Shown here piece by piece: positions 1 through 64,000 of a stretch of 64,000 nucleotides of DNA. The stretch lies in the NCBI GenBank assembly GCA_965645245.1, contig OZ287069.1, positions 62,001 to 126,000 on the forward strand, in the 5' to 3' direction. Positions within the stretch are counted from its first letter, which is position 1. Each line of letters begins with the position of its first letter. The notes beneath the pieces were generated by a model. The model had not been told where the DNA came from. It saw only the letters and a list, made by a program, of their open reading frames with translations, and ran no database searches. Source of the DNA: Massalongia carnosa (Eukaryota). The position numbers and the translations under genes are program-made.

Positions 1-639
1 CAAAGCCTTGAGTAAAGGCATAATTCTGAAGGCGGGTTTTTCCCTCCTCCCAGGAGATAAAGATTTCACTCTTACTCGGAGGAAGACGATGAGAAGACGG
101 TAAACTCGCTATAGCCCTTTGCAAACGTGCATCCAGGGACGTTGATGTGAGGGCCATAGCAAAGAAAAAGATTAGGGAGAGAAGAAGTGCGGTCTACCTA
201 TCATAGTGATAAATTTATACAGAGGGTTGGCTGCCTATACCTATAATATTATTAATAGAGACGGTGAACGAGGTATATGCACCTAATTATTTAGTATGGG
301 GAGGTGGCTTGTAGCTAGTCCTAATTTGGAATGATTTTCGCTGGGGGGACGGTGGGGGGGGGACTGTCCCGAGTCTTCTCGTCTATAGAGGAGGAGATCC
401 TCGGATCAACAAACACCAGTCGACGAACATTGATTCCAACCCTAATCTACTACCGATTAGAGAAGAACAGAGAAAAGGCCGGGCTCAGTAGACGACCCCT
501 CTCTACTGGGAATCATAACCTCGGGGGGAGAAATACGAGAAATACCGCAGTCGGCAAACAATTCCGACAGACAGAAACCCCAGCCGAGGAGCGACGAGGA
601 GGATGAGTCACAATCTGGAGTAGAAACCACAAGCGCCTC

Positions 640-3600
640 CCCTATTCAACTCCACGTATACTTAAAGTCAAAGGACAGTCAATCGATTAAGGCTAATGCA
701 TTCACCGACACATGCGCTAAAGTCAATATTATCACTCTTTCACTACTACAAAAGCTAGATCTTACGGCAAAAATAAATCGATTTCAGGCTCAAGGAAGAA
801 ACTTTGATGGAAGCATCATCAAGTTGGTCGGGTCAATCGAATTAAAAGCTTCTATCTGCGATACCGAAAACAATAAACTAGAAACAACCGACACTTATAT
901 TGTAGCCGGAACCGCACCAAATGATATCATGCTAGGACTACCATTTCTCGAGAAACACGACCCAGAGTATAACCTCAAAAAACGGAGACTGCGATGGAGG
1001 ATTCAGGCATGCCAGCACAGAAGAAAAACAAAAAGACAAAGAGGATATGGACTATTATCGTATCCAGAACATATCAATTCGATACAGACAAAAATCTTCC
1101 CGACACTAGCAGCCCTAAACATACGGTGTCCTATCCTACTCGGCGCACTTACACAGATAATTACTCCGCCATCAATGCCAAATTTCTCAAACAACAACGA
1201 GGACAAAACCGAGGACGCCGAGGACGAGACCGAGGAGACCGAGGACGAACTCAATAAGAAATCATCCTCGTCAAAAATTATCGACCCACTGCCAACAGAA
1301 CTTCAGGATTTTTGGGAACTCTTCAATCGAAAGGATAAGCCATTACCCGAACACTCACAATGGGATCACGCCATCAACATCGAACCCGGAAAGAAACCAC
1401 CATTTGTGTCCCTGTACAATCTATCATCAACGGAGCTGCAGTTTCAAAAACAATACCTACAAGACCATCTCCGAGAAGGCCTCATACGACACTCACAATC
1501 CTCGGCTGGAGCCTCGATGCTCTTTCGACCAAAGAAAGACGGAGGCCTTCGACCCTGTATAGACTACAGAGGATTGAACAATATCACCATCAAAGATCGA
1601 TGTCCATTACCGCTGATAACAGAAAGCCTAGATCAATTAGGAGGCGCAAGATGGTTCACAAAGTTGGACATCAAGGATGCATTCAATCGACTTCGAATAA
1701 AAATGGGAGATGAATGGAAGACAGCATTCCGGACCCGATTCGGACTCTTCGAATATTAGTTATGCCCTTCGGATTAACGAACGCACCCGCATCCTGGCAA
1801 GCGTTTATGAATCGCTCCTTCGCCGAATTTCTAGACATATTCGTTCTCGTTTATCTAGACGATATATTAATCTACAGCAAGACACGAGAGGAACATATAG
1901 AACAAGTCCGAAAGATTCTGAAGCGTCTCGAAGAACTCAATTTATACCTCAAACTATCTAAATGCGAATTCTTCAAGACTGAGTTGTCCTTTCTAGGATT
2001 CATCGTGAGCGAAAATGGGATTAGTATGGAGGAAGAACGAGTCAAAGCCATACTAGAATGGGCCATACCAAAATCAGTCAAAGAAATTCAGATATTTATA
2101 GGATTCACCAACTTTTACAGACGATTCGTAAGAAATTACGCACGTACAGCAACGCCACTACTAGAACTGCTCAAAACTGGACCAGGCAAGAGGAAGAAGA
2201 AAGCACATAAGACGAGCGAGGCCAATAAAATGCCTCGGGAGGACGCTCGCGAGGAGAGTCGAGGAAAACAAAGCAAGGATTCGGCCTAACAAAAGAAGCC
2301 GAGGAAGCCTTCCTGAAACTCAAAGCGATTTTTACCAAAAAGCCGTTGCTGCGACATTTCGACCCTAAGAAACCTATAAGAGTGGAGACAGACGCTTCAA
2401 ACGATGCAGGGGGAGCTGTCCTTTCTCAACCACACGGAGAAGGGTCGGAGAAGCATTGGCAACCAGTAGCATACTGGAGCAAGAAATGGGACACAGCGGA
2501 ACGGAACTACGGGACCCACGACCAGGAATTGCTAGCAATCGTATTATCCATGACCTATTGGCGACACTACTTGGAGGGGGCCCTATACAAAATCAGCGTC
2601 ATAAGCGATCATGCAAATCTACAGTACTTTATGACAACCACACAACTTTCACGAAGGCAAGTCAAATGGGCAAACAAGCTGACAGCATTTGATTTCAGAA
2701 TCACATACCAGAAGGGCACAGCAAATCCAGCGGATGGACTCTCCAGACGGCCCGACTACAAAGGAAACAATGAGGATACTTCACAAGACACCGCTAGCCT
2801 AAATTATCTCAAAGACATTCTCAGCAGCAAACCCCGAGGCGAGCGCTCGACCTCGCGAGGACCACTTCTAGCAATCATGACCAGGGCAGCGATGAAAGCC
2901 AAGAAGAAGCCGACAGGAGACACAACAGTTCGAAAACCAATTCACCCCTTCGGAAAGGCCAAACGTCTACAACAGGTAGCTCAGGGTCTTCAAAGGGCAC
3001 ATTTGGGTGAAGGGCTTGATCAACCCTCAAAGGTGCTGACACCGAGCCTTGAGCAAGCCGGTGTTAGCAAGGTCATCAGCGGCGTCAGGCAAGAAGCCTC
3101 GGCGATAGCGCAGAGTCTCCCATCAGCGGAACTCGAGCAAGTGGTCCTCGTGGGACCACGTGTGATTGTGGACGCGACACAGTCACACCCCAAGTTCGAA
3201 AGAACAAGGGACGGGTCAAAAGGTCAGGCAAAATCTGGGTCGAAAGGTCAGGCAAAATCTGGGTCAAAAGGTCAGGCAAAATCTGGGTCAAATGGAAAAT
3301 ACACCAGAACATCAGGACATCTAGGGAGACAGGAAGAGGACACACAAAGCACAATGACGAAACGCAGACGTTCAAGCACGAACGGGAGCAGACACGAGGA
3401 CAGAGTAAGCGAAGGCGAGGACACCGAGGCGAGGGCCTCGCGGGCAAACACCTCTAAAACAAAGGAAGATACTTCGATAGATGGCGTCATAGGAAACAAC
3501 TCTAAACGACTCAAAATCTCAGAGACTCAAGACACAGAGCTCAATAAGGGACTCAACATCATTAACATAGGCACAACGAGACACACCGAAGACTCCTCCG

Positions 3601-5150
3601 AGGACCTCGTACAAGAAATTTGCACACAGCAAAACAGGGACGAGGAAGTACAAACTGTACGCAAGCATTGGACATCATCATCAAAGAATCCCAAAACATC
3701 AGCCCGCTTCAGTCGGTGGAGTGAAGGATCGAATAATATTCTTCTATTCGATAATGCAATCTACGTACCCGACTTTAATGGTCTGAGAACAGAAATTATA
3801 CGCCGACATCACGATGATATGATAGCAGGACATCTAGGAGTGACACGCACAATGAGTTTAATCAAACGAGTCTTCATGTGGCCATCAATCAGAAAAGATG
3901 TGAAAACATATTGTCAAACCTGGCACTCTTGTCAGCAAAACAAGACACTTCGACATAAACCATGGGGACAATTGAAGCCACTACCAATCGCAAAACGAAT
4001 ATGGTGAAGCATAACCATGGACTTCATAACGGACTTGCCCTCAAGTCTTGATACATGGAACACGTCGTTCGATAGCATAATGGTTATAGTGGATAGATTA
4101 TCCAAAATGGCTCACTACGTACCATGTCGCAAAACGATGAAGGCCTCGGACCTCGCGAGCATCTTCCTCGATCGAATAGTTCATTATCACGGCATTCCAG
4201 ACGACATAATCACAGACCGAGGAAGCTTATTCACGTCAGGATTTTGGACCTCGCTTTGTCATCACCTGGTGATAAAACGAAAACTCAGTACCGCTTTTCA
4301 TCCATCAACCGACGGTCAGACTGAGCGGCAGAACCAGACTCTAGAAGCCTACCTCCGTGCTTTCTGCAACAGTACACAAGATGATTGGGTAAAACTACTC
4401 GCCACCGCAGAATTCGCATACAACAACAGCAAACATACGGCAACCGGTCATACACCATTTTTTATAATCACTGGAAGACATACAAAAATAGAGTTTGCGA
4501 TAGAAAAACACGAGAAAGAATCTCAATCAGCTACAGAACTCGCAGAGCATCTCAGCAACCTCCGCGAGGAACTGAAATATTGCCTTGCCGAGGCAAACGT
4601 TCACTACTCGACTCATTATAATAAGAAGAGACTTCCAAAAAGTTATAATGTAGGAGAAATGGTTTGGTTAAACGCAAAGAACATCAAGACCAAAAAACCA
4701 TCAAAGAAATTGGAGGCTCGTCGCTACGGACCCTACGAAATAGTCGAAAGAATAGGAAGACAGGCTTATCGACTAGACCTGCCATCAAGATCTCGAATTC
4801 ACCCGGTGTTCAACGTCAATCTGATAGAATCGTTTCATCCTCGCGAGGGAGAGGAAAATCGACCGCCAGCCACAGAACTGCTAGTAGAAGATGCCGGCAA
4901 CGAGTCATGGGAAGTAGACGGAATTCTAGACTCGCGAAGAACAACAAACGGACGAGTGGAGTACTTGGTAAAATGGACGGACTTCGGGATAGAGGACTGC
5001 ACGTGGGAACCCTTAGACAACCTGACCACATGTCAAGCTAGTGTCCGGGCCTTTCACAAGAAAAATCCCGATAAACCAAACGGAGCTACGATCAGGAAAG
5101 AAAGAAACACGAAGAAAGAAGCGGGCGAGAAAAAGACTGCACACATTTAA
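640..5150 (+). pseudogene. pol: Gypsy pol polyprotein, disrupted (frameshifts near 1757 and 2290, stop at 4005-4007)
   Basis: RT motifs LRPCIDYRGLN and VYLDDILIYS; RNaseH VETDAS/DHANL; integrase GHLG..CQ..CQQ, MDFITDLP, TDRGS, GQTERQN; chromodomain EYLVKWTDFGIEDCTWEP. Confidence 0.9.
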
Positions 5151-5220
5151 GAAGAAATCGAGGGCTAAAATAAACACACGAGGGCAACGAGGACGTCGCC
5201 ATATAAAGGGTGGAGGCAAT

Positions 5221-5461
5221 TATCAGGGTCTCGACACGGGGACGAGGATCCTCGCCTCGATCGGGGACAGAACGTCTAGACCCTGACAACGCGTCATCGG
5301 TGTTATCAGGATAGGAATTTCTTAGGAGTAGAACATCAGAGAGGGGTATATATTAGTCGTTTCGGTTCTTATAGATAGCTAGTTGTCAGTTTATCAATTC
5401 TATCCTCGCATGCCATAGCCCTATAGGGCTCCCTCCCATCGCCTGTCACAATAACCTTACA
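5221..5461 (+). repeat. 3' LTR of Gypsy-A
   Basis: Follows the PPT. Starts TATCAGGGTC and ends CCTTACA, like the TGTCAGGGT...CCTTACA termini of the Gypsy-D LTR; has a 5' hairpin (tcagggtc...gaccctga). Confidence 0.7.
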
Positions 5462-5674
5462 GCCATATATCTGATTTCTAATACTCAATGATTTCAAAGC
5501 AATGTACCTCGCATGGGTTCCGGATCACTAATGATCTATTAGTAAATAGAAGTGGCTGGAAGATATCTAGATTATGAAAGAATGTGGCGAAATGGTCTAT
5601 ATAGCTAGCTAGAATTTCCAGTTTAGATAGAAAAGGAGAACATCATTTTCCAGATCAATAAGAACGGTCCGACA
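5462..5674 (+). repeat. Copia-A 5' LTR (3' portion)
   Basis: Near-identical to 32719-32935; ends ccgaca and is followed by the PBS. Confidence 0.9.
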
Positions 5675-5781
5675 GTTATGAGCCCGGCTTCCTAATCGCT
5701 GCATTCATCGATCAGTATCCCCAAGTTCTTATTGACCTTTATTGTTACTTCTTCCATCTTCTTTGGACAATCGAACAGAAG

Positions 5782-8287
5782 ATGTCTTTCTCTACCTTGC
5801 CCGCTTCTAGTCAGAAAACCGTGGTAGTCCTCAAGGAGCCCGGTGACAGGGATGAATGGATCCTTATCGTGGAGTCCATGGCCAAGCGAGGTGTAATCGA
5901 GCAGTATGTGGACCTGGCGAAACCTGAGCCAGACGAGCCAATCAGACCCATTACCCCTACCTTCTCTTCCGTGAAAGCAGGTGCCGTGTCATCTGAGGAC
6001 TTAACCGAGGGACAGCGACGGGATCTGATATTGCGAAGAGAGGATCATAGAGAAGACTTGCGTACGTATCGGGAGAAGACCGAAGCCCTAAAAAACCTGG
6101 AAGCATATATATTGACCACCGTGGATCGGACCAATTTGTTATATCTCAGGGGACAGGACTCGATATATAAGAAGTTATCAGCTCTAAAGAAGAGGCTTGC
6201 ACCGACGGACCGGATCAGAGAACTCGAAGTTATTCGGAAATATAAGGACCTACAACGTGCCCCCAAGAGTCAGCAACTGGATCACTGGTTGTTGGAATGG
6301 GAGAAAGTCTATGCAGAAGCGGACAGACTGAAATTTCCGGACGTTCAGGGACATAGATGCATTTATGATTTCTTGAATGCGCTGAGGACAGTGGACGGTT
6401 CGTTTGTGGCCGGTAGAGAGGCCATATAACATTATAAAATTCATCGGAATGAGGAAGATTTCTCGATAAGGGATCTTCTGGAAGAATTCCGGAATCATTT
6501 GCGAACCGCCAGGGCCCTAGATAGCAAGGGGGCTACCCATTCGGCATTTGCAACATTTCAAGGATCTGACCAATCAGATCAAGAAAAATCGAACTCGACA
6601 ATGAGTCAAAAATCAGCTCAGGGATCTAACTCGGACCAAGGAAATTCCGAGAAGAAGTGCATATGTGGCAAGAAGCACCGCTTCAAGGATTGCTACTATT
6701 TGCTCAAGGACCTGAGGCCAGAGGGGTGGACCCCGGACAAGAGCATTGAGAAAATAATAGAAGAAAAGCTAGCTAAGAATCATCGGCTAGATAAGATCAT
6801 CAAGTCGGTCCGAGATAAGCACGCAAAACAAGTCGAAAAAGTCGGAAAGGAAGAGAAATCGTCTTCAGAAAAATCCGATCCTGCAGCATTTGCAGTTTCG
6901 ATAGTGCCTGCCGGATCATCAGTCTCGATCTTGCCTGCCGCACCACCTAGATCGTTTTCAACGTTTGCAGTTGCTTCCGAACCGGAGCCACATAGGTTGG
7001 TCAACTGTTGGACCCTGGATTGCGGAACAGACATTCATGTATGCAATGATCCGGAGCGGTTTCAGTTGACGCGTATAGCAAACACTGATGACAAGCTCAT
7101 GGCCGGAAAAACCGTTTATAGCATAGATGGATATGGAACGGTAGATATCACGGCACAAGGACCTCATGGGCCGGTGCCAATCAGGCTTCTAGATGTGGCG
7201 CTATCCTCAGGATTTTTCACCAATTTGGTGTGCCTAAGCAAGCTAACAAAGAAGGGGGTTCACTGGGACACCGAACATTCTCATCTGCATCAGAAGGGAA
7301 AGACGTTCTGCCGCACCAAGCAAATAGGGGGCCATTGGGTGATAGAAGACAACCCACCAACGGTAAGGTCGCATAGAGCATTTGCGGCCAGTACCAGTCC
7401 GAAACCGGAATTGATAGCGACGGGAAAAGAGTGGCACGAGATGCTCGGTCATCCTGGACCGGAAACAATTTCTCACCTCGAAAAGGGGGTAGATGGAGTT
7501 AAGGTAACAGTACCCGAGTCAGCACCGAATACGATGCAATGCGAGACATGCTCGCTGACCAAAGCCCATCACCTGATCTCGAGACGTTCGGGACAGGAAG
7601 AGCCAGCGAATTTTCCGCTCGGTCGAGTAGGGTATGACCTTATTCAGCTGACTGAAGCATACAACGGGGACAACTGGGTGAGCCACTTCAGGTGTTTTTA
7701 TACCAGTATGGACTTCTCCTACACCCATACTCGAAAAAATGATGCTCTAGGGGTGATCAAGGAATTCCTGAAAATGACCAAGACTAGATACGATCAGACC
7801 GTTCGCTTTTTCCGAACAGACGACGAGCGAACCCTTGGCTTAGAATTCGCCGAGTTCATGAAAATGAGAGGTATCACCACCGAAAGATCGGCCCCATATA
7901 CTCCTGCACAAAACGGTCATATCGAGCGATCTGGGGGGGTACTGGTGATCCGAGCGCGGGCCCTGCACATAGCAGCAAATTTGCCAGCTAGTATGTGGCC
8001 AGAAATATTCAAAACGGTTGGTTATCTAAATAACCGGACCCCGAAGAAGATGCTAGGGTGGAAAACACCAATAGATAAATTAACCGGGGAAAAACCGAAA
8101 CTATCTCACCTGCAGCCGTATGGTTGTCGAGCGTTCCCGCTTAATCAGGTGATTCCCAGGAAAGAGAAGCTCGAACCAAGGGCTTTTTTATTGGATACCT
8201 GGTGGGGTACGAACTCCACTAACATCTTTCGAATATGGATTCCCAGCCGTATGAAAGTCATCCGGACCAGGGATGTAATGTTTGATA
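5782..8287 (+). pseudogene. Copia-A gag-protease-integrase (stop at 6427-6429; cut by the Tc1-like insertion)
   Basis: Zn knuckle CICGKKHRFKDC; protease WTLDCGTDIHVC; WHEMLGHPG..CETC; integrase RTDDE, QNGHIERSG, YLNNRTP. Confidence 0.88.
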
Positions 8288-8498
8288 CAGTCGACTGCAA
8301 AAGGTTGGTCGCGACCCTGAATTTGGGACCACACATCACGCGAAAATGGCAAAATGCCGGCAAAAATCCGAAAAAACTACCCTCACCGCCTACATGCCAA
8401 TGAAGTCGTACTACTGGTCAGTATTGAAGCGACTTGTAGATTAGTATATGTAGATGCCATTCCCCGTCTTTTTTCCCTCTCTCCTCTGCCATTTCCCC
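8288..8498 (+). repeat. Left TIR of Tc1-like element
   Basis: Reverse complement of 12761-12976 with a few mismatches and indels. Confidence 0.92.
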
Positions 8499-9551
8499 AA
8501 AATTCCCCCCCCTCTCAGTGAGACCCTTCGTGAGACAATCACGCTTCGTTTTGTACGAGGTGACAGCAATAAGACAATTGAATCTGTCACTGGTGTTGGC
8601 ATCAAACAGATTCAATGAATGAGACGTAATTGGACTCATTTTGGAGATGTGCTTCTACCTCAATTGTCAATTGGACATCGCCCTCGTAAACTCAGTCAAT
8701 TTCATGATATTAAACTTCTGAAATATCTGGAGCAACGTCCGCATGCCTATCTGGACGAAATGTGCTGGTTCATTTGGGACGAATTTCAGATCTCTGCAGA
8801 TGAGACCACCGTTGGTCGTGCCCTAAAAAGGCTTGGTTGGAATCGAAAGAAGGTGATCAAACAAGCAGCTCAAAGAAATCAAGGCCTTCGAGATGGATGG
8901 ATGCAGAGACTCGGAGAATGGACTGCAGAGCAATTGATCTTTTTGGACGAAAGTGCAGCTTGCGAAAGAACCGGTTATTTCCTATCTCATCTTTCATCCC
9001 ATCTTCGTCATTTTTCTGACTTTCTGACTAGGTAATCGACGATACGGATGGGCTCAGGCAGGCGTCCCTCCAATCATGATTCAGGATTTGAAAAGGTCAA
9101 AGAGATGGAGCATTCTCCCTGCATTTACCGTCGATGGATATATAGCTTGGGAGGTGCATCAGATCAGGGCTCCATAACTGCCGAAATTTTCAACGACTTC
9201 GTTCGAAATCAGGTTCTTCCTCAGACGACTGCCAATGGAGGTCCTAGATCTGTTTTAGTACTAGACAATGCCAGCATTCATTGGAATCAGGAGCTTATTC
9301 AGATGTGCGAGACAGCCAACGTCACCTTGGCACGACTACCTCCTTATTCTCCATATTTCAATCCAATTGAAACGCCGTTTGCATTGCTAAAGGCATGGAT
9401 TCGACGGAATGGAGAAATGAGTCTTTCGTACACGGAGGAGTATGGGGGATTCGGACAATTTCTTCCGGATGCAGTCAAAGATCTGAGAATGGGAGACCCG
9501 GGAAATTTATTTAGATTGGCTGGCATTCAGTATCCCACCATTTCAATCTGA
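8454..9551 (+). pseudogene. DD34E transposase (Tc1/IS630-like), probable intron 8974-9031, stop at 8616-8618, frameshift near 9160
   Basis: Motifs IFLDESA, (spliced) TGNRRYGW and VLVLDNASIH...LPPYSPYFNPIE with 34 residues between D and E; N-terminal HTH-like region. Start codon uncertain. Confidence 0.88.
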
Positions 9552-9566
9552 TTAGATACATAGTAT

Positions 9567-12500
9567 CTAATCCTCATCTTCATCTTCGGCATAATCGTAT
9601 TCTAGACTATACGTCTCATCTTCCTCAATTGTATCTCTCACTCCAGATCCTACCTCCCCGCCCCCGTCCACCTCCCCATCCTCTATCCCCTTATCCACCC
9701 GAGTGACCGCCTGAGTGACCGCCTGAGTGGCCATTTGCGATGTCGGTAAATGGCGTTGACGCCGAGGGGGAGGCGGGGGCATTTGCTGAGATATCTGTCG
9801 AGACATTTGTCGAGACATTTGCAAAGGCATTTGCCGAGACATTTCTCTTCCAAATTTACTGACGTCTCGCGCCAGTTGAATCCCGATTCCCGGAGGAAAT
9901 CCTAGCTCCTGCCAGAACGTCTGATGCTCGATGACTTTCAAGGATTGAACGGTCATCATATCGTACCCACCTTCCATCAATCGATCGCAGGCGTTGGTGA
10001 GCACTCCTTTCAAATGAGGCTTCATTTGAACAAGCCAACTGACATAGTCTTCCAGATCTTCTTCCACTGGACTGCTGCGGGCGACGGAGGGGAGAGGGAG
10101 AAATCGACTCACGCTTCGACTGCTTCTGGATGATCTCGAATCTCTCCAATCCAACGGCGTTTCCTCAAGGGCTCCTCTCGAGTCAGGTAATGTAGAAGGA
10201 GCATACTGAGAAGGATAAAATGCCGGGGGGGAAATGCCGAGTGAGGAAATGCCGAGGGGAATGCCGAGGGAAATGTCGAGGAGAATGCCAATGACGAGGG
10301 GGGAAATGTCGAGTGGGGGATTTGGTACGAGTGGTGTTGATACATGGGATGTTGATAAATGGAATGCCCACCTCCAAAGGGCATTTCCTGAGACGAGGTT
10401 TCCTGTTTTGGAGATGATGATTCAGTCTTTTTCTTACCTTTATTCAGGGAGAATAAATTCTCTCTGATCTTCGGTGGAGGTGTTCGAGAATCAACGCCTG
10501 AAATTCCATCATCTAGTGCTTTATTCCAGGTCACGAAATGAGCACTGTTGAGAGGATAGATTCTTCGTCTCATCATTCCAACAGTACTGTCCGAAATTCC
10601 TACATGCGCGTTTTTCACAGAGATGCAGACTTTGCAATTCGGACATTCTTTCGGCCGTCATGCCTTGCAACATGGCTCGTTCCTCCATCTCTTTTTGCAG
10701 CTTCATGGTTGTAATGGGCTACGAGACCAGTAAGCTTATCACGAGCGACACTGATCTCGAAAGGGGAAATGCTCAGCGTGAGAGGAGGAAGATAGCTACT
10801 ACGTGCTAGTCTCCGAGAGTATACGTGATCCAGGGAACTAATGGATGTGGAAGTGCTTAGACCAAGAGATCTCGTCCGAGACCCAAACGTAGGTTGTTCA
10901 TAGAATAAAGACTAATTGCTAACGAATACTACAAGATTCGTTCTGATATTTATCCTACTCACCCCAAGCCTATAGCCTTGGGAGCCTTGCAAGCCTTGGG
11001 AGTCTTGCGAGCATTACAGCCTTGCAATCCACATCCGACTTTATCGCATTACATCCAACCATCCCTCAGGATCCATCCACGAACTCGACGTTCGCTGGAT
11101 CATCTAGTCAGCCTCGAGCAGCTTTCTAGATCTTCCCTTGCAAGGTAGAACCATTCTACCCCCGGCTAGATCCCTCACTACATGCCTCAGGCTATGTAGC
11201 TTCATTTCGCCGTCACCACTACCTAGTGATGGAAGGTTACCTCCGACTGAATACCTCGCTACACTGCGGACCTGCCTCTAGACACAAGGTCTAGACAACG
11301 AGGTCATGTAGGTTCATTCAGCCGACATCACTACCAACGTAGTAATAAAGGTTGAAGCTGAAGTTTACACCAGGGAGCCTAGCTCAAGCTGCGTCCAGCG
11401 AGCCGTGCCTCCTGCTACCTCTCTTGATCCATCAAGAGATCCAGTAGCTCCGAGTAGGCCAGTAGATCCTATATAGAGTTCCTTGGCGTCTCCACAGGGG
11501 TCCGCCTTACACTCCATGGCAATCTACCACCACGGCCTCGACAGGTGTTTGATCTGTAAGTAGTCAAGAACGTGATAACAATAACTCGGAAGTTTCGGGG
11601 CAAGATGGCAGTGTGTCAGCCTCGACAGCTTATGCGACTTCGTACTACGGCATGGTCCACGCTAGTTAATCCCGCAACCGCCATAGGCGATCACGTATCC
11701 CTCTAGCGCCATCCGTATTACAATGGTCGCGGTTCCCAATTTCTTGGTGGCGACAGCTGTGGCAGCAGCAATAGGATCATCGGGAGGAATGACGCAATCT
11801 TTGGTACCACTGAAGTTGAAAATAAGATCAACCGCGAAGCTTTTCTTTCGAATGCTGCTGAATTCTAACTGAATTAGAACCTCCTCAATGGGCTGCCAGG
11901 ATTCGATCAACATGAGAGCTGATTTTTCATGCGGTTTGATTCCATTCCATAACACGGTCGCTTTGATATCGACCAAATGACAAGCATACATTTTGGAATT
12001 CGCATACGTCTCGGCTTTCAAACTCATGTCCCCGGTGTAGCTTCTCAAAAAGAATCTTTTCGACGTAGTTGAATTGACTTCGTATGGAATCACCGTCTCG
12101 AAAACGACGTGCTTCTCATACGACATCTTCACATTTAGTAGATATTTGATTACCGTCGGAGGCAGCGGCGAAGGGGATAAACGGGAGGGTTCCTTTCTTC
12201 TTGGTTTTCTAGACTTCTTACTGACAATCTAGTTACTAGGCACATTGAGATCTTCGACATCATCTTCGGCATCATCTTCGGAATCATCTTCGGCATCATC
12301 TTCGGCATCTACAGCTTTCATCGCGTTCTCATTTCTCCACTGACCCTGCCACCTCTGCTTCTCGTCTTCATCCGTCCAGTCGTCGGAGGAATCCTCCGTA
12401 ATGACAAGGGGACTATAATAATTCGATTCGAAAGTCTTTGACTGCTGAGGCTGGACCTTTGACTTGGGAGGGGCCTTTGGCTTGGGAGGGACCTTTGGCT

Positions 12501-12744
12501 TGGGAGGGGCCTTTGGCTTGAGGGGGGCCTTTGGCTTGAAGGGGGGCTTTGACTTGAGGAGAGGCTTTGGCTTGGGAGGAGCCGGCGTCGATTCCGGCGA
12601 GGCTTCATCGATGCTGGCGGCGACAATGGCTCTGGCTCTCGGCCCTCCCAAAGTCAGTTTGATTCTCTTACCTTTGAAAGGCTCTTTTCCAGCCGGGGGG
12701 GGGCCGGAATTTGATCTTTTTGCTCTCGGTTCACGAAGTTTCAT
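9567..12744 (-). pseudogene. Second gene of the Tc1-like transposon, unknown function (~720 aa reconstructed), interrupted by a solo LTR
   Basis: Frame continues through the TAG at 12229-12231 and across the solo LTR (GTAT|MKLQKE). Contains PKAPPK repeats, acidic tracts, a CEKRACRNFGQYCW motif and a C-terminal helical region; two further frameshifts. Confidence 0.7.
10710..11722. mobile_element. ~1.0 kb solo LTR (copy 1)
   Basis: TGTAAT...ATTACA termini; 5 bp TSD ATGGT (10705-10709, 11723-11727); near-identical inverted copy at 40323-41352. Confidence 0.88.
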
Positions 12745-12760
12745 ATCTGAGGTAAAAAAT

Positions 12761-12976
12761 GGGGAATGGCAGAGGGGGGAGGGAAAAAAGACGGGGAATG
12801 GCATCTACATATACTAATCTACATATCGCTTCAATACTGACCAGTAGTACGACTTCATTGGCATGGAGGCGGTGAGGGTAGTTTTCAGATTTTTGCCGGC
12901 ATTTTGCCATTTTCGCATAAATATTTGATGTGTGGTCCCAAATTCAGGGTCGCGACCAACCTTTTGCAGTCGACTG
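12761..12976 (-). repeat. Right TIR of Tc1-like element
   Basis: Reverse complement of 8288-8498. Confidence 0.92.
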
Positions 12977-12978
12977 TA

Positions 12979-14565
12979 AGACAAGATTCTATGAGCCCAA
13001 TGAGCTCGATATAGGACATTTATTAAACATAACCGTGGAAAACGTAATTCAGGTGTTGGAAGTGCCCGAAACATCCTTTGCAGGAGTGACGATTGAGCAA
13101 GACGATGAGGAGGTAGGTCCGAGATTGGACCAAACAACCAATCAACCTAGTGAAACAGAAACGTCAGAAAAGACGATATTTCCTCCTACCGATATGGAAA
13201 ATAATCCTCACTTACCTACCCCTGAAAAGACACCGGAGCTTGATGGTTTGGAAAAGACTCTGCAATCGGACGTTCAAATAAGCTCCGAGCCGGACGTTCA
13301 AGGAATGCCAGGTGTTCAATCAACCGAGGACGGACCGAGCCTGCCGAGACAGTCGGCTAGGCCGAGACGGACGCCTCGGGTGGTAGAGACAACGGATGAA
13401 TCAATTGCCAGGAACACTAGATCAAGGAAACAGGCATATGCAATTGCGCTGGCATCAGTCAGCAAGTTAACCCCGTTCCATGCAGCGTTTTCGGTCGGCC
13501 TAGAACGGCCACAGGTCGGAACCTTGAAGAAATTCCATCGGGATGAGATCCCGGTGGAGCCCCGATATTGGAGGCAGATGCTCCATCACCGTTTTTCGCA
13601 GGAATTCCAGCTAGCGGCCATCAAAGAGCTCACCAAGCTTGAAAAGCGTGGTACGTACGAGCTAGTGGAAAAAGTTCAGGGACAGGACCGGATACCACTC
13701 ACCTAGGTATTTAAGTATAAGCATGCCACCGACGGCTATGTTGAGAAATTCAAGGCCCGTCTATGTGTACGAGGAGATCTTCAGATGACTCAGCAAGATA
13801 CGTATACTGCAACATTGGCAGCGAGAACGTTTCGAGCTCTAATGGCTATTTCAGCTGCATTTGACCTTGATATCTACCAGTATGATGCGGTCAGTGCTTT
13901 CATAAATAGCCCGATTGATGAGGAAATCTTTTGTGAGTGTCCAGAAGGTTTTGACAAGCCCGGATACTGTTGGAAGCTTAGAAAAGCTCTGTACGGATTA
14001 AAACATGCACCGATTCTATGGTATAAGCTCCTAACCATGGCCCTAGAGGAACTCGGACTAGCGCAGTCCCAGGGGTCAACTGTCTATTTGCCAATGAGTG
14101 GATTATCCTATTCTTCTATGTCGATGACATTGTGGTCATACGCAGGAAGCATAAGTCGGACAAATTTTAAGAATTTGAGAAAGCTCTCCTGAAACGATTC
14201 GAAATGCATGCTCTAGGGGAATTGAAATGGTTTCTCGGTATAAGGATTACCCGAGACCGAGCAAATAAGAAGATATGGTTATGTCAGGACTCATACATTA
14301 CCAAAATGGCTGCGAAATTTAATCAGCACGGGGAAACCGCGAAAACACCACTGACAGTGGTGTCTCCAGCCTATGAAAAGGAGCAAAAAGCAGACAGTCA
14401 ACGTATATATGCGTACCAGCAACGGGTAGGTTCATTGAACTTCCCAGCGGTAATATCCCGGCCCGATATAGCATTTGCAACTGCAAAATTAGCTTAATTC
14501 TTACAAAACCCGTGCCCGGATAATCTGTCTGCGGCCGATCGGGTTATTGCTTTTCTAAATGGGAC
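12979..14565 (+). pseudogene. pol: Copia-A pol, integrase C-terminal linker and RT (stops and frameshift)
   Basis: KARLCVRGD, QYDAVSAFINS, KALYGLK, YVDD (shifted frame), WFLGIRI, SRPDIAFA. Confidence 0.88.
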
Positions 14566-14713
14566 CTAGTTCGTGTCAATCTCGTTATATTGCTACTAAG
14601 TATGTTTGGGCTATTGCTCACAGCCCCCGGCCTCGAGAGGGGGACTCGATAAGGGCCTTGCTGTCTACTAATGTAAGACCCTCTCGCAGGCCTTGGGCTG
14701 TGAACAGACTCCC
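14566..14713 (-). repeat. YR-1 repeat B2 (148 bp)
   Basis: Identical by eye to 15109-15256. Confidence 0.92.
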
Positions 14714-14752
14714 TCTATCTAAGCGACAGAAGAACTGGAGTGGGTGGGTGGG

Positions 14753-15108
14753 AAAGAAAACGTTGCAAACAGTGCTATCAAAATGCTATGCTTTTTGATT
14801 GTCTTGAGATGTGAGATGATGAGGGATACCGTCTGGGACCTCCTCTTTATATATCTTCTTCCTATTCTCCTTGTCCTACTCTACCATCCCAGTATGCCCC
14901 ATCAACGCGGCCCATAGCAAGGCATACACAAATCCGAAACCTAACTGTCGTCCGAAGGATCGATGCGGTGCTAAGATCTCTATGCCGTGCTGAGACATCC
15001 TTATGGTGCTGAGACATCTATGCCGTCCGAGAGATCCATGCGGTGCCGAAATCAAAGCGGGAGCTGTCTCGATTAACGACGCACTAGCTCTCAGCATAGC
15101 CGAACTAG
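14753..15108 (-). repeat. YR-1 repeat A2 (356 bp)
   Basis: Identical by eye to 19149-19504. Confidence 0.92.
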
Positions 15109-15256
15109 CTAGTTCGTGTCAATCTCGTTATATTGCTACTAAGTATGTTTGGGCTATTGCTCACAGCCCCCGGCCTCGAGAGGGGGACTCGATAAGGGCC
15201 TTGCTGTCTACTAATGTAAGACCCTCTCGCAGGCCTTGGGCTGTGAACAGACTCCC
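15109..15256 (-). repeat. YR-1 repeat B1 (148 bp)
   Basis: Identical by eye to 14566-14713; abuts A2 at the palindrome CGAACTAG|CTAGTTCG. Confidence 0.92.
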
Positions 15257-15292
15257 AATCCCCAACATGGAACGACCCGCTTGCGGTGTTGT

Positions 15293-16108
15293 TCAGGACC
15301 TAGTGACTGGATTGTGAGGTTCCGTGGGTAATGTTTGAAGGCGTTTTGAGGCGTTAAGAAGGTAAGTGGGGTGGGTTTGTATGTAAAGCTTGTATGCGTC
15401 TGACTTCCATCTTCCTAGCATCTGAATCTCGTCTTCGGTGAGTCCTGCCCGTCGCGCTGTTGTTGCCGCACCTCTTCTGAACGAGTGGCCAGAGAAATTT
15501 CCTATATAGCCCAAGTTCCTTAAGGTGGATTTCATCGCTGTTGTAATGTAGTCTCGAGTGAAGGACTGACCGTTTTTAAAGAGTGGTGCGGCCGGAGAAC
15601 TTGGGAATCGCCTGTATAAATTTGTAAGAGAAGCTAGTGCACAAGCAACATCGTTGGTAGCCGCAATTGTCAGTGTTATGCCTCGGCGAAAGGGATCGGT
15701 TTTGGAGACTGGTAGAGAGAGCTGTAGGTGATCTGCTTCGAACCTAATAGATTTTCTGGTGAGGTGCCATTGATCAAAGCTTGGGTCTAGTACATCTTGC
15801 GTTGTGTAAGTAAATTCTCCGGCTCGTAAGAAGCCTGCAAACGCTAAGCAGTACGCCGCATGTAAATTTGCGCCTTTCTCTTTCGTTTGATCAAGACGAC
15901 TTAGCAATTTGATTAAGATCTCTCTAGTAATTGGTAACCTTTCACGTTTCTCGGCTTCACCGTTCTTTCGCTTTATGCCAGTAAGGATGCGATCTAACAC
16001 CGGGTGATGAAATACGTCGAGATTACCGAGGCCCATATCTATCTGGCATGATCTTATGCCCGTCAAGTAGCTCTTAATAGTTTTTGGTTGCAGGCGTCGT
16101 TCACCCAA
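15293..16108 (-). CDS. Tyrosine recombinase of YR-1 (frame probably extends upstream to ~16300)
   Basis: Catalytic R..HxxR..W..Y: FLRAGEF, SKTDPF, SGHSFRRGAAT, LGRWKSDAYKLY. Confidence 0.92.
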   Translation of the reverse strand: MGERRLQPKTIKSYLTGIRSCQIDMGLGNLDVFHHPVLDRILTGIKRKNGEAEKRERLPITREILIKLLSRLDQTKEKGANLHAAYCLAFAGFLRAGEFTYTTQDVLDPSFDQWHLTRKSIRFEADHLQLSLPVSKTDPFRRGITLTIAATNDVACALASLTNLYRRFPSSPAAPLFKNGQSFTRDYITTAMKSTLRNLGYIGNFSGHSFRRGAATTARRAGLTEDEIQMLGRWKSDAYKLYIQTHPTYLLNASKRLQTLPTEPHNPVTRS

Positions 16109-16308
16109 CGCTGCGATCCACGAAGACAGCGTCCGGATGTTGGCTGGAAATGGTGGCGCGTTGAGGTTTACCCTACAGTAAAGAACGTATCCCTTTCTTG
16201 CCGTTGTGTATAAAGATCTTGTCTTAGTGGCCAGGCCCCACCAGAGGTATCGTGCTGCGATTTCGTCTAGAGGTACCTCACTGTACCAAGATGGGGGTGG
16301 ATCGCGTC

Positions 16309-17880
16309 CTATATTGCTGAGGGTAGAGCCTGAAACTGAGGGATTTTGTCAGCCAGTTTCTTCAAAAGTCCTCTAGACAAGAGATCAGCAATATAATTTT
16401 CTTTGGATGATATCCATCGCGCTTCTATCTGGATATCATGTAATGCAGCTAGCATTGTAATTGCCCGCAGGGCATGCATTGCTTGGCCTCGTATAGAGGT
16501 TTTATTCACTCCTTTCGTGACAGCGTAGCTATCACAATAGAGGATTAAATGACTACCCTTGCATATAGGTAGCCACTTTTTCATAGCTTGAAGAATTGCT
16601 GTCATTTCTTTGACGTTGATATGCTTTGCCCTAAGGCGCGTAGTAAAGCGTGTGCTAAAAGCCTGCCGGGCTGCTTGTATATTATGCAAATTTTGATCCT
16701 CGCTGAGGATAAAGCCGCCCATACCATATGAGCCGGACGCATCTGTCCATATTCTCATAGTATGTCTAGTACGGTTGAGCAGATGTATGCCATTCCATTT
16801 AGGTAGGAAATGATGCCACCATAGAAGATCAGCCCTCATGTCCTTGTTAAGATGGATTAGTTTAGAGGTTACGCTTGCCGTAGCATTGAAAAGACGGCGT
16901 AGAAAGGCTCTTCCTGGTTTTACCACTCTGGCTGCAAAGCATAAGAATCCTAGAAGAGAGTCGAGTTCCTTCCTGGGTATGGCTTTTTTATTCAAAGCTG
17001 CCGATACTAGGGTCTTTGCTTTTAGTAACTTTTCGGAAGGCAAGCGTGCTTCCATGAGCGCGGTATCGATTTCAATGCCGAGGAAATCGCAAGTCGTTCC
17101 AGTTCTGTTCTTTTCGAGCTTGATTTTCATGCCAAGATCTTTACAAATGTTGTGGAAAACTTGATCAAACTTTTCAGCATCTGGTCCGGTGCTGACTATT
17201 ATTAAAAAATCATCCAAGTAATGAATAGCGTCTTTCCAACCACAGTTGTACAATATCCAGTTGATACCCTTCGCGAACAGATCAAAAAGGAACGGCGACG
17301 TTCTCAGCCCAAAGGGTAAGTATTTATCCATCCAAAAGGAATCCTGCCACTTGAAACCTAGTAACCACCAATCGCTTTTTGCTACTGGTATGTGGCGAAA
17401 AGCGTCCGCAAAGTCTCTTTTAATAAGAATACACCCTGGCCCGCGTTGCTCAATCAACCTAATGGCTTCGTCGAAGCTGGTATATTCCAGGGAGCCCCAG
17501 TCTTCCGGTATGTGGTCGTTGACTGAGCTACTCTCCGGATACGATAGATGATGGATTCGCCGCCAACCACCGTTAGCCTTTGGTACAAGGCCTAATGGGG
17601 AACATATAAAGCAAGAAGGAATGTTGTTGACTTTCTCCAACCGATTACTAGCTATTTGTTCTTCGAGGTCATTGGTAAGAACTTCCGGTGCCTCATTTGC
17701 AGAGGCAAGATTATCGCTAATAATGAGTTGATGTGGTCCTGTATAACCAACTTTGGCACCGTAGGTGATGATATCGATAATTGTTTGTGTGTAAGTGCGA
17801 TCCGGGTGATTGGCCAAATGTTTCTCCCAGCCTTCTTTCTTCAATGGGCCCGGTGGGATCTTTGTTAGATTGTCCGTCAA
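16309..17880 (-). CDS. Reverse transcriptase / RNase H of YR-1 (DIRS/Ngaro type)
   Basis: SPLGLVPK..WRRIHHLS, KRDFADAFR, LPFGLRTSP, HYLDDF, WTDASG, INVKEM, NYIADLLSR. Confidence 0.92.
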   Translation of the reverse strand: MTDNLTKIPPGPLKKEGWEKHLANHPDRTYTQTIIDIITYGAKVGYTGPHQLIISDNLASANEAPEVLTNDLEEQIASNRLEKVNNIPSCFICSPLGLVPKANGGWRRIHHLSYPESSSVNDHIPEDWGSLEYTSFDEAIRLIEQRGPGCILIKRDFADAFRHIPVAKSDWWLLGFKWQDSFWMDKYLPFGLRTSPFLFDLFAKGINWILYNCGWKDAIHYLDDFLIIVSTGPDAEKFDQVFHNICKDLGMKIKLEKNRTGTTCDFLGIEIDTALMEARLPSEKLLKAKTLVSAALNKKAIPRKELDSLLGFLCFAARVVKPGRAFLRRLFNATASVTSKLIHLNKDMRADLLWWHHFLPKWNGIHLLNRTRHTMRIWTDASGSYGMGGFILSEDQNLHNIQAARQAFSTRFTTRLRAKHINVKEMTAILQAMKKWLPICKGSHLILYCDSYAVTKGVNKTSIRGQAMHALRAITMLAALHDIQIEARWISSKENYIADLLSRGLLKKLADKIPQFQALPSAI

Positions 17881-17925
17881 GGTGTATGGAAAGGACTCCG
17901 CGATGGATAAGAATGGGGCGGTTAG

Positions 17926-19080
17926 TCATTGCCTTGATGGGAGAGGCATCGAATTTGGGTTAGAGGGTTGATTTTTTCCATTTGTACAGTCCATCGCCCG
18001 ATGTTGCTTTCCACATTTCTCACACACATGTTGGAATCTACAATATACGGGACAGTCTTTGCCATAGTTGTATTTCTTACAGATAATCTTTTCGCCTGAG
18101 GTTTTGAAAGCCGTAGAATTATCGTCCGGTTTTGCAAAGTAAGCGGACGGTTTCCGCACAAGATGCCTTTCCAAGGAATGGTCCATTTCTTTCCATCCAT
18201 CCGGGTTGTCAATCCCGCGAAAGGCTCGAGATTTGTGGAAATTCAAATGAAAGATGCGAACCGAGTCCCAGGTGTAGAAGGCGTATAATGATAGAAGATG
18301 GTCCTGATAAGCCATGAAGGCTCTCATCAGGTTTATCTGGAGACCGGGGTGTGCAAAGTGTAGTAGTATCATCCAATATACCCCGAGACATCGTATCAAA
18401 TGAACTATCCCTTTGATATCTTTTAAGGAGCCATCTTCTTCTCTCGTGGCGATTTCCAGACCTTCTCCGAGTTTGACGTATCTAGAGTTGGTTTGAACTC
18501 CGTCGATGTCGGTACATAGCTTGGTAATGTTGATTGGGTCAAACGTATTCTCGGAGATTTGCTTTATCCATATGGGCTTGATAGTGGGATATTCGTTCAT
18601 AAGAGAAACAAAACGAGGATCCATACCTTCTGTATACAATGAGTTTGGTCGATGCGGTGGAAATGATGTCGGAAATAATAGGGAAGGCTGTTGAGCTGAG
18701 GCTACTGGCCCAGGGACCACGTCTCGGGCACGTGCTTGTTGGGTTTCGATATCCCGCCTAAGACTTACTCTTTCTCTTTCCTCGGCTTCCCTGCGGGACA
18801 TTTCGCGTTGTGCTCTAAGTTCAATAATGTCATCAGGGGTGCGAGAACGGGTTTCCGGTATAACAGGCCCTTGTGAGGAGGAATTAAACGCTGAAGATGG
18901 AAGAGGAGAAGGTTGAGGATGGCTTTGAAGGGTTGCCGTGCTGTCTTGTGAGTCGGGTACTTCGACGTCTGGGTTGGAGTTGGCTAGATTTGCCCTAGCT
19001 CTAGTTCTAGTACGGGCTAGAGTGCTGCCTTGTGTGCGGGAGGTAGGCTTGGTGATTCTGTTGGAGATGCGGGTGGCCAT
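17926..19080 (-). CDS. Gag-like ORF1 of YR-1
   Basis: First ORF of the element (MATRISNR start); C-terminal Cys/His finger CKKYNYGKDCPVYCRFQHVCEKCGKQHRAMDC. Confidence 0.8.
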   Translation of the reverse strand: MATRISNRITKPTSRTQGSTLARTRTRARANLANSNPDVEVPDSQDSTATLQSHPQPSPLPSSAFNSSSQGPVIPETRSRTPDDIIELRAQREMSRREAEERERVSLRRDIETQQARARDVVPGPVASAQQPSLLFPTSFPPHRPNSLYTEGMDPRFVSLMNEYPTIKPIWIKQISENTFDPINITKLCTDIDGVQTNSRYVKLGEGLEIATREEDGSLKDIKGIVHLIRCLGVYWMILLHFAHPGLQINLMRAFMAYQDHLLSLYAFYTWDSVRIFHLNFHKSRAFRGIDNPDGWKEMDHSLERHLVRKPSAYFAKPDDNSTAFKTSGEKIICKKYNYGKDCPVYCRFQHVCEKCGKQHRAMDCTNGKNQPSNPNSMPLPSRQ

Positions 19081-19148
19081 TTTTGGAGGAGAGGGATTTG
19101 AATAGAGTAAATTTAAGTGTAGTGGTTGTATAAATTTGAATTGGGTGA

Positions 19149-19504
19149 AAAGAAAACGTTGCAAACAGTGCTATCAAAATGCTATGCTTTTTGATTGTCT
19201 TGAGATGTGAGATGATGAGGGATACCGTCTGGGACCTCCTCTTTATATATCTTCTTCCTATTCTCCTTGTCCTACTCTACCATCCCAGTATGCCCCATCA
19301 ACGCGGCCCATAGCAAGGCATACACAAATCCGAAACCTAACTGTCGTCCGAAGGATCGATGCGGTGCTAAGATCTCTATGCCGTGCTGAGACATCCTTAT
19401 GGTGCTGAGACATCTATGCCGTCCGAGAGATCCATGCGGTGCCGAAATCAAAGCGGGAGCTGTCTCGATTAACGACGCACTAGCTCTCAGCATAGCCGAA
19501 CTAG
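19149..19504 (-). repeat. YR-1 repeat A1 (356 bp), contains a TATA-like TATATAAA on the minus strand
   Basis: Identical by eye to 14753-15108. Confidence 0.92.
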
Positions 19505-19954
19505 TAAAAACCTGGCTATAGAATATAACGGTCATCAGAAAACTGACATTCTGATGTGTGCTAGCGATGCAGCGTTTGCTGATGATGACTTGACTCGAAG
19601 AAGCTCCGATGGTTACCTTTTTCAGCTGCTGTATGGTGGACCAATAGACTGGCGAGCAGCTAAACAAGCCACGGTCACCACATCGAGCACTGAAGCCGAG
19701 TTGCTAGGCCTGTCTCGGACCGCCAAGGAAGCTATATGGTGGAAACGGTTTTTTCAAGCTATTCGGTTCAATCCCATGGAAAAGTTGCACATTTGGTGCG
19801 ATAATCGCCAGACCCTCAGGATCCTAGATAAAGAGATGTTGAAGCTAGATACTAAGCTTCGGCATGTAGATATACATCGTCACTAGTTAAGGCAAGAAGT
19901 TCAAGCTGGTCGTATAAACGTCAGTTGGATGCCCACAGCGGAAATGCCTGCCGA
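19505..19954 (+). pseudogene. Copia-A RNase H fragment
   Basis: ASDAAFADD, SSTEAELL, WCDNRQ, LRHVDIH; continues at 32462 (DGFTK). Confidence 0.88.
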
Positions 19955-20444
19955 TGTCATGGAATTACCTCGCACCCTCCCACGTTTCCTGATCTGGTTA
20001 GTATTTAACAGGCTCTCTTGCCGTGAAACCTGCCCTGCATGTTGAATAGAACCGTGGCCCGTTATTCCGAACTATCCTGAAACCTCGCCCCATGTGTTCA
20101 GACGTTCTTCCGCTGCCTTCAGTGCACTCCCAAACTCCTATATCCCGAATCCAATCTCAACGTCTCCACTAGCCAAGCCTACGACTGGGATTGCCCAGCA
20201 GAGAGAGATTGCTTCGGCATGGAGAAAGGCGGAACAGGTCAAAGCGATCATGGTTAGGAAATTAGAACAGGAACAGAGATGAGGGCAAGTCAAGAATAGG
20301 GGAATTGGAAGCCATGGCTATAAAACCTATGTGGTTTCTCAGGTGTTTGGAGCTCTTCGTCGGACGTCTTGTATACTATCCCTAGACCTAGCTTTCTAAA
20401 TAGTAACTCTTGTATATCTCCCTATCTGGACCTTGTCCGTGACA
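19955..20444 (+). repeat. Gypsy-B 5' LTR
   Basis: TG...CA; matches 31967-32456. Confidence 0.95.
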
Positions 20445-20507
20445 TTACGTCCGACCTACATTCAAGTGTTTCTTTGTTTTCTCTTTCCCCTATAACGATT
20501 GTTAATC

Positions 20508-21722
20508 ATGTCTTTTCAAGAAGAAACCGCAAATCTGCCTCAGGAACCTGAGGTAGCCCAAAAGGAGCGAGAACATGTCAGCAATAACCCGGACGAGTTC
20601 ATCGCCGCCTATCGAGACCTGGAACGACAATTAGCTGAGATTCGAAACGCGGTTCCTCCAGCCATTAATCAAACGTCTTCCAACCCATTATTGGCAACCC
20701 CGTCATCAACTCCTTCTCCTTCCGTTCCGAGCTCCCAGCTGGCTGCCATTATAGAACAGCTAATGAAACGACCAGCGTTTCCGCCCAGGTCCGAGAAACT
20801 TCCTGACATACCGGAGTATGACGGTGACGAGGACAAACTCGATGCTTGGGAACAGAATCTAATTCAAAAAATGCACATTAACCATGACCGATACTTTTCC
20901 GATGAGGCCAAGATAGCTTATGCGGAGAGCAGACTCACCATCGGCAAGCGAGCCCATCTGCTCATGACTCCCTACCGGATAGATGGCTTATGCCGCCTAA
21001 CCTCTTTTTCGGACTGGAGAGCGAAACTTCGTCTGGCCTGTGGTAACCCCTTCGAGCAAGAGGATGCCCGTAAATATTTGCGAGACACCCTGAAACAGGG
21101 TAACCTAACCTTTGAGGAATATTACAACCTTTTCTCTCAGAAGAAGGAACGATCTAAAATGGAAGACGCCTCCCTCATCGATGCGATGAAGGCCAACATC
21201 AACTATTCCACCCAAACAGCGGCCATCCATTATCGAGTCCCCGGAACCAATCAGGAGCCCGTCACCTTCGACGAACATGTTGCAATGTGGGCCCAAACGG
21301 ATCGAAAAATTCGTCAAATCAGGCATATCTCGCCACGCCAAGCCTCTGGAGCCTCAATTAGCAACTCCTCAACTAAAAAGGGGGCATCCGTCGCCACCAC
21401 CACTGCCGTTGTCAGGAGTCCTGCCCCCCGCTCCTCCACGATCGTCGTCGCTCCAGCCGTCACCCCTGCTGCGGTTCCTTCTCTTCCCGCAGGGGATCCG
21501 ATGGACCTCAGCTCCGCCATGGCCGCTGTGAAAGGCCAAAGCCTGAAAGTCCCCGGAGTCAAGGAAATCTGCGAGCAATGGAGACTATGCTTCTACTGTA
21601 AGCAATCGCACCCTGGGAAGACCGCAATCGACTGTCCCAACAAGAAGGCCCCGTCTACTATTCGGTCTCTTGTCCTTTACAACGACTCCGACGCCTCTGA
21701 GGATGCAGCGGGAAAAGCCTGA
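20508..21722 (+). CDS. gag: Gypsy-B Gag
   Basis: EKLPDIPEYDG, LKQG, GDPMDLS, Zn knuckle CFYCKQSHPGKTAIDCP. Confidence 0.88.
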   Translation: MSFQEETANLPQEPEVAQKEREHVSNNPDEFIAAYRDLERQLAEIRNAVPPAINQTSSNPLLATPSSTPSPSVPSSQLAAIIEQLMKRPAFPPRSEKLPDIPEYDGDEDKLDAWEQNLIQKMHINHDRYFSDEAKIAYAESRLTIGKRAHLLMTPYRIDGLCRLTSFSDWRAKLRLACGNPFEQEDARKYLRDTLKQGNLTFEEYYNLFSQKKERSKMEDASLIDAMKANINYSTQTAAIHYRVPGTNQEPVTFDEHVAMWAQTDRKIRQIRHISPRQASGASISNSSTKKGASVATTTAVVRSPAPRSSTIVVAPAVTPAAVPSLPAGDPMDLSSAMAAVKGQSLKVPGVKEICEQWRLCFYCKQSHPGKTAIDCPNKKAPSTIRSLVLYNDSDASEDAAGKA

Positions 21723-21750
21723 GCCCCGTATTCAGTCGCATACGAGGGCT
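21710..21750 (+). promoter_or_regulatory. Putative -1 ribosomal frameshift signal (GGGAAAA plus stem-loop)
   Basis: Slippery heptamer just before the gag stop; pol is open in the -1 frame; downstream hairpin agccc-cgtat/atacg-a-gggct. Confidence 0.7.
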
Positions 21751-21766
21751 TCAAAAGTCTGATTTA

Positions 21767-22254
21767 TTGATTTCTGCATGTCTCCTTTCTGCATCATTTT
21801 CACCCCCCCTAATGTCCAACGCTCGTTTTTCTGCAGCGTCCGCTTTGACCTTGTTTGAAAACGATGAAACTTTCAAAGATAGCCATATGGTTGTCTCATG
21901 TATATTACGTCGTCTGCAAGCAAGGATAAGAGCTTTAATTCTCGTGGACTGTGGTGCATCAGGTTACTCATTCATCGATAAAGAATTCGCGCACCTTCAT
22001 CAATTCCCCCTTCACCCCCTTAAATACCCTCGCCGACTCCTAGGTTTCGATGGTCAGCCTGCTCTGACCGGAAACATCACCCATGTGGCAGAAGTAACCA
22101 TGGATCTCAATGGACACATAGAGAAACTGTTCCTATATGTGACCGGATTAAGACATTACCCCATCGTCCTAGGACACCCATGGCTGCGTCGACATGGCGC
22201 TATCACTAACTTCGCCAATAATACCCTGTCATTATCCTCCCCATTTTGCCTAGC
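21767..22254 (+). CDS. pol: Gypsy-B Pol N-terminus (aspartic protease), cut by Copia-C
   Basis: LVDCGASGYSFID, IVLGHPWL; rejoins in frame after Copia-C (FCLA|HC). Confidence 0.85.
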
Positions 22255-25200
22255 TGTCAAACCTGAATGTGGTCGATTCTCATCGCCGATCCTCGACCCC
22301 CTGTCGCGGCAGATGCCGCTAAGCTACGCCATTTCTTCCACACCTTTACCCCTCAATTTGCCGGGGTTAATATCGTTGCTGCCATGACCCCTTTTCCCTT
22401 CTATATAGGTAGCTAGATGTGGGCATTTCCCACATACAGAATACAGCCTTTTTCATCCTTCCTGAATTCATGTGAAAGGTTGACAGTTATGAGCCCGGGT
22501 TAGCTGAATTTTTCGCTGCCTCCGTCTTAACTTTAGTTATTGGTAAGCTGATTTATCGCTGCCTTCATCGACCCCGAAATATCCTAGGCAGGCTGAGTAT
22601 CGCCGCCGGAATTATCGTATCTCTCATGGAGCATCGCAGAGTTGATTTATTCCTCGTGCTTCTATTTTCCTTTGCCTTTTTGGTCGTTTCCCTGTTTTTC
22701 CCATCTGTCTCCATCTTTGGTCGGTTATCCCAAATGGAAGACTACTCGTCGGGATCGTCTCGGAAACTCATCGTCTCGGCTCTGACGCCTAGGACCTACA
22801 ATTCCTGGTTGTCGGAAATCAAGGGTATCGCGGTACGATCTCAGGTATGGGAGTACGTCGATCCGGAAGGATCAGAGTCGGAACCTACCATTCCCAAATT
22901 TCCCAAATACAGTGATTACGTCAAAGTCGTCTCGGCAAATACGCCTGGCACTGACTCTACCAATACCCCTACGCCTGCTATTGTCGCTTCTCAAGGTTCT
23001 TCTCAAGGGACAGTTCTCGGCGATTTAAATGGTCCGCCGGTCCTGATTCCCGAACCATGTTCTCGGTATGCCGATCTCTCGGAATCACAGAAGGAGTCGT
23101 ACAATGCAGATGAACGGTCACATCGAGGGCTTCAGGCAGATGCCAGGGCCGCAGCCATGGGAATTGAGAAGGTTCATACGGTCATCCTAGAGTCGGCTAA
23201 AGATTATGTCGCCAGGAATGTCAGATCATCCTCGGTTCGAGAAATTCTTCAGTCCCTGGCCCATAAGTTCAAAAAGAGTCCGGACGAAGTTCAAAGGCAG
23301 ATCGATCGCCAATACGACGAGTTGAGAAATTCTCACCCGGTGAAAGGGAAGATCGAATCTTGGATCTGCCAATGGGAAACGCTGAGGGAAGAAATCGTTG
23401 CTTTGAAAGTTGAACCCATCTATAGTGAGTATATCTACACTCAGCACTTTCTGAAAGCCGCTCGGATATGGGCACCATTCTTTTGCGACACCTGGATCAA
23501 GATACGAAATGTATCAGGTCGTCCCCTTAAATTCTTCGAGGCCGCCAATGAGTATCGGACCGAGATAGAAGAAAATGCAATCAGCACTGGTCGTCGTCAG
23601 CAGCTCTCGGCGAATTCCGCTTCTCTACAAGGACAGTCTTCCGATCAGGGAAATTCCACTTCTGACGATAGCAAGTACAGCAATAACGAATGCCTTTGCG
23701 GCGAAACTCACTCCTGGAAAAGATGCCCTTATTTGACAGTCGAGTCTAGAATCTCGGGATGGAAATTCAATAAGGAGATACGCGACCACATCCGACAGAA
23801 AATCGGGTCCAATTCCAAGCTTTATTGGTATGTCAAACGCGCCGCTACATCCGACATTCTCAACGGCATCTCCGAGCCTGATGAACCTTTGAAACCTCGA
23901 GGAAGAGGAAGAGGTGGAGGTCGAGGGGGTCGCGGAGATGGAGGTCGTGGCCGAGGCAATGGCAATGCTCCCGCCGAGCTCCCTGTTGTCGAGAATGCTC
24001 CAGTCTCTTTTGGAAATACTATCTCGGATCGCGACAATCTGCTTCATCTCAGCGTCTCCTACGACTCGGGATGCTCCAATCATCTGACCTGGGACAAATC
24101 CCGTTTTATTGACGAAATCATCCCGGCATACGAGTGGGTCTCGACTCCCGACGGAGATCTCCTTATTGAAGGTTTTGGGACAATGTTGGTGAATGGGACA
24201 CTAAAAGGGAAGAATCAGCCTCTGCATTTTCGACACACAGCATACGTTCCCGACTCATCGGTGACTTTGATTTCGGTCAGCAAGCTGAAAAAGGATGGAT
24301 TTCTGTGGAACATGCATACGGACACGGTCGAGAAGAAGGGTATTTCAATCTTCGAATTGGAAGAGCATTTCGGTCTCTACACTGCCGAGTATCGTCCCGT
24401 TGGCCACGCTGGTGCTTTCGCAAATTTCGTCGGTTCCCGAGTCTCGGCAGATGCCATCCCAAAAGGCACGCCATGGAAATTTCATCTCCGCCTAGGACAT
24501 TGCCAACCGGAAGTCATTAACCAGTTGTCGAATCAGAAGATGATTGAGATTTCAAGAGGTAACAGTGGTCAAGATGCTCCAAAGACAGTGAAATGTGAGA
24601 CGTGCGCATTGTCAAAAATGCATACACTAGTATCAAGGGTCTCGGCTACTAAAGCCACTAAACCATTCCAGCGTCTTCATTTTGACCTCATTATTTTGAA
24701 AAGGACTGCTTTCGATGGGACCACCTGCGTCGCTCATTTTCAGGATGATTTCACCTCGTTTCATTGGGTCTTCCCCCTGCAAGATCATAAGCAGGAGACA
24801 CTACTTCGGATTGTCAAGCATGTCATAAATCGGTGCGATCGACTCGGAGCCGAATTCGGTCTTTTCGTTCAGACCTTTCGAATGGATCAGGAAACGTCGG
24901 TTGGAGACGTCATTCAAGACTTCGTCAAGGAACAGGGAATCGCGTTTGAATGGTCCGCAAAGCATACTAAGGAGCAGAATGGGTCGGCTGAGAGGGCAGG
25001 AAGCCTTTTGACTCAGAAGGCTAGATGCATTCGCATCGGCGCCGATTTGCCAGAAGATCTGTATCCCGAGTGCTATCTCGCTGCTGGACACTTGCTAAAT
25101 AGGACGCCGACAAAAGGACTAGATTGGAAATCGCCTCACATCTCCCTGCACCGAGCCCTGAAGAAGCCATACAATTCCGAAATTGGTCATCTCAAGGTCT

Positions 25201-28083
25201 TTGGGTGCAAGGCATATCCCCTTTTGAAAGGTAAAGATGCCCCGCCAAAAAGTGAGAAACTAGCCCCTCGAGCATTTGTTGGCTATCTGGTCGGATACGA
25301 TTCTACAAACATTTATCGAGTCTGGAATCCCGAGACCTGGTCGGTCAGCGGATATAGAGATGTTATCTTTGATGAGGATCAAACCTTCTCCACATACGTC
25401 AAAAAGGATCTGATTCCCGAAGAGAAGGTGGCCGAGTTTGTAGAGCTGGAAGTTTTCGATGCTGCTCCCTACATTGTTGATTTGGCAGAAAATGAGGAGC
25501 AATGGCTGGCGACATCTGTGCGCAATCGGTCATTTGCTGATCCTTCTTCGTCGGTTGAAAATTCGTCCGCACTGGATGTGCCCGCGTCGTTGACTGCGAA
25601 AGACGTCCCTATCATGCCGAGACATTCACCGAGTCAGCAGCATCTTCCGACTCCCGAGAGCACTCCGCCTCCATCGACTTCAGCACCTGCACCTACATCT
25701 TCTTCGTCAACATCTCGCGACAAACGGGTGGTAAAAGACAGTCTTCCGAGTAGCATAGATCTACCGACTGATCTGCCAGAAACCGGCCGGACGCCTCTCG
25801 GCATTGCCGAATCTTTTGGCACCGGTCCCAGTAGGAATATCGGATCTGCCAAATTGGATGTCAGCAATATCGTCGAAGGAAAACGAGTCAGAAAACCGAA
25901 GCAGAAATTCGCAAATCTCGCAGCACCTCTCGGCATCAGACCACTCGGCATCGCTTCGGAACCACTAGGGAATACAAACTCGGGATTGGATGACGGGATG
26001 AAGGAAGTTTATTTGGCATTTGCAGTGACCACTAGGTCGACCAGATTGCATAGGGACAGCCTGCCGCCGCCGCCGAAGCAGTGGCGAGGTATGCTTCGAC
26101 ATCCCCATGCAGAAGGATTTCGCAAAGCAGCCGAATTTGAATATCAGACTCTTCTCAGAATGGACACCTTCGTCGTCATTCCCAAAACTTCCAATCAGAA
26201 GCCGCTTCCACTAATGTGGGTATTTACATACAAGTTCGACCCGGATGGCTTTCTAGTAAAATACAAGGCACGCCTGGTAGTCCGAGGGGATTTGGAAGAA
26301 GTCTCGGCAGAAGATGTATACGCCTCTACGCTGGCAATTAAGATCTTCAGGTGCCTCATGGCCCTGACGTCTGCTTTCGGACTCAGGACAAGGCAGTTTG
26401 ACGCGATCAATGCCTTCCTAAATGCCAAAGCCGATAGGGTCATCCACGTGTATATGCCAGATGGTTTCGTCATCGAGGGGAAATGCTTGCTCCTGGTCCG
26501 GGCTTTGTACGGGCTTCGAAAATCGCCTCTACTATGGCTACGAGAATTTTCCAAAGCACTCACCTCATTGGACATGCAGCAGATCCCTGGCGAGCCCTGC
26601 CTTTTTACCGACTACTCTGGCATCATCCTCTTTTTCTATGTGGATGACATAGTCATCATCTTTCCGGAAAGTAGAGCTGCAGACGTAGATCTGCTGATTC
26701 AGAAGTTGAATGCTCGATTTGAATTACGCGACATGGGCCAATTGAGCTTCTTTCTCGGTGTACGGATTGTTCGAAATGCTGGCGACATTTATCTTTGTCA
26801 AGACTCCTACATGGACAAGTTGGCAATTGAATACGAGATAGACACGTCTAAATCTCCATCATCCCCGCTACCGTCAGACTTCATCGCATTCACCTCTGCC
26901 TCGGCAGCTAGCCCAGACTCGGACTCGCCTCGGTCAGTCGACCAATCCCTGAGGCAGGAGTATCGTAAAAAGGTAGGATCGATCTGCTATCCCGCGAATA
27001 TCACTCGGCCGGACGTTGCCAAAGCTGCCTCCAAATTGGCAGAGCATCTCACTTGTCCCGGTCCGGAGCATATAGACGCGGCAAATCACTGCCTGCAATA
27101 TCTACACACGACTAAGTATCTGGCGATAAAATACTCCCCCTCGGGAGGTGGCGAGCTTACCGTGCAGTCTCCGGATGATGATCAGCTCTCGGCAAAGCAT
27201 GTCTTCGAAAACACTGCCGATGCCAGCTTTGCAAATAGTCCCGAGCGACGCAGCTACGAGGGTTTCACATTCAAGCTGTATGGCGGCATGATCGACTGGG
27301 CTGCCAGGAAGCAGGCGACCGTCTCAACTTCGACGACAGAGGCAGAATTGCTTGCCCTTCTCCATGCCGGCAAGGCATGCATCTGGTGGATTAATTTCTT
27401 TGGCAAGCTGGGATTCGACTACGACCATTCGGTCAAAATCTACAATGATAACATGCAGACCATCCGCATTCTGACGTCGGAACAGCCCAAAGTTACCACC
27501 AAACTTCTGCATGTAGACATCGCTCAGTTGTGGTTGAGACAGAGCGTTCAATTTGGTCATCTCAATGTGGGTTATCTACAGACCAGCCGGATGACGGCAG
27601 ATGGTCTCACCAAGCCCTTGCCTCCGCAAAAGCATCGTTCCTTTCTGGAAATGCTAGGCCTTATTGATATCAAGTGTCTGATTTAGGAATGGGGCAGGCG
27701 GGAGTGAACCGGGCGGAATTCCTCTCGGCGGGCAGAAATTTCTTTTCACTGGCATCTCATTTTGATTTTGCAAGAATTGCACCTTTTTCTCGAAGGGGAA
27801 TTGCTTCATGTTTTCTTCTTTTGGTCAGGATGCTTCGCATCCTGGGGGGGTGTGTCAAACCTGAATGTGGTCGATTCTCATCGCCGATCCTCGACCCCCT
27901 GTCGCGGCAGATGCCGCTAAGCTACGCCATTTCTTCCACACCTTTACCCCTCAATTTGCCGGGGTTAATATCGTTGCTGCCATGACCCCTTTTCCCTTCT
28001 ATATAGGTAGCTAGATGTGGGCATTTCCCACATACAGAATACAGCCTTTTTCATCCTTCCTGAATTCATGTGAAAGGTTGACA
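22255..28083 (+). mobile_element. Ty1/Copia element (Copia-C), intact, 5829 bp
   Basis: 231 bp LTRs 22255-22485 and 27853-28083, identical by eye; TSD CTAGC; PBS gttatgagccc; G-rich PPT; single long ORF. Confidence 0.96.
22626..27686 (+). CDS. Copia-C Gag-Pol polyprotein (true start may be 22734)
   Basis: CLCGETHSWKRC, YDSGCSNH, HLRLGH..CETC, QNGSAER, KARLVVRGD, YVDD, STTEAELL, ADGLTK; uninterrupted 1686 aa. Confidence 0.95.
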   Translation: MEHRRVDLFLVLLFSFAFLVVSLFFPSVSIFGRLSQMEDYSSGSSRKLIVSALTPRTYNSWLSEIKGIAVRSQVWEYVDPEGSESEPTIPKFPKYSDYVKVVSANTPGTDSTNTPTPAIVASQGSSQGTVLGDLNGPPVLIPEPCSRYADLSESQKESYNADERSHRGLQADARAAAMGIEKVHTVILESAKDYVARNVRSSSVREILQSLAHKFKKSPDEVQRQIDRQYDELRNSHPVKGKIESWICQWETLREEIVALKVEPIYSEYIYTQHFLKAARIWAPFFCDTWIKIRNVSGRPLKFFEAANEYRTEIEENAISTGRRQQLSANSASLQGQSSDQGNSTSDDSKYSNNECLCGETHSWKRCPYLTVESRISGWKFNKEIRDHIRQKIGSNSKLYWYVKRAATSDILNGISEPDEPLKPRGRGRGGGRGGRGDGGRGRGNGNAPAELPVVENAPVSFGNTISDRDNLLHLSVSYDSGCSNHLTWDKSRFIDEIIPAYEWVSTPDGDLLIEGFGTMLVNGTLKGKNQPLHFRHTAYVPDSSVTLISVSKLKKDGFLWNMHTDTVEKKGISIFELEEHFGLYTAEYRPVGHAGAFANFVGSRVSADAIPKGTPWKFHLRLGHCQPEVINQLSNQKMIEISRGNSGQDAPKTVKCETCALSKMHTLVSRVSATKATKPFQRLHFDLIILKRTAFDGTTCVAHFQDDFTSFHWVFPLQDHKQETLLRIVKHVINRCDRLGAEFGLFVQTFRMDQETSVGDVIQDFVKEQGIAFEWSAKHTKEQNGSAERAGSLLTQKARCIRIGADLPEDLYPECYLAAGHLLNRTPTKGLDWKSPHISLHRALKKPYNSEIGHLKVFGCKAYPLLKGKDAPPKSEKLAPRAFVGYLVGYDSTNIYRVWNPETWSVSGYRDVIFDEDQTFSTYVKKDLIPEEKVAEFVELEVFDAAPYIVDLAENEEQWLATSVRNRSFADPSSSVENSSALDVPASLTAKDVPIMPRHSPSQQHLPTPESTPPPSTSAPAPTSSSSTSRDKRVVKDSLPSSIDLPTDLPETGRTPLGIAESFGTGPSRNIGSAKLDVSNIVEGKRVRKPKQKFANLAAPLGIRPLGIASEPLGNTNSGLDDGMKEVYLAFAVTTRSTRLHRDSLPPPPKQWRGMLRHPHAEGFRKAAEFEYQTLLRMDTFVVIPKTSNQKPLPLMWVFTYKFDPDGFLVKYKARLVVRGDLEEVSAEDVYASTLAIKIFRCLMALTSAFGLRTRQFDAINAFLNAKADRVIHVYMPDGFVIEGKCLLLVRALYGLRKSPLLWLREFSKALTSLDMQQIPGEPCLFTDYSGIILFFYVDDIVIIFPESRAADVDLLIQKLNARFELRDMGQLSFFLGVRIVRNAGDIYLCQDSYMDKLAIEYEIDTSKSPSSPLPSDFIAFTSASAASPDSDSPRSVDQSLRQEYRKKVGSICYPANITRPDVAKAASKLAEHLTCPGPEHIDAANHCLQYLHTTKYLAIKYSPSGGGELTVQSPDDDQLSAKHVFENTADASFANSPERRSYEGFTFKLYGGMIDWAARKQATVSTSTTEAELLALLHAGKACIWWINFFGKLGFDYDHSVKIYNDNMQTIRILTSEQPKVTTKLLHVDIAQLWLRQSVQFGHLNVGYLQTSRMTADGLTKPLPPQKHRSFLEMLGLIDIKCLI

Positions 28084-28088
28084 CTAGC

Positions 28089-31000
28089 ACATTGCTGTCC
28101 CGGCCCCGTAATGGTTCATTCAACCACCGCCGAGGAAGAACAGTTCCTTATGCCTGCCGAAAGTCAGAAGGTATGGGAGACTAAAGATCAAGAAACCATT
28201 CTGCAATCTAGTCAAACAGAACCATCGAAATTTGACTTTCAGGCTGAAGACGGTCCCAGTCGAATCCTAACCGCCATGCAAAAAGGCGTCTCCCCTAGGA
28301 TCCGATACCGGTCCGGGAGCTACGTTCGTTTAGCACCTCGCTTACATACCTCAAACCCCCTGCCCAGTAAACTAACCGCGGTTGAATCCGCACCAACCAA
28401 CCCAGCCCAGCTTCGAGTCAGTGAGGTGAGCGCCGGCACATTCGACCGCCTCGCAAGACAGAAGGACCACGAGATATTCAGTATCTCCCTCCAAGAAATA
28501 GACCGGTTCTTAGGTATAGAATCGCCTTTAAAACCCCCTAGCCCTAGCTCCAGGTCATCTATTAAGTTAATAGCAACCCAAGTTTTCCCCCCTTTTAACA
28601 CTAAGGCCTGTCTAAGTGATAAGGACATGCACCTAGCCATTTGCAGAATGCACAATGAACTCACCCTAGAAACCTCCGTCACTCAAGAAGAACTTGAGCA
28701 CGTTCGGCAGCAAAAGAACGTTGACCCGGCACCTCTGCTTCCAAAGCAATACCACAACTACCTAGATGTCTTTTCCAGAAAGGAGTCCGATAAACTACCG
28801 GAACACCGCTCCCATGATCACGCCATCGTCTTAAAAGAAGGTTTTCAACCACCTAATCAAGCTCTTTACGGGATGAGTCGTGATGAGATCCAGGAACTTC
28901 GTCGTTATCTAGATGAGAATCTCACCAAAGGATTCATTCGATCTAGCCGCTCACATGCAGCCTCCCCGGTTATGTTTGTTAAGAAGCCCGGCGGAGGACT
29001 TCGATTCTGCGTCGACTACCGAGGACTAAACGCTGTCACCATAAAAAATCGTTATCCAATACCTCTAATCACTGAGACCCTCAACCGTTTGTGCAAAGCC
29101 AAGATATTTACCAAGTTGGATATTATATCAGCATTCAATCGCCTGAGAATCAAAGAGGGAGACGAAGAACTTACTGCTTTCCGGACTCGTTTCGGTCTCT
29201 ACGAATATCTTGTCATGCCTTTCGGTCTGTGCAACGGACCTGCCTCGTTTCAACATTTTATCAATGACACCCTGAGGGAATACCTAGATAGATTCTGCAC
29301 CGCGTATCTAGATGACATCCTCATCTATAGTGATGACGAAATCGAACATGACCTACATGTAAAACAAGTCCTTGTCAAACTCAGAGAGGCCGGACTCCAA
29401 GCGGACATCACCAAGTGTGTCTTCGGAGTCACCGAGGTCCCCTATTTGGGTCTCATCGTCACTACTAAGGGAGTCAAGATGGATCCTGCCAAGATCGATA
29501 CCGTCATCAATTGGCCTGCGCCCGTTAACGTTAGGGATGTTCAAAGCTTTCTAGGATTCGCCAATTTCTACAGGCGTTTCGTATTTGGGTTCAGTAAAAT
29601 AGCCTCGCCGTTGACGAACCTAGCCAAGAAGGGAACGAAATTCTCCTGGACTAGCGATTGTCAGCAAGCCTTCAATACGATGAAAAAAGCATTTACCTCC
29701 GATCTTATTCTCATGCACTTTGATCCAGACAAGAAAATCGTGGTCGAAACGGACGCCTCCGACTTTGTATCGGCGGGTATCCTATCGCAATATGATGAAA
29801 AAGATATCTTGCGTCCCGTCGCATACTTCTCGAAAAAGCATAACCCTGCCGAGTGTAACTATGAGATCTATGACAAAGAACTCATGGCCATAGTTCGAGC
29901 TTTCGAGGAATGGAGACCTGAACTAGAAGGCTCCGCCCAACCCATCGATGTTATTTCAGACCATAAGAACCTGGAATATTTCACCTCTACCAAGCTTTTG
30001 AGTCGGCGCCAGGCCCGATGGAGTGAGTTTCTATCTCGCTTCGACTATAAGATAGTCTACCGACCTGGGAAAGCCGGCGGTAAACCGGATGCCCTAACTC
30101 GACGGTCAGGAGACCTCCCTGAAGAAGGGGATGAAACCGATGAGCGGAACTCATTTCAGCATCAGACGATACTGAAAACGCATAACCTAGACGACGGAGT
30201 AGCCGAGAGCTTCAATTCAACAGTGGTTGGAACCTCCCCAGACCCCATAGTGCTCGCTCCTGCTATTCTTGATCAAGAACAAGATCTTGACGAGGATGAT
30301 GACACAGAGACGGATCATGAAGAACCCCAACTAGATTTAGTTACTGATCAGCTAAACCCCGACAATGACCCAATGGACGTGGCCACTCAGGACCTTTGGA
30401 ACCGAGCCCTGGATAGGGATAAGTTTTCACCCCGTGTTCTAGAAATGCTTCGAAACGGATCGAGATATCATAGCGGCATACAACTAGCAGAGTGCGAAGA
30501 CAGAAATGGGATTTTGTACTTCAGAAATCGACAATATGTACCCAAATCAGATAGCCTTCGCCTAAGAATCCTACAACTCGCTCACAATAGTGTCGCAGGT
30601 GGACACCCAGGCCGTGCCAAATGTTATGAACTCATCAGTCGCTCTTATTGGTGGCCTAGCATGCACAAAACGGTGCAACGATTCGTCAGAAACTGCCATG
30701 TCTGCAAAAGAGCCAAACCCTCCCGTGAACGTTATCAGGGGTGGCTTAGGCCCTTACCTCCACCTGAGCGTCGCTGGCGCGATGTTGCTATGGATTATGT
30801 CGGACCCCTCTCGGCCAGCACCTTCATGGGAATCACCTATCGGTACATTCTAGTTTTCATAGATCGCCTAACCAAGATGCGCCATCTGGCTCCAGTCACA
30901 TCCATGGAAGTCGAAGAAGCCGTAGATGCCTTCTATCAGAATGTATGGAAGCATCATGGCCTACCTGATGTTCTCGTATCAGATCGAGGTTCGCAGTTCG

Positions 31001-31929
31001 TATCGGAACTATGGGAATTGCTGTGTAAGCGGCTAAAAATCGACGCACGGTTGTCCACCGGATACCACCCGGAAACCGATGGCCAGACAGAACGAGCCAA
31101 CGCCTCCATGGAGCATTATCTTAGAGCCTATGTCAACCATATGCAGGATGATTGGGCCAAGTGGCTACCAGGCGCTGAATTCGCGGCTAATAATACGGAC
31201 TCTTCCACAACTCTTGCTTCGCCATTTCTAGCAAATTCTGGTCAACACCCCCGTATAGGATTCGAACCCTCCGAGCCTCTCCCGACGGACATTACCGCTC
31301 AAAGTCGAAATAATCTGATCGCAGCTAATAAGTTCGCGGACAGGATGAGAGACTTAGAAACTCATCTTCATGATGAAATGTTAATCGCTCAAGCCATCTA
31401 TGAATCCACTGCCAATGCAAACCGCCGACCATGCCCCCGCTATAAAGTGGGTGATATGGTATGGTTAAACACAAGGAATCTTCAAACAGCGAGACCCACC
31501 GTCAAGTTAGACGATCGAAACATCGGACCCTATGCGGTCAGTCGAGTTTTCTCAAACCCTCTAGTGATACAATTGGAGCTTCCTCCTAGTGTCAAGATCC
31601 ACCCAGTTTTCCATGCAAACCTTCTGCAGCATGAAGCAGATGACCCCCTTCCTGGCCAGCATCCCGCCCCTCGTGAACCTGTCGAAGCAGAAGACGGACA
31701 GCGAGAATGGTATGTGAACAGCATATTGAACTCCAAATACGACCGACGATTTCAACCTCCACTCCTTCAATATTTCGTTAATTGGGAAGGTCATAATCCC
31801 ACATGGGAACCTTTCAATTTCCTAACCAACTGTCAGCAAGCTCTAAACGAATATCATCAGGCTTACCCCACAGCTGCCGGACCACATCACACCCCTTGCA
31901 ATCTACCCCGTTGCCGCTGCCAGGAATAG
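28089..31929 (+). CDS. pol: Gypsy-B Pol RT-RNaseH-integrase-chromodomain
   Basis: LRFCVDYRGLN, YLDDILIYS, ETDASD, GHPG..CHVC, SDRGSQF, GQTERAN, YFVNWEGHNPTWEP; open frame. Confidence 0.93.
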
Positions 31930-31966
31930 TAGCATCGCAGGAGCTCCGCCTTGAAGAGGGACCTAC

Positions 31967-32456
31967 TGTCATGGAATTACCTCGCACCCTCCCACGTTTC
32001 CTGATCTGGTTAGTATTTAACAGGCTCTCTTGCCGTGAAACCTGCCCTGCATGTTGAATAGAACCGTGGCCCGTTATTCCGAACTATCCTGAAACCTCGC
32101 CCCATGTGTTCAGACGTTCTTCCGCTGCCTTCAGTGCACTCCCAAACTCCTATATCCCGAATCCAATCTCAACGTCTCCACTATCCAAGCCTACGACTGG
32201 GATTGCCCAGCAGAGAGAGATTGCTTCGGCATGGAGAAAGGCGGAACAGGTCAAAGCGATCATGGTTAGGAAATTAGAACAGGAACAGAGATGAGGGCAA
32301 GTCAAGAATAGGGGAATTGGAAGCCATGGCTATAAAACCTATGTGGTTTCTCAGGTGTTTGGAGCTCTTCGTCGGACGTCTTGTATACTATCCCTAGACC
32401 TAGCTTTCTAAATAGTAACTCTTGTATATCTCCCTATCTGGACCTTGTCCGTGACA
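31967..32456 (+). repeat. Gypsy-B 3' LTR
   Basis: Matches 19955-20444; followed by TSD GCCGA. Confidence 0.95.
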
Positions 32457-32597
32457 GCCGACGGATTTACCAAGGTCTTACCTCGTCAGAAACATGACGA
32501 TTTCATCAAACAGCTGCATTTGACTGACATATCAGTCATACTGGCTAATCAAGGTCAGGAAGCAGCATCAGCATAGTATGCTAAATCTGGGGGGGTA

Positions 32598-32935
32598 TGT
32601 CGATATTAATAGACCGTGGTTCAAGCCAATTCCCGAAGTAAGATCCTGTTGAAGGAAAAGCACGTGTTTTCGGACTAATAACCGGGGCCTCGATCTTTCA
32701 GATGCTATTTCTTTCTATGCCATATATCTGATTTCTAATACTCAATTATTTCAAAGCATTATGCCTCGCATGGGTTCCGGATCACTAATGATCTATTAGT
32801 AAATAGAAGTGGCTGGAAGATATCTAGATTGATTATGAAAGAATGTGGCGAAATGGTCTATATAGCTAGCTAGAATTTCCAGTTTAGATAGACAAGGAGA
32901 ACATCATTTTCCCGATCAATAAGAACGGTCCGATA
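32598..32935 (+). repeat. Copia-A 3' LTR
   Basis: Follows the G-rich PPT; its 3' two-thirds match 5462-5674. Confidence 0.9.
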
Positions 32936-33083
32936 TTAATTCAAAATTAATCTTATAATTTTTGGTAATTATATAAAAATTGATACCAAATTATCAGTTT
33001 AACTGTAATATAACTCACTGAATAACGAGATTAGATAAATTTGAAATTATTAATTTTTTATCAATTTAAATAAAGTCTGTTGA

Positions 33084-34499
33084 GGAATCCCTCAGGGATC
33101 TCCTCTATCTCCCATTCTATATCTCTTTTACAATGCGGACCTCTTAGACATTTGCAATAGACCCAGCACAAACGCGGCAGGCATAGGATTCGTAGACGAC
33201 GTGAACATCCTGACATATGGCAAATCCACGGAAGAAAATTGCAAAACATTGAAAGAAATACACGAGAATTGCGAACGATGGGCGAAACGCCACGGCTCCG
33301 TGTTCGCGCCGCATAAATACGAGCTCATACATCTAGCAAAAAATCCCAAGAAATTCAATCTCGAAGCTTCCTTCACAGTAAACGGCAAACTACTCAACGT
33401 CACGAAATCTGTACGAGTGCTGGGGGTGTACATAGACACGAGGCTCAATTGGTCGGCGCACTACAAAGAGATACAGAAGAAAATGACGAGACAAACGAGA
33501 GCGCTGACTAGAATCGCCGCAGCCACTTGGGGTGCGACCCTCCTACAAGCCCGTCACGTGTACACGGCGGTGGTACGCCCGGCAATGACCCATGGTTCTC
33601 TGGTATGGCACACGCCGGAGGAAACACAAAAGCACGTCAAAGTCACGAGGAAAAGCAAACTCGAGATCGTACAAAACAAATGTTTACGAGTAGTAGCCGG
33701 AGCGTACAGGGCCACACCCATCGAGGTGTTACAGGCGGAAACATTCATCTGTCCATTGACGCAACATTTGGATCATCTGCAGGCCAAAGGTAGATCGAGG
33801 CTACAACACAACGGTCAGGCAAAAGTCATAGAACAGGCATGCGAGAAAATCAGAACGAGATTGAAAGGGAAAAGAGGGCGACAACGGATTATTGGAGAAA
33901 CACCGGGAGCTCGTAGACAGAGATGGGTGGCCAAGCTGACAGCTGAAGTATCAACAAAGAGAAAGCCCAAACGCACACCACCATGGGAAAAAGCGGAGAA
34001 TGCACAAGAGGAAAAACGAGCAGAATATGCCGCACTTCAAAGAGAAAGAGACGGAATCATAGCGAAACGATTTAAAGAAAAATGGAAGGACAAATGGATA
34101 GCGTATCAATCAATACATACGCTTGATCCAACAATAGCACAGTCGGGTCCATTGCACAAAAACAGGTTGAACACGCACAAGCTGCTGAATAAGGCGCAAA
34201 GCTCCCTCGCAATTCAAATTAGAACAGAGAAAATCGGGTTAGCGAGTTTTCTATTCAAACGCAAGGTGCCAGACATTGAGTCCGCGGCCTGCCTGTGCGG
34301 AAGCCGCTTTCAAACGGCGAAACATGTGATAATGTTCTGCGGATTGCATAATAGAATCGATATGTTGCGTGCAGCTGGCTCGCTGGATTATCAAAAACTG
34401 ATAACAGACCCCAAAGCGATCAAAATAATCACTGCATGGCTTATGCGTACGGGCATACTAACACAGTACACCATTGCCGCGCAAATGACGGAGCAATAA
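33084..34499 (+). CDS. LINE ORF2 C-terminal fragment (RT plus CCHC finger)
   Basis: RVLGVYID, GAYRATP, CLCG..QTAKHVIMFC. Confidence 0.85.
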   Translation, partial: GIPQGSPLSPILYLFYNADLLDICNRPSTNAAGIGFVDDVNILTYGKSTEENCKTLKEIHENCERWAKRHGSVFAPHKYELIHLAKNPKKFNLEASFTVNGKLLNVTKSVRVLGVYIDTRLNWSAHYKEIQKKMTRQTRALTRIAAATWGATLLQARHVYTAVVRPAMTHGSLVWHTPEETQKHVKVTRKSKLEIVQNKCLRVVAGAYRATPIEVLQAETFICPLTQHLDHLQAKGRSRLQHNGQAKVIEQACEKIRTRLKGKRGRQRIIGETPGARRQRWVAKLTAEVSTKRKPKRTPPWEKAENAQEEKRAEYAALQRERDGIIAKRFKEKWKDKWIAYQSIHTLDPTIAQSGPLHKNRLNTHKLLNKAQSSLAIQIRTEKIGLASFLFKRKVPDIESAACLCGSRFQTAKHVIMFCGLHNRIDMLRAAGSLDYQKLITDPKAIKIITAWLMRTGILTQYTIAAQMTEQ

Positions 34500-34766
34500 T
34501 GAGAGGAGAATTGGTTTTTTCTTCTACTTATTTTCTTTTCTTCTCTTTTATTCTTGCACTTACTCAGGCGCATAACGGGTATAGCGGGTTTCCCAAACCG
34601 TAGAGATCAACCCGGGGAAAGAGCGAGTCCTCTACAAACCTGGTACGCAGGAGCAGTTTTTTACCCGTTCGGGTTTTCTGCCTTTATATAGCCTATGTAG
34701 TATCTCCCGCATGGGCCAGCTTCAGCTGGTGTCATATCGGCGTAAGAAAAAATCAATCAATCAATC
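33084..34766 (+). mobile_element. 5'-truncated non-LTR retrotransposon (Tad1-like LINE)
   Basis: 15 bp TSD AATAAAGTCTGTTGA (33069-33083, 34767-34781); starts inside RT (GIPQGSPLSPILY, FVDD); (AATC)n 3' tail. Confidence 0.92.
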
Positions 34767-34920
34767 AATAAAGTCTGTTGAATGTTCAACTTCTACCAGC
34801 ACAACAGATTCAATTAGATCAGTTCCAGTCTAACCGTATCGGTTACTTAAGAGCTTTAGCGGTGTCTTAAGCAACCCAGGCTCGGATAAACTATTATCAC
34901 TTCGCTTAGTAGAGGGTGAC

Positions 34921-35145
34921 TGTCACGGTACTGCCTCGCTAGCACCCGAATCGAGTCACGGCGCTAAGGCTTGAATGATAAGCGAGGGCTAGGCTCAGCA
35001 TGGTTAGCGCGATCAACGGAAAGATTATATCTTTGCTTTCGCTATTGAGATTTTCTTTCTTCCTTGTCGAACGTCTTGTAAATATCCGATAGCCTACCTA
35101 TAGCAAAGACTTCGTACCACCTGATCTTATTGTCACGGGGTAACA
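34921..35145 (+). repeat. Probable 3' LTR of a degraded Gypsy element
   Basis: Purine-rich agtagagggtgac precedes TGTCACGG...GTAACA; contains gtcgaacgtcttgt, similar to the Gypsy-B LTR motif. No partner LTR in the window. Confidence 0.55.
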
Positions 35146-35432
35146 AAGCACATGCCACGTCGGAACGGGAAGAACTAGTCTTCCGGAGGTGCTAAGAACA
35201 GTCATGAGGTAATGGCATTGCGGAAGTGCATGCCGAAAGCATGACGAAGTCAACATGGTAATCAGGGCAGACAACGTCCGAAGGTGGACTAGCTTAGTTA
35301 TCAGGAGTAATAGGCATGTCTTTTTGTTCTACTGTTTCTTTTCTCTTTGTCGAACGTCTTGTCCATTTAGCTAGACAATCAAGTATTCACGTTTGCACCA
35401 CCTGAATTACTACACGCCCTCGCATCATGACA
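35146..35432 (+). repeat. Partial LTR-like segment related to 34921-35145
   Basis: Shares ttgtcgaacgtcttgt and accacctga; ends CATGACA. Confidence 0.4.
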
Positions 35433-35742
35433 CTTATCTCATTTAGTCCGTCTCGTCACAGTGACCACTTAAAAGGAGAAGACTGCTTCATAGCAACTCA
35501 TCATCTTATACATCAGGGTCATACACATTGTCATTTATTACACAGCCATATAGTCATAGTCATATACCTATTTCAACAGGTTATGAGTCCGGAAGGGAGC
35601 TATCGATCACACAGGAATCGAAGCAGACCTATCCGCTGCATTCAATGCCAAAACAGCTAAGCATCGATCTCTCTCGTCAAAAGTTCTATAAACGAGACAT
35701 ATTAAATCTTCATGTGCACGAGAGACAGAGACGATTGCCCAC

Positions 35743-35870
35743 AGTGCCCATATGCAAACCACAAAGTCCTGCTGGCCTACGTGCCCATAGGCAAACTACA
35801 AAGTCCTGCTAGCCTACGTGCCCCATAGGCAAACTACAAAGTCCTGCTGGCCTACGTGCCCCATAGGCAA
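35743..35870. repeat. Tandem repeat, ~37 bp unit, ~3.5 copies
   Basis: Unit gtgcccataggcaaactacaaagtcctgctggcctac. Confidence 0.85.
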
Positions 35871-35964
35871 AATACTCAAAAGACCTATTGCCAGATTACA
35901 TGTATCAGAGGCACTCTTCAAAGACCTTGAACACTCGACAGGTTTCTTGCCCGAAGGTTCTAAG

Positions 35965-36421
35965 ACAATCCAGATGATGAAGTTGACCCAGAGGAAGATT
36001 TCAGTCTGACCTTTGCTGCATCACAATCCAGATGATAACGTTGACCCAGATGCAGATTTCAGTCTGACTTTTGTTGCATCACCATCCACCTTACTTTGAC
36101 CCAGAAGCAGATTTCAGTCTGACCTTTGCTGCATCATCAATTACCTTACTTTGACCCAAGAACAGATCACTTCTAAACTCTGATTCTTGCTGCATCATCA
36201 TTTGACTGACGTTGACCCAGAGGCAGATCTCAGTCTGACTTTTGTTGCAACACCACTCAACTTACTTTGACCCAAGAACAGATCAAATCAAAACTCTGAT
36301 TCTCGCTGCATCATCATTTGACTAACGTTGACCCAGAGGCAGATCTCAGTCTGACTTTTGTTGCATCACCACTCAACTTACTTGACCCAAGGACAGATCA
36401 CTTCAAAACTCTGATTCTTGC
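35965..36421. repeat. Degenerate minisatellite (~55 bp unit), continuing at 40228-40322 and 41353-41420
   Basis: Recurrent ttgaccca..agcagat..agtctgac(c/t)ttt(g)..gcatca; split by the hAT and solo-LTR insertions. Confidence 0.8.
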
Positions 36422-39400
36422 CAGTGTTCGCAATAGAGTGATTCTTAATGGATATCCACTCCATTTAATCCACTCCAATCCACTCCAAAGGTTTTTTTTT
36501 TAAATGGAGTCCATCCAATAAGGTTTTAGGCTTAATGGAGTCACTCTAATAAGGATTTATATAATGGAGTGGACTCCATGGAGTCCAATGGATTAGGGCC
36601 TAAAAATAGGTGGTGTTTTAGGTATAGCTCCAGGGGCCTTAAAGCTATGGTAATTCCCACATTTTAAGTGATATTTCACTTGTTTTACTGCTTTTATTCG
36701 TGTCAACCTACAAATATCACTTGCTATGGACTGAATTTGCTTCTATTTAAACTAGAAACCACCAAAATCCGTCCCGAACCGTACTTGCAGTGATGTCTGA
36801 TATTAGTGACGATACAACTACAACCCGCCCCGACCCTGGCGAGACAGAGTCAGTATTTGAGCTTCCTGGAGCATGTGATATCGACGTTCCTGAACGTATT
36901 ACGCGTGGCAGAAAGCGTACGGTTGGTTCAGCAGAGCTTGGGAATGAAGCTTCAAGAGTATTGATCCATATCCTTTATTTAATCAAGCTTATATATTAAT
37001 ATATGGCAGAGGTCTCTATCCCAGTCAGCCCTGAGCTTTTCTCGACGTTCCCCTGCACCCTCCACGACTTCCCAAGTTACGGAGCGTCCCCATATCATCC
37101 TGAGCGGCACTATATACTCTGAGAACGACAGGAACGCTCCTGGTAACCATTCCAGCAGCCCTTCTAGGCCGTCACCTATAACCTCTATTGAAGGCAGGGT
37201 TATTGGTGGCCGGGTTTCGTCTCCTACAAGTGGAATAGCTTCAAAGAGAGCTAGAGCGAGCCGTAGTTGGATATGGGATTGGGGCACCAAGGCAGAGAGG
37301 GAGGGCAAGGCCTATTGGGTGTGTAACAAATGTAAAGTACCAGATTTATACTTATTTGCCATGTTTGCTATGAAAATTTGTATAGAACTCGGTGTAATTC
37401 CGCCCATTTTATATGTACCGAACCATCGAGTTGTCATTTTGACATGTACTATACATTTGTCCAATATCTATTTAATTTATATTAACGATTATTAAAGCTA
37501 ATTAACTACAGGTGTTGCAGACGGTTCTAATACTGAGTATATGATCACAAACGGCACTGCTTCATGTGGAGAGCACTTACGAAAGGACCATAATCTTGTT
37601 CCACCTAAGGAAGCAGCTGCTAGGGCATCTATCTCTGTTGTTGAACATCTTCAACAAGGGGTAGTAGTTGCTCCTTTTAGTCCAGAAGTCTTTCGACAAA
37701 AGCTCTTACGATTTCTTTGTATTTGTCATATTCCTTTTGCCATTGTAGAGCAGCGTGCTTTTCGAGACCTGCTTTTATATTCAAGTCCGTATTTACGAGG
37801 CAATGATACACTCCCCAAGTCGGGCAATTCCATTAAAGCTGCACTATTAGAGATATTTCTAGCTTGTCAACTTGTATTGATTCAGCTATTAGTGGAAAGC
37901 AACTGCCAAGTCCATATATCCTTTGACTTATGGTCGTCTCCTAATAATTTCTCTATGCTAGGTCTTTGCTGTCACTTTATTGATCGTTCCTGGCAAGCAC
38001 GTACAGTGATTCTTGGCATGAAGCGTCTTATTGGACCCCATAGTGGAGAGAATATGTCAAAATTAATAGTCAAGGCCCTTGAAGTTTATAAACTAGGGGG
38101 TAGGCTCGGCTACTGTGTTTTGGATAATGCCGGTGATAATGACACTTGCTTGAGAGCAGTCGAGGAACATCTCCTTTTGCAGGGAGTTAGGTGGGACGCT
38201 GATACTCACCGACTACGTTGTTTCGGCCATATCGTTAATCTCGTGGCAACTGCATTCTTAGAGAACAAACCTACGAAGCAAGCGCGTCAACGACTCCCAG
38301 GGGAGCCCAAGGCAGTCTGGAAACGTCCAATAGATGCTATTACGAAGCTTCATGTGATTATTGTCTTTATAATGGCCACCGCTCAAAGGATCGAGCAGTT
38401 TGAAGGGATTAATAAGACGATTCAAGACCCTCTCTTGCATCCTATTAAAGAGCAAATCACTAGATGGTTTTCAACTCTTAATATGTTCGACGGGCCATTC
38501 AAATCAAAGACTCTCTTGATCTATTCGTCCATCGTAACTCTGAGCAATCATTTACTGAGAAGACTCTTTTTGATTCGCAAATGACGGTTGACGATTGGAA
38601 CTACGCCAAGAAGTGATTGCTTTTATGGAACCACTCGAAGAGCTTATGATGAGTTTACAAGGAAGAGAGATGTCTGGTATATTATATAAGCTTTAAATAA
38701 CTCGATAATCACTAAGCTTTTAATAGGAAATAATGGTTACGCTCACCAAGTGCTCCCTTCATATGATTTAATAAAAAAGGGGATGGAAGAGCAGCTATTT
38801 GGCTTTGAGCTTGATGAAGTCGATCAGTCAAACCCACAGAAACTAGCTAGTAAACGACTGGAACTGAACATTATTAACGCCATGCAAATGCTAGAGAAAT
38901 ACCGTCAACTACTCACTTCCCCTATTTATTTAGTGGCCGTCGTCCTGATGCCCTGGTATAAGTGGACTTATTTTGAGGATAGTATGAGTGCTAGTGACCT
39001 TGCTCAAGCTCGTACGAAGGTCCAATAACTTTGGCAAGACTTATATGCAAATGTAGAGGTTGCTGAAGATGATACACCGTCACCTGGAAGTCAAAAAATA
39101 AGGTATATTAACACTTAATAATATAAAAACACGGCTAACTATATTTGTAGCACGCTAAGCCCTCCCTTTTGAAGGAACACCTTAAAAGGAGTACAAACAA
39201 AGCTAAATCCACTGTCAGAGATGAATATAGACGGTACTGTAATACAGAACCAGTTGATAAAGATGGTTGCGGGTTCTCTGGCCACTTAGAATGGTGGAAA
39301 GCTCACGAGCCTCACTATCCTAGACTAGCTCAAATGGCCAGGGATATATTCTCTGTGCCTGGCATGAGTGCAGAGGTCGAACGCTTGTTCTCTTCGTCCA

Positions 39401-40227
39401 AATTGATGATTCCAGATCATAGGAATCGTCTAAAACCCGACTTTATTGAGGCAGGAGAGTGTATTAGAAGCTGGGCCATGGGTGGGCTAGTTCTAGGAGA
39501 CTATTTCGAGTACTTACCAGCGTACCAGAAGGCAGGAGAGAAGTTCGGGGATCAAGGGAACCCATAGGAGGTGGGATGAGTGCATGGTTGCCAAGGGGAC
39601 TAGAAGTTGATATTTGCTATGTTTGATGGCAAATTTGGCATTGCTGGAAAGGTTCTTTTAGGTATCTTTTGAATTTTTCCTAGTTAATTTTAGTTGAAAG
39701 GTTCAAAAACTACTTTGAGTTCGTGGAGAACAAATGCAAAAACACTCCTTCCACATCACTTCAACATCGCAACCTCAATCTACTACCTATATTTCAGACT
39801 CTACCCCCTAGCCGAGGTTTACCGGGCCATGGAAGGTGCGAAAATCCAGCCAAAATCATCAAAACACAAAGGTCGTCGTCCTCGCTTAGCTGGGTCGTCG
39901 TCTCGATTAGGCAATTTATATCTACTACAAAGTGGTTTTACGCTCGAGGGAGGTTCAGGAAAGGTTTGTACGCACTGCACTTCAGTGGAGTCCATGGAGT
40001 CCATGGATTAAATGGATTAAATGGATTTAATCCAGTGGAGTCCACTGGATTTACTCCACTGGAGATCCATGGACTCCGATCCACTCCATCCATTAAATAT
40101 ATTCCTTAATGGAGTCCAATCCATTAAGGTTTAATCTTAATGGACTCCAATCCATATAGGTCTAGACTTAATGGATTGGATTGGAGCGCCACTCCAATCC
40201 AATCCAGTCACTCCATTGCGAACACTG
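36422..40227 (+). mobile_element. hAT-superfamily DNA transposon, 3806 bp
   Basis: 8 bp TSD ATTCTTGC; ~20 bp TIR CAGTGTTCGCAAT(A/G)GAGTGA; subterminal TGGAGT/ACTCCA arrays. Confidence 0.94.
36793..39567 (+). pseudogene. hAT transposase, multi-exon, with frameshifts and a stop
   Basis: BED finger (WIW..WVCNKC / HLRKDH), SFDLWSS, DNAGDND, RCFGHIVNL, TRWFS, dimerisation domain WWK..YPRLAQMARDIFSVPGMSAEVERLFS. Confidence 0.88.
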
Positions 40228-40322
40228 ATTCTTGCTGCATCATCATTTGACTGACATTGACCCAGAGGCAGATCTCAGTCTGACTTTTGTTGCATCAGCA
40301 CTCAACTAACTTTGACCCAGAG

Positions 40323-41352
40323 TGTAATACGGATGGCGCTAGAGGGATACGTGATTGCCTATGGCGGTTGCGGGATTAACTAGCGTGGACCATGCCGTAG
40401 TACGAAGTCGCATAAGCCGTCGAGGCTGACACACTGCCATCTTGCCCCGAAACTTCCGAGTTATTGTTATCACGTTCTTGACTACTTACAGATCAAACAC
40501 CTGTCGAGGCCGTGGTGGTAGATTGCCATGGAGTGTAAGGCGGACTCCTGTGGAGACGCCAAGGAACTCTATATGGGATCTACTGGCCTACTCGGAGCTA
40601 CTGGATTTCTTGATGGTTCAAGAGAGGTAGCAGGAGGCACGGCTCGCTGGACGCAGCTTGAGCTAGGCTCCCTGGTGTAAACTTCAGCTTCAACCTTTAT
40701 TACTACGTTGGTAGTGATGTCGGCTGAATGAACCTACATGACCTCGTTGTCTAGACCTTGTGTCTAGAGGCAGGTCCGCAGTGTAGCGAGGTATTCAGTC
40801 GGAGGTAACCTTCCATCACTAGGTAGTGGTGACGGCGAAATGAAGCTACATAGCCTGAGGCATGTAGTGAGGGATCTAGCCGGGGGTAGAATTGTTCTAC
40901 CTTGCAAGGGAAGATCTAGAAGGCTGCTCGAGGATGACTAGATGATCCAGCGAACGCCGAGTTCGTGGATGGATCCTGAGGGATGGTTGGATGTAATGCG
41001 ATAAAGTCGGATGTGGATTGCAAGGCTGTAATGCTCGCAAGACTCCCAAGGCTTGCAAGGCTCCTAAGGTTCCAAGGCTCCCAAGGCTATAGGCTTGGGG
41101 TGAGTAGGATAAATATCAGAACGAATCTTGTAGTATTCGTTAGCAATTAGTCTTTATTCTATGAACAACCTACGTTTGGGTCTCGGACGAGATCTCTTGG
41201 TCTAAGCACTTCCACATCCATTAGTTCTTTGGATCACATATACTCTCGGAGACTAGCACGTAGTAGCTATCTTCCTCCTCTCACGCTGAGCATTTCCCCT
41301 TTCGAGATCAGTGTCGCTCGTGATAAGCTTACTGGTCTCGTAGCCCATTACA
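40323..41352. mobile_element. ~1.0 kb solo LTR (copy 2, inverted relative to copy 1)
   Basis: TGTAAT...ATTACA termini; TSD CAGAG (40318-40322, 41353-41357). Confidence 0.88.
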
Positions 41353-41588
41353 CAGAGGCAGACCATCTGAACTATCTTTTAAGGTCTGATTTCTGCTGTA
41401 TCACCTATCTTGACCTAGAGACAGGCCGCGGAAATTTTAGTTCCAAGAAGTAATCAGACTTTCAATAAGCAAAACGCCTCAAAAGTCTCGGTATTTGTGA
41501 GGCGAAATACGAACAGTGTGACTATATGGCTCTACAGTAGTGGTAGGACAATAGAATAGGAGTCGCTATGGAACAGCAGTAGGTGGAG

Positions 41589-41697
41589 TGTAATCAATAG
41601 ATTGATCAGTGGCCCTCCGAAAGAGGTGGGCGAAGGGCTGTTTATCCTATAGCCCCACCTTGATCAGGCCACGTTCGTCAAACTAATTGCTATTACA
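41589..41697 (+). repeat. Possible short 3' LTR (109 bp)
   Basis: Purine-rich agtaggtggag followed by TGTAAT...ATTACA; no partner copy seen. Confidence 0.4.
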
Positions 41698-42024
41698 AGA
41701 TTGGACCGGTTGAGACTATCGCATGGGTGTCTTCCCGCGCACCCCCTGCAGAAGTGTGCGACCGCTTCCTGTCTTATAGAAAGCTGTCCTGACAGTATTG
41801 GTAGTTACAGACCTCGAAAAAACCTTATTCCATTTAAAAGGCCCGGCATGTTAAATAGATCGGTATCCCTTCGTCTGGCAATTTGGCAGCCACCTTAAAT
41901 AGGCTTAGTGAGATACCGTAGGGCTGAGTCGCGAACTTCAAAATATTCTCCCCTTTTTTTGTAAATAAGAAGGTAAACATCAGTTGAAAATCATTAAAAC
42001 ATCTACAATTTCTTTAGAATAATC

Positions 42025-43777
42025 ATGAGAGGCATTGAGATAGAAGTTCCTGACCAATCAGACGCTTTGCCCCCCTCAATTCTGAAAGAACAGGCCAAAA
42101 AAAATAAACCCAGCGTACAAACCATAATTGACTCCATGCCCCCTCCGTCATCAAATTATTGTCCAATTTCGATACCATTTCGAAAACCACAGCCGGACGA
42201 GACGTTGCGCTTGATAAATCAGACTCCTTTCAGATTATTCTGCCTCTTCTTTAGCTTTGAAATGCTTGAAATCATAGCTAAAAACACCAATCTTAAAGCG
42301 AAAAAGAAGTATGCCCTAAACGACATCAAGAGACGTCAATGGCATGACACCTCTTCTTCTGAAATAGGAGCTTTTCTGGGAATTCTGTTATATATAGGGT
42401 ATACACTGATGCCACGTCTTACTGACTATTGGAACACGTCTCCTAAATTTGCCATACATGACATGGTGATTCAAGCCATGAGTCTTCGAAGATAGGAGCA
42501 ACTCAAGCGATTTTTGAAGAAATCTAACCCCGACGAAGATGAGATCATTGATACTCGAGGCCCTGATTGGTGGAAAAAGCTGGAACCATTGGCCACAGAC
42601 TTTCGGGAAGCATCAAAGAAATACTGGATTCCTGGAAGTCATGTGTCAGTTGACGAGCAATTGATTTTATTCAGGGGTAGGAGCTGCCATACTATGCAAA
42701 TAGCCACCAAGACGGCTGGTGTAGGCTTCAAAATCTATAGTTTATGTCAGGAAAATTATCTTTTTGACTTCTTATTTACCTCCACGGTGAGTAGAAAAGG
42801 CCTCAATTTGCATCGTACTAATTGCAAGACAGGTGTCCAAAATTAGTTAGTTAAAAACGCCTGGACAATTGAAATTTCCGACAACCAAATGGGATTTGTC
42901 TCCTTCCTCTCTAGTCGTCATTCAATTGGCTCGAAGTTTACCGTCTGATGAAGGCTTGAAATACGTCATCTTTCTGGACAACTTCTTCACAAATACGAAG
43001 CTATTCAAAGCTCTGGAAACCATTGGAACTGGTGCCTGTGGGACGGCTAAATCAGGATGCGGTTTTCCTGTTGATCTTCTACGTCTGAGTATTGCAGCCA
43101 CCACGAATAAGGACCGGGGAAAGAAGGCATTGATGACGGTACCTGCAAATAAAAGTAAAAAATCAAACATTGATGACGGGGACATTCTATGTATGACATG
43201 GGTGGATTTAAAAACCGTGCAATTCATGACCACGGTTCATACAATTGAGGATTTGAAGACTTCTTTCTACAAGAATTCCCGTCGACGTCATGGAATTCCT
43301 GCAAATTCCAGAGTTATCGTTGATGATGAAGAAGAAAAGCTTCCATTTCCCATGCCCATCGTGGAATATAACCAGCACATGGGCGGGTCAGATAGGAATG
43401 CTCAGCAAAGAGAATATTATTCACCTCAAAGATCTGATCGTTGCTACTGGTGGTCAATTTTCATCTTTCTTCTGGATGCAGCCGATCTAAATGCCTTCAA
43501 ATTGTGGAGAATTCTGTATCCGAATTCAACACTCAGCCATTTGGACTTTCAAAAAAAAATAGTAAATGCCCTACTATCCAATCAAGCCGGTGCCCTACGA
43601 AAACGTCCGAATGATGTCATAGTTATTACTAATCAAGACGTTAATAAAGACGTCGAGTCAACTTGGAAATGGGAGCATTTGAATAAGAAGGACTATTGTT
43701 TGGCCTGCAAAAGGCAAGTGCCAAGACTCAAACGACGCCGACCACTTGCGGAAATTGATGAAAAGTGCACCAAATGA
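42025..43777 (+). pseudogene. piggyBac-like transposase, disrupted
   Basis: IAKNTN, EIGAFLGILL, VSVDEQLILFRGR, GFKIYSLC, FLDNFFT, GACGT, YNQHMGGSD; stop at 42493-42495. TIRs not identified. Confidence 0.85.
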
Positions 43778-44001
43778 GATGGTTCTATGTCACGTGAGGC
43801 CCCTGAGTCAAAGTAAATTAAGAATTACCCTCTGAAAATTCTTTCCTAATTCACTTCTTCTCACTCGGCCTCATCCATCTCACTGACTCGTCGTCGACCC
43901 CACGTTGTCTCGGTGCCCCTACCTCGCTGTCAGTGCTTGCTGCTTTTCCAATCTCACTGACTCGTCGTCGACCTCACGTTGTCTCGGTGCCCCTACCTCC
44001 C

Positions 44002-45016
44002 AATGACGAACACCCGTTCCCAAAGCACCTTGATGGACGACATAGTTCCCGACCCCCAGGAGATTGTCGGATTGACGCAGGCCCAATCCAATCAAATCTT
44101 CGCCCTACAAAAGAAGAAAGCCGAGGCGGAAGCGAAGGCGGCCGAGGCTGAGGCTAGAATTGCCGAGTCCAAGGCATTGGTCGCCGAGAAGGAGGTGGAA
44201 AAAATGCAGCTAGAAATCGACTGCATGCGCCGAGACTCTGACGCCCGAATAGCGGCCGTCATTCCTGCTGGCAAGCCGAGTCGTGTCGTCGGCGATGACG
44301 ACGAAGACCTAGGTGAGATCCCTCTCGAAGTAAGAAGCATAGCACCCCGTTTCGCGGGCCTACCACAGGACGAGATCATCAAGATCTTTTCAAATAAATT
44401 CAAAGCCATCAACCTCTCCCGCCTCCGACACATGCACGGCATGCAATACGAGTCATACAAGGATCAAGACCGCATCGGCATCGAAGACGGCGCCTTGAGA
44501 TTGAGAAAGGCATCCGGGACCTACAAAGATTTCGGAAAGACAGTTCATGACGTCTGGACCGAGAGCTTCATCAACTACACCTCGATCATGGTCAGTCTTT
44601 TCGGGAAATCGAGTCAACAGCTTCACGCCACCATGTCGTCATTCCACGGAAAAATCCTCACGCTGGCCAAGGTGTACGAGTGGCAGGAAGCAGTCCTCCC
44701 CCTCGCCATCGAAACCCACACCCACATCATCGCGTCTCAGCCATCCGACGCATCCCAATGGAAAATGCCCGACGAATTCCAAGCTCGATTCTGCACCCCC
44801 CTCACAGTCCTACGCCGTCGCCGCTCACGATCCCCGCCGTCCCGACGACCGACCCCGAGAGGAGACAGGGCCGAGAGGGCCGAGAAGGCAGCGGGGGAAA
44901 TCTGCGACAAGTACAACAGCGGCACCTGCACCTGGCCGTCGTGCTACCGACAGCACAAATGCAAATCGTGCGGCGCGGCTGGGCATGGCCAGAAGACATG
45001 CCCAACGAAGAAATAG
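44002..45016 (+). CDS. Gag-like ORF1 of YR-2
   Basis: Coiled-coil N-terminus; C-terminal CDKYNSGTCTWPSCYRQHKCKSCGAAGHGQKTC finger. Confidence 0.8.
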
Positions 45017-45061
45017 GGGGTTGGTGCAGGAGGCAGTAGAATAGCTTCAATAGCTGAATTC

Positions 45062-46714
45062 ATGACGTCCCATCCCTGCTTACCTGCACCAATCAGACCA
45101 AATACAATCCCTTCGTTTCAACTCGTAGACGCATCTCGTCAGCGTTTGAAAGACAGCCCATCTCCCCTCGTACCGTCCGCATGGGCAACCCTACTTCAAG
45201 AGTATCCGGGCCCCCTCCGAGTCCATCTGCCCATGATCCTTCGTTTCGGAGTACAAATCGGATACGAAGGCCCCACAGACATCCTTCGGATCGAAAAAAA
45301 TCTGACATCAGCGAATGAGGACCCGGAAACGATCGAGAATAAGCTTCAAGAGGACCTCAGGAAGGGCCGAGTCAGACGAATAGCCGCCCCGAGTCAGCCA
45401 TTTGTGGCTTCCCCCCTCGGCTTGGTCCCGAAACATGACGGAGGATGGCGACGCATTCATCATCTGTCTCATCCCAATCAAACATCAGTCAACGACAACA
45501 TTCCAGAAGAGGCATCCAAATTACAATACGCCAGACTCGACGACATTATTCAATTGATTCTGTCAGAGGGCAAAGGTGCTGTCATAGTGAAAAGAGACGT
45601 CAAAGACGCCTTTCGAAACGTTCCCGTCGCACCTCATCATCAATGGCTTCTGGGTTTCGGATGGAATGACGAATTCTACACCGAGACATGCCTTTCGTTC
45701 GAACTGTCGACGGCCCCGTTCATCTTCAATCTTTTTGCGGAAGGCTTTCATTGGATTTTGGAATCCTTTCTACAATGGAGATTACATCACTATCTAGACG
45801 ACTTCGTTGCAATTTTCCCATCCGAGACATCGTCAGAACGATTGCACCAAGAAACAAAAGCCTACAACATTCTCACCGACATTCTCGGCATCCCGAGAAA
45901 CGACTCAAAAGACGCCGAGGGAACGACAGCTACAGTCTTCGGACTCGAGGTCGACACCATCAACAGTCTTATTCGTCTGCCAGCGGACAAGCTGGAAAAA
46001 GCGAGAATCATCACTACAAAGGCACTAAACGAGACGACAATCAGCCTCGGCGACATGCAGTCAATAGCGGGCTTCCTAAGCTTCTGCGCACAGGCAGTCA
46101 AATTGGGCCGAGTCTTCTTACGATTATTCTGGAATTTTATAGCCTCATTTCCCTCGGGCAGTCATCGTCGGGTCAAAAGAAGAATTCCCACATGGGTCAG
46201 ACAGGATCTCATCTGGTGGAACAAACTTTTAGTGGACTTCAACGGTATTGTCTTCTTCGAGACGTCAACACGAGACACGATCAAGGTGCATACGGATGCA
46301 TGCCTCACGGGTCTCGGAGGCTATTTTCAACGAGACAACGAGCTCGTGAATCAAAAAAACGCATGTAGGGCCCGAGTCCTAGTCCTCAATCAGGAAGAAT
46401 CACCGAGCATAAACGTCCGAGAAGTCGAGGCTATCCTTCTAATCCTTCAGAAATGGGCGCCGACATGGCGACATCGACAGATCCTTGTCTTTACCGACAG
46501 CAACACAGCATACACAGGATTCACGAATCTAACCCTCAAGGGACCGGCCAACGCGCCTCTACGAGAAATACTGTCCATAGCTGCAAAGTGGGACATCGTA
46601 CTACGTTGTCAATGGATCAGTGGCACTTCCAATGGACTAGCAGATGCCCTGTCACGTTTTGATGATGAAAGATTGGCTAACTTTTGCCCTCATTGGCAGA
46701 ACCCATACAATTAG
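45062..46714 (+). CDS. RT / RNase H of YR-2
   Basis: SPLGLVPK..WRRIHHLS, KRDVKDAFR, HYLDDF, HTDAC, NGLADALSR; has LSFEL where YR-1 has LPFGL. Confidence 0.9.
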   Translation: MTSHPCLPAPIRPNTIPSFQLVDASRQRLKDSPSPLVPSAWATLLQEYPGPLRVHLPMILRFGVQIGYEGPTDILRIEKNLTSANEDPETIENKLQEDLRKGRVRRIAAPSQPFVASPLGLVPKHDGGWRRIHHLSHPNQTSVNDNIPEEASKLQYARLDDIIQLILSEGKGAVIVKRDVKDAFRNVPVAPHHQWLLGFGWNDEFYTETCLSFELSTAPFIFNLFAEGFHWILESFLQWRLHHYLDDFVAIFPSETSSERLHQETKAYNILTDILGIPRNDSKDAEGTTATVFGLEVDTINSLIRLPADKLEKARIITTKALNETTISLGDMQSIAGFLSFCAQAVKLGRVFLRLFWNFIASFPSGSHRRVKRRIPTWVRQDLIWWNKLLVDFNGIVFFETSTRDTIKVHTDACLTGLGGYFQRDNELVNQKNACRARVLVLNQEESPSINVREVEAILLILQKWAPTWRHRQILVFTDSNTAYTGFTNLTLKGPANAPLREILSIAAKWDIVLRCQWISGTSNGLADALSRFDDERLANFCPHWQNPYN

Positions 46715-47847
46715 ATGAACCTCCCTCCACCTACCTATCCTCCACACCAGGGTCAGCCCTGGTAAAACGCCTCGTCTGGCACGGACACTCGGCGGACACG
46801 AGAAAAGGGTACGGGACGGCGATCGACTCATACGAGGCATTCTGCGCGACGACGGGACGCACGTCGTGGCCTGCAACAACCGAGTCCTTCGAGGAATGGC
46901 TAGCCGGTCGACTATACGGGGGCGGCACACCCAAGCAGGGAAAGATAAAACCAGAGACGGCAGCGAGCTACCTCGCCGGCCTCAGATCATACCATGTAGA
47001 CCGAGGATACGGCCTCACCCCATTCGAGGGGCCGAGACTTCAATTGATGCTGAAAGGGGGAAAAAGGATCTTTTCTCAGACAAAAAGAAGACGCCTACCC
47101 ATTTCAAAAGAATTACTGACAAAAATCACCAGTATTCCCGCTCATTCGGCCGAAGACCTCAACATCGACGCGACATTCAAAGTTGCATGGGCAGGGTTCC
47201 TCAGACTCGGGGAAATCACCTACACTGTCGCCGATCGTAAGAAGACATCTTTTCAGAGATTGAAACCTACACGAGGTGACATCTCATTCGCCGAGAACGA
47301 TCAATACGCGACATTACGTCTCAAAAGAAGCAAAACAGACACAAATCACTCAGGAGTTCAGATAGTGCTGGCAGCGACCAATGAGAGCACTTGCCCCGTG
47401 ACAGCACTACGGCGTCTTTTCAGAAATGATCCTCAGCCATCTACATCCCCGCTTTTTCGTCTCGGCACCGCATTCACCAGAGCCTCCGTCATAGCATCCC
47501 TGAAAAAGAGACTGATAGCCGCCGGCATCAACGACTCGGCATACTCGGGACACAGCTTCAGAAAAGGAGCAGCACAACACGCCGCCGACCACGGGATGCT
47601 GGATGAGAGTATTCAGAGACTCGGAAGATGGTCATCAAACGCGTTTCAGCTATACTTTCAGACGTCCCAGGCCTCACTATTCAATTTGAACCTCAGTTTT
47701 CAAAAAGGCATCCCTCTGGCAGTCTCACGTGCTGTCGTCGCCGAGACGAATCCTACAAACTCCTACCCCTACTCAATTGGGCATTCCATTGGGCATACAG
47801 GTCAACCAGGGCATCGATCCGGAGCGCCGCCGGGCACCTCCATCTAG
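46684..47847 (+). CDS. Tyrosine recombinase of YR-2
   Basis: FLRLGEI, RSKTD, SGHSFRKGAA, LGRWSSNAFQLY. Confidence 0.92.
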   Translation: MPSLAEPIQLDEPPSTYLSSTPGSALVKRLVWHGHSADTRKGYGTAIDSYEAFCATTGRTSWPATTESFEEWLAGRLYGGGTPKQGKIKPETAASYLAGLRSYHVDRGYGLTPFEGPRLQLMLKGGKRIFSQTKRRRLPISKELLTKITSIPAHSAEDLNIDATFKVAWAGFLRLGEITYTVADRKKTSFQRLKPTRGDISFAENDQYATLRLKRSKTDTNHSGVQIVLAATNESTCPVTALRRLFRNDPQPSTSPLFRLGTAFTRASVIASLKKRLIAAGINDSAYSGHSFRKGAAQHAADHGMLDESIQRLGRWSSNAFQLYFQTSQASLFNLNLSFQKGIPLAVSRAVVAETNPTNSYPYSIGHSIGHTGQPGHRSGAPPGTSI

Positions 47848-48189
47848 ATCATCGCCGTCGGGCACTGCCGTCGGGCATCATCTATCGGATCGTTGAGCGT
47901 CAGCAGACGCCTCGGGCCTAGAAGATGAGGTTCTCACCTCAGCACCGACCCCGAGTCACGTGCCTAGGCCTGCCCGGGCTGACCTGTGTCGTTCCCATGC
48001 CCAATCAAATTCAAGCATTCAAATCAATTCATCCAATTAAAAGCCCCCCCCAGCGCAAGCGAAGGTAACGGCACCGATAAGGGTCATAGAAGAGATAATA
48101 TGTGAGCTATATGAACGTGCTTTCTGGGCCTGCCTCGTCCACGTTTAGGAGATGGAATGGGAAGTATAGTGGTAACTGATTCTGACGGA

Positions 48190-49796
48190 ATAATTATGTC
48201 GGGGGCCATGATGGCATCATAGGTAGGAACTTCGGTCTGGTCTTTGGAGATGGCGTCTTAATGAATGCGTAAATCTTTGACCCTGATGACCCTGATGACC
48301 CTGTAATCCTTTCAAGATATACCCGATAAATAGTGCATCCATCGTAGCCGCACAGAATACCACGTTGAGCTCGAGGTGAGAATTTAGCCGATTTGCTGTT
48401 GATGCCTCTCCGTTCTTCTTTATGAATAAGAACATAGACAGTGGATCCCAAAACTCTTAGATGGTTCAGAGATGGTGGTTTTGATTCATAGAATTCGTAT
48501 GGGCTTTTGCCGGATAGAGCATGGGTAGGTCTAATATTCTTGACATGAACCATTGCTAGAACTATTTCTGTCCATAGATAGTCTGGAATGCCTCCCTTGA
48601 TAATAGTGTACCTGGTCATGTTCATGGTGGTTCTGCTTGCTCGTTAAGACACTCCGTTCTGTTCCTGAGAATGCGGAGCGGAGGGTTCATACGTTATCCC
48701 TTCTTTGAGGAACCATTCATTTGTTTTTTGACTTCGAAGTTCTGTACCAAAGTCAGTGCGAAAAATGCTGATTGGTTTGATATTTCCAGATTTGTTTTGT
48801 GCCAGATTATAATAAGTCAATAGAAGAGTAAACCATTCGCTTTTCTTGAGACCAGTATAGACATGAGTGTATCGACTAGCATCACAGGTGAAGGTGTTGA
48901 ATTGCACTGCCCTCGTTCTGGAAGTTTCTATGCTTAGTCAGCTGAATGTATATTAGCCGCTCTTCTCCCTCTATAGAACAATCAACCGTCTCAAGTTTCA
49001 ACAGAAGGTAAAGAAGTAGAGTTCATTCTGAAGTCCTAGGGGCTTGATGGGTCCAGCAAGATCAGAGTGAACCTTCTGGGATAATTCCTCTGTCTTCTTC
49101 TGAGTTGACCGATTATATTGCTTTGTTGTCTTTCCTAGTTCACAGGAGGAACAGTACCAATCATCCTTGATGTCATCCAGAAACGATACGTCTAGACCTT
49201 TTAGATATTTCCGACAGCTTGATATGTTGAGGTGGGCGTGCCATGTTGTCAATTTCACCTTGCTGGACGTGTGATAAATCGCCGTCTCAGGCTATTGAAA
49301 GATATCGGCTTCTATTCTTGTAAGATGAATAGCCAGGTCTGGGGTGTGCAATAATGAATAGTAAAATTCACGTGTATAATAGCATGATTGTCATTGAAGG
49401 TATGGATTATATGTGAGCTATCTACTTCATTATATAGCAGTCACATTGGAGACCTTTCGGCGACCCTTTTTATAAGGAGTCAGCCGGTCCACTGAATCTC
49501 CGTCCCCGGAGGTCACCTCGGTCCCCGTGGTAGAGTCGCCGAAGATAAGCATTAGATGGATGCCCATGATGGTAGTCCTTACCATCTGACATGCAAGGTC
49601 TTCAGCATGAAGTAGGTATTGACTCTTGGTGCATAGCCTATGATGTCTCTGGTTGAAAGAAGAAACAGATTCCAGTTCAGATTGTCAAAGTATACCTTAT
49701 GTTGAAGACTGACAAGATTTACTGGACATTGTGAAATGTAAAGAACGTTTTTTAAGGACGAGTACTGACGAAGGTGCGTCATCTTCTGTATTAGGT
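48190..49796 (-). pseudogene. Degraded Copia pol fragments (protease end, GAG-pre-integrase, integrase)
   Basis: LKNVLYI..CPVNLVS, WHAHL..CSSCELGK, RTDFGTE, QEQNGVS, HLRVLGS. Confidence 0.8.
48895..49003. mobile_element. 109 bp solo LTR
   Basis: TGTTGAA...TTCAACA with TSD GAAGG; removal restores the integrase frame YFFTF|TCDASR. Confidence 0.85.
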
Positions 49797-49801
49797 AAGA
49801 T

Positions 49802-50702
49802 TGTTAAATAAACAGTTGACGGCATAATGTTGAAATTACTACGGAGGTGACTGCTTATAGCAGTCATGGCAGCCTGCAGGGCTGAGCTAGAACTAATGGG
49901 GCTAAGCGAGTATTCCAACACTCCCCTTCGAGCGTGGCTCCCCTTTCGCCTCCAAAATTGAAACTATCCAGCTTTTATTTCTCCCCTTGCGAAGTGATTC
50001 ATCCAGCTGTGTCCGATTCGCTCCCCTTGCGGAACGAATCTAGCTCCCTCTGACTCCATTTTCCCTAAGCACGTAGTTCTTTCTTATGTCTTTTGTTGTC
50101 CTGCTTTGTAGCCTCATTAAACCCATAACCATGTCTCGAAACGTAGCTTTTGTGAGTGTATGGGTAGATGGGAAGAGTACTATGGACGTGTTTTATTGAT
50201 GGCCTGAGCAGGGCTTTTCTCGATGTCTCTGTTAGACATTTTCCCGCAGACCATTGACGTTGGTGGCCTGATCGCAGGGCTTTTATCTCCCCTCGCTGAT
50301 CTGACCAGTAATGCAAGATGTGAAGTCTTCGAGGCACCGCCCGTTGTAGATGTCCTCCTCAGCACGTTTCGTACGTACACCACTTTCGATGACGTTTCCG
50401 CTTCGTTTCCGCTTCGTTTCTCATCCCTTTCGATGTCGTTTCCGCTTCGTTTCCGCTTCGTTTTCGCGCTTTCCACGTCTGAACTTTCACCTCATCATCT
50501 TCTTGATCCAACATGATAGTACGTAGTCTATGCATGAAGGATGCCGTCGGAGGGGCGCAAAGCACAAACCCGGGCTCATAACCTGTTAAACAAACAGTTG
50601 ACGGCATAATGTTGAAATTACTACGGAGGTGACTGCTTATAGCAGTCATGGCAGCCTGCAGGGCTGAGCTAGAAGTAATGGGGCTAAGCGAGTATTCCAA
50701 CA
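49802..50702 (-). mobile_element. TRIM (miniature non-autonomous LTR retrotransposon), 901 bp
   Basis: 119 bp LTRs 49802-49920 and 50584-50702 (2 mismatches seen); TSD AAGAT; minus-strand PBS GGTTATGAGCCC and PPT GAAGGGGAG; no TE coding domains. Confidence 0.92.
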
Positions 50703-51360
50703 AAGATGTATAGTAAATCGAAGTGACCTGCCTGATGCGGTATAGCCTCACCAAATGAGCGAAGAGTCTCCTCGCCGCTTCATCGTGACTGATATTTAAA
50801 TCCGCCCATCCCCTCTCGCTGATTTTTCTCGACCTCTTGCTTTCGTTGACTGCCTGGTTCTGTTCAGGCTTTTCCTCGATCATACAGCGTTCCGCCGATC
50901 GCCAATCCTCTGCTCGTTCAACTCTGACTAACCGTGTAATGCTGAGGATGTGCTCCGCCCTCGCTACGTTTTAGATTTCTGACCGTGACCTTGCTGGGCA
51001 TGGATCGTGTTGCGAATGCCAAGCCAGCTGGATCATATCTGACGTAATATGCGAATGCCTTCGCGTATTTTACTGATATGGGAATAGCTACATCTGAGAA
51101 TTTCTGGTATCTTCGATGCTTAGAAATTCAGGTCTATAGACATTCGAGGAGAATCTCGAATGTTCTGTGATCAATATGTATATAGCATCACTCCTACGCA
51201 TAGCATAGAGCTTAGTCGCAATAATCTGAATTGTTTCATTCATAGAAGTTTTGTACTATCAAGAGACTTCTGGCACTCTGCCACCTATTTTCTGTGCATT
51301 GGGTCCATCATTCTCTATCCATCCCTCCTATTTTAAACAATTAGCAACAGTCCCATAGCC

Positions 51361-53099
51361 GTGAAGCATGTTGGGCTACTTCCCGACTTTATGAAAGATC
51401 ACTATGGGTCGATTGCTAGAAGGTTCCAGGTTTTGTTCAAGCAGCGGGAGATCAGCTTTGATCTTCTCTGGGTCCTATACAAGCCTAATTCCCTGATATA
51501 CACTACTTGTCCCGGGACTGGGAAGCCTCGATGCGTCAGATTCATCTCTGCTGAAGTGAAGACATCTGTTCACAAAGGCAAATATCTCAATATGGAGTGC
51601 CGCTATTTGCACAATGATAGCAAGCGCTTTGGAGAAGCTACCATTGACCTTGACATATCGGAATTTTCTTGGGTGCAGAAAATTAACAACCTTAGTGCCT
51701 TCCCGCTTCGTTTCCATAAAGACGAAGAAGCCGTCCGAAGCCAGTTGATTGAATGTGGTCGTAAGTTTGTGTCTCTACAGGGGCTTCATCATCGGCATTA
51801 CCATGGCGAAGCATTCTACATGCGGAAGGGTGTGCCAATCAAACTCCATGTGAGCAGCAGAGTTATGGTGGACGCAGTTTCCCTCAAGGAGGCCAATCCC
51901 AATTACAGCATCCCAAAGATTCAGGAATCTTCTGATGGCGTACACGATTTCGCAATACTTACTTGGGAAGATCTATCTTCCACCGCCTCGCAATCCACAG
52001 TAGAGCGGACCCTCTCTGCACAAGACATACAACACGAAGATCTGCTCATCTGCAGCCCGACCGTTTTAGGTTATTCCTTACAAGATAAGCTATGGCGTAC
52101 GGAAATCAATCTTCCTTTTAGAAACGGTGTTGTATCTGACACATTGAATATAGTCGAGTTCGCTGTGGCGGAGCTGAAAAGCATTGAGTGGGATTCAATG
52201 CCATTTGAGAGCCTTGAGCTTAAGCCTGAAAGGAAGATGCTAATCCAGGCTCTCGCGGAGAGCGTCGGGCCCGGACAAGATGGTATTTCGATGACTTTGT
52301 GCGGGGGAAAGGCTAAGGAATTATTTTTCTCTTGCAGTACGGTTAATTATCAATTGGTACGATAATTGCTGACACAGCTGCAGTGGACCGCCTGGTGTCG
52401 GAAAAACATTGACGGCCGAAGAGATCTCGGAACATCTTCGGAGGCCGCTCTATTCGGTATAATGAGTGTATTGGTGAAACTTCGCCGCTGACATGCGATA
52501 GGTCTGTGCCGGAGAACTGGGCTCAAGTGCAGAGAAACTTGAACAGAACCTCGAGAAGATCCTTCACCTTGCCAGTCATTGGAATGCGGTTTTATTGCTG
52601 GACGAGGCCTATTTCTTGAACAACGCACCTCTGGATTACATACCAACAATTCTCTTGTTTCTGTCTTTTTACGGATGCTTGAGAATTTCAAGGAGATTAT
52701 GTTTCTGACGACCAATCGCCTGAAAGCCTTTGACGAAGCGATTCTTAGTCGAATACATTTCTCTCTAAGGTTCGATTGTCTAGATAAGCAAGCTAGGACG
52801 AACGTATCGACCAACTTCTTAAAGAAGACGAATGCGCCAACCATCGGTGCGAAGCAAGTGGAAATTTTAGCGAGGAAGGAACTTAATGGCCGACAGGTAC
52901 GGAATGACAAAGCTTCGAGAATTCGCTGACCAAGTGGCTTCAGATCAAGAACATGATGCGAACCGGACTTGCTCTGGCCAAGAAAGAAGGTTTCCCATTG
53001 GCATCTTCTCACCTAAATGTTGCAATCTGTGCCACTGAGGAATTTGAGGTCGACTTCAAGGGTCATGGCTCTATGGAGAGTCTATCTCACTATACGTGA
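51361..53099 (+). pseudogene. Fungal AAA+ ATPase family gene, probably pseudogenised
   Basis: ISFDLLWVLYKP..SRVMVD N-terminal region; Walker A GPPGVGKTLTAE near 52385; Walker B LLDEA; FLTTNR..FDEAILSRIH; LNGRQ. Short introns and apparent frameshifts. Confidence 0.8.
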
Positions 53100-53504
53100 T
53101 CGCATAATGGCGTCGGCCAAGTTGCCAGTAACTATTCCCACGAGTAGCTATCTGTTGAGGGCTCGATTCGATTATAACGATCTTTTATATTAGGGTATAC
53201 TGTTTTGAACGAGTTCGCGTTGGATAATTGCGACAAGCTAATACAATGTGACTTTGTTCGCGATTGTAAGGAAGCTGTCGTCGATTCTAATCAACCGCTA
53301 TTAAACTAAAATTTATCTACAAAAGAAGAAAAGAATTATTGTGCGCGACTCGCTAGAAATATCTGCACCGAGTGTCGCGCTAGCCTCGTGTGCTCCCGTG
53401 ATCCCCACTTCCATCTCAGCCTTATGTCAGGCTAGGACCCTGACACTATCCCCCCCTTCTATTGGCGAGGTCTCCGAAGCGCTAAGTGGCAGGCGCCCTG
53501 CCAG

Positions 53505-56500
53505 CTAGCCTGATTCTTGATTATCATCTATTTTTGTTAGATCATCTGGTGGTTTGGGTTTCTGTGGATGTTCTCGATGGTATTGGAGGATTTTGTCCTT
53601 TGAATTCTTGAAGTCTGTCCATGGTTGCCAGTAAGGGTTCGCGTTCCATTCATCCCAATTTCCAATGAAGGTTGCTTTGTACTGCACCCCGAACTTTCTT
53701 GTTTCGGGGCAGTCTATTATTTCGAGGACTTCCCATTCTTCGTGGGCCTCCTCTTCGTCGTTTTCGGTTATGGCTATGGGCGATCCAGGCGGTAAGACTT
53801 GTCCGGGGAATGGGTTGGAAGGTGCGAGATGTAGCTTCCACGGATGAAAGATGGGGGTAAGCCCGACGTTCTTTAACTGATCCGGGATCTCTAATTCGTA
53901 TGCCTTATTGTCGATAATTCTTATTATCTTCCATGGTCCTATGTTCTTGAAGCTTAATGATCTGCTGGGTCTTTCTGAAGCAAAGTGCTTGGCGTTTACA
54001 TAAACCATGTCCCCGATTTTGTATTCGAGGTGAGGTTGACGGCCTTTGTTTGCGTGTCGTGTTTGTTCTTCCTGAGCCCAGGCTAATTGATCTCGGAGCC
54101 AGGTTCGCATGGCTTCTTGACGTTCTATGATTTTGTCAGCATGCAGTATCTCTGCTTTTCCTTTTCCTTCGTATGTGCCTGGTGGTTCGATGCCACAGCG
54201 TGGGTGGAAGCCATGGTCTGCGAAGAATGGAGTCATTCCCGTTGATACATTTACATGAGTGTTGGCGGCAAACTCTGCGTCTGAAAGATAATCCACCCAG
54301 TTGTCTTGTGTGTAATTGACGTATGCTCGGAGATAATTTTTCATTACCTTGTTGGCGTTTTCGGTTTGACCGTCTGTTTCGGGATGCTGTGCAGATGAGA
54401 ATTTTATTCGCACCCCGTATCTTTCGCAAACTCTTTTCCATAAGTGAGCGGTTAGTTGACTACCGCGATCGTTGACTGTTGATATAGGAAATCCGTAAGA
54501 GGAGAATAATCTCCTGGACATCGCATCCATCAGTTCATCAGTAGAGAGAGAGGTTAGTGGTTCGTATAATCGTCTTTTCGTTAAACGATCTACTATCACT
54601 AATATGTGTTGATAGACTCTGTTTCGTCTTCGACATTCTGGAAGGAATTCGACGAAGTCCAATGACACGTCCATCCATTTTCTATTTGGGATGGGAAGAG
54701 GATTCAGCAGGCCTTGCTTCTTGTCGTTGTATGCTTTTGATCTTCGGCATACGGAGCAGTTAACTGCGTATCTCTTGCAGTGATCCTTCATTTCAAACCA
54801 GAAATAATTTTCTCTCATTATCTGATACATACTTTTGTATCCCGGATGGCCCTGTAATGGTGGTTCGTGATGCTTTTTCAGTAAATGTAGCTGCAATGGC
54901 TTGTAATCTGGTACGTATAGTCTTCCTTTAACATACAGCTTGTCGTTTTCTAGTTTGAGGTCCCCCATCGCTAGCTTTATTCCTCTTTATATGAGGTTCA
55001 ATGGGAGTTTCCTCAGTTCCTTCCTCTTTGCTGCTACTATGTCTTGAACTGTTTCGTCTTTTTCGTAAGCTTCTTCAATTAGTTCCTCCAAAGTCTTCGT
55101 TACTGAGCTCTCGGTCTCGTCGATCACTGATGTAGGTTCTGCGTTGGGTTCCTCCGATCCTGTTGTGTCTTCCTCGATGAATTCGCTTTGATTATCTTGA
55201 TTGTTATCGTCGTCGTCGTCCGCTGTGTTTGCGCAGAACACGACTGCTAACGCTTTTCGTACATCGTCATCTAGTTGATGCTCTTGAAGCAGCGTTTGAA
55301 ACTGATGTTGCTCGCTGATATCTTCGAATCCTTTCGGGAGATCTTGAGAGCGTCGAGTAAGCGTATCCGGTTTCTCTCCTTGCTTTCCCGGTCGATACAT
55401 AATCTTGAAATTAAATTCGGAAAGAAATTCGGCCCATCTGGCTTGCCTTCTGTTTAGCTGCTTCGTGGTCATGAAGTGCTCTAAATTCTTGTGATCGGTG
55501 TATACTTTAACAGGTTTATCAGGAGCAGCACTTGCAACCTCGGGGCGCCAGACTTCGAAGCTTTTTACAATAGCGAGGAGTTCCTTATCATAAATCATAT
55601 AGTTACACTCGGCAGGGGTCATCTTCTTGGAAAAATAGGCTACCGGTTTCAGTACTCCATCGTGCATTTGAGAGAGTACTCCGGCGCTGACGAAATCTGA
55701 AGAGTCAGTCTCGACCCATGTTTCCAGGGCCGGATCGTAATGTGTTAAGACGGGAGCGGTGGTGAACGCAATTTTTAAATCTTCGAAGGCCTTTTGACAA
55801 TCTTCAGACCATACGAACGAATTATACTTGGTTCGTTTCTTTCCTGATTTCGTCGTTATTTGTTCGCCCTTTGTTAATTCTGTTAACGATCTCGTCCGTT
55901 GCGAAAATCTCGATATAAATCGTCGATAAAAATTCGCAAAGCCTAAAAATGCTTGCACGTCTTTTACAGAGCCTGGGGTCTCCCATTTCAGAATCGCCTC
56001 GATTTTCTCCGAGTCCATCTTTATTCCATCGGTGGTAACTATTAATCCAAGATACTTTACTTCCGTCACAGAGAATTCGCATTTGTCTATGTCCACTTGC
56101 AGTCCTTTCTCCTTCAATCGAGTTAGAACTTTTAACACTTGTTCGGAATGCTCTTCTTCCTTTTCGCTATAAATTAGGACATCGTCCAAGTACGCAGTGC
56201 AGAAGACGTCTAAGTATTCTCTGACTGTATCGTTAATGAAGCTCTGAAAGGTTCCCGGAGCGTTGCAGAGACCGAATGGCATTACCAGATATTCGAACTG
56301 ACCATATCTGGTATTGAAAGCCGTGAGCCATTCGTGGCCTTCCTTCATTCTCATACGATTGAAAGCGGTAATCACATCCAGTTTTGTGAACTTCTTGGCT
56401 TGTGATAGTTTTCCCAAAGTTTCATTTATCAACGGTATTGGGTACCTGTTCTTGATCGTGATGGAGTTTAAGGCTCTATAATCTACGCAAAATCTGAAAC

Positions 56501-57449
56501 CACCCCCTGGTTTTCTAACTAAAAGAACGGGGGCTGCTGCGCTTGACGAACTTGGACGGATGAAGCCTTTTCCCAGATGCTCGTCGATGTATTTCTTAAC
56601 CGCGTCCAATTCTTGTTCTGACATGGGTTTATAGTTCCTTACGTACGGAGCTTCTTTTCCCGCTTCGAGATTTATCTGATGATCCTCCTTCCGGTGTTCA
56701 GGCAGTTCATCCGCCTTGTGCTTCATGAAAACATTTATTACGCTGTGATAAGCTGCTGGGACTCTCTTCAACAACTCCTCTCGGGTGTATTCCGGTTTTC
56801 CCTTCATGAACTTGTCGTAATCTCCTGATGTCACTGCTCCGGTGGTAGTTGCGCAGAAGACCTTCTTTGTTTCTCGAGGAATCCATAGATAGCCGTCGTG
56901 ATCCTTCTTTCTGGCCATTCGAAAGAGGTGTTTTGCGTTGACTGGAAGAACTTCGATGTCTTCCTTAGGCTCGATCCTATTCTTAACCTCGCTTCCCACA
57001 GCGAATTCGGTGCAAGTTATCCCTCGTGTAAGACATCCTTTTTCAAGACAATGTGATGAGTTGAACTTCATCGTTCTCTCTTTCCAATTGATCATTGGGT
57101 TGTGCGTTTGCAGCCATCCATCCCCTAAAATGACTGCATACGCTTCTAGTTTTGCCAAATAACATAAGACTTGCTCTTCGTGATCTCCGATTTTCACGTC
57201 GATCAAGGCGGCCTTCGAGAGGAGCTGTACTACCTCTCCATTTCCCAAAGTAAGTTTGACCTTCTTATCCAATTTGAAGGTGTTCAGTTTGTGTTTACGC
57301 ACAATGGATTCGTCAATGAGTTCAGCTTCACTTCCATTATCGATAAGTAAACGGGTTTTAATTCCAGCTATGCTAGTTTTAAAAACTAAATGCATGCCCT
57401 CGATTTTCTTTTCAGTATCGCGGACAGCACAAGTAGAGACCCTAACCAT
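53505..57449 (-). pseudogene. pol: Gypsy-D Pol (PR-RT-RNaseH-IN-chromodomain), one frameshift near 54985
   Basis: LIDNGS, FRFCVDYRALN, YLDDVLIYS, ETDSSD, GHPG..CSVC, DRGSQ, GQTENAN, WEVLEII..WQPW. Confidence 0.9.
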
Positions 57450-57523
57450 TTTCGTTTCAGTGTCACCGTTCCCATTAACAACCTCCTTGTTTGTAAGCCC
57501 TTGATCGCGATTTCGATCAAGGA

Positions 57524-59170
57524 CTAGGCTTTTCCCGCCTCAGAGTCCGCTCCCGAATCTGTTTCTTCTGTCCTCATGGTGCTCAAGTTCTTGTCCCTGT
57601 ATTGAGGACAAATGGTATCGTTTCCTCGATGTCCTGATCCCCTGCATGCCCAGCATCGGCGTTGACGGGAGAGGGACTCGCGCTCGTCGTCCTTCAGCTT
57701 CTTTGGGTTTGGGTCTGGATCATACCAGGTGCCTACCCAACCGACCGGTTTGACTATCGTTGGCATCAGCTTCGCATTCGGCCGATCATCAGATTTCTTG
57801 GAGCTGGTTTGATTGATGGAGGATGAGGCGGACTTTCCGCCGGAGGACTGGGTTGAGGATTGTCCGCCGGAGGAATTGCTTCGTTGGCTGGAATTCTTCG
57901 TTGCGGCTGGTTTATCGGGACGAGGAAAGTGGTGCGCCACATCTTTGCGGCGGTCTTCGATTCTTCGTGCTTCGTCAAGTAAAGGGCGGAAATCAGTAAA
58001 GACTGAACCCATAAGAGAGTTGGAGATGCTAGGCTTTAACGTCACGAGGAACTTCTCAATTCGCTCGTCAACGGAATTTTTGGCTTTCTGCCATAGCTTG
58101 AAGATTCGGTGATAATACTCGCTGACGCTTTCGCCCCCTTTCATGGTGACGGTGAGGAGTTCTTTCTTGGCGTCGCGGCTCTGGAGGTGAATGCCCATAT
58201 AGTGCTCTATCTCTTCGAATAAAGCGTCGGCCGATAGTGAGTCTCCCATATCCACTATCCAAGAGTGCATAGCCCCGAAGATCGGCTCTTCCATTTGAGA
58301 CAGCGCGTAACCGACCTTTTCGTTCTCATCGGCGTAGAGGGGTGCGTCTGTCTTCAGTTTATTGCGGACGGAGTACGCCCAAGGGCTATACTCCTCCGAG
58401 TCCTCACCTTTAAGTGGCTTGCTAGGGTTTATACCATGGGGTCGCCAATTCTGGGGGTTGGCGTTGGTGCTTCGGGTAGTAACGGTATCTTCTCGTTGAT
58501 GACGTGGTGTTTCCCGTGTTTCCGCTAACTGGCGGACCAGGGAGTCTATGTCTTTCTGTAATCTCTCTTTTGCTATAGTCATTGCCTCCAATTCGATATC
58601 TCTATGCGATAGTTCTTCTTGCGCGAGAAGGGCCTCTCGTTCGGCATCGTCTTTTTCCGTGATGAGACGTTCATGTACTTGTTTGTAACGTCTGTTGATC
58701 TTTTTGGCCTCGCCAAGCTTCTCCAGGTCGCCCTGCAAGGAGATGTATTTGTTGAATAGGGTCTTGTCGTATTCGAGCGCTCTCGCGAGGAAGTCATACC
58801 ATCGGGGTCCTTCTTTCTCGTCTCGCAAGATGCTCTGCAATTCCTTCAAATTGTGTGCTGCAACGTGGGACGGATGTTCCGTGGCATCCTTCTCGTAATA
58901 TGGATGATTGGAGACATCGATCTTCTGAAAAAACTCCTTTTCTTTTTCACGTCCTGCTCTTGGGATTTTTCCCCACGTCCCCTCCGTTGTTTCTTTAATC
59001 TGTTCGTTCTGAGGTAATTCGGAGTCTTCAAACGTTCCCGGCATGCAGCTATCCGAGCGAGACGAATGACGGGAGACGGAACGAGCGCGGGTGTTAAATG
59101 CTAGGCCGGTCTGGGCCTCTGCGGGAGGGGCTACGGCCTTTCTCGCCGTCATTGGCGTTTTTGAGCTCAT
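57524..59170 (-). CDS. gag: Gypsy-D Gag
   Basis: Position after the 5' LTR; Zn knuckle CWACRGSGHRGNDTICP; ends AGKA* over GGGAAAA. Confidence 0.88.
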   Translation of the reverse strand: MSSKTPMTARKAVAPPAEAQTGLAFNTRARSVSRHSSRSDSCMPGTFEDSELPQNEQIKETTEGTWGKIPRAGREKEKEFFQKIDVSNHPYYEKDATEHPSHVAAHNLKELQSILRDEKEGPRWYDFLARALEYDKTLFNKYISLQGDLEKLGEAKKINRRYKQVHERLITEKDDAEREALLAQEELSHRDIELEAMTIAKERLQKDIDSLVRQLAETRETPRHQREDTVTTRSTNANPQNWRPHGINPSKPLKGEDSEEYSPWAYSVRNKLKTDAPLYADENEKVGYALSQMEEPIFGAMHSWIVDMGDSLSADALFEEIEHYMGIHLQSRDAKKELLTVTMKGGESVSEYYHRIFKLWQKAKNSVDERIEKFLVTLKPSISNSLMGSVFTDFRPLLDEARRIEDRRKDVAHHFPRPDKPAATKNSSQRSNSSGGQSSTQSSGGKSASSSINQTSSKKSDDRPNAKLMPTIVKPVGWVGTWYDPDPNPKKLKDDERESLSRQRRCWACRGSGHRGNDTICPQYRDKNLSTMRTEETDSGADSEAGKA

Positions 59171-60488
59171 GACTGGATTCTGAAAATAGGAAAGCTTAAT
59201 TCCCTGATTCGAAACGTTCTGGAAGTTCTAGAATTTGGATCGGTTTAGATTCGCACAAACGATCAATCTGGAAAGTTACTGAAACGGGTTTTCACCCTAT
59301 CTGGAAGAAAGTTGCTGGATGGGACCTCGTCCCTACTGGAAGTTCTAGAAGAAAGAATACTAATAGGTAGATAAATTGTGTAAGGAAGCTGTCGTCGATT
59401 CTAATCAACCGCTATTAAACTAAAATTTATCTACAAAAGAAGAAAAGAATTATTGTGCGCGACTCGCTAGAAATATCTGCACCGAGTGTCGCGCTAGCCT
59501 CGTGTGCTCCCGTGATCCCCACTTCCATCTCAGTCTTATGTCAGGCTAGAACCCTGACAGCGATCTTGAAGATAATTATTATGAGACTTTCGCAGCGGCA
59601 CAATTGTCCTTCTCTAGCTTCTTGAGTGGAGGTGATGTGCGGCCTGCTAGGTCAGAAACCTCTACGTGGTGCAGGCTATAAACACTTCCTCGGAGGTGGC
59701 CAATATCTGATCATCGCCAACGCGGAAGCCCACCTTGGTGGCCGTTTGAATGATCAACGTCTCTACTGATCATTCCTCACTTCGAAGGCATACAAAGCCC
59801 ATTCATTCGGAATGGCCACGCCCCTCAGGCGGAAGCCTCTCACCACATTGAAAAAGCCCATTCATTCGGAATGACCACACTTCCACACCTTCATTTATAC
59901 GACACCACGATCTGCCCTCGATCACGGCCAGTCTTTTCTTGAGTCAAACGGTTAAAGAGAGAGAACGTTCGTCGAACGTGTGGAGATACACTGTCTAGTT
60001 CATCAAGTCTACAGGATTCCTAGCTCTTGAAGATCTGGGTGTATGCACCGCGTGGTAGAAGAACGATTTCGTTGCGTTCAATATTACCCTGGGGGCCAGG
60101 TTTCCACTTCCTGACTGTTGTTTATGTACATAAATAGCAGTCACAGCGTCATATCCTAAGGATGCATACGCTTAATGAATTAATAAAAAATAAAATAAAA
60201 AAGGAGGTGATGCGCAGCTTTGCCCAACGGACCAGAGATTTTGCTTCCGGAGAGAATTATTTCGGTTGAACCTTTATCCGATGATCTCATGCATATTTCT
60301 GTTTGGCCCTACGGTGTTTGAATTAGCTTTCGTATAACGCATCGCCGTCGTGGTCCAAGAGCTAGCTTCTTTGAATGGAGGTATTCAACGGCGCTCGTCA
60401 AACTGTCTTGTCCAAGCTAAGTGCGTGTGCGCGTGGGTATGGAAGGGTCGTGCAGGAGGCGTTTATGGAGATCAGTTCGCAACTAAAT

Positions 60489-62269
60489 TCAAGAGCTGTA
60501 CGCAAATCCCGAACTATACCTCGAAACCCTGACGGCTCTTTTTGGGGATTCAGCTCGTTTTCTTTTTTGGTTTGGGAGAACATCCTGAAGCACCCTTCCA
60601 ATATATTTTGCTCGCTCAAAGTCGATAAGCATCACCCGGCCCACTTCTCGATTCCATAGAAGGTTTGGTGGCCGTACATCCATCTGATCGATTCCTGCCC
60701 GTTGAACCTCGGCGACAGTTCGCCAGGTTTCCCGCTGTAAGCCTTTCCATCCTTTCACACTCTCATCCTCGTCGGCAAGTTCACCACCCCAAGACATTAA
60801 AAGCATGTGCAGTATCCTGACGCCCACATCAAGATAGTACCACTCGGTGAGTTCAATATTTCTCAAGCACACTGGTACCACTCTACCTTGGAGCCTCGCA
60901 AGCCGCCGATAAATATTACCCTCATGCAATAAATCAGGCACACAAGCTTGTACTGTACCTTTGCCAACGAAAACATAGCCGTGTGAAGCCAATGTAATCC
61001 TGAAAAGGGCCCCCCGTGCCCCTTGCAGGCCAAGCGGCTCGCAATTGTGGTCGAGGTCCTCGGTGAGCTGCTTTTGAACGAGATCCAGGAACGTTGACTG
61101 GTCAACCGCATGCTTCGCGCCAAGTACGGGATGGAGCGATGCATTCGGGCATTTTCTGTCCAGCGGTGATCTGCGTGTAATGCCCAACAAGCATCCTTGT
61201 GTACAGTACTGTCGCTGCATGCCGTGGCTGCTACTTGCTTGGTTTTTGTTGTTCCCACCTCCGTCTTTCTGTTGGCTGTCAGGTTTCCTTCGGCTCCTTC
61301 TAGAACCGCTCGCACTCGCTCTGGTAGTGCTCCTTGCTGGGTCGGGATCGTCCTGCCCATCATCCGGGTTTGGAGGCAGATTTCCTGGTTTGCACTTCGA
61401 CCTCAGATTATACTGGCTGGTAATGGGAACCTTCCTTCCTCCTTTGTACAGTGGTGACTTCCACACACGCTTCCTCCCTGCTGCGAGTTTTCTCTCACTT
61501 GCCGGCGTTTCCTGGAGGACGGTTTCAAGACTGTTAACTGGATATGTCTCCAATTTCTCTTTCGCCTCCCGCCGCCATCCATGAACTCTTGGTTTGGTTT
61601 TGGAAGCCATCAGACATAGACTCAATACCTGGCCGATGGCCGTTCGCGAGTAAGGGAAGTCGGACCCATCGTCGTTGATCTCGTCGGTCGGTACCGTTAC
61701 GTGATAGTAAAGAGTTGTTGGATCGTCCGCCTTTACATGAAGGAAAACAAATGCCTCTCCAGTCGTAATATAGCTGTATTCAAGCCCGTTCTCAATCATG
61801 TAATGAAAGGTTTGCGTTGCCACGGCCACAGCCACCTTGTCCGCATTGTATTGTAGCCTGGCTGCGACAGCCTCGCCCTCTTCAGTTCTCTCTTCTCGAG
61901 AGTGTTCCTGGTTTTCTCCGGTTTGGTTGAGAGGGACTGGGCTCAAGAGTCGTAGGAAAGTTTGCTTTGACGGATGAAAGATTTTAGACTCTCGAAAATA
62001 TCTCTTCCTGTTTTTCAGAAAACCCATTCCACTGACTCAACGTTTTCGGGAAGTATTTCTTCGCAGGATTGGTAAGGCCTTTAGTCGTCAAACTTTTATC
62101 GGTCTCGACGCGTAATGGTTTATGAAGATGTTCGTGGCAAGCCTGTAGAAATTCTTCGAAGGTTGTTCTCTGATTGCGCTGCCGCTCTTCTTGGGTTTCC
62201 TCTTCCGCCTTCTGCCTGTCCTCTTCCGCCTTCTGCTTGTCCTCTTCCGCCTTCTGCTTGTCCTCTTCC
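60489..62269 (-). pseudogene. Spok-like (spore-killer family) gene: coiled coil, partial nuclease-like region, Cys cluster, kinase-like domain; disrupted
   Basis: (EEDKQKA)n heptads then TTFEEFLQACHEHL..LTTKGLTNP; TQTFHYMIENGLEYSYITTGEAFVFL; YCTQGCLLG..LDRKCPN; GARGALF..GYVFVGKGT; DVRPPNLLW..MLIDFERA. Stop/frameshift near 61985. Family call from recalled domain architecture. Confidence 0.7.
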
Positions 62270-64000
62270 TGTCAAATATATAAAGGTCAAAAGGCATAAT
62301 CAGGGAATTGGGTAGATGTTGATTGTATTGTGGAGGATGTGGAAAAGTGGGAATCTATCTAAGGGGGGAGGCCACGTGTCTAGTCGGGCCGGAATAACCC
62401 TTCGGATATATCATCCTGAGTTACCACTGATGTTTAGGATTAGTTATCCTATAATTTGACACACCCCCTCAGATCTAGAAACACCGTTTATAGATCTGGA
62501 ATCAGTCCAGTATAATCCCTTATATTCCTTATCTTGATGCTTTGTCCTCTGAAACACGCCACCTGAACGCCCGATTGTGAATGCATTAGACGATTTTTCA
62601 AACTTTCCATCTTTCGTATCGAGTCCAATCTTTCTGATATGTTCACCAATCCTATCAATCTTATGAATCCCTCATGCTTCTGCCTTGATAAGGCCTTCGT
62701 CAATCCGTCCGCCGGCATCTTAGCTGTGGCCAACCATCTTATCGACACCCTACCGGCCTGATATTCCTGTCTCAACCAGTGATTATGTATGTCCACATGG
62801 CGAAGCCGAGTTTGAAGCTTCATATCCTCACTAGTTATCAAGTTGATAGTCTGTTTGTTGTCGCAGTCGATGATCACCGGTTCCTCCAGTCTCACCTTGA
62901 TGGCCTTTAACAGTCGTCTTAGATACATTGCTTCTTTGGTGGTGTCCGACAAGGCCAGCAATTCGGCCTCAGTGCTCGATGTGGTCACCGTCGCCTGTTT
63001 GCTTGCTTTCCATGCAACCGGTCCTCCGAACAGCGTCATTATATATCCTTGAGAACTTTTCCTATCCTTGTTGTCCGCGAAGGACGCGTCGCTAGCACAT
63101 AGGAACCGTTGTATCCCTTCCTCTTGTTTTCCTTCATATTGAATCGCCAGGGTTTTGGTGGCGTATAGGTATTCTAGGACTCGCATCGCTGCCTGGTGAT
63201 GTTCATCGGAAGGATTTATGGAGAATTGGGATAGTTTGGACACCGTGAATGCGATATCTGGTCTGGTGGTTATGGCTGCGAATAGGGCTGTTCCTATCCT
63301 TTGTTGATCTAAGTCAATGGACTGATGGGATGCTTTGTTTTCTGAGACTGTATATTGAGTTGATATCATAGGAGTATCTGGTAGTTTCTTATCTAGTTGA
63401 ACATCGAATTTATTAGCCATCTTATCAATATAGGCCTCTTGGGATAGCCATAGAAGTCGTTTAGACCTATCTCTTATGACTCTGATTCCTAAGAACCATT
63501 CGATTTCCCCCAGTGATTTCATGGTGTATATTGAACATAAATGCTCGATGGCTTTCAAGGCCTGACCCTCGATCGATTTGTGGTAACAAAATACCGTGTC
63601 ATCCACATAATAGAATGCTAGGATTCCGCCTCTCATCATTATACATGATTCTTGAGGTATGGCCCTAAATTCCATGGATTGAAATGTTTTTGACAGATGC
63701 TTCTGCCATAGATATGGTGACCGTCTCAGGCCGTAGAGTGCTTTTCTAAGTCTTAACACATATTTTTGTTTTAGACCACATCTCTGATTTAACCTCTTCC
63801 ACCTTTGAGCTTTACTGTCCGGAACTATACCGATTCAAGGGTGATCAGTCCTTGTCGACTAGTTCTCCAGAATGGTTTCTCACCTAGACTGGCCGCGTTT
63901 TCTCTTGGGTGTGAAGGCCTTCCTTTTACAGAAGTCATCATTTCACCAGGGGTCGCCGCTGTTTGGTCTTCTGATAGAGTCGTCCTCTTTTCAGTGCCCG
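62270..64000 (-). mobile_element. Ty1/Copia element (Copia-E), 3' end, runs off the window
   Basis: 192 bp LTR 62270-62461 with TGTCAAA...TTTGACA termini; PPT gagggggtg; RT/RNaseH ORF. Confidence 0.9.
62488..63759 (-). CDS. pol: Copia-E RT (C-terminal part) and RNase H
   Basis: KALYGL, YVDD, TRPDIAF, SDASFAD, SSTEAELL, ADGLTK; N-terminal RT motifs appear to be missing. Confidence 0.88.
   Translation of the reverse strand: MLRLRKALYGLRRSPYLWQKHLSKTFQSMEFRAIPQESCIMMRGGILAFYYVDDTVFCYHKSIEGQALKAIEHLCSIYTMKSLGEIEWFLGIRVIRDRSKRLLWLSQEAYIDKMANKFDVQLDKKLPDTPMISTQYTVSENKASHQSIDLDQQRIGTALFAAITTRPDIAFTVSKLSQFSINPSDEHHQAAMRVLEYLYATKTLAIQYEGKQEEGIQRFLCASDASFADNKDRKSSQGYIMTLFGGPVAWKASKQATVTTSSTEAELLALSDTTKEAMYLRRLLKAIKVRLEEPVIIDCDNKQTINLITSEDMKLQTRLRHVDIHNHWLRQEYQAGRVSIRWLATAKMPADGLTKALSRQKHEGFIRLIGLVNISERLDSIRKMESLKNRLMHSQSGVQVACFRGQSIKIRNIRDYTGLIPDL

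Follow-up and report, generated by a model that had tools for sequence, protein, structure and literature searches.

A Tc1-type (DD34E) transposon copy with long inverted ends and a large convergent partner gene in DNA of Massalongia carnosa

Tc1/mariner elements are the textbook minimal, self-sufficient, one-gene transposons and the basis of gene-transfer tools; in fungi, impala of Fusarium is an example of the canonical Tc1-like (DD34E, DDE_3) element. PIF/Harbinger elements are cut-and-paste transposons with two genes, a transposase and a Myb-like DNA-binding protein. Additional genes have also been described within the Tc1/mariner group. Some Mariner-type TA-flanked elements carry a gene for Fanzor1 or for a nuclease/methyltransferase (Bao and Jurka 2013, PMC3627910), and the ciliate TBE/Tec elements have, besides a DD34E transposase, further frames of which one runs on the other strand, the ends of Tec being very long (PMC7325037). 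The fungal IS630-Tc1-mariner elements Dici1 and Dici2 of Diutina catenulata (~4 kb, TA duplication, ends CAGTCG, DD34E) are described with three coding sequences (PMC13469147): one encodes a protein of 143-146 aa whose function is unknown, a central one the transposase of 473-477 aa, and one is a transposase relic; their inverted ends measure 8 or 33 bp. The premise of the original prediction for the locus analysed here, that typical Tc1/mariner elements carry only a transposase, thus describes the typical element, with the Fanzor carriers, TBE/Tec and Dici as printed exceptions in the accessible text of these sources. Our literature search found no published description of a two-gene Tc1 element with the partner described below.

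In the window, the stretch of 64,000 nucleotides analysed here, positions 8288-12976 form a TA-flanked element with inverted ends of ~210 bp that lies inside a copia pol gene. The TA duplication (8286-8287 and 12977-12978) borders a left terminal inverted repeat at 8288-8497 (+), which begins CAGTCGACTG, and a right one at 12761-12976 (-), which has 8 extra nt near 12918-12925. Both ends start with CAGT; they are 91.7% identical over 218 columns, with arms of 53, 35 and 125 nt that are 100, 97 and 95% complementary. Doubled binding sites of the IR/DR type found no support, since the outer 45 nt contain no internal repeat that scores higher than shuffles do (score 12; shuffle mean 13.8). The interrupted host frame (6499-13706 on the plus strand, split into 6499-8285 and 12979-13706) matches Pfam Pol_BBD and SH3_retrovirus, and excising the element with one TA in silico restores it, RDVMFD running directly into KTRFYEPNELD. 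The empty copia site is also present in public data: contigs with the joint 8285 to 12977, whose two shared letters fit either side, occur in three of four runs, and the fourth run shows a matching loose end. The window as a whole is a nest of mobile elements.

The transposase reads inward from the left end on the plus strand. Exon 1 (8502-8973) contains the helix-turn-helix region, which Pfam HTH_33 matches with 27.1 bits (cut-off 25), HTH_32 staying below its own cut-off. It is followed by a 58-nt intron read from the sequence (8974-9031, GT..AG, CTGAC ahead of the 3' end) and by exon 2 (9032-9551, stop TGA at 9549-9551), in which DDE_3 reaches 59.3 bits against a cut-off of 28.6 (5e-16). 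Counted in the translation, 34 residues separate the second D (LDNASIH) from the E (NPIE). The spliced product reads ERTG-NRRYGW and aligns with ERTGDRKYAW of the relative P0064, which itself begins MPPPLSE at the place matching the 8502 start. An in-frame ATG is found upstream at 8454. A start codon common to both inverted ends (ATG 8454 / 12804) was rejected because the ATG that other copies have at 8502-8504 matches the start of P0064. The intact transposase is a predicted spliced protein of ~330 residues with HTH and DDE_3 domains. TA duplication, inverted repeats, N-terminal HTH and DDE_3 with 34-residue spacing are the features of the Tc1 (DD34E) group of IS630-Tc1-mariner, and all are present, including those that the original prediction had named (TA duplication, ~210 bp inverted ends, inward DD34E transposase). 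The element resembles canonical fungal Tc1 in its TA duplication, its ends from CAGT and its DD34E transposase of ~330 residues with HTH and DDE_3. It departs from it in the ~210-bp length of the inverted ends and in a second, convergent gene of ~720 codons, whereas in Tc1 elements the transposase is the sole gene, a typical though not a defining feature.

This second gene, the partner, occupies ~60% of the element on the minus strand and begins 17 nt inside the right inverted end. Its 5' part (11728-12744, ATG at 12744-12742) encodes a basic N-terminus with PKPK repeats, an acidic tract and a beta-grasp-like domain, its 3' part (9567-10709) the Cys motif, a low-complexity linker, a SAM-like tail and an acidic end. 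From 12744 to 9567 it measures 2157 nt without an inserted LTR, and with 6 missing nt added it comes to ~721 codons inside the inverted ends, in agreement with the ~720 aa expected beforehand. The order of parts is a basic N-terminus with a K/R-L-K/R-L-x-G-P motif, an acidic tract, a predicted beta-grasp (PB1-like) domain, a Cys-x4-Cys-x6-Cys...His knuckle, a Pro/Tyr-rich linker and a predicted SAM-like five-helix tail with a GIG loop of helix-hairpin-helix type. The Cys motif, the YPL..W..PP motif and the C-terminal helical segment picked out in the original prediction are all found (CEKRACRNFGQYCW, YPLNSAHFVTW...PPP and WQELGFPPGIGIQLARDVSKF).

The likeness to described multi-gene elements is limited. 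Like Dici, the element is fungal and of Tc1 type, with TA duplication, DD34E and more than one coding sequence; it differs in having two genes, a transposase of the ~330-aa class and ~210-bp ends, and the published description of Dici contains nothing that resembles the ~720-aa partner. Like the Fanzor-carrying Mariner elements it is a TA-flanked Tc/mariner element with extra protein coding capacity, but its partner matches none of their gene types in Pfam (TnpB-like RuvC-like core, GIY-YIG, restriction-modification), so far as these are set out in the accessible text. TBE/Tec share a DD34E transposase with an opposite-strand frame and, for Tec, long inverted ends; they belong to the ciliate germline and have three frames, one of which encodes a zinc-finger protein or else a site-specific recombinase, and from the accessible text no relation of these to the partner is apparent. 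PIF/Harbinger offers a working analogy of mechanism, since there too a cut-and-paste element has a second gene that may supply a DNA-binding helper. Its transposase belongs to another superfamily, however, and its duplication is 3 bp, whereas the element here has a DDE_3 transposase and a TA duplication, and the partner has no Myb/SANT match.

The copy in the window is dead. A solo LTR (10710-11722, TG..CA) lies within the partner, flanked by the 5-bp duplication ATGGT (10705-10709 and 11723-11727). When 10710-11727 is removed, a check that had been proposed with the original prediction, the partner frame joins as it does in the near-identical proteins P0001 and P0002. Other copies were examined as contigs of four public runs. 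The joint 10704 to 11723, representing the element without LTR (1018 nt skipped, five letters shared), occurs in all four. The prediction had also turned on whether other copies lack the partner; one 2511-nt contig spanning 8450-10704 and 11723-11977 carries it joined to the transposase. Besides the LTR, the window copy has six small lesions, every one of which reads intact in other copies from the four runs. Three affect the transposase and are absent from other copies in 4/4 runs: ATT instead of ATG at 8502-8504 (8504 T>G) and an in-frame TGA at 8616-8618 instead of CGA (8616 T>C), both in exon 1, and a frameshift of 5 extra nt near 9158 in exon 2. Three affect the partner, as judged from the run contigs: 1 nt missing near 10224 (10224/10225) and 5 nt missing near 10558 (ATGCT in other copies), both in the 3' part, and an in-frame TAG at 12231-12229 instead of TCG (12230 T>G) in the 5' part. 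Several window-specific changes strike residues kept in relatives, such as Y for D in PPYSPDYNPIE of the transposase (9354) and F for I in LGIPPGIG of the partner (9899). The 29 coding differences comprise 5 synonymous and 24 non-synonymous changes, counts from which no selection is inferred because the window copy is dead and they derive from 40 of the 90 differences between the window and other copies.

The partner of the window's own lineage is present as 17 fragments (at least 90% identity) on 13 distinct contigs of 0.23-3.77 Mb, so that these relatives look like repeat genes and not like the ordinary single-copy host genes that would have spoken against the prediction. The own-lineage database proteins are all fragments (39-475 aa), none being a complete intact copy. 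More distant relatives form 42 representative clusters at E<=1e-3, mostly on contigs of 1-10 kb. Full-length members (600-806 aa) have the whole architecture in common at 24-27% identity (pairwise E 2e-30, 1e-21 and 4e-19), and the family has five invariant residues, namely three Cys, a Trp and a Pro. Scans of metagenomes, prokaryote genomes and viral contigs for distant relatives found none.

Linkage to transposases appears to extend beyond the window's lineage. Six transposase relatives were matched, the best being P0064 (62% identity, ENA, 4066-bp contig) and P0065 (55%, ENA, 10484-bp contig). Each has the same source and an equal-sized contig as a full-length partner relative, P0035 (771 aa) and P0044 (806 aa), respectively; "same contig" here means equal source and size, gene order and inverted ends being known in the window lineage only. 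In the 4066-bp contig, 771 and 333 codons would take up 3.3 kb. P0064, P0065 and the window transposase form one clade (SH-aLRT 95 in a tree of seven rows, 94 in a further tree), and the window transposase nests within a wider family of 1203 fungal-type relatives at E<=1e-20. Among the best 120 of these 1203, two match a partner contig at top ranks, and most of the relatives, on contigs of 1-3 kb, may be one-gene elements. A third size match (P0195 and P0165, Logan, 2629 bp) sits in a different transposase clade and could be due to chance, as we estimate about one such match from about 120 x 25 short-contig pairs.

No Pfam model matched the partner family, whether 17 members (E<=0.1), 13 members or 40 C-terminal members were searched. 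In particular, SAM_1/SAM_2 matched none of the 40 C-terminal members at E<=10, PB1 and ubiquitin models matched none of the 13 and none of the 17 (E<=0.1), SAM, PB1 and HhH models alike gave no match in the 40 or the 13, and transposase, integrase, reverse-transcriptase, Myb/SANT and TnpB/Fanzor models gave none in the partner's window pieces or the 17 and 13 members. A His-Me finger endonuclease (PF05551 zinc-binding loop) over the Cys motif was rejected because the signal does not recur: one window piece scores 16.6 bits (E 0.0093) where the cut-off is 27, and 0/17 and 0/13 relatives match. The C-terminal model has pLDDT ~97 over residues 11-70, and its best chains are SAM domains, ranging from Z 6.5 (rmsd 2.5 over 63 aligned residues) to Z 5, equalled by the helix-hairpin-helix domains of the RAD51-family N-terminus and NusA AR (Z 5-6.5); the best Foldseek E is 1.7. 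The central model (pLDDT 70-85 over residues 53-166), for which the beta-grasp topology beta-beta-alpha-beta-beta-alpha-beta was tested, best matches PB1 4mjs_A (Z 6.9, rmsd 3.1, 85/88 residues aligned); its best Foldseek E is 6.8e-3. Neither model reaches Z>=8 or Foldseek E<=0.001. Profile searches of PDB sequences returned nothing meaningful (C-terminal best Lon, E 0.027), and in the ESM Atlas the central piece had no usable match while the Cys region gave a lead with a best score of 0.77. At such middling scores, the models suggest that the partner combines a domain of beta-grasp/PB1-like type with a CCCH knuckle and ends in a SAM-like/helix-hairpin-helix tail.

Starting from the observed anatomy, lesions, multi-copy state, conserved partner family and co-occurrence with the nearest transposase relatives, we consider that 8288-12976 is probably, on balance, a dead copy of an autonomous two-gene Tc1 (DD34E) transposon of a lichen-type fungus, inserted at a TA in copia pol, with the partner acting as a helper of transposition. 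The copies and the linkage support the earlier claim that the partner is a dedicated gene of the element and not random cargo; the roles then offered for it, regulation, targeting or anti-silencing, belong to inference. For the partner we infer a helper protein that works in the nucleus, binds DNA or chromatin and associates with itself. In intact relatives, the two genes would start just inside identical ~210-bp ends, both presumably driven from these ends, and converge until their stops nearly touch, the proteins acting in the nucleus. There the partner protein might draw the two long ends into contact or anchor the transposition complex on chromatin, by analogy with the second protein of PIF/Harbinger. 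More tentatively, and in our view rather doubtfully, this fungal Tc1 lineage might be an obligate two-component system in which the transposase is immobile without the partner, the latter polymerising head-to-tail through its PB1-like and SAM-like domains, binding DNA through the helix-hairpin-helix-type loop and basic N-terminus, and pairing the long ends or tethering them to chromatin. If true, the Tc1/mariner class would gain its first accessory transposition factor, and with it a new protein family. A second large gene kept through deep divergence suggests a helper or control function absent from the minimal model. With the partner comes an unannotated family of proteins that has three predicted folded domains; for annotation, a number of "hypothetical proteins" from lichen-fungus assemblies are thereby accounted for as genes of transposons.

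Alternatively, the partner might be an element gene that handles the host or the copy number, as a transposition repressor or silencing blocker. The convergent genes with their abutting stops would then produce overlapping antisense 3' ends, and double-stranded RNA formed from these would hold the element in check. Linkage and conservation speak for this equally well. The two stops, that of the transposase ending at 9551 and that of the partner at 9567-9569, are separated by 15 nt, as in the original prediction; in P0002-type copies the partner reads Y-ILCI on to a TAA that abuts the transposase stop, and a palindrome, TTAGATAC-ATA-GTATCTAA (9552-9570), lies between and over both stops, so that the two transcripts should overlap. 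The partner also diverges about twice as fast as the transposase (24-27% against 55-62% identity), as would suit an arms-race protein. In the Pfam searches, however, no domain suggested a silencing suppressor or a repressor of known type. We regard this reading as unlikely. The DNA-binding-type tail and basic N-terminus fit the helper and this alternative alike.

More improbable still appears a cargo reading, in which a Tc1 element took up a host or foreign gene on a single occasion and this gene, the partner, does nothing for the element. Mariner-type elements are known to acquire other genes (PMC3627910, accessible text), GC3 is unequal between transposase (0.38-0.42) and partner (0.46-0.54) in these small samples, and some relatives lie on long contigs (79-605 kb) of lichen-fungus assemblies. 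These long-contig relatives are mostly truncated (329-597 aa), however, and 0/30 clusters looked up had a UniRef source or functional name. Moreover, the three-domain architecture is kept in lineages whose transposases are at 55-62% identity, and the partner co-occurs with the two nearest transposase relatives (equal source and contig size). Very improbable is a reading in which the two genes come from different elements, the partner having belonged to a second mobile element that inserted into a one-gene Tc1 of the usual kind or became fused with it. The window is indeed a nest of mobile elements, and the solo LTR is a genuine nested insertion. The partner, however, is not bounded by a second repeat pair or duplication, fits between the right end and the transposase with 17 and 15 nt to spare, has the same junction with the transposase in other copies and matches no transposase, integrase or reverse-transcriptase model. 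A second copy of the LTR lies elsewhere in the window, at 40323-41352, and is 97.1% identical to 10710-11722.

The element (window 8288–12976) is a two-gene, TA-inserting, multi-copy Tc1 transposon with a conserved partner gene. It is flanked by a TA target-site duplication (8286–8287 and 12977–12978) and bounded by inverted ends (8288–8497 and 12761–12976), which the repeat finder resolved into arms of 53 nt (100% identity), 35 nt (97%) and 125 nt (95%). Aligned with BLAST, the left and right ends are 91.7% identical over 218 columns, and the right end carries 8 additional nucleotides (12918–12925, AAATATTT on the element's inward strand) that are absent from the left. The host of the element is a copia-type pol frame with Pfam matches to Pol_BBD and SH3_retrovirus; excising the element together with one TA restores this frame (...RDVMFD/KTRFYEPNELD, with the slash at the excision point).

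The transposase gene lies on the plus strand and consists of two exons, the first (8502–8973) covering the HTH region (Pfam HTH_33, 27.1 bits, cut-off 25) and the second (9032–9551) matching DDE_3 (59.3 bits, cut-off 28.6). The 58-nt intron between them (8974–9031, plus strand) has GT..AG borders and a CTGAC branch site, and its removal joins ERTG to NRRYGW, for which the counterpart in P0064, a related transposase from the protein collection, reads ERTGDRKYAW. Counted in the translation, 34 residues separate the second D from the E, and the gene product is an ordinary fungal Tc1-type enzyme. The window copy carries three lesions in this gene: an ATT at 8502–8504 where other copies have ATG, an in-frame TGA at 8616–8618 and five extra nucleotides near 9158. 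GC3 is 0.38–0.42 in the transposase gene (8502–9548), lower than in the partner (9570–12744, 0.46–0.54) and in neighbouring retrotransposon genes (0.48–0.53), all measured on small samples.

The partner gene runs on the minus strand from an ATG at 12744 to a TAG at 9569–9567 and comprises about 721 codons once its lesions are read through. The interruptions of this frame are a solo LTR (10710–11722, TG..CA, with the 5-bp duplication ATGGT), an in-frame TAG at 12231–12229 and gaps of 5 nt near 10558 and 1 nt near 10224. Two protein-collection fragments, P0001 (317 aa) and P0002 (475 aa), are 94% identical to the partner and continue uninterrupted through the LTR site and the two frameshifts. 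The two stop codons of the element lie 15 nt apart, and the gap between them is spanned by a palindrome with perfect 8-bp arms, TTAGATAC-ATA-GTATCTAA (9552–9570), which may act as a two-way 3'-end signal. In P0002-type copies the partner stop is shifted, and its TAA abuts the transposase stop.

Further copies were found in public sequencing runs and in the protein collection. Between 55 and 64% of the element's sampled words are present in five public runs, one of them labelled a lichen metagenome, and contigs from four runs were aligned to window 7800–13500. A joint from 8285 to 12977, skipping 4691 nt with two shared letters, was recovered from three of the four runs, with a matching loose end in the fourth; a joint from 10704 to 11723, skipping 1018 nt with five shared letters, occurs in all four. 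A single 2511-nt contig spans 8450–10704 and 11723–11977, so that transposase and partner are contiguous on it. Compared with the window it shows 29 letter differences, 24 in one of its pieces and 5 in the other, plus exactly 11 gap letters, the total expected from the three indels. At the sites of all six small lesions of the window copy, the contigs of these runs read intact. The protein collection contains 17 partner fragments of at least 90% identity, none of them full length, on 13 distinct contig sizes (0.23–3.77 Mb), which may derive from more than one assembly. In all four runs the depth of solo-LTR words exceeds that of the element's words by a factor of roughly 10–100, indicating that the LTR family is highly repeated; a second copy (97.1% identical) lies in opposite orientation at 40323–41352.

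The linkage of the two genes appears to extend to distant lineages. A search with the window transposase returned six matches, the top two being P0064 (62% identity) and P0065 (55%), both from ENA. P0064 shares its source and a 4066-bp contig size with the partner relative P0035 (771 aa), a pairing read from equal source and size, and the two genes would occupy 3.3 kb of that contig, the size of one element. P0065 is paired in the same way, from equal source and size, with the partner relative P0044 (806 aa) on a 10484-bp contig. In two trees the window transposase groups with P0064 and P0160 (support 99 and 97), within a seven-row clade that adds P0065 (95 and 94). When the 120 highest-ranking of 1203 transposases (E ≤ 1e-20) were compared, only P0064 and P0065 gave such a match to a partner at top ranks. 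P0165 and P0195 (both Logan) agree in size as well, at 2629 bp, but this third match falls in another transposase clade and may reflect chance, or the presence of the partner in further Tc1 subfamilies.

With the last 195 residues of the partner as query, a full HMMER search yielded 42 representative clusters at E ≤ 1e-3, of which 12 reach E ≤ 1e-10. Relatives of 600–806 aa keep the whole architecture, and pairwise comparisons within the family reach E-values of 2e-30, 1e-21 and 4e-19 at 24–27% identity. The invariant residues are three Cys, one Trp and one Pro; a His and an RSSP motif are almost as well conserved. Named members are limited to hypothetical proteins from three lichen fungi, Brigantiaea leucoxantha, Puttea exsequens and Kuettlingeria erythrocarpa. 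By eye, a K/R-L-K/R-L-x-G/P-P motif was seen in the basic region of six of seven full N-termini and of the window copy (12620–12700); it is found in the relatives P0018, P0039, P0040, P0042 and P0044, the last with up to four copies.

No Pfam family reached its cut-off in the partner pieces of the window, and in sets of 17, 40 or 13 relatives none covered the shared regions or recurred beyond two weak matches. The lone match above cut-off among the relatives, DUF7924 in P0024 (491 aa; residues 10–61, E 2e-20), lies in an unrelated N-terminal part found in no other member and probably reflects a gene prediction that fused two neighbouring genes. An AlphaFold model of P0001 (15-row alignment, mean pLDDT 64.8) contains two ordered parts, a beta-beta-alpha-beta-beta-alpha-beta domain (residues 53–166, pLDDT 70–85) and a knuckle-hairpin-helix at the Cys motif (pLDDT 79–89). 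The former best resembles PB1 and other beta-grasp domains among solved structures (top 4mjs_A, Z 6.9, rmsd 3.1, 85/88 aligned), with no chain at Z ≥ 8 and a best Foldseek E of 6.8e-3. The C-terminal domain is modelled from 40 rows as a five-helix bundle (pLDDT ~97) matching SAM domains, RAD51-family N-terminal domains and NusA AR domains best (Z 5–6.5; Foldseek best, Scm SAM domain, E 1.7, rmsd 2.7 over 68 residues), and its conserved L-G-I-x-P-G-I-G-x-x-L-A loop presumably fits the helix-hairpin-helix pattern. The fold scores point to plausible folds rather than to family membership.

Both genes start 5–17 nt from the inner edges of the matching inverted ends, which therefore probably hold promoters that would drive the two genes inward. 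The partner would be a nuclear, DNA- or chromatin-binding, self-associating protein, and we propose that it assists the transposase, acting either at the long ends or at the target. Alternatively, it might have a control or anti-silencing role, for which abutting convergent genes, expected to yield overlapping transcripts, would speak, or it might be passive cargo. Least likely is that the partner belongs to a nested second element, because no repeats bound it and the same transposase–partner junction recurs in other copies.

Multi-gene relatives are known, including Tc1/mariner elements carrying Fanzor or nuclease genes (PMC3627910), TBE and Tec of ciliates (PMC7325037) and Dici1/2 with three coding sequences (PMC13469147). 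As described in these sources, the extra genes of all three groups are unlike the partner. Searches of the open full-text literature, with PMC5751038 and a lichen transposable-element preprint among the texts covered, yielded no account of the partner.

The whole window is a nest of gypsy and copia elements. Two long open frames appear intact, one of a copia element (22626–27686, 1686 aa, with RVT_2) and one of a gypsy element (28015–31929, 1304 aa, with RVT_1, RNase H and integrase), and the region 22626–31929 may harbour young retrotransposons.

What the first reader, a model, noticed from the sequence alone, without database searches (positions are those of the whole stretch)
60489..62269. 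Disarmed Spok-like meiotic-drive gene: killer domain apparently lost, kinase-like domain retained
Seen: a minus-strand gene with 21 bp tandem repeats encoding (EEDKQKA)n, then TTFEEFLQACH, a Cys cluster (YCTQGCLLG..CPN) and an atypical kinase-like C-terminus. A Copia LTR interrupts the coiled-coil repeat at 62270 and there is a stop/frameshift near 61985. Established: Podospora Spok poison-antidote proteins have coiled-coil, nuclease, Cys-rich and kinase domains; the nuclease is needed for killing and the kinase for resistance. Inference: this is a homologue, and the nuclease catalytic core seems deleted around 61870-61930 (no EYK-type motif visible). A 512-codon frame with the kinase stays open, so it could be a dead driver or a resistance-only allele.
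Basis: partly seen in the sequence, partly recalled or inferred. Interest (0 to 1): 0.72.

Follow-up and report, generated by a model that had tools for sequence, protein, structure and literature searches.

The report
Dead Spok-like spore-killer gene copy
This is the broken remnant of a fungal gene related to the Spok spore-killer poison-antidote genes: the poison core really is deleted, but the copy has also lost its start and shows damage in the antidote part, so it is most likely a dead gene among many relatives in the same genome.

Summary
Window 60489-62269 (minus) is a Spok-like gene (Pfam SPOK2_N on its homologues, best 72% identical). It lacks 160-169 codons at 61933/61934, including the D...E-x-K nuclease motif, which close homologues and a 97%-identical sister copy on contig C20 keep. 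The Cys cluster and kinase motifs remain in a 512-codon frame.

'Resistance-only allele' is the weaker reading. The 5' end is not beyond the Copia (no target-site duplication) and was not found elsewhere in the assembly. A 2-bp frameshift precedes the deletion. The kinase carries Gly>Arg at a site invariant in 93 of 93 homologues. dN/dS against sister copies is 0.75, against 0.30-0.43 for intact paralogue pairs (small counts). No RNA run was available.

The genome holds at least 18 family loci: 9 long open frames, 9 broken. Drive was not tested, and no direct alignment to Podospora SPOKs was possible.

Two side findings are more interesting. The C20 sister is a ~6-kb foldback palindrome that could yield hairpin RNA. 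A full-length C13 paralogue has Asn at the catalytic Asp. Verdict: pseudogene of a known family.

The parts
62270..62461 (-). Copia LTR (192 bp, TG...CA); downstream LTR of a minus-strand Copia whose pol continues to the window end and beyond. It replaces the gene's 5' end
   Evidence: (RVT_2 on 62491-63834)
62198..62269 (-). Last 3.4 copies of the 21-bp coiled-coil repeat (EEDKQKA/EEDRQKA)
61987..62197 (-). Start of N-terminal domain 1 (TTFEEFLQACH...), no start codon upstream, 97% identical in DNA to the C20 sister
61984..61986 (-). 2-bp deletion, frameshift and premature stop
61933..61934 (-). Junction of the ~0.5-kb internal deletion (160-169 codons) that removed the end of domain 1 and the D...E-x-K nuclease core
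60489..62027 (-). 512-codon open frame from an ATG brought into frame by the frameshift; first ~13 codons non-homologous, then QxxxY half of domain 2, linker, Cys cluster, kinase
61110..61205 (-). Cys/His cluster C-x3-C-x13-C-x5-H-x6-H, intact
60612..61060 (-). Kinase-like domain; D-x-R-x-x-N and DFE motifs intact; Phe>Cys (codon at ~60944) and Gly>Arg (~60863) specific to this copy
53265..59559 (-). Gypsy-type LTR retrotransposon downstream (LTRs 98.9% identical); part of the transposon nest around the remnant

Best explanation
A decaying pseudogene of a Spok-like nuclease-kinase gene. The intact ancestor (~780 aa) most likely worked as SPOK proteins do: the PD-(D/E)xK-type domain damages DNA, and the Cys cluster plus kinase protect carriers (inferred from homology, not shown here). 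This copy then lost the nuclease core by a ~0.5-kb deletion, took a 2-bp frameshift, and lost its start and upstream region at a Copia element whose far flank belongs to other DNA (LTR recombination or deletion; inferred). It now drifts. The open kinase frame reflects youth (2-3% divergence from sisters), not selection. The order of the lesions is unknown.
For: Shown: deletion, frameshift, missing 5' end. The subfamily's start region was found only in the two C20 arms, and the expected Copia-repeat junction was not found in G000. Gly>Arg at a column that is G in 93 of 93 full-length homologues; Phe>Cys where 85 of 93 have F and none has C; the C3 sister keeps both residues. dN/dS 0.75 (13 non-synonymous, 5 synonymous) vs 0.31, 0.30, 0.43 for three young intact pairs. 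The locus sits in a transposon nest: 13 of 23 long window frames scanned hit transposon or integrase Pfams. 9 of 18 family loci in the genome are broken. Spok pseudogenes with missing 5' ends and transposon insertions are known (Spok-psi1, PMC6660238).
Against: The 512-codon frame has no stop and keeps all Cys/His and kinase catalytic motifs. Its ATG has a purine at -3 and G at +4. The Copia LTR lies upstream in sense orientation and could drive read-through. The number of departures at conserved columns (4 of 87, one a junction artefact) is within the 0-10 range of intact homologues. dN/dS rests on 18 changes and mixes both lineages, and the sisters are themselves broken (by hand, P about 0.05 against omega 0.3). 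The predicted kinase fold stays confident, although AlphaFold is insensitive to point changes.
Confidence: 0.75

Rival explanations
1. Resistance-only (antidote-only) allele: the Copia LTR drives a transcript, the ATG at 62027 gives a 512-aa Cys-kinase protein, and this protects spores against intact drivers of the same subfamily.
For: SPOK3 K240A and the strain A Spok2 allele lose killing but keep resistance (PMC6660238). Frame open, motifs intact, LTR in sense orientation. Antidote-only suppressors are known for wtf (PMC6283613, title and abstract start only). A rock metagenome holds 94-99% identical pieces, so close relatives exist elsewhere.
Against: Published resistance-only alleles are point mutants of the full-length protein; no passage I saw shows the kinase half working without domain 1. 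Gly>Arg at an invariant site. An upstream ATG at 62297 in the LTR opens a ~70-codon frame that ends before 62027. Spok2/3/4 do not cross-protect (PMC12693581), and the intact paralogues here are only about 50-55% identical at best, so there is no in-genome target.
Confidence: 0.1
2. The subfamily never drove. It is a distant SPOK2_N-family nuclease-kinase with another role (vegetative conflict, defence, transposon cargo), so this is a dead copy of a non-driver.
For: The family is very large (1,503 clusters at 50% identity, E<=1e-30). The window frame is only 31-35% identical to the two Hypocreales homologues retrieved. Grognet's distant relatives are described as 'very diverged', clade I is argued not to drive (PMC6660238), and 4 of 6 FuSpoks assayed showed no toxicity in yeast (PMC12693581).
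Against: Multi-copy young paralogues, variable coiled-coil repeat number, frequent pseudogenisation and nearness to transposons match the pattern described for driving clade II Spoks. Catalytic D, E and K are kept in 88, 90 and 91 of 93 homologues.
Confidence: 0.35
3. The lesions are assembly or base-calling errors, as reported for Spok genes in nanopore assemblies.
For: PMC12693581 section 15 reports false stops in FuSpoks from nanopore reads.
Against: Logan contigs from runs X1 (61043-62015) and X3 (61695-62015) span the deletion junction and the frameshift with no differences.
Confidence: 0.02

Closest known systems
Podospora SPOK1-4 (Vogan et al. 2019, PMC6660238; passages seen)
   Same: Order of parts: coiled-coil repeat, domain 1, D...E-x-K core with 21-residue D-to-K spacing (SPOK3 219-240; P0001 246-267), QxxxY, disordered linker, Cys/His cluster, atypical kinase; single exon.
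   Different: Nuclease core deleted, frameshift, no 5' end; last His spacing x6, not x7; probably a distant subfamily (31-35% to Hypocreales homologues); drive not shown; no direct alignment to SPOKs was possible.
Spok-psi1 pseudogene of P. anserina (PMC6660238)
   Same: Missing 5' end, transposon insertion, broken frame, transposon-rich setting.
   Different: Spok-psi1 has many stops and no internal deletion; this copy keeps a 512-codon frame.
Resistance-only Spok alleles (Spok2 of strain A, Spok3 K240A)
   Same: Killing domain disabled, kinase motifs kept.
   Different: Those are full-length point mutants with a native promoter; this is a 5'-truncated deletion copy with kinase substitutions.
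FuSpok family of Fusarium (PMC12693581; bioRxiv 10.64898/2026.10.04.756499, abstract only)
   Same: Up to 25 copies per genome, many broken, in repeat-rich regions; here at least 18 loci.
   Different: No DUF3435 Starship captain among 23 long window frames scanned; other flanks were not scanned; host lineage differs.
Drosophila Nmy/Tmy hairpin-RNA suppressors of Dox (PMC12941216, passages)
   Same: Applies to the C20 sister, not the window: an inverted duplicate of a putative driver that can fold into a long hairpin.
   Different: No transcript or small-RNA evidence, and the palindrome also contains a transposon end.

Membership tests
SPOK-like family (Pfam PF27653 SPOK2_N) | Homology to SPOK2_N-bearing proteins | tested here: met
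   117 of the 120 listed hits carry PF27653, best E 1.6e-221; PF27653 = SPOK2_N, feature score 0.99 for P0002 and 0.95-0.97 for the window frame. The local Pfam copy gave no such hit, only weak APH.
SPOK-like family | N-terminal coiled-coil repeat of variable length | tested here: met
   3.4 copies left in the window; much longer and unequal arrays in the two C20 arms.
SPOK-like family | PD-(D/E)xK catalytic core (D...E-x-K) | tested here: not met
   Deleted in the window copy; present in the C20 sister and in 88/90/91 of 93 homologues.
SPOK-like family | Middle domain has the PD-(D/E)xK fold by structure | tested here: inconclusive
   The C13 model shows helix, strands carrying the D position and E-x-K, then the QxxxY helix. 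Fold searches were filled by kinases, and a profile search of PDB gave no meaningful hit. The assignment rests on PMC6660238's HHpred result and motif spacing.
SPOK-like family | QxxxY motif | tested here: met
   QTFHY in the window frame.
SPOK-like family | Cys/His cluster C-x3-C-x13-C-x5-H-x7-H | tested here: met
   C-x3-C-x13-C-x5-H-x6-H; same x6 in close homologues.
SPOK-like family | Atypical kinase with catalytic Asp and DFG-like motif | tested here: met
   DVRPPN and IDFER; kinase fold in the C13 model, Rio2 E 1.5e-6, ULK4 Z 11.9, rmsd 2.5, 135 aligned. Two conserved-site substitutions in the window copy.
Podospora-type Spok (clade II) | Close sequence relationship to SPOK1-4 | not testable with these tools
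   No named SPOK among the 120 + 120 listed hits; the paper's Fig. 7 source file gives counts only.
Functional Spok driver | Spore killing and self-resistance | not testable with these tools
   Needs crosses or the yeast assay.
Functional resistance-only allele | Native start and promoter, expression, conserved kinase | tested here: not met
   Native 5' end absent; invariant Gly changed. Expression itself could not be tested.

The most novel reading that the evidence does not exclude
The window copy is one of three young (97-98% identical) sisters of a recently active Spok-like killer, and the genome disarmed that killer in a way not described for fungi. The C20 sister, a ~6-kb foldback of the gene's 5' third, would be transcribed into a long hairpin RNA that silences any intact allele of this subfamily met in a cross, as Drosophila Nmy/Tmy silence Dox. 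The window frame and/or the C13 Asp>Asn paralogue would act as antidote-only alleles. The two sisters' breakpoints lie 14 bp apart in the same gene, which may mark a shared fragile or self-cut site.
Probability: 0.1. Interest if true: 0.75.

Novelty: new member of a known kind. Interest (0 to 1): 0.33.

Why it matters
The remnant itself is ordinary: Spok pseudogenes are known. It matters as a pointer to an at least 18-locus Spok-like family with clear birth and death in an ascomycete far from Podospora and Fusarium (nearest named homologues come from lichen fungi; host not determined). That genome offers natural variants (core deletion, kinase-only piece, foldback, catalytic Asp>Asn) to test two open questions: whether the kinase half alone gives resistance, and whether fungi silence spore killers with hairpin RNA.

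Tried and rejected
Looked for the 5' end beyond the Copia: the far LTR is split by a transposon with inverted ends and followed by GATGC and unrelated DNA. Two junction patterns (Copia end plus repeat; reciprocal flank plus LTR) gave 0 matches in G000 (a blank does not prove absence). Expression: no RNA holder listed among 18 runs, which is no evidence either way. 4 of the 18 runs were laid (X1, X3, X4, X5); X4 and X5 gave short pieces and none bridged the deleted part, so an intact allele elsewhere is neither shown nor excluded. Direct comparison with SPOK1-4: not reached by two homologue searches or by the supplement (1 of 11 files read; the others may bear on it). Structural proof of the nuclease fold: no hit. 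RIP as cause of decay: rejected; TpA/ApT about 0.7 and (CpA+TpG)/(ApC+GpT) about 1.2 in gene, Copia and window, and the palindrome arms differ at 1 of about 2,270 non-repeat bases. Starship context: no DUF3435 hit in 23 long window frames. A regex screen found 0 of 38 testable homologues lacking E-x-K, but the alignment shows 1 of 93 (P0055, partial model) gapped there. Literature: four searches listed no paper on a hairpin suppressor of Spok or on a Spok family in lichen fungi; the library lacks most subscription papers. Earlier findings of this scan: nothing relevant.

Full report
Observation. The minus strand carries 3.4 copies of a 21-bp repeat at 62198-62269, a frame with TTFEEFLQACH that stops at 61984, and a 515-codon frame 62036-60489 (ATG at 62027, 512 codons) with QTFHY, a C-x3-C-x13-C-x5-H-x6-H cluster, DVRPPN and IDFER. 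A 192-bp Copia LTR starts at 62270. The window is G000:C3:62001-126000 of a 52.2-Mb, 25-contig genome and is mostly transposons (13 of 23 long frames scanned hit transposon or integrase Pfams).

Family. A search with the 515-aa frame gave 602 proteins at E<=0.001 among 8,000 candidates scored. 117 of the 120 listed carry PF27653, and the best are 770-820 aa at 70-72% identity. The ESM Atlas names PF27653 as SPOK2_N. Named near relatives come from Xylographa, Lobaria, Circinaria and other ascomycetes; I did not determine the host. A profile of 90 sequences finds 1,503 clusters at 50% identity with E<=1e-30, so the family is large. The architecture matches SPOK3 as described in PMC6660238 (passages), including a 21-residue D-to-K spacing (SPOK3 219-240; P0001 D246-K267). 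A model of the intact C13 paralogue (pLDDT 79) shows a long N-terminal helix, a mixed helix/strand middle domain, a disordered linker and a kinase fold. My searches did not confirm the nuclease fold by structure. I could not align to SPOK1-4; the two Hypocreales homologues retrieved are 31% and 35% identical, so this is probably a distant subfamily (inference). In a FastTree of the Cys-kinase region (50 sequences; 9 picked sequences dropped by motif or length filters) the window groups with P0002 (support 0.955), apart from all intact paralogues of its own genome.

The lesions. (1) Deletion: tblastn of P0001 matches residues 40-136, then 298-783. 160-169 residues are missing, including D246, E265 and K267, which 88, 90 and 91 of 93 full-length homologues keep (93 of the 120 hits, those of 690 aa or more; one, P0028, is this genome's C13 protein). 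The junction is at 61933/61934. (2) A 2-bp deletion at ~61985 against the C20 sister makes the stop and brings a previously out-of-frame ATG (62027) into the kinase frame. (3) The 5' end is lost. The Copia's far LTR (97.8% identical over 185 bp) is split by an element with 47-bp inverted ends (pogo/Fot1-like by eye, not scanned) and followed by GATGC, not CTTCC. The subfamily's start region occurs only in C20. Contigs from runs X1 and X3 bridge lesions 1 and 2 without differences.

Dead or resistance-only? For dead: Gly>Arg where 93 of 93 homologues have Gly, and Phe>Cys where none has Cys; the kinase-only sister at C3:2,427,970-2,428,511 (97.6% identical) keeps both residues. dN/dS is 0.69 against that sister, 1.0 against C20, pooled 0.75 (13 vs 5 changes), while three young intact pairs give 0.31, 0.30 and 0.43. 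Against dead: the frame is open; the motifs are intact; only 4 of 87 conserved columns differ, within the 0-10 range of intact homologues; the ATG context is fair and the LTR lies upstream in sense; the counts are small. Published resistance-only alleles are full-length point mutants. Spok2-4 do not cross-protect (PMC12693581, passages), so an antidote would need a near-identical killer, and no intact one was found in this assembly. I put dead at 0.75 and resistance-only at 0.10. Whether the ancestor drove is a separate open question (non-driver 0.35). The DNA-damage mechanism is taken from PMC9972908 (passages) and inferred by homology only.

Genome context. 28 protein matches (30 candidates scored; a lower bound) fall into 18 loci. 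Nine have one frame of 734-913 codons with E-x-K and DFE motifs (my Cys regex matched 7 of these 9); nine are broken. This resembles the multi-copy, turnover-rich FuSpok family (PMC12693581 section 15; bioRxiv 10.64898/2026.10.04.756499, abstract). No RIP signature was seen.

The C20 sister. C20:~1,069,500-1,075,600 is an inverted duplication with a 430-bp spacer. The long arm reads from ATG through a long repeat array, domain 1 and the E-x-K motif, then turns back: no QxxxY, no kinase. The arms differ at 1 of about 2,270 non-repeat bases but differ in repeat number, and a Copia sits in one arm only, which argues that the structure is real (inference; no reads were laid on it). The inner 1 kb folds into a 303-bp perfect stem. 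The genome has 2 Dicer matches and RdRP matches at 5 loci. A hairpin suppressor like Drosophila Nmy (PMC12941216, passages) is therefore possible. But the arms also contain the end of a DUF6589/helicase repeat of at least 40 copies, lying ~105 bp upstream of the ATG, so a transposon-caused rearrangement without function is the simpler reading. The foldback point lies 14 bp from the left breakpoint of the window's deletion, which I cannot explain.

Verdict. Observation confirmed; interpretation partly supported; new member of a known kind; interest 0.33. Papers seen only as search listings: PMC6283613, PMC10292708, 10.1101/2021.08.05.454923.

Noticed in passing
L027:3522-9611 (G000:C20 ~1,069,500-1,075,600): Foldback palindrome of the sister gene's 5' third plus a transposon end; arms nearly identical, 430-bp spacer holds the nuclease motif, no kinase; could give hairpin RNA.
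   Followed up: partly
L040:1363-3732 + (G000:C13 ~417,700-420,100): Full-length 790-aa paralogue with Asn at the nuclease catalytic Asp, while its 70-72% identical relatives keep Asp; kinase motifs intact. A better candidate for a disarmed, resistance-only gene than the window copy.
   Followed up: partly
L025:5971-6512 - (G000:C3 2,427,970-2,428,511): 542-bp kinase-only sister, 97.6% identical, with no Cys cluster or upstream part.
   Followed up: partly
window 61934 and L027:6162: The window deletion's left breakpoint and the C20 foldback point are 14 bp apart in the same gene; unexplained.
   Followed up: no
L027:7807 outward, L033:5555-8567: Repeat of at least 40 copies (95-97% identical ends) coding DUF6589 and DEAD/Helicase_C frames: an apparently active transposon family with a RecQ-like helicase (the RecQ label is recalled).
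   Followed up: partly
L023 (G000:C3 ~129,665-132,861): DNA transposon with 47-bp inverted ends and internal 17-bp repeats, inserted near the end of the Copia's far LTR.
   Followed up: no
window 15296-19170 (-) and 43961-47844 (+): Frames with RT/RNase H next to a frame with a weak phage-integrase hit or none, a layout like DIRS/Ngaro tyrosine-recombinase retrotransposons (label recalled).
   Followed up: no
window 60638-60950 and 60988-61604: Contigs in X1 and X3 join these places at single-copy depth with 29-39-letter sides: perhaps another rearranged fragment of the family, or a diverged paralogue.
   Followed up: no
window 59900-60260: Short, very high-copy repeat just downstream of the gene (contig depth 100-fold or more above single copy in X1 and X3).
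   Followed up: no
L057:1408-3720 + (C19) and L054:1408-3741 + (C21): Long open paralogue frames in which the Cys-cluster pattern did not match; they may have lost or altered it.
   Followed up: no
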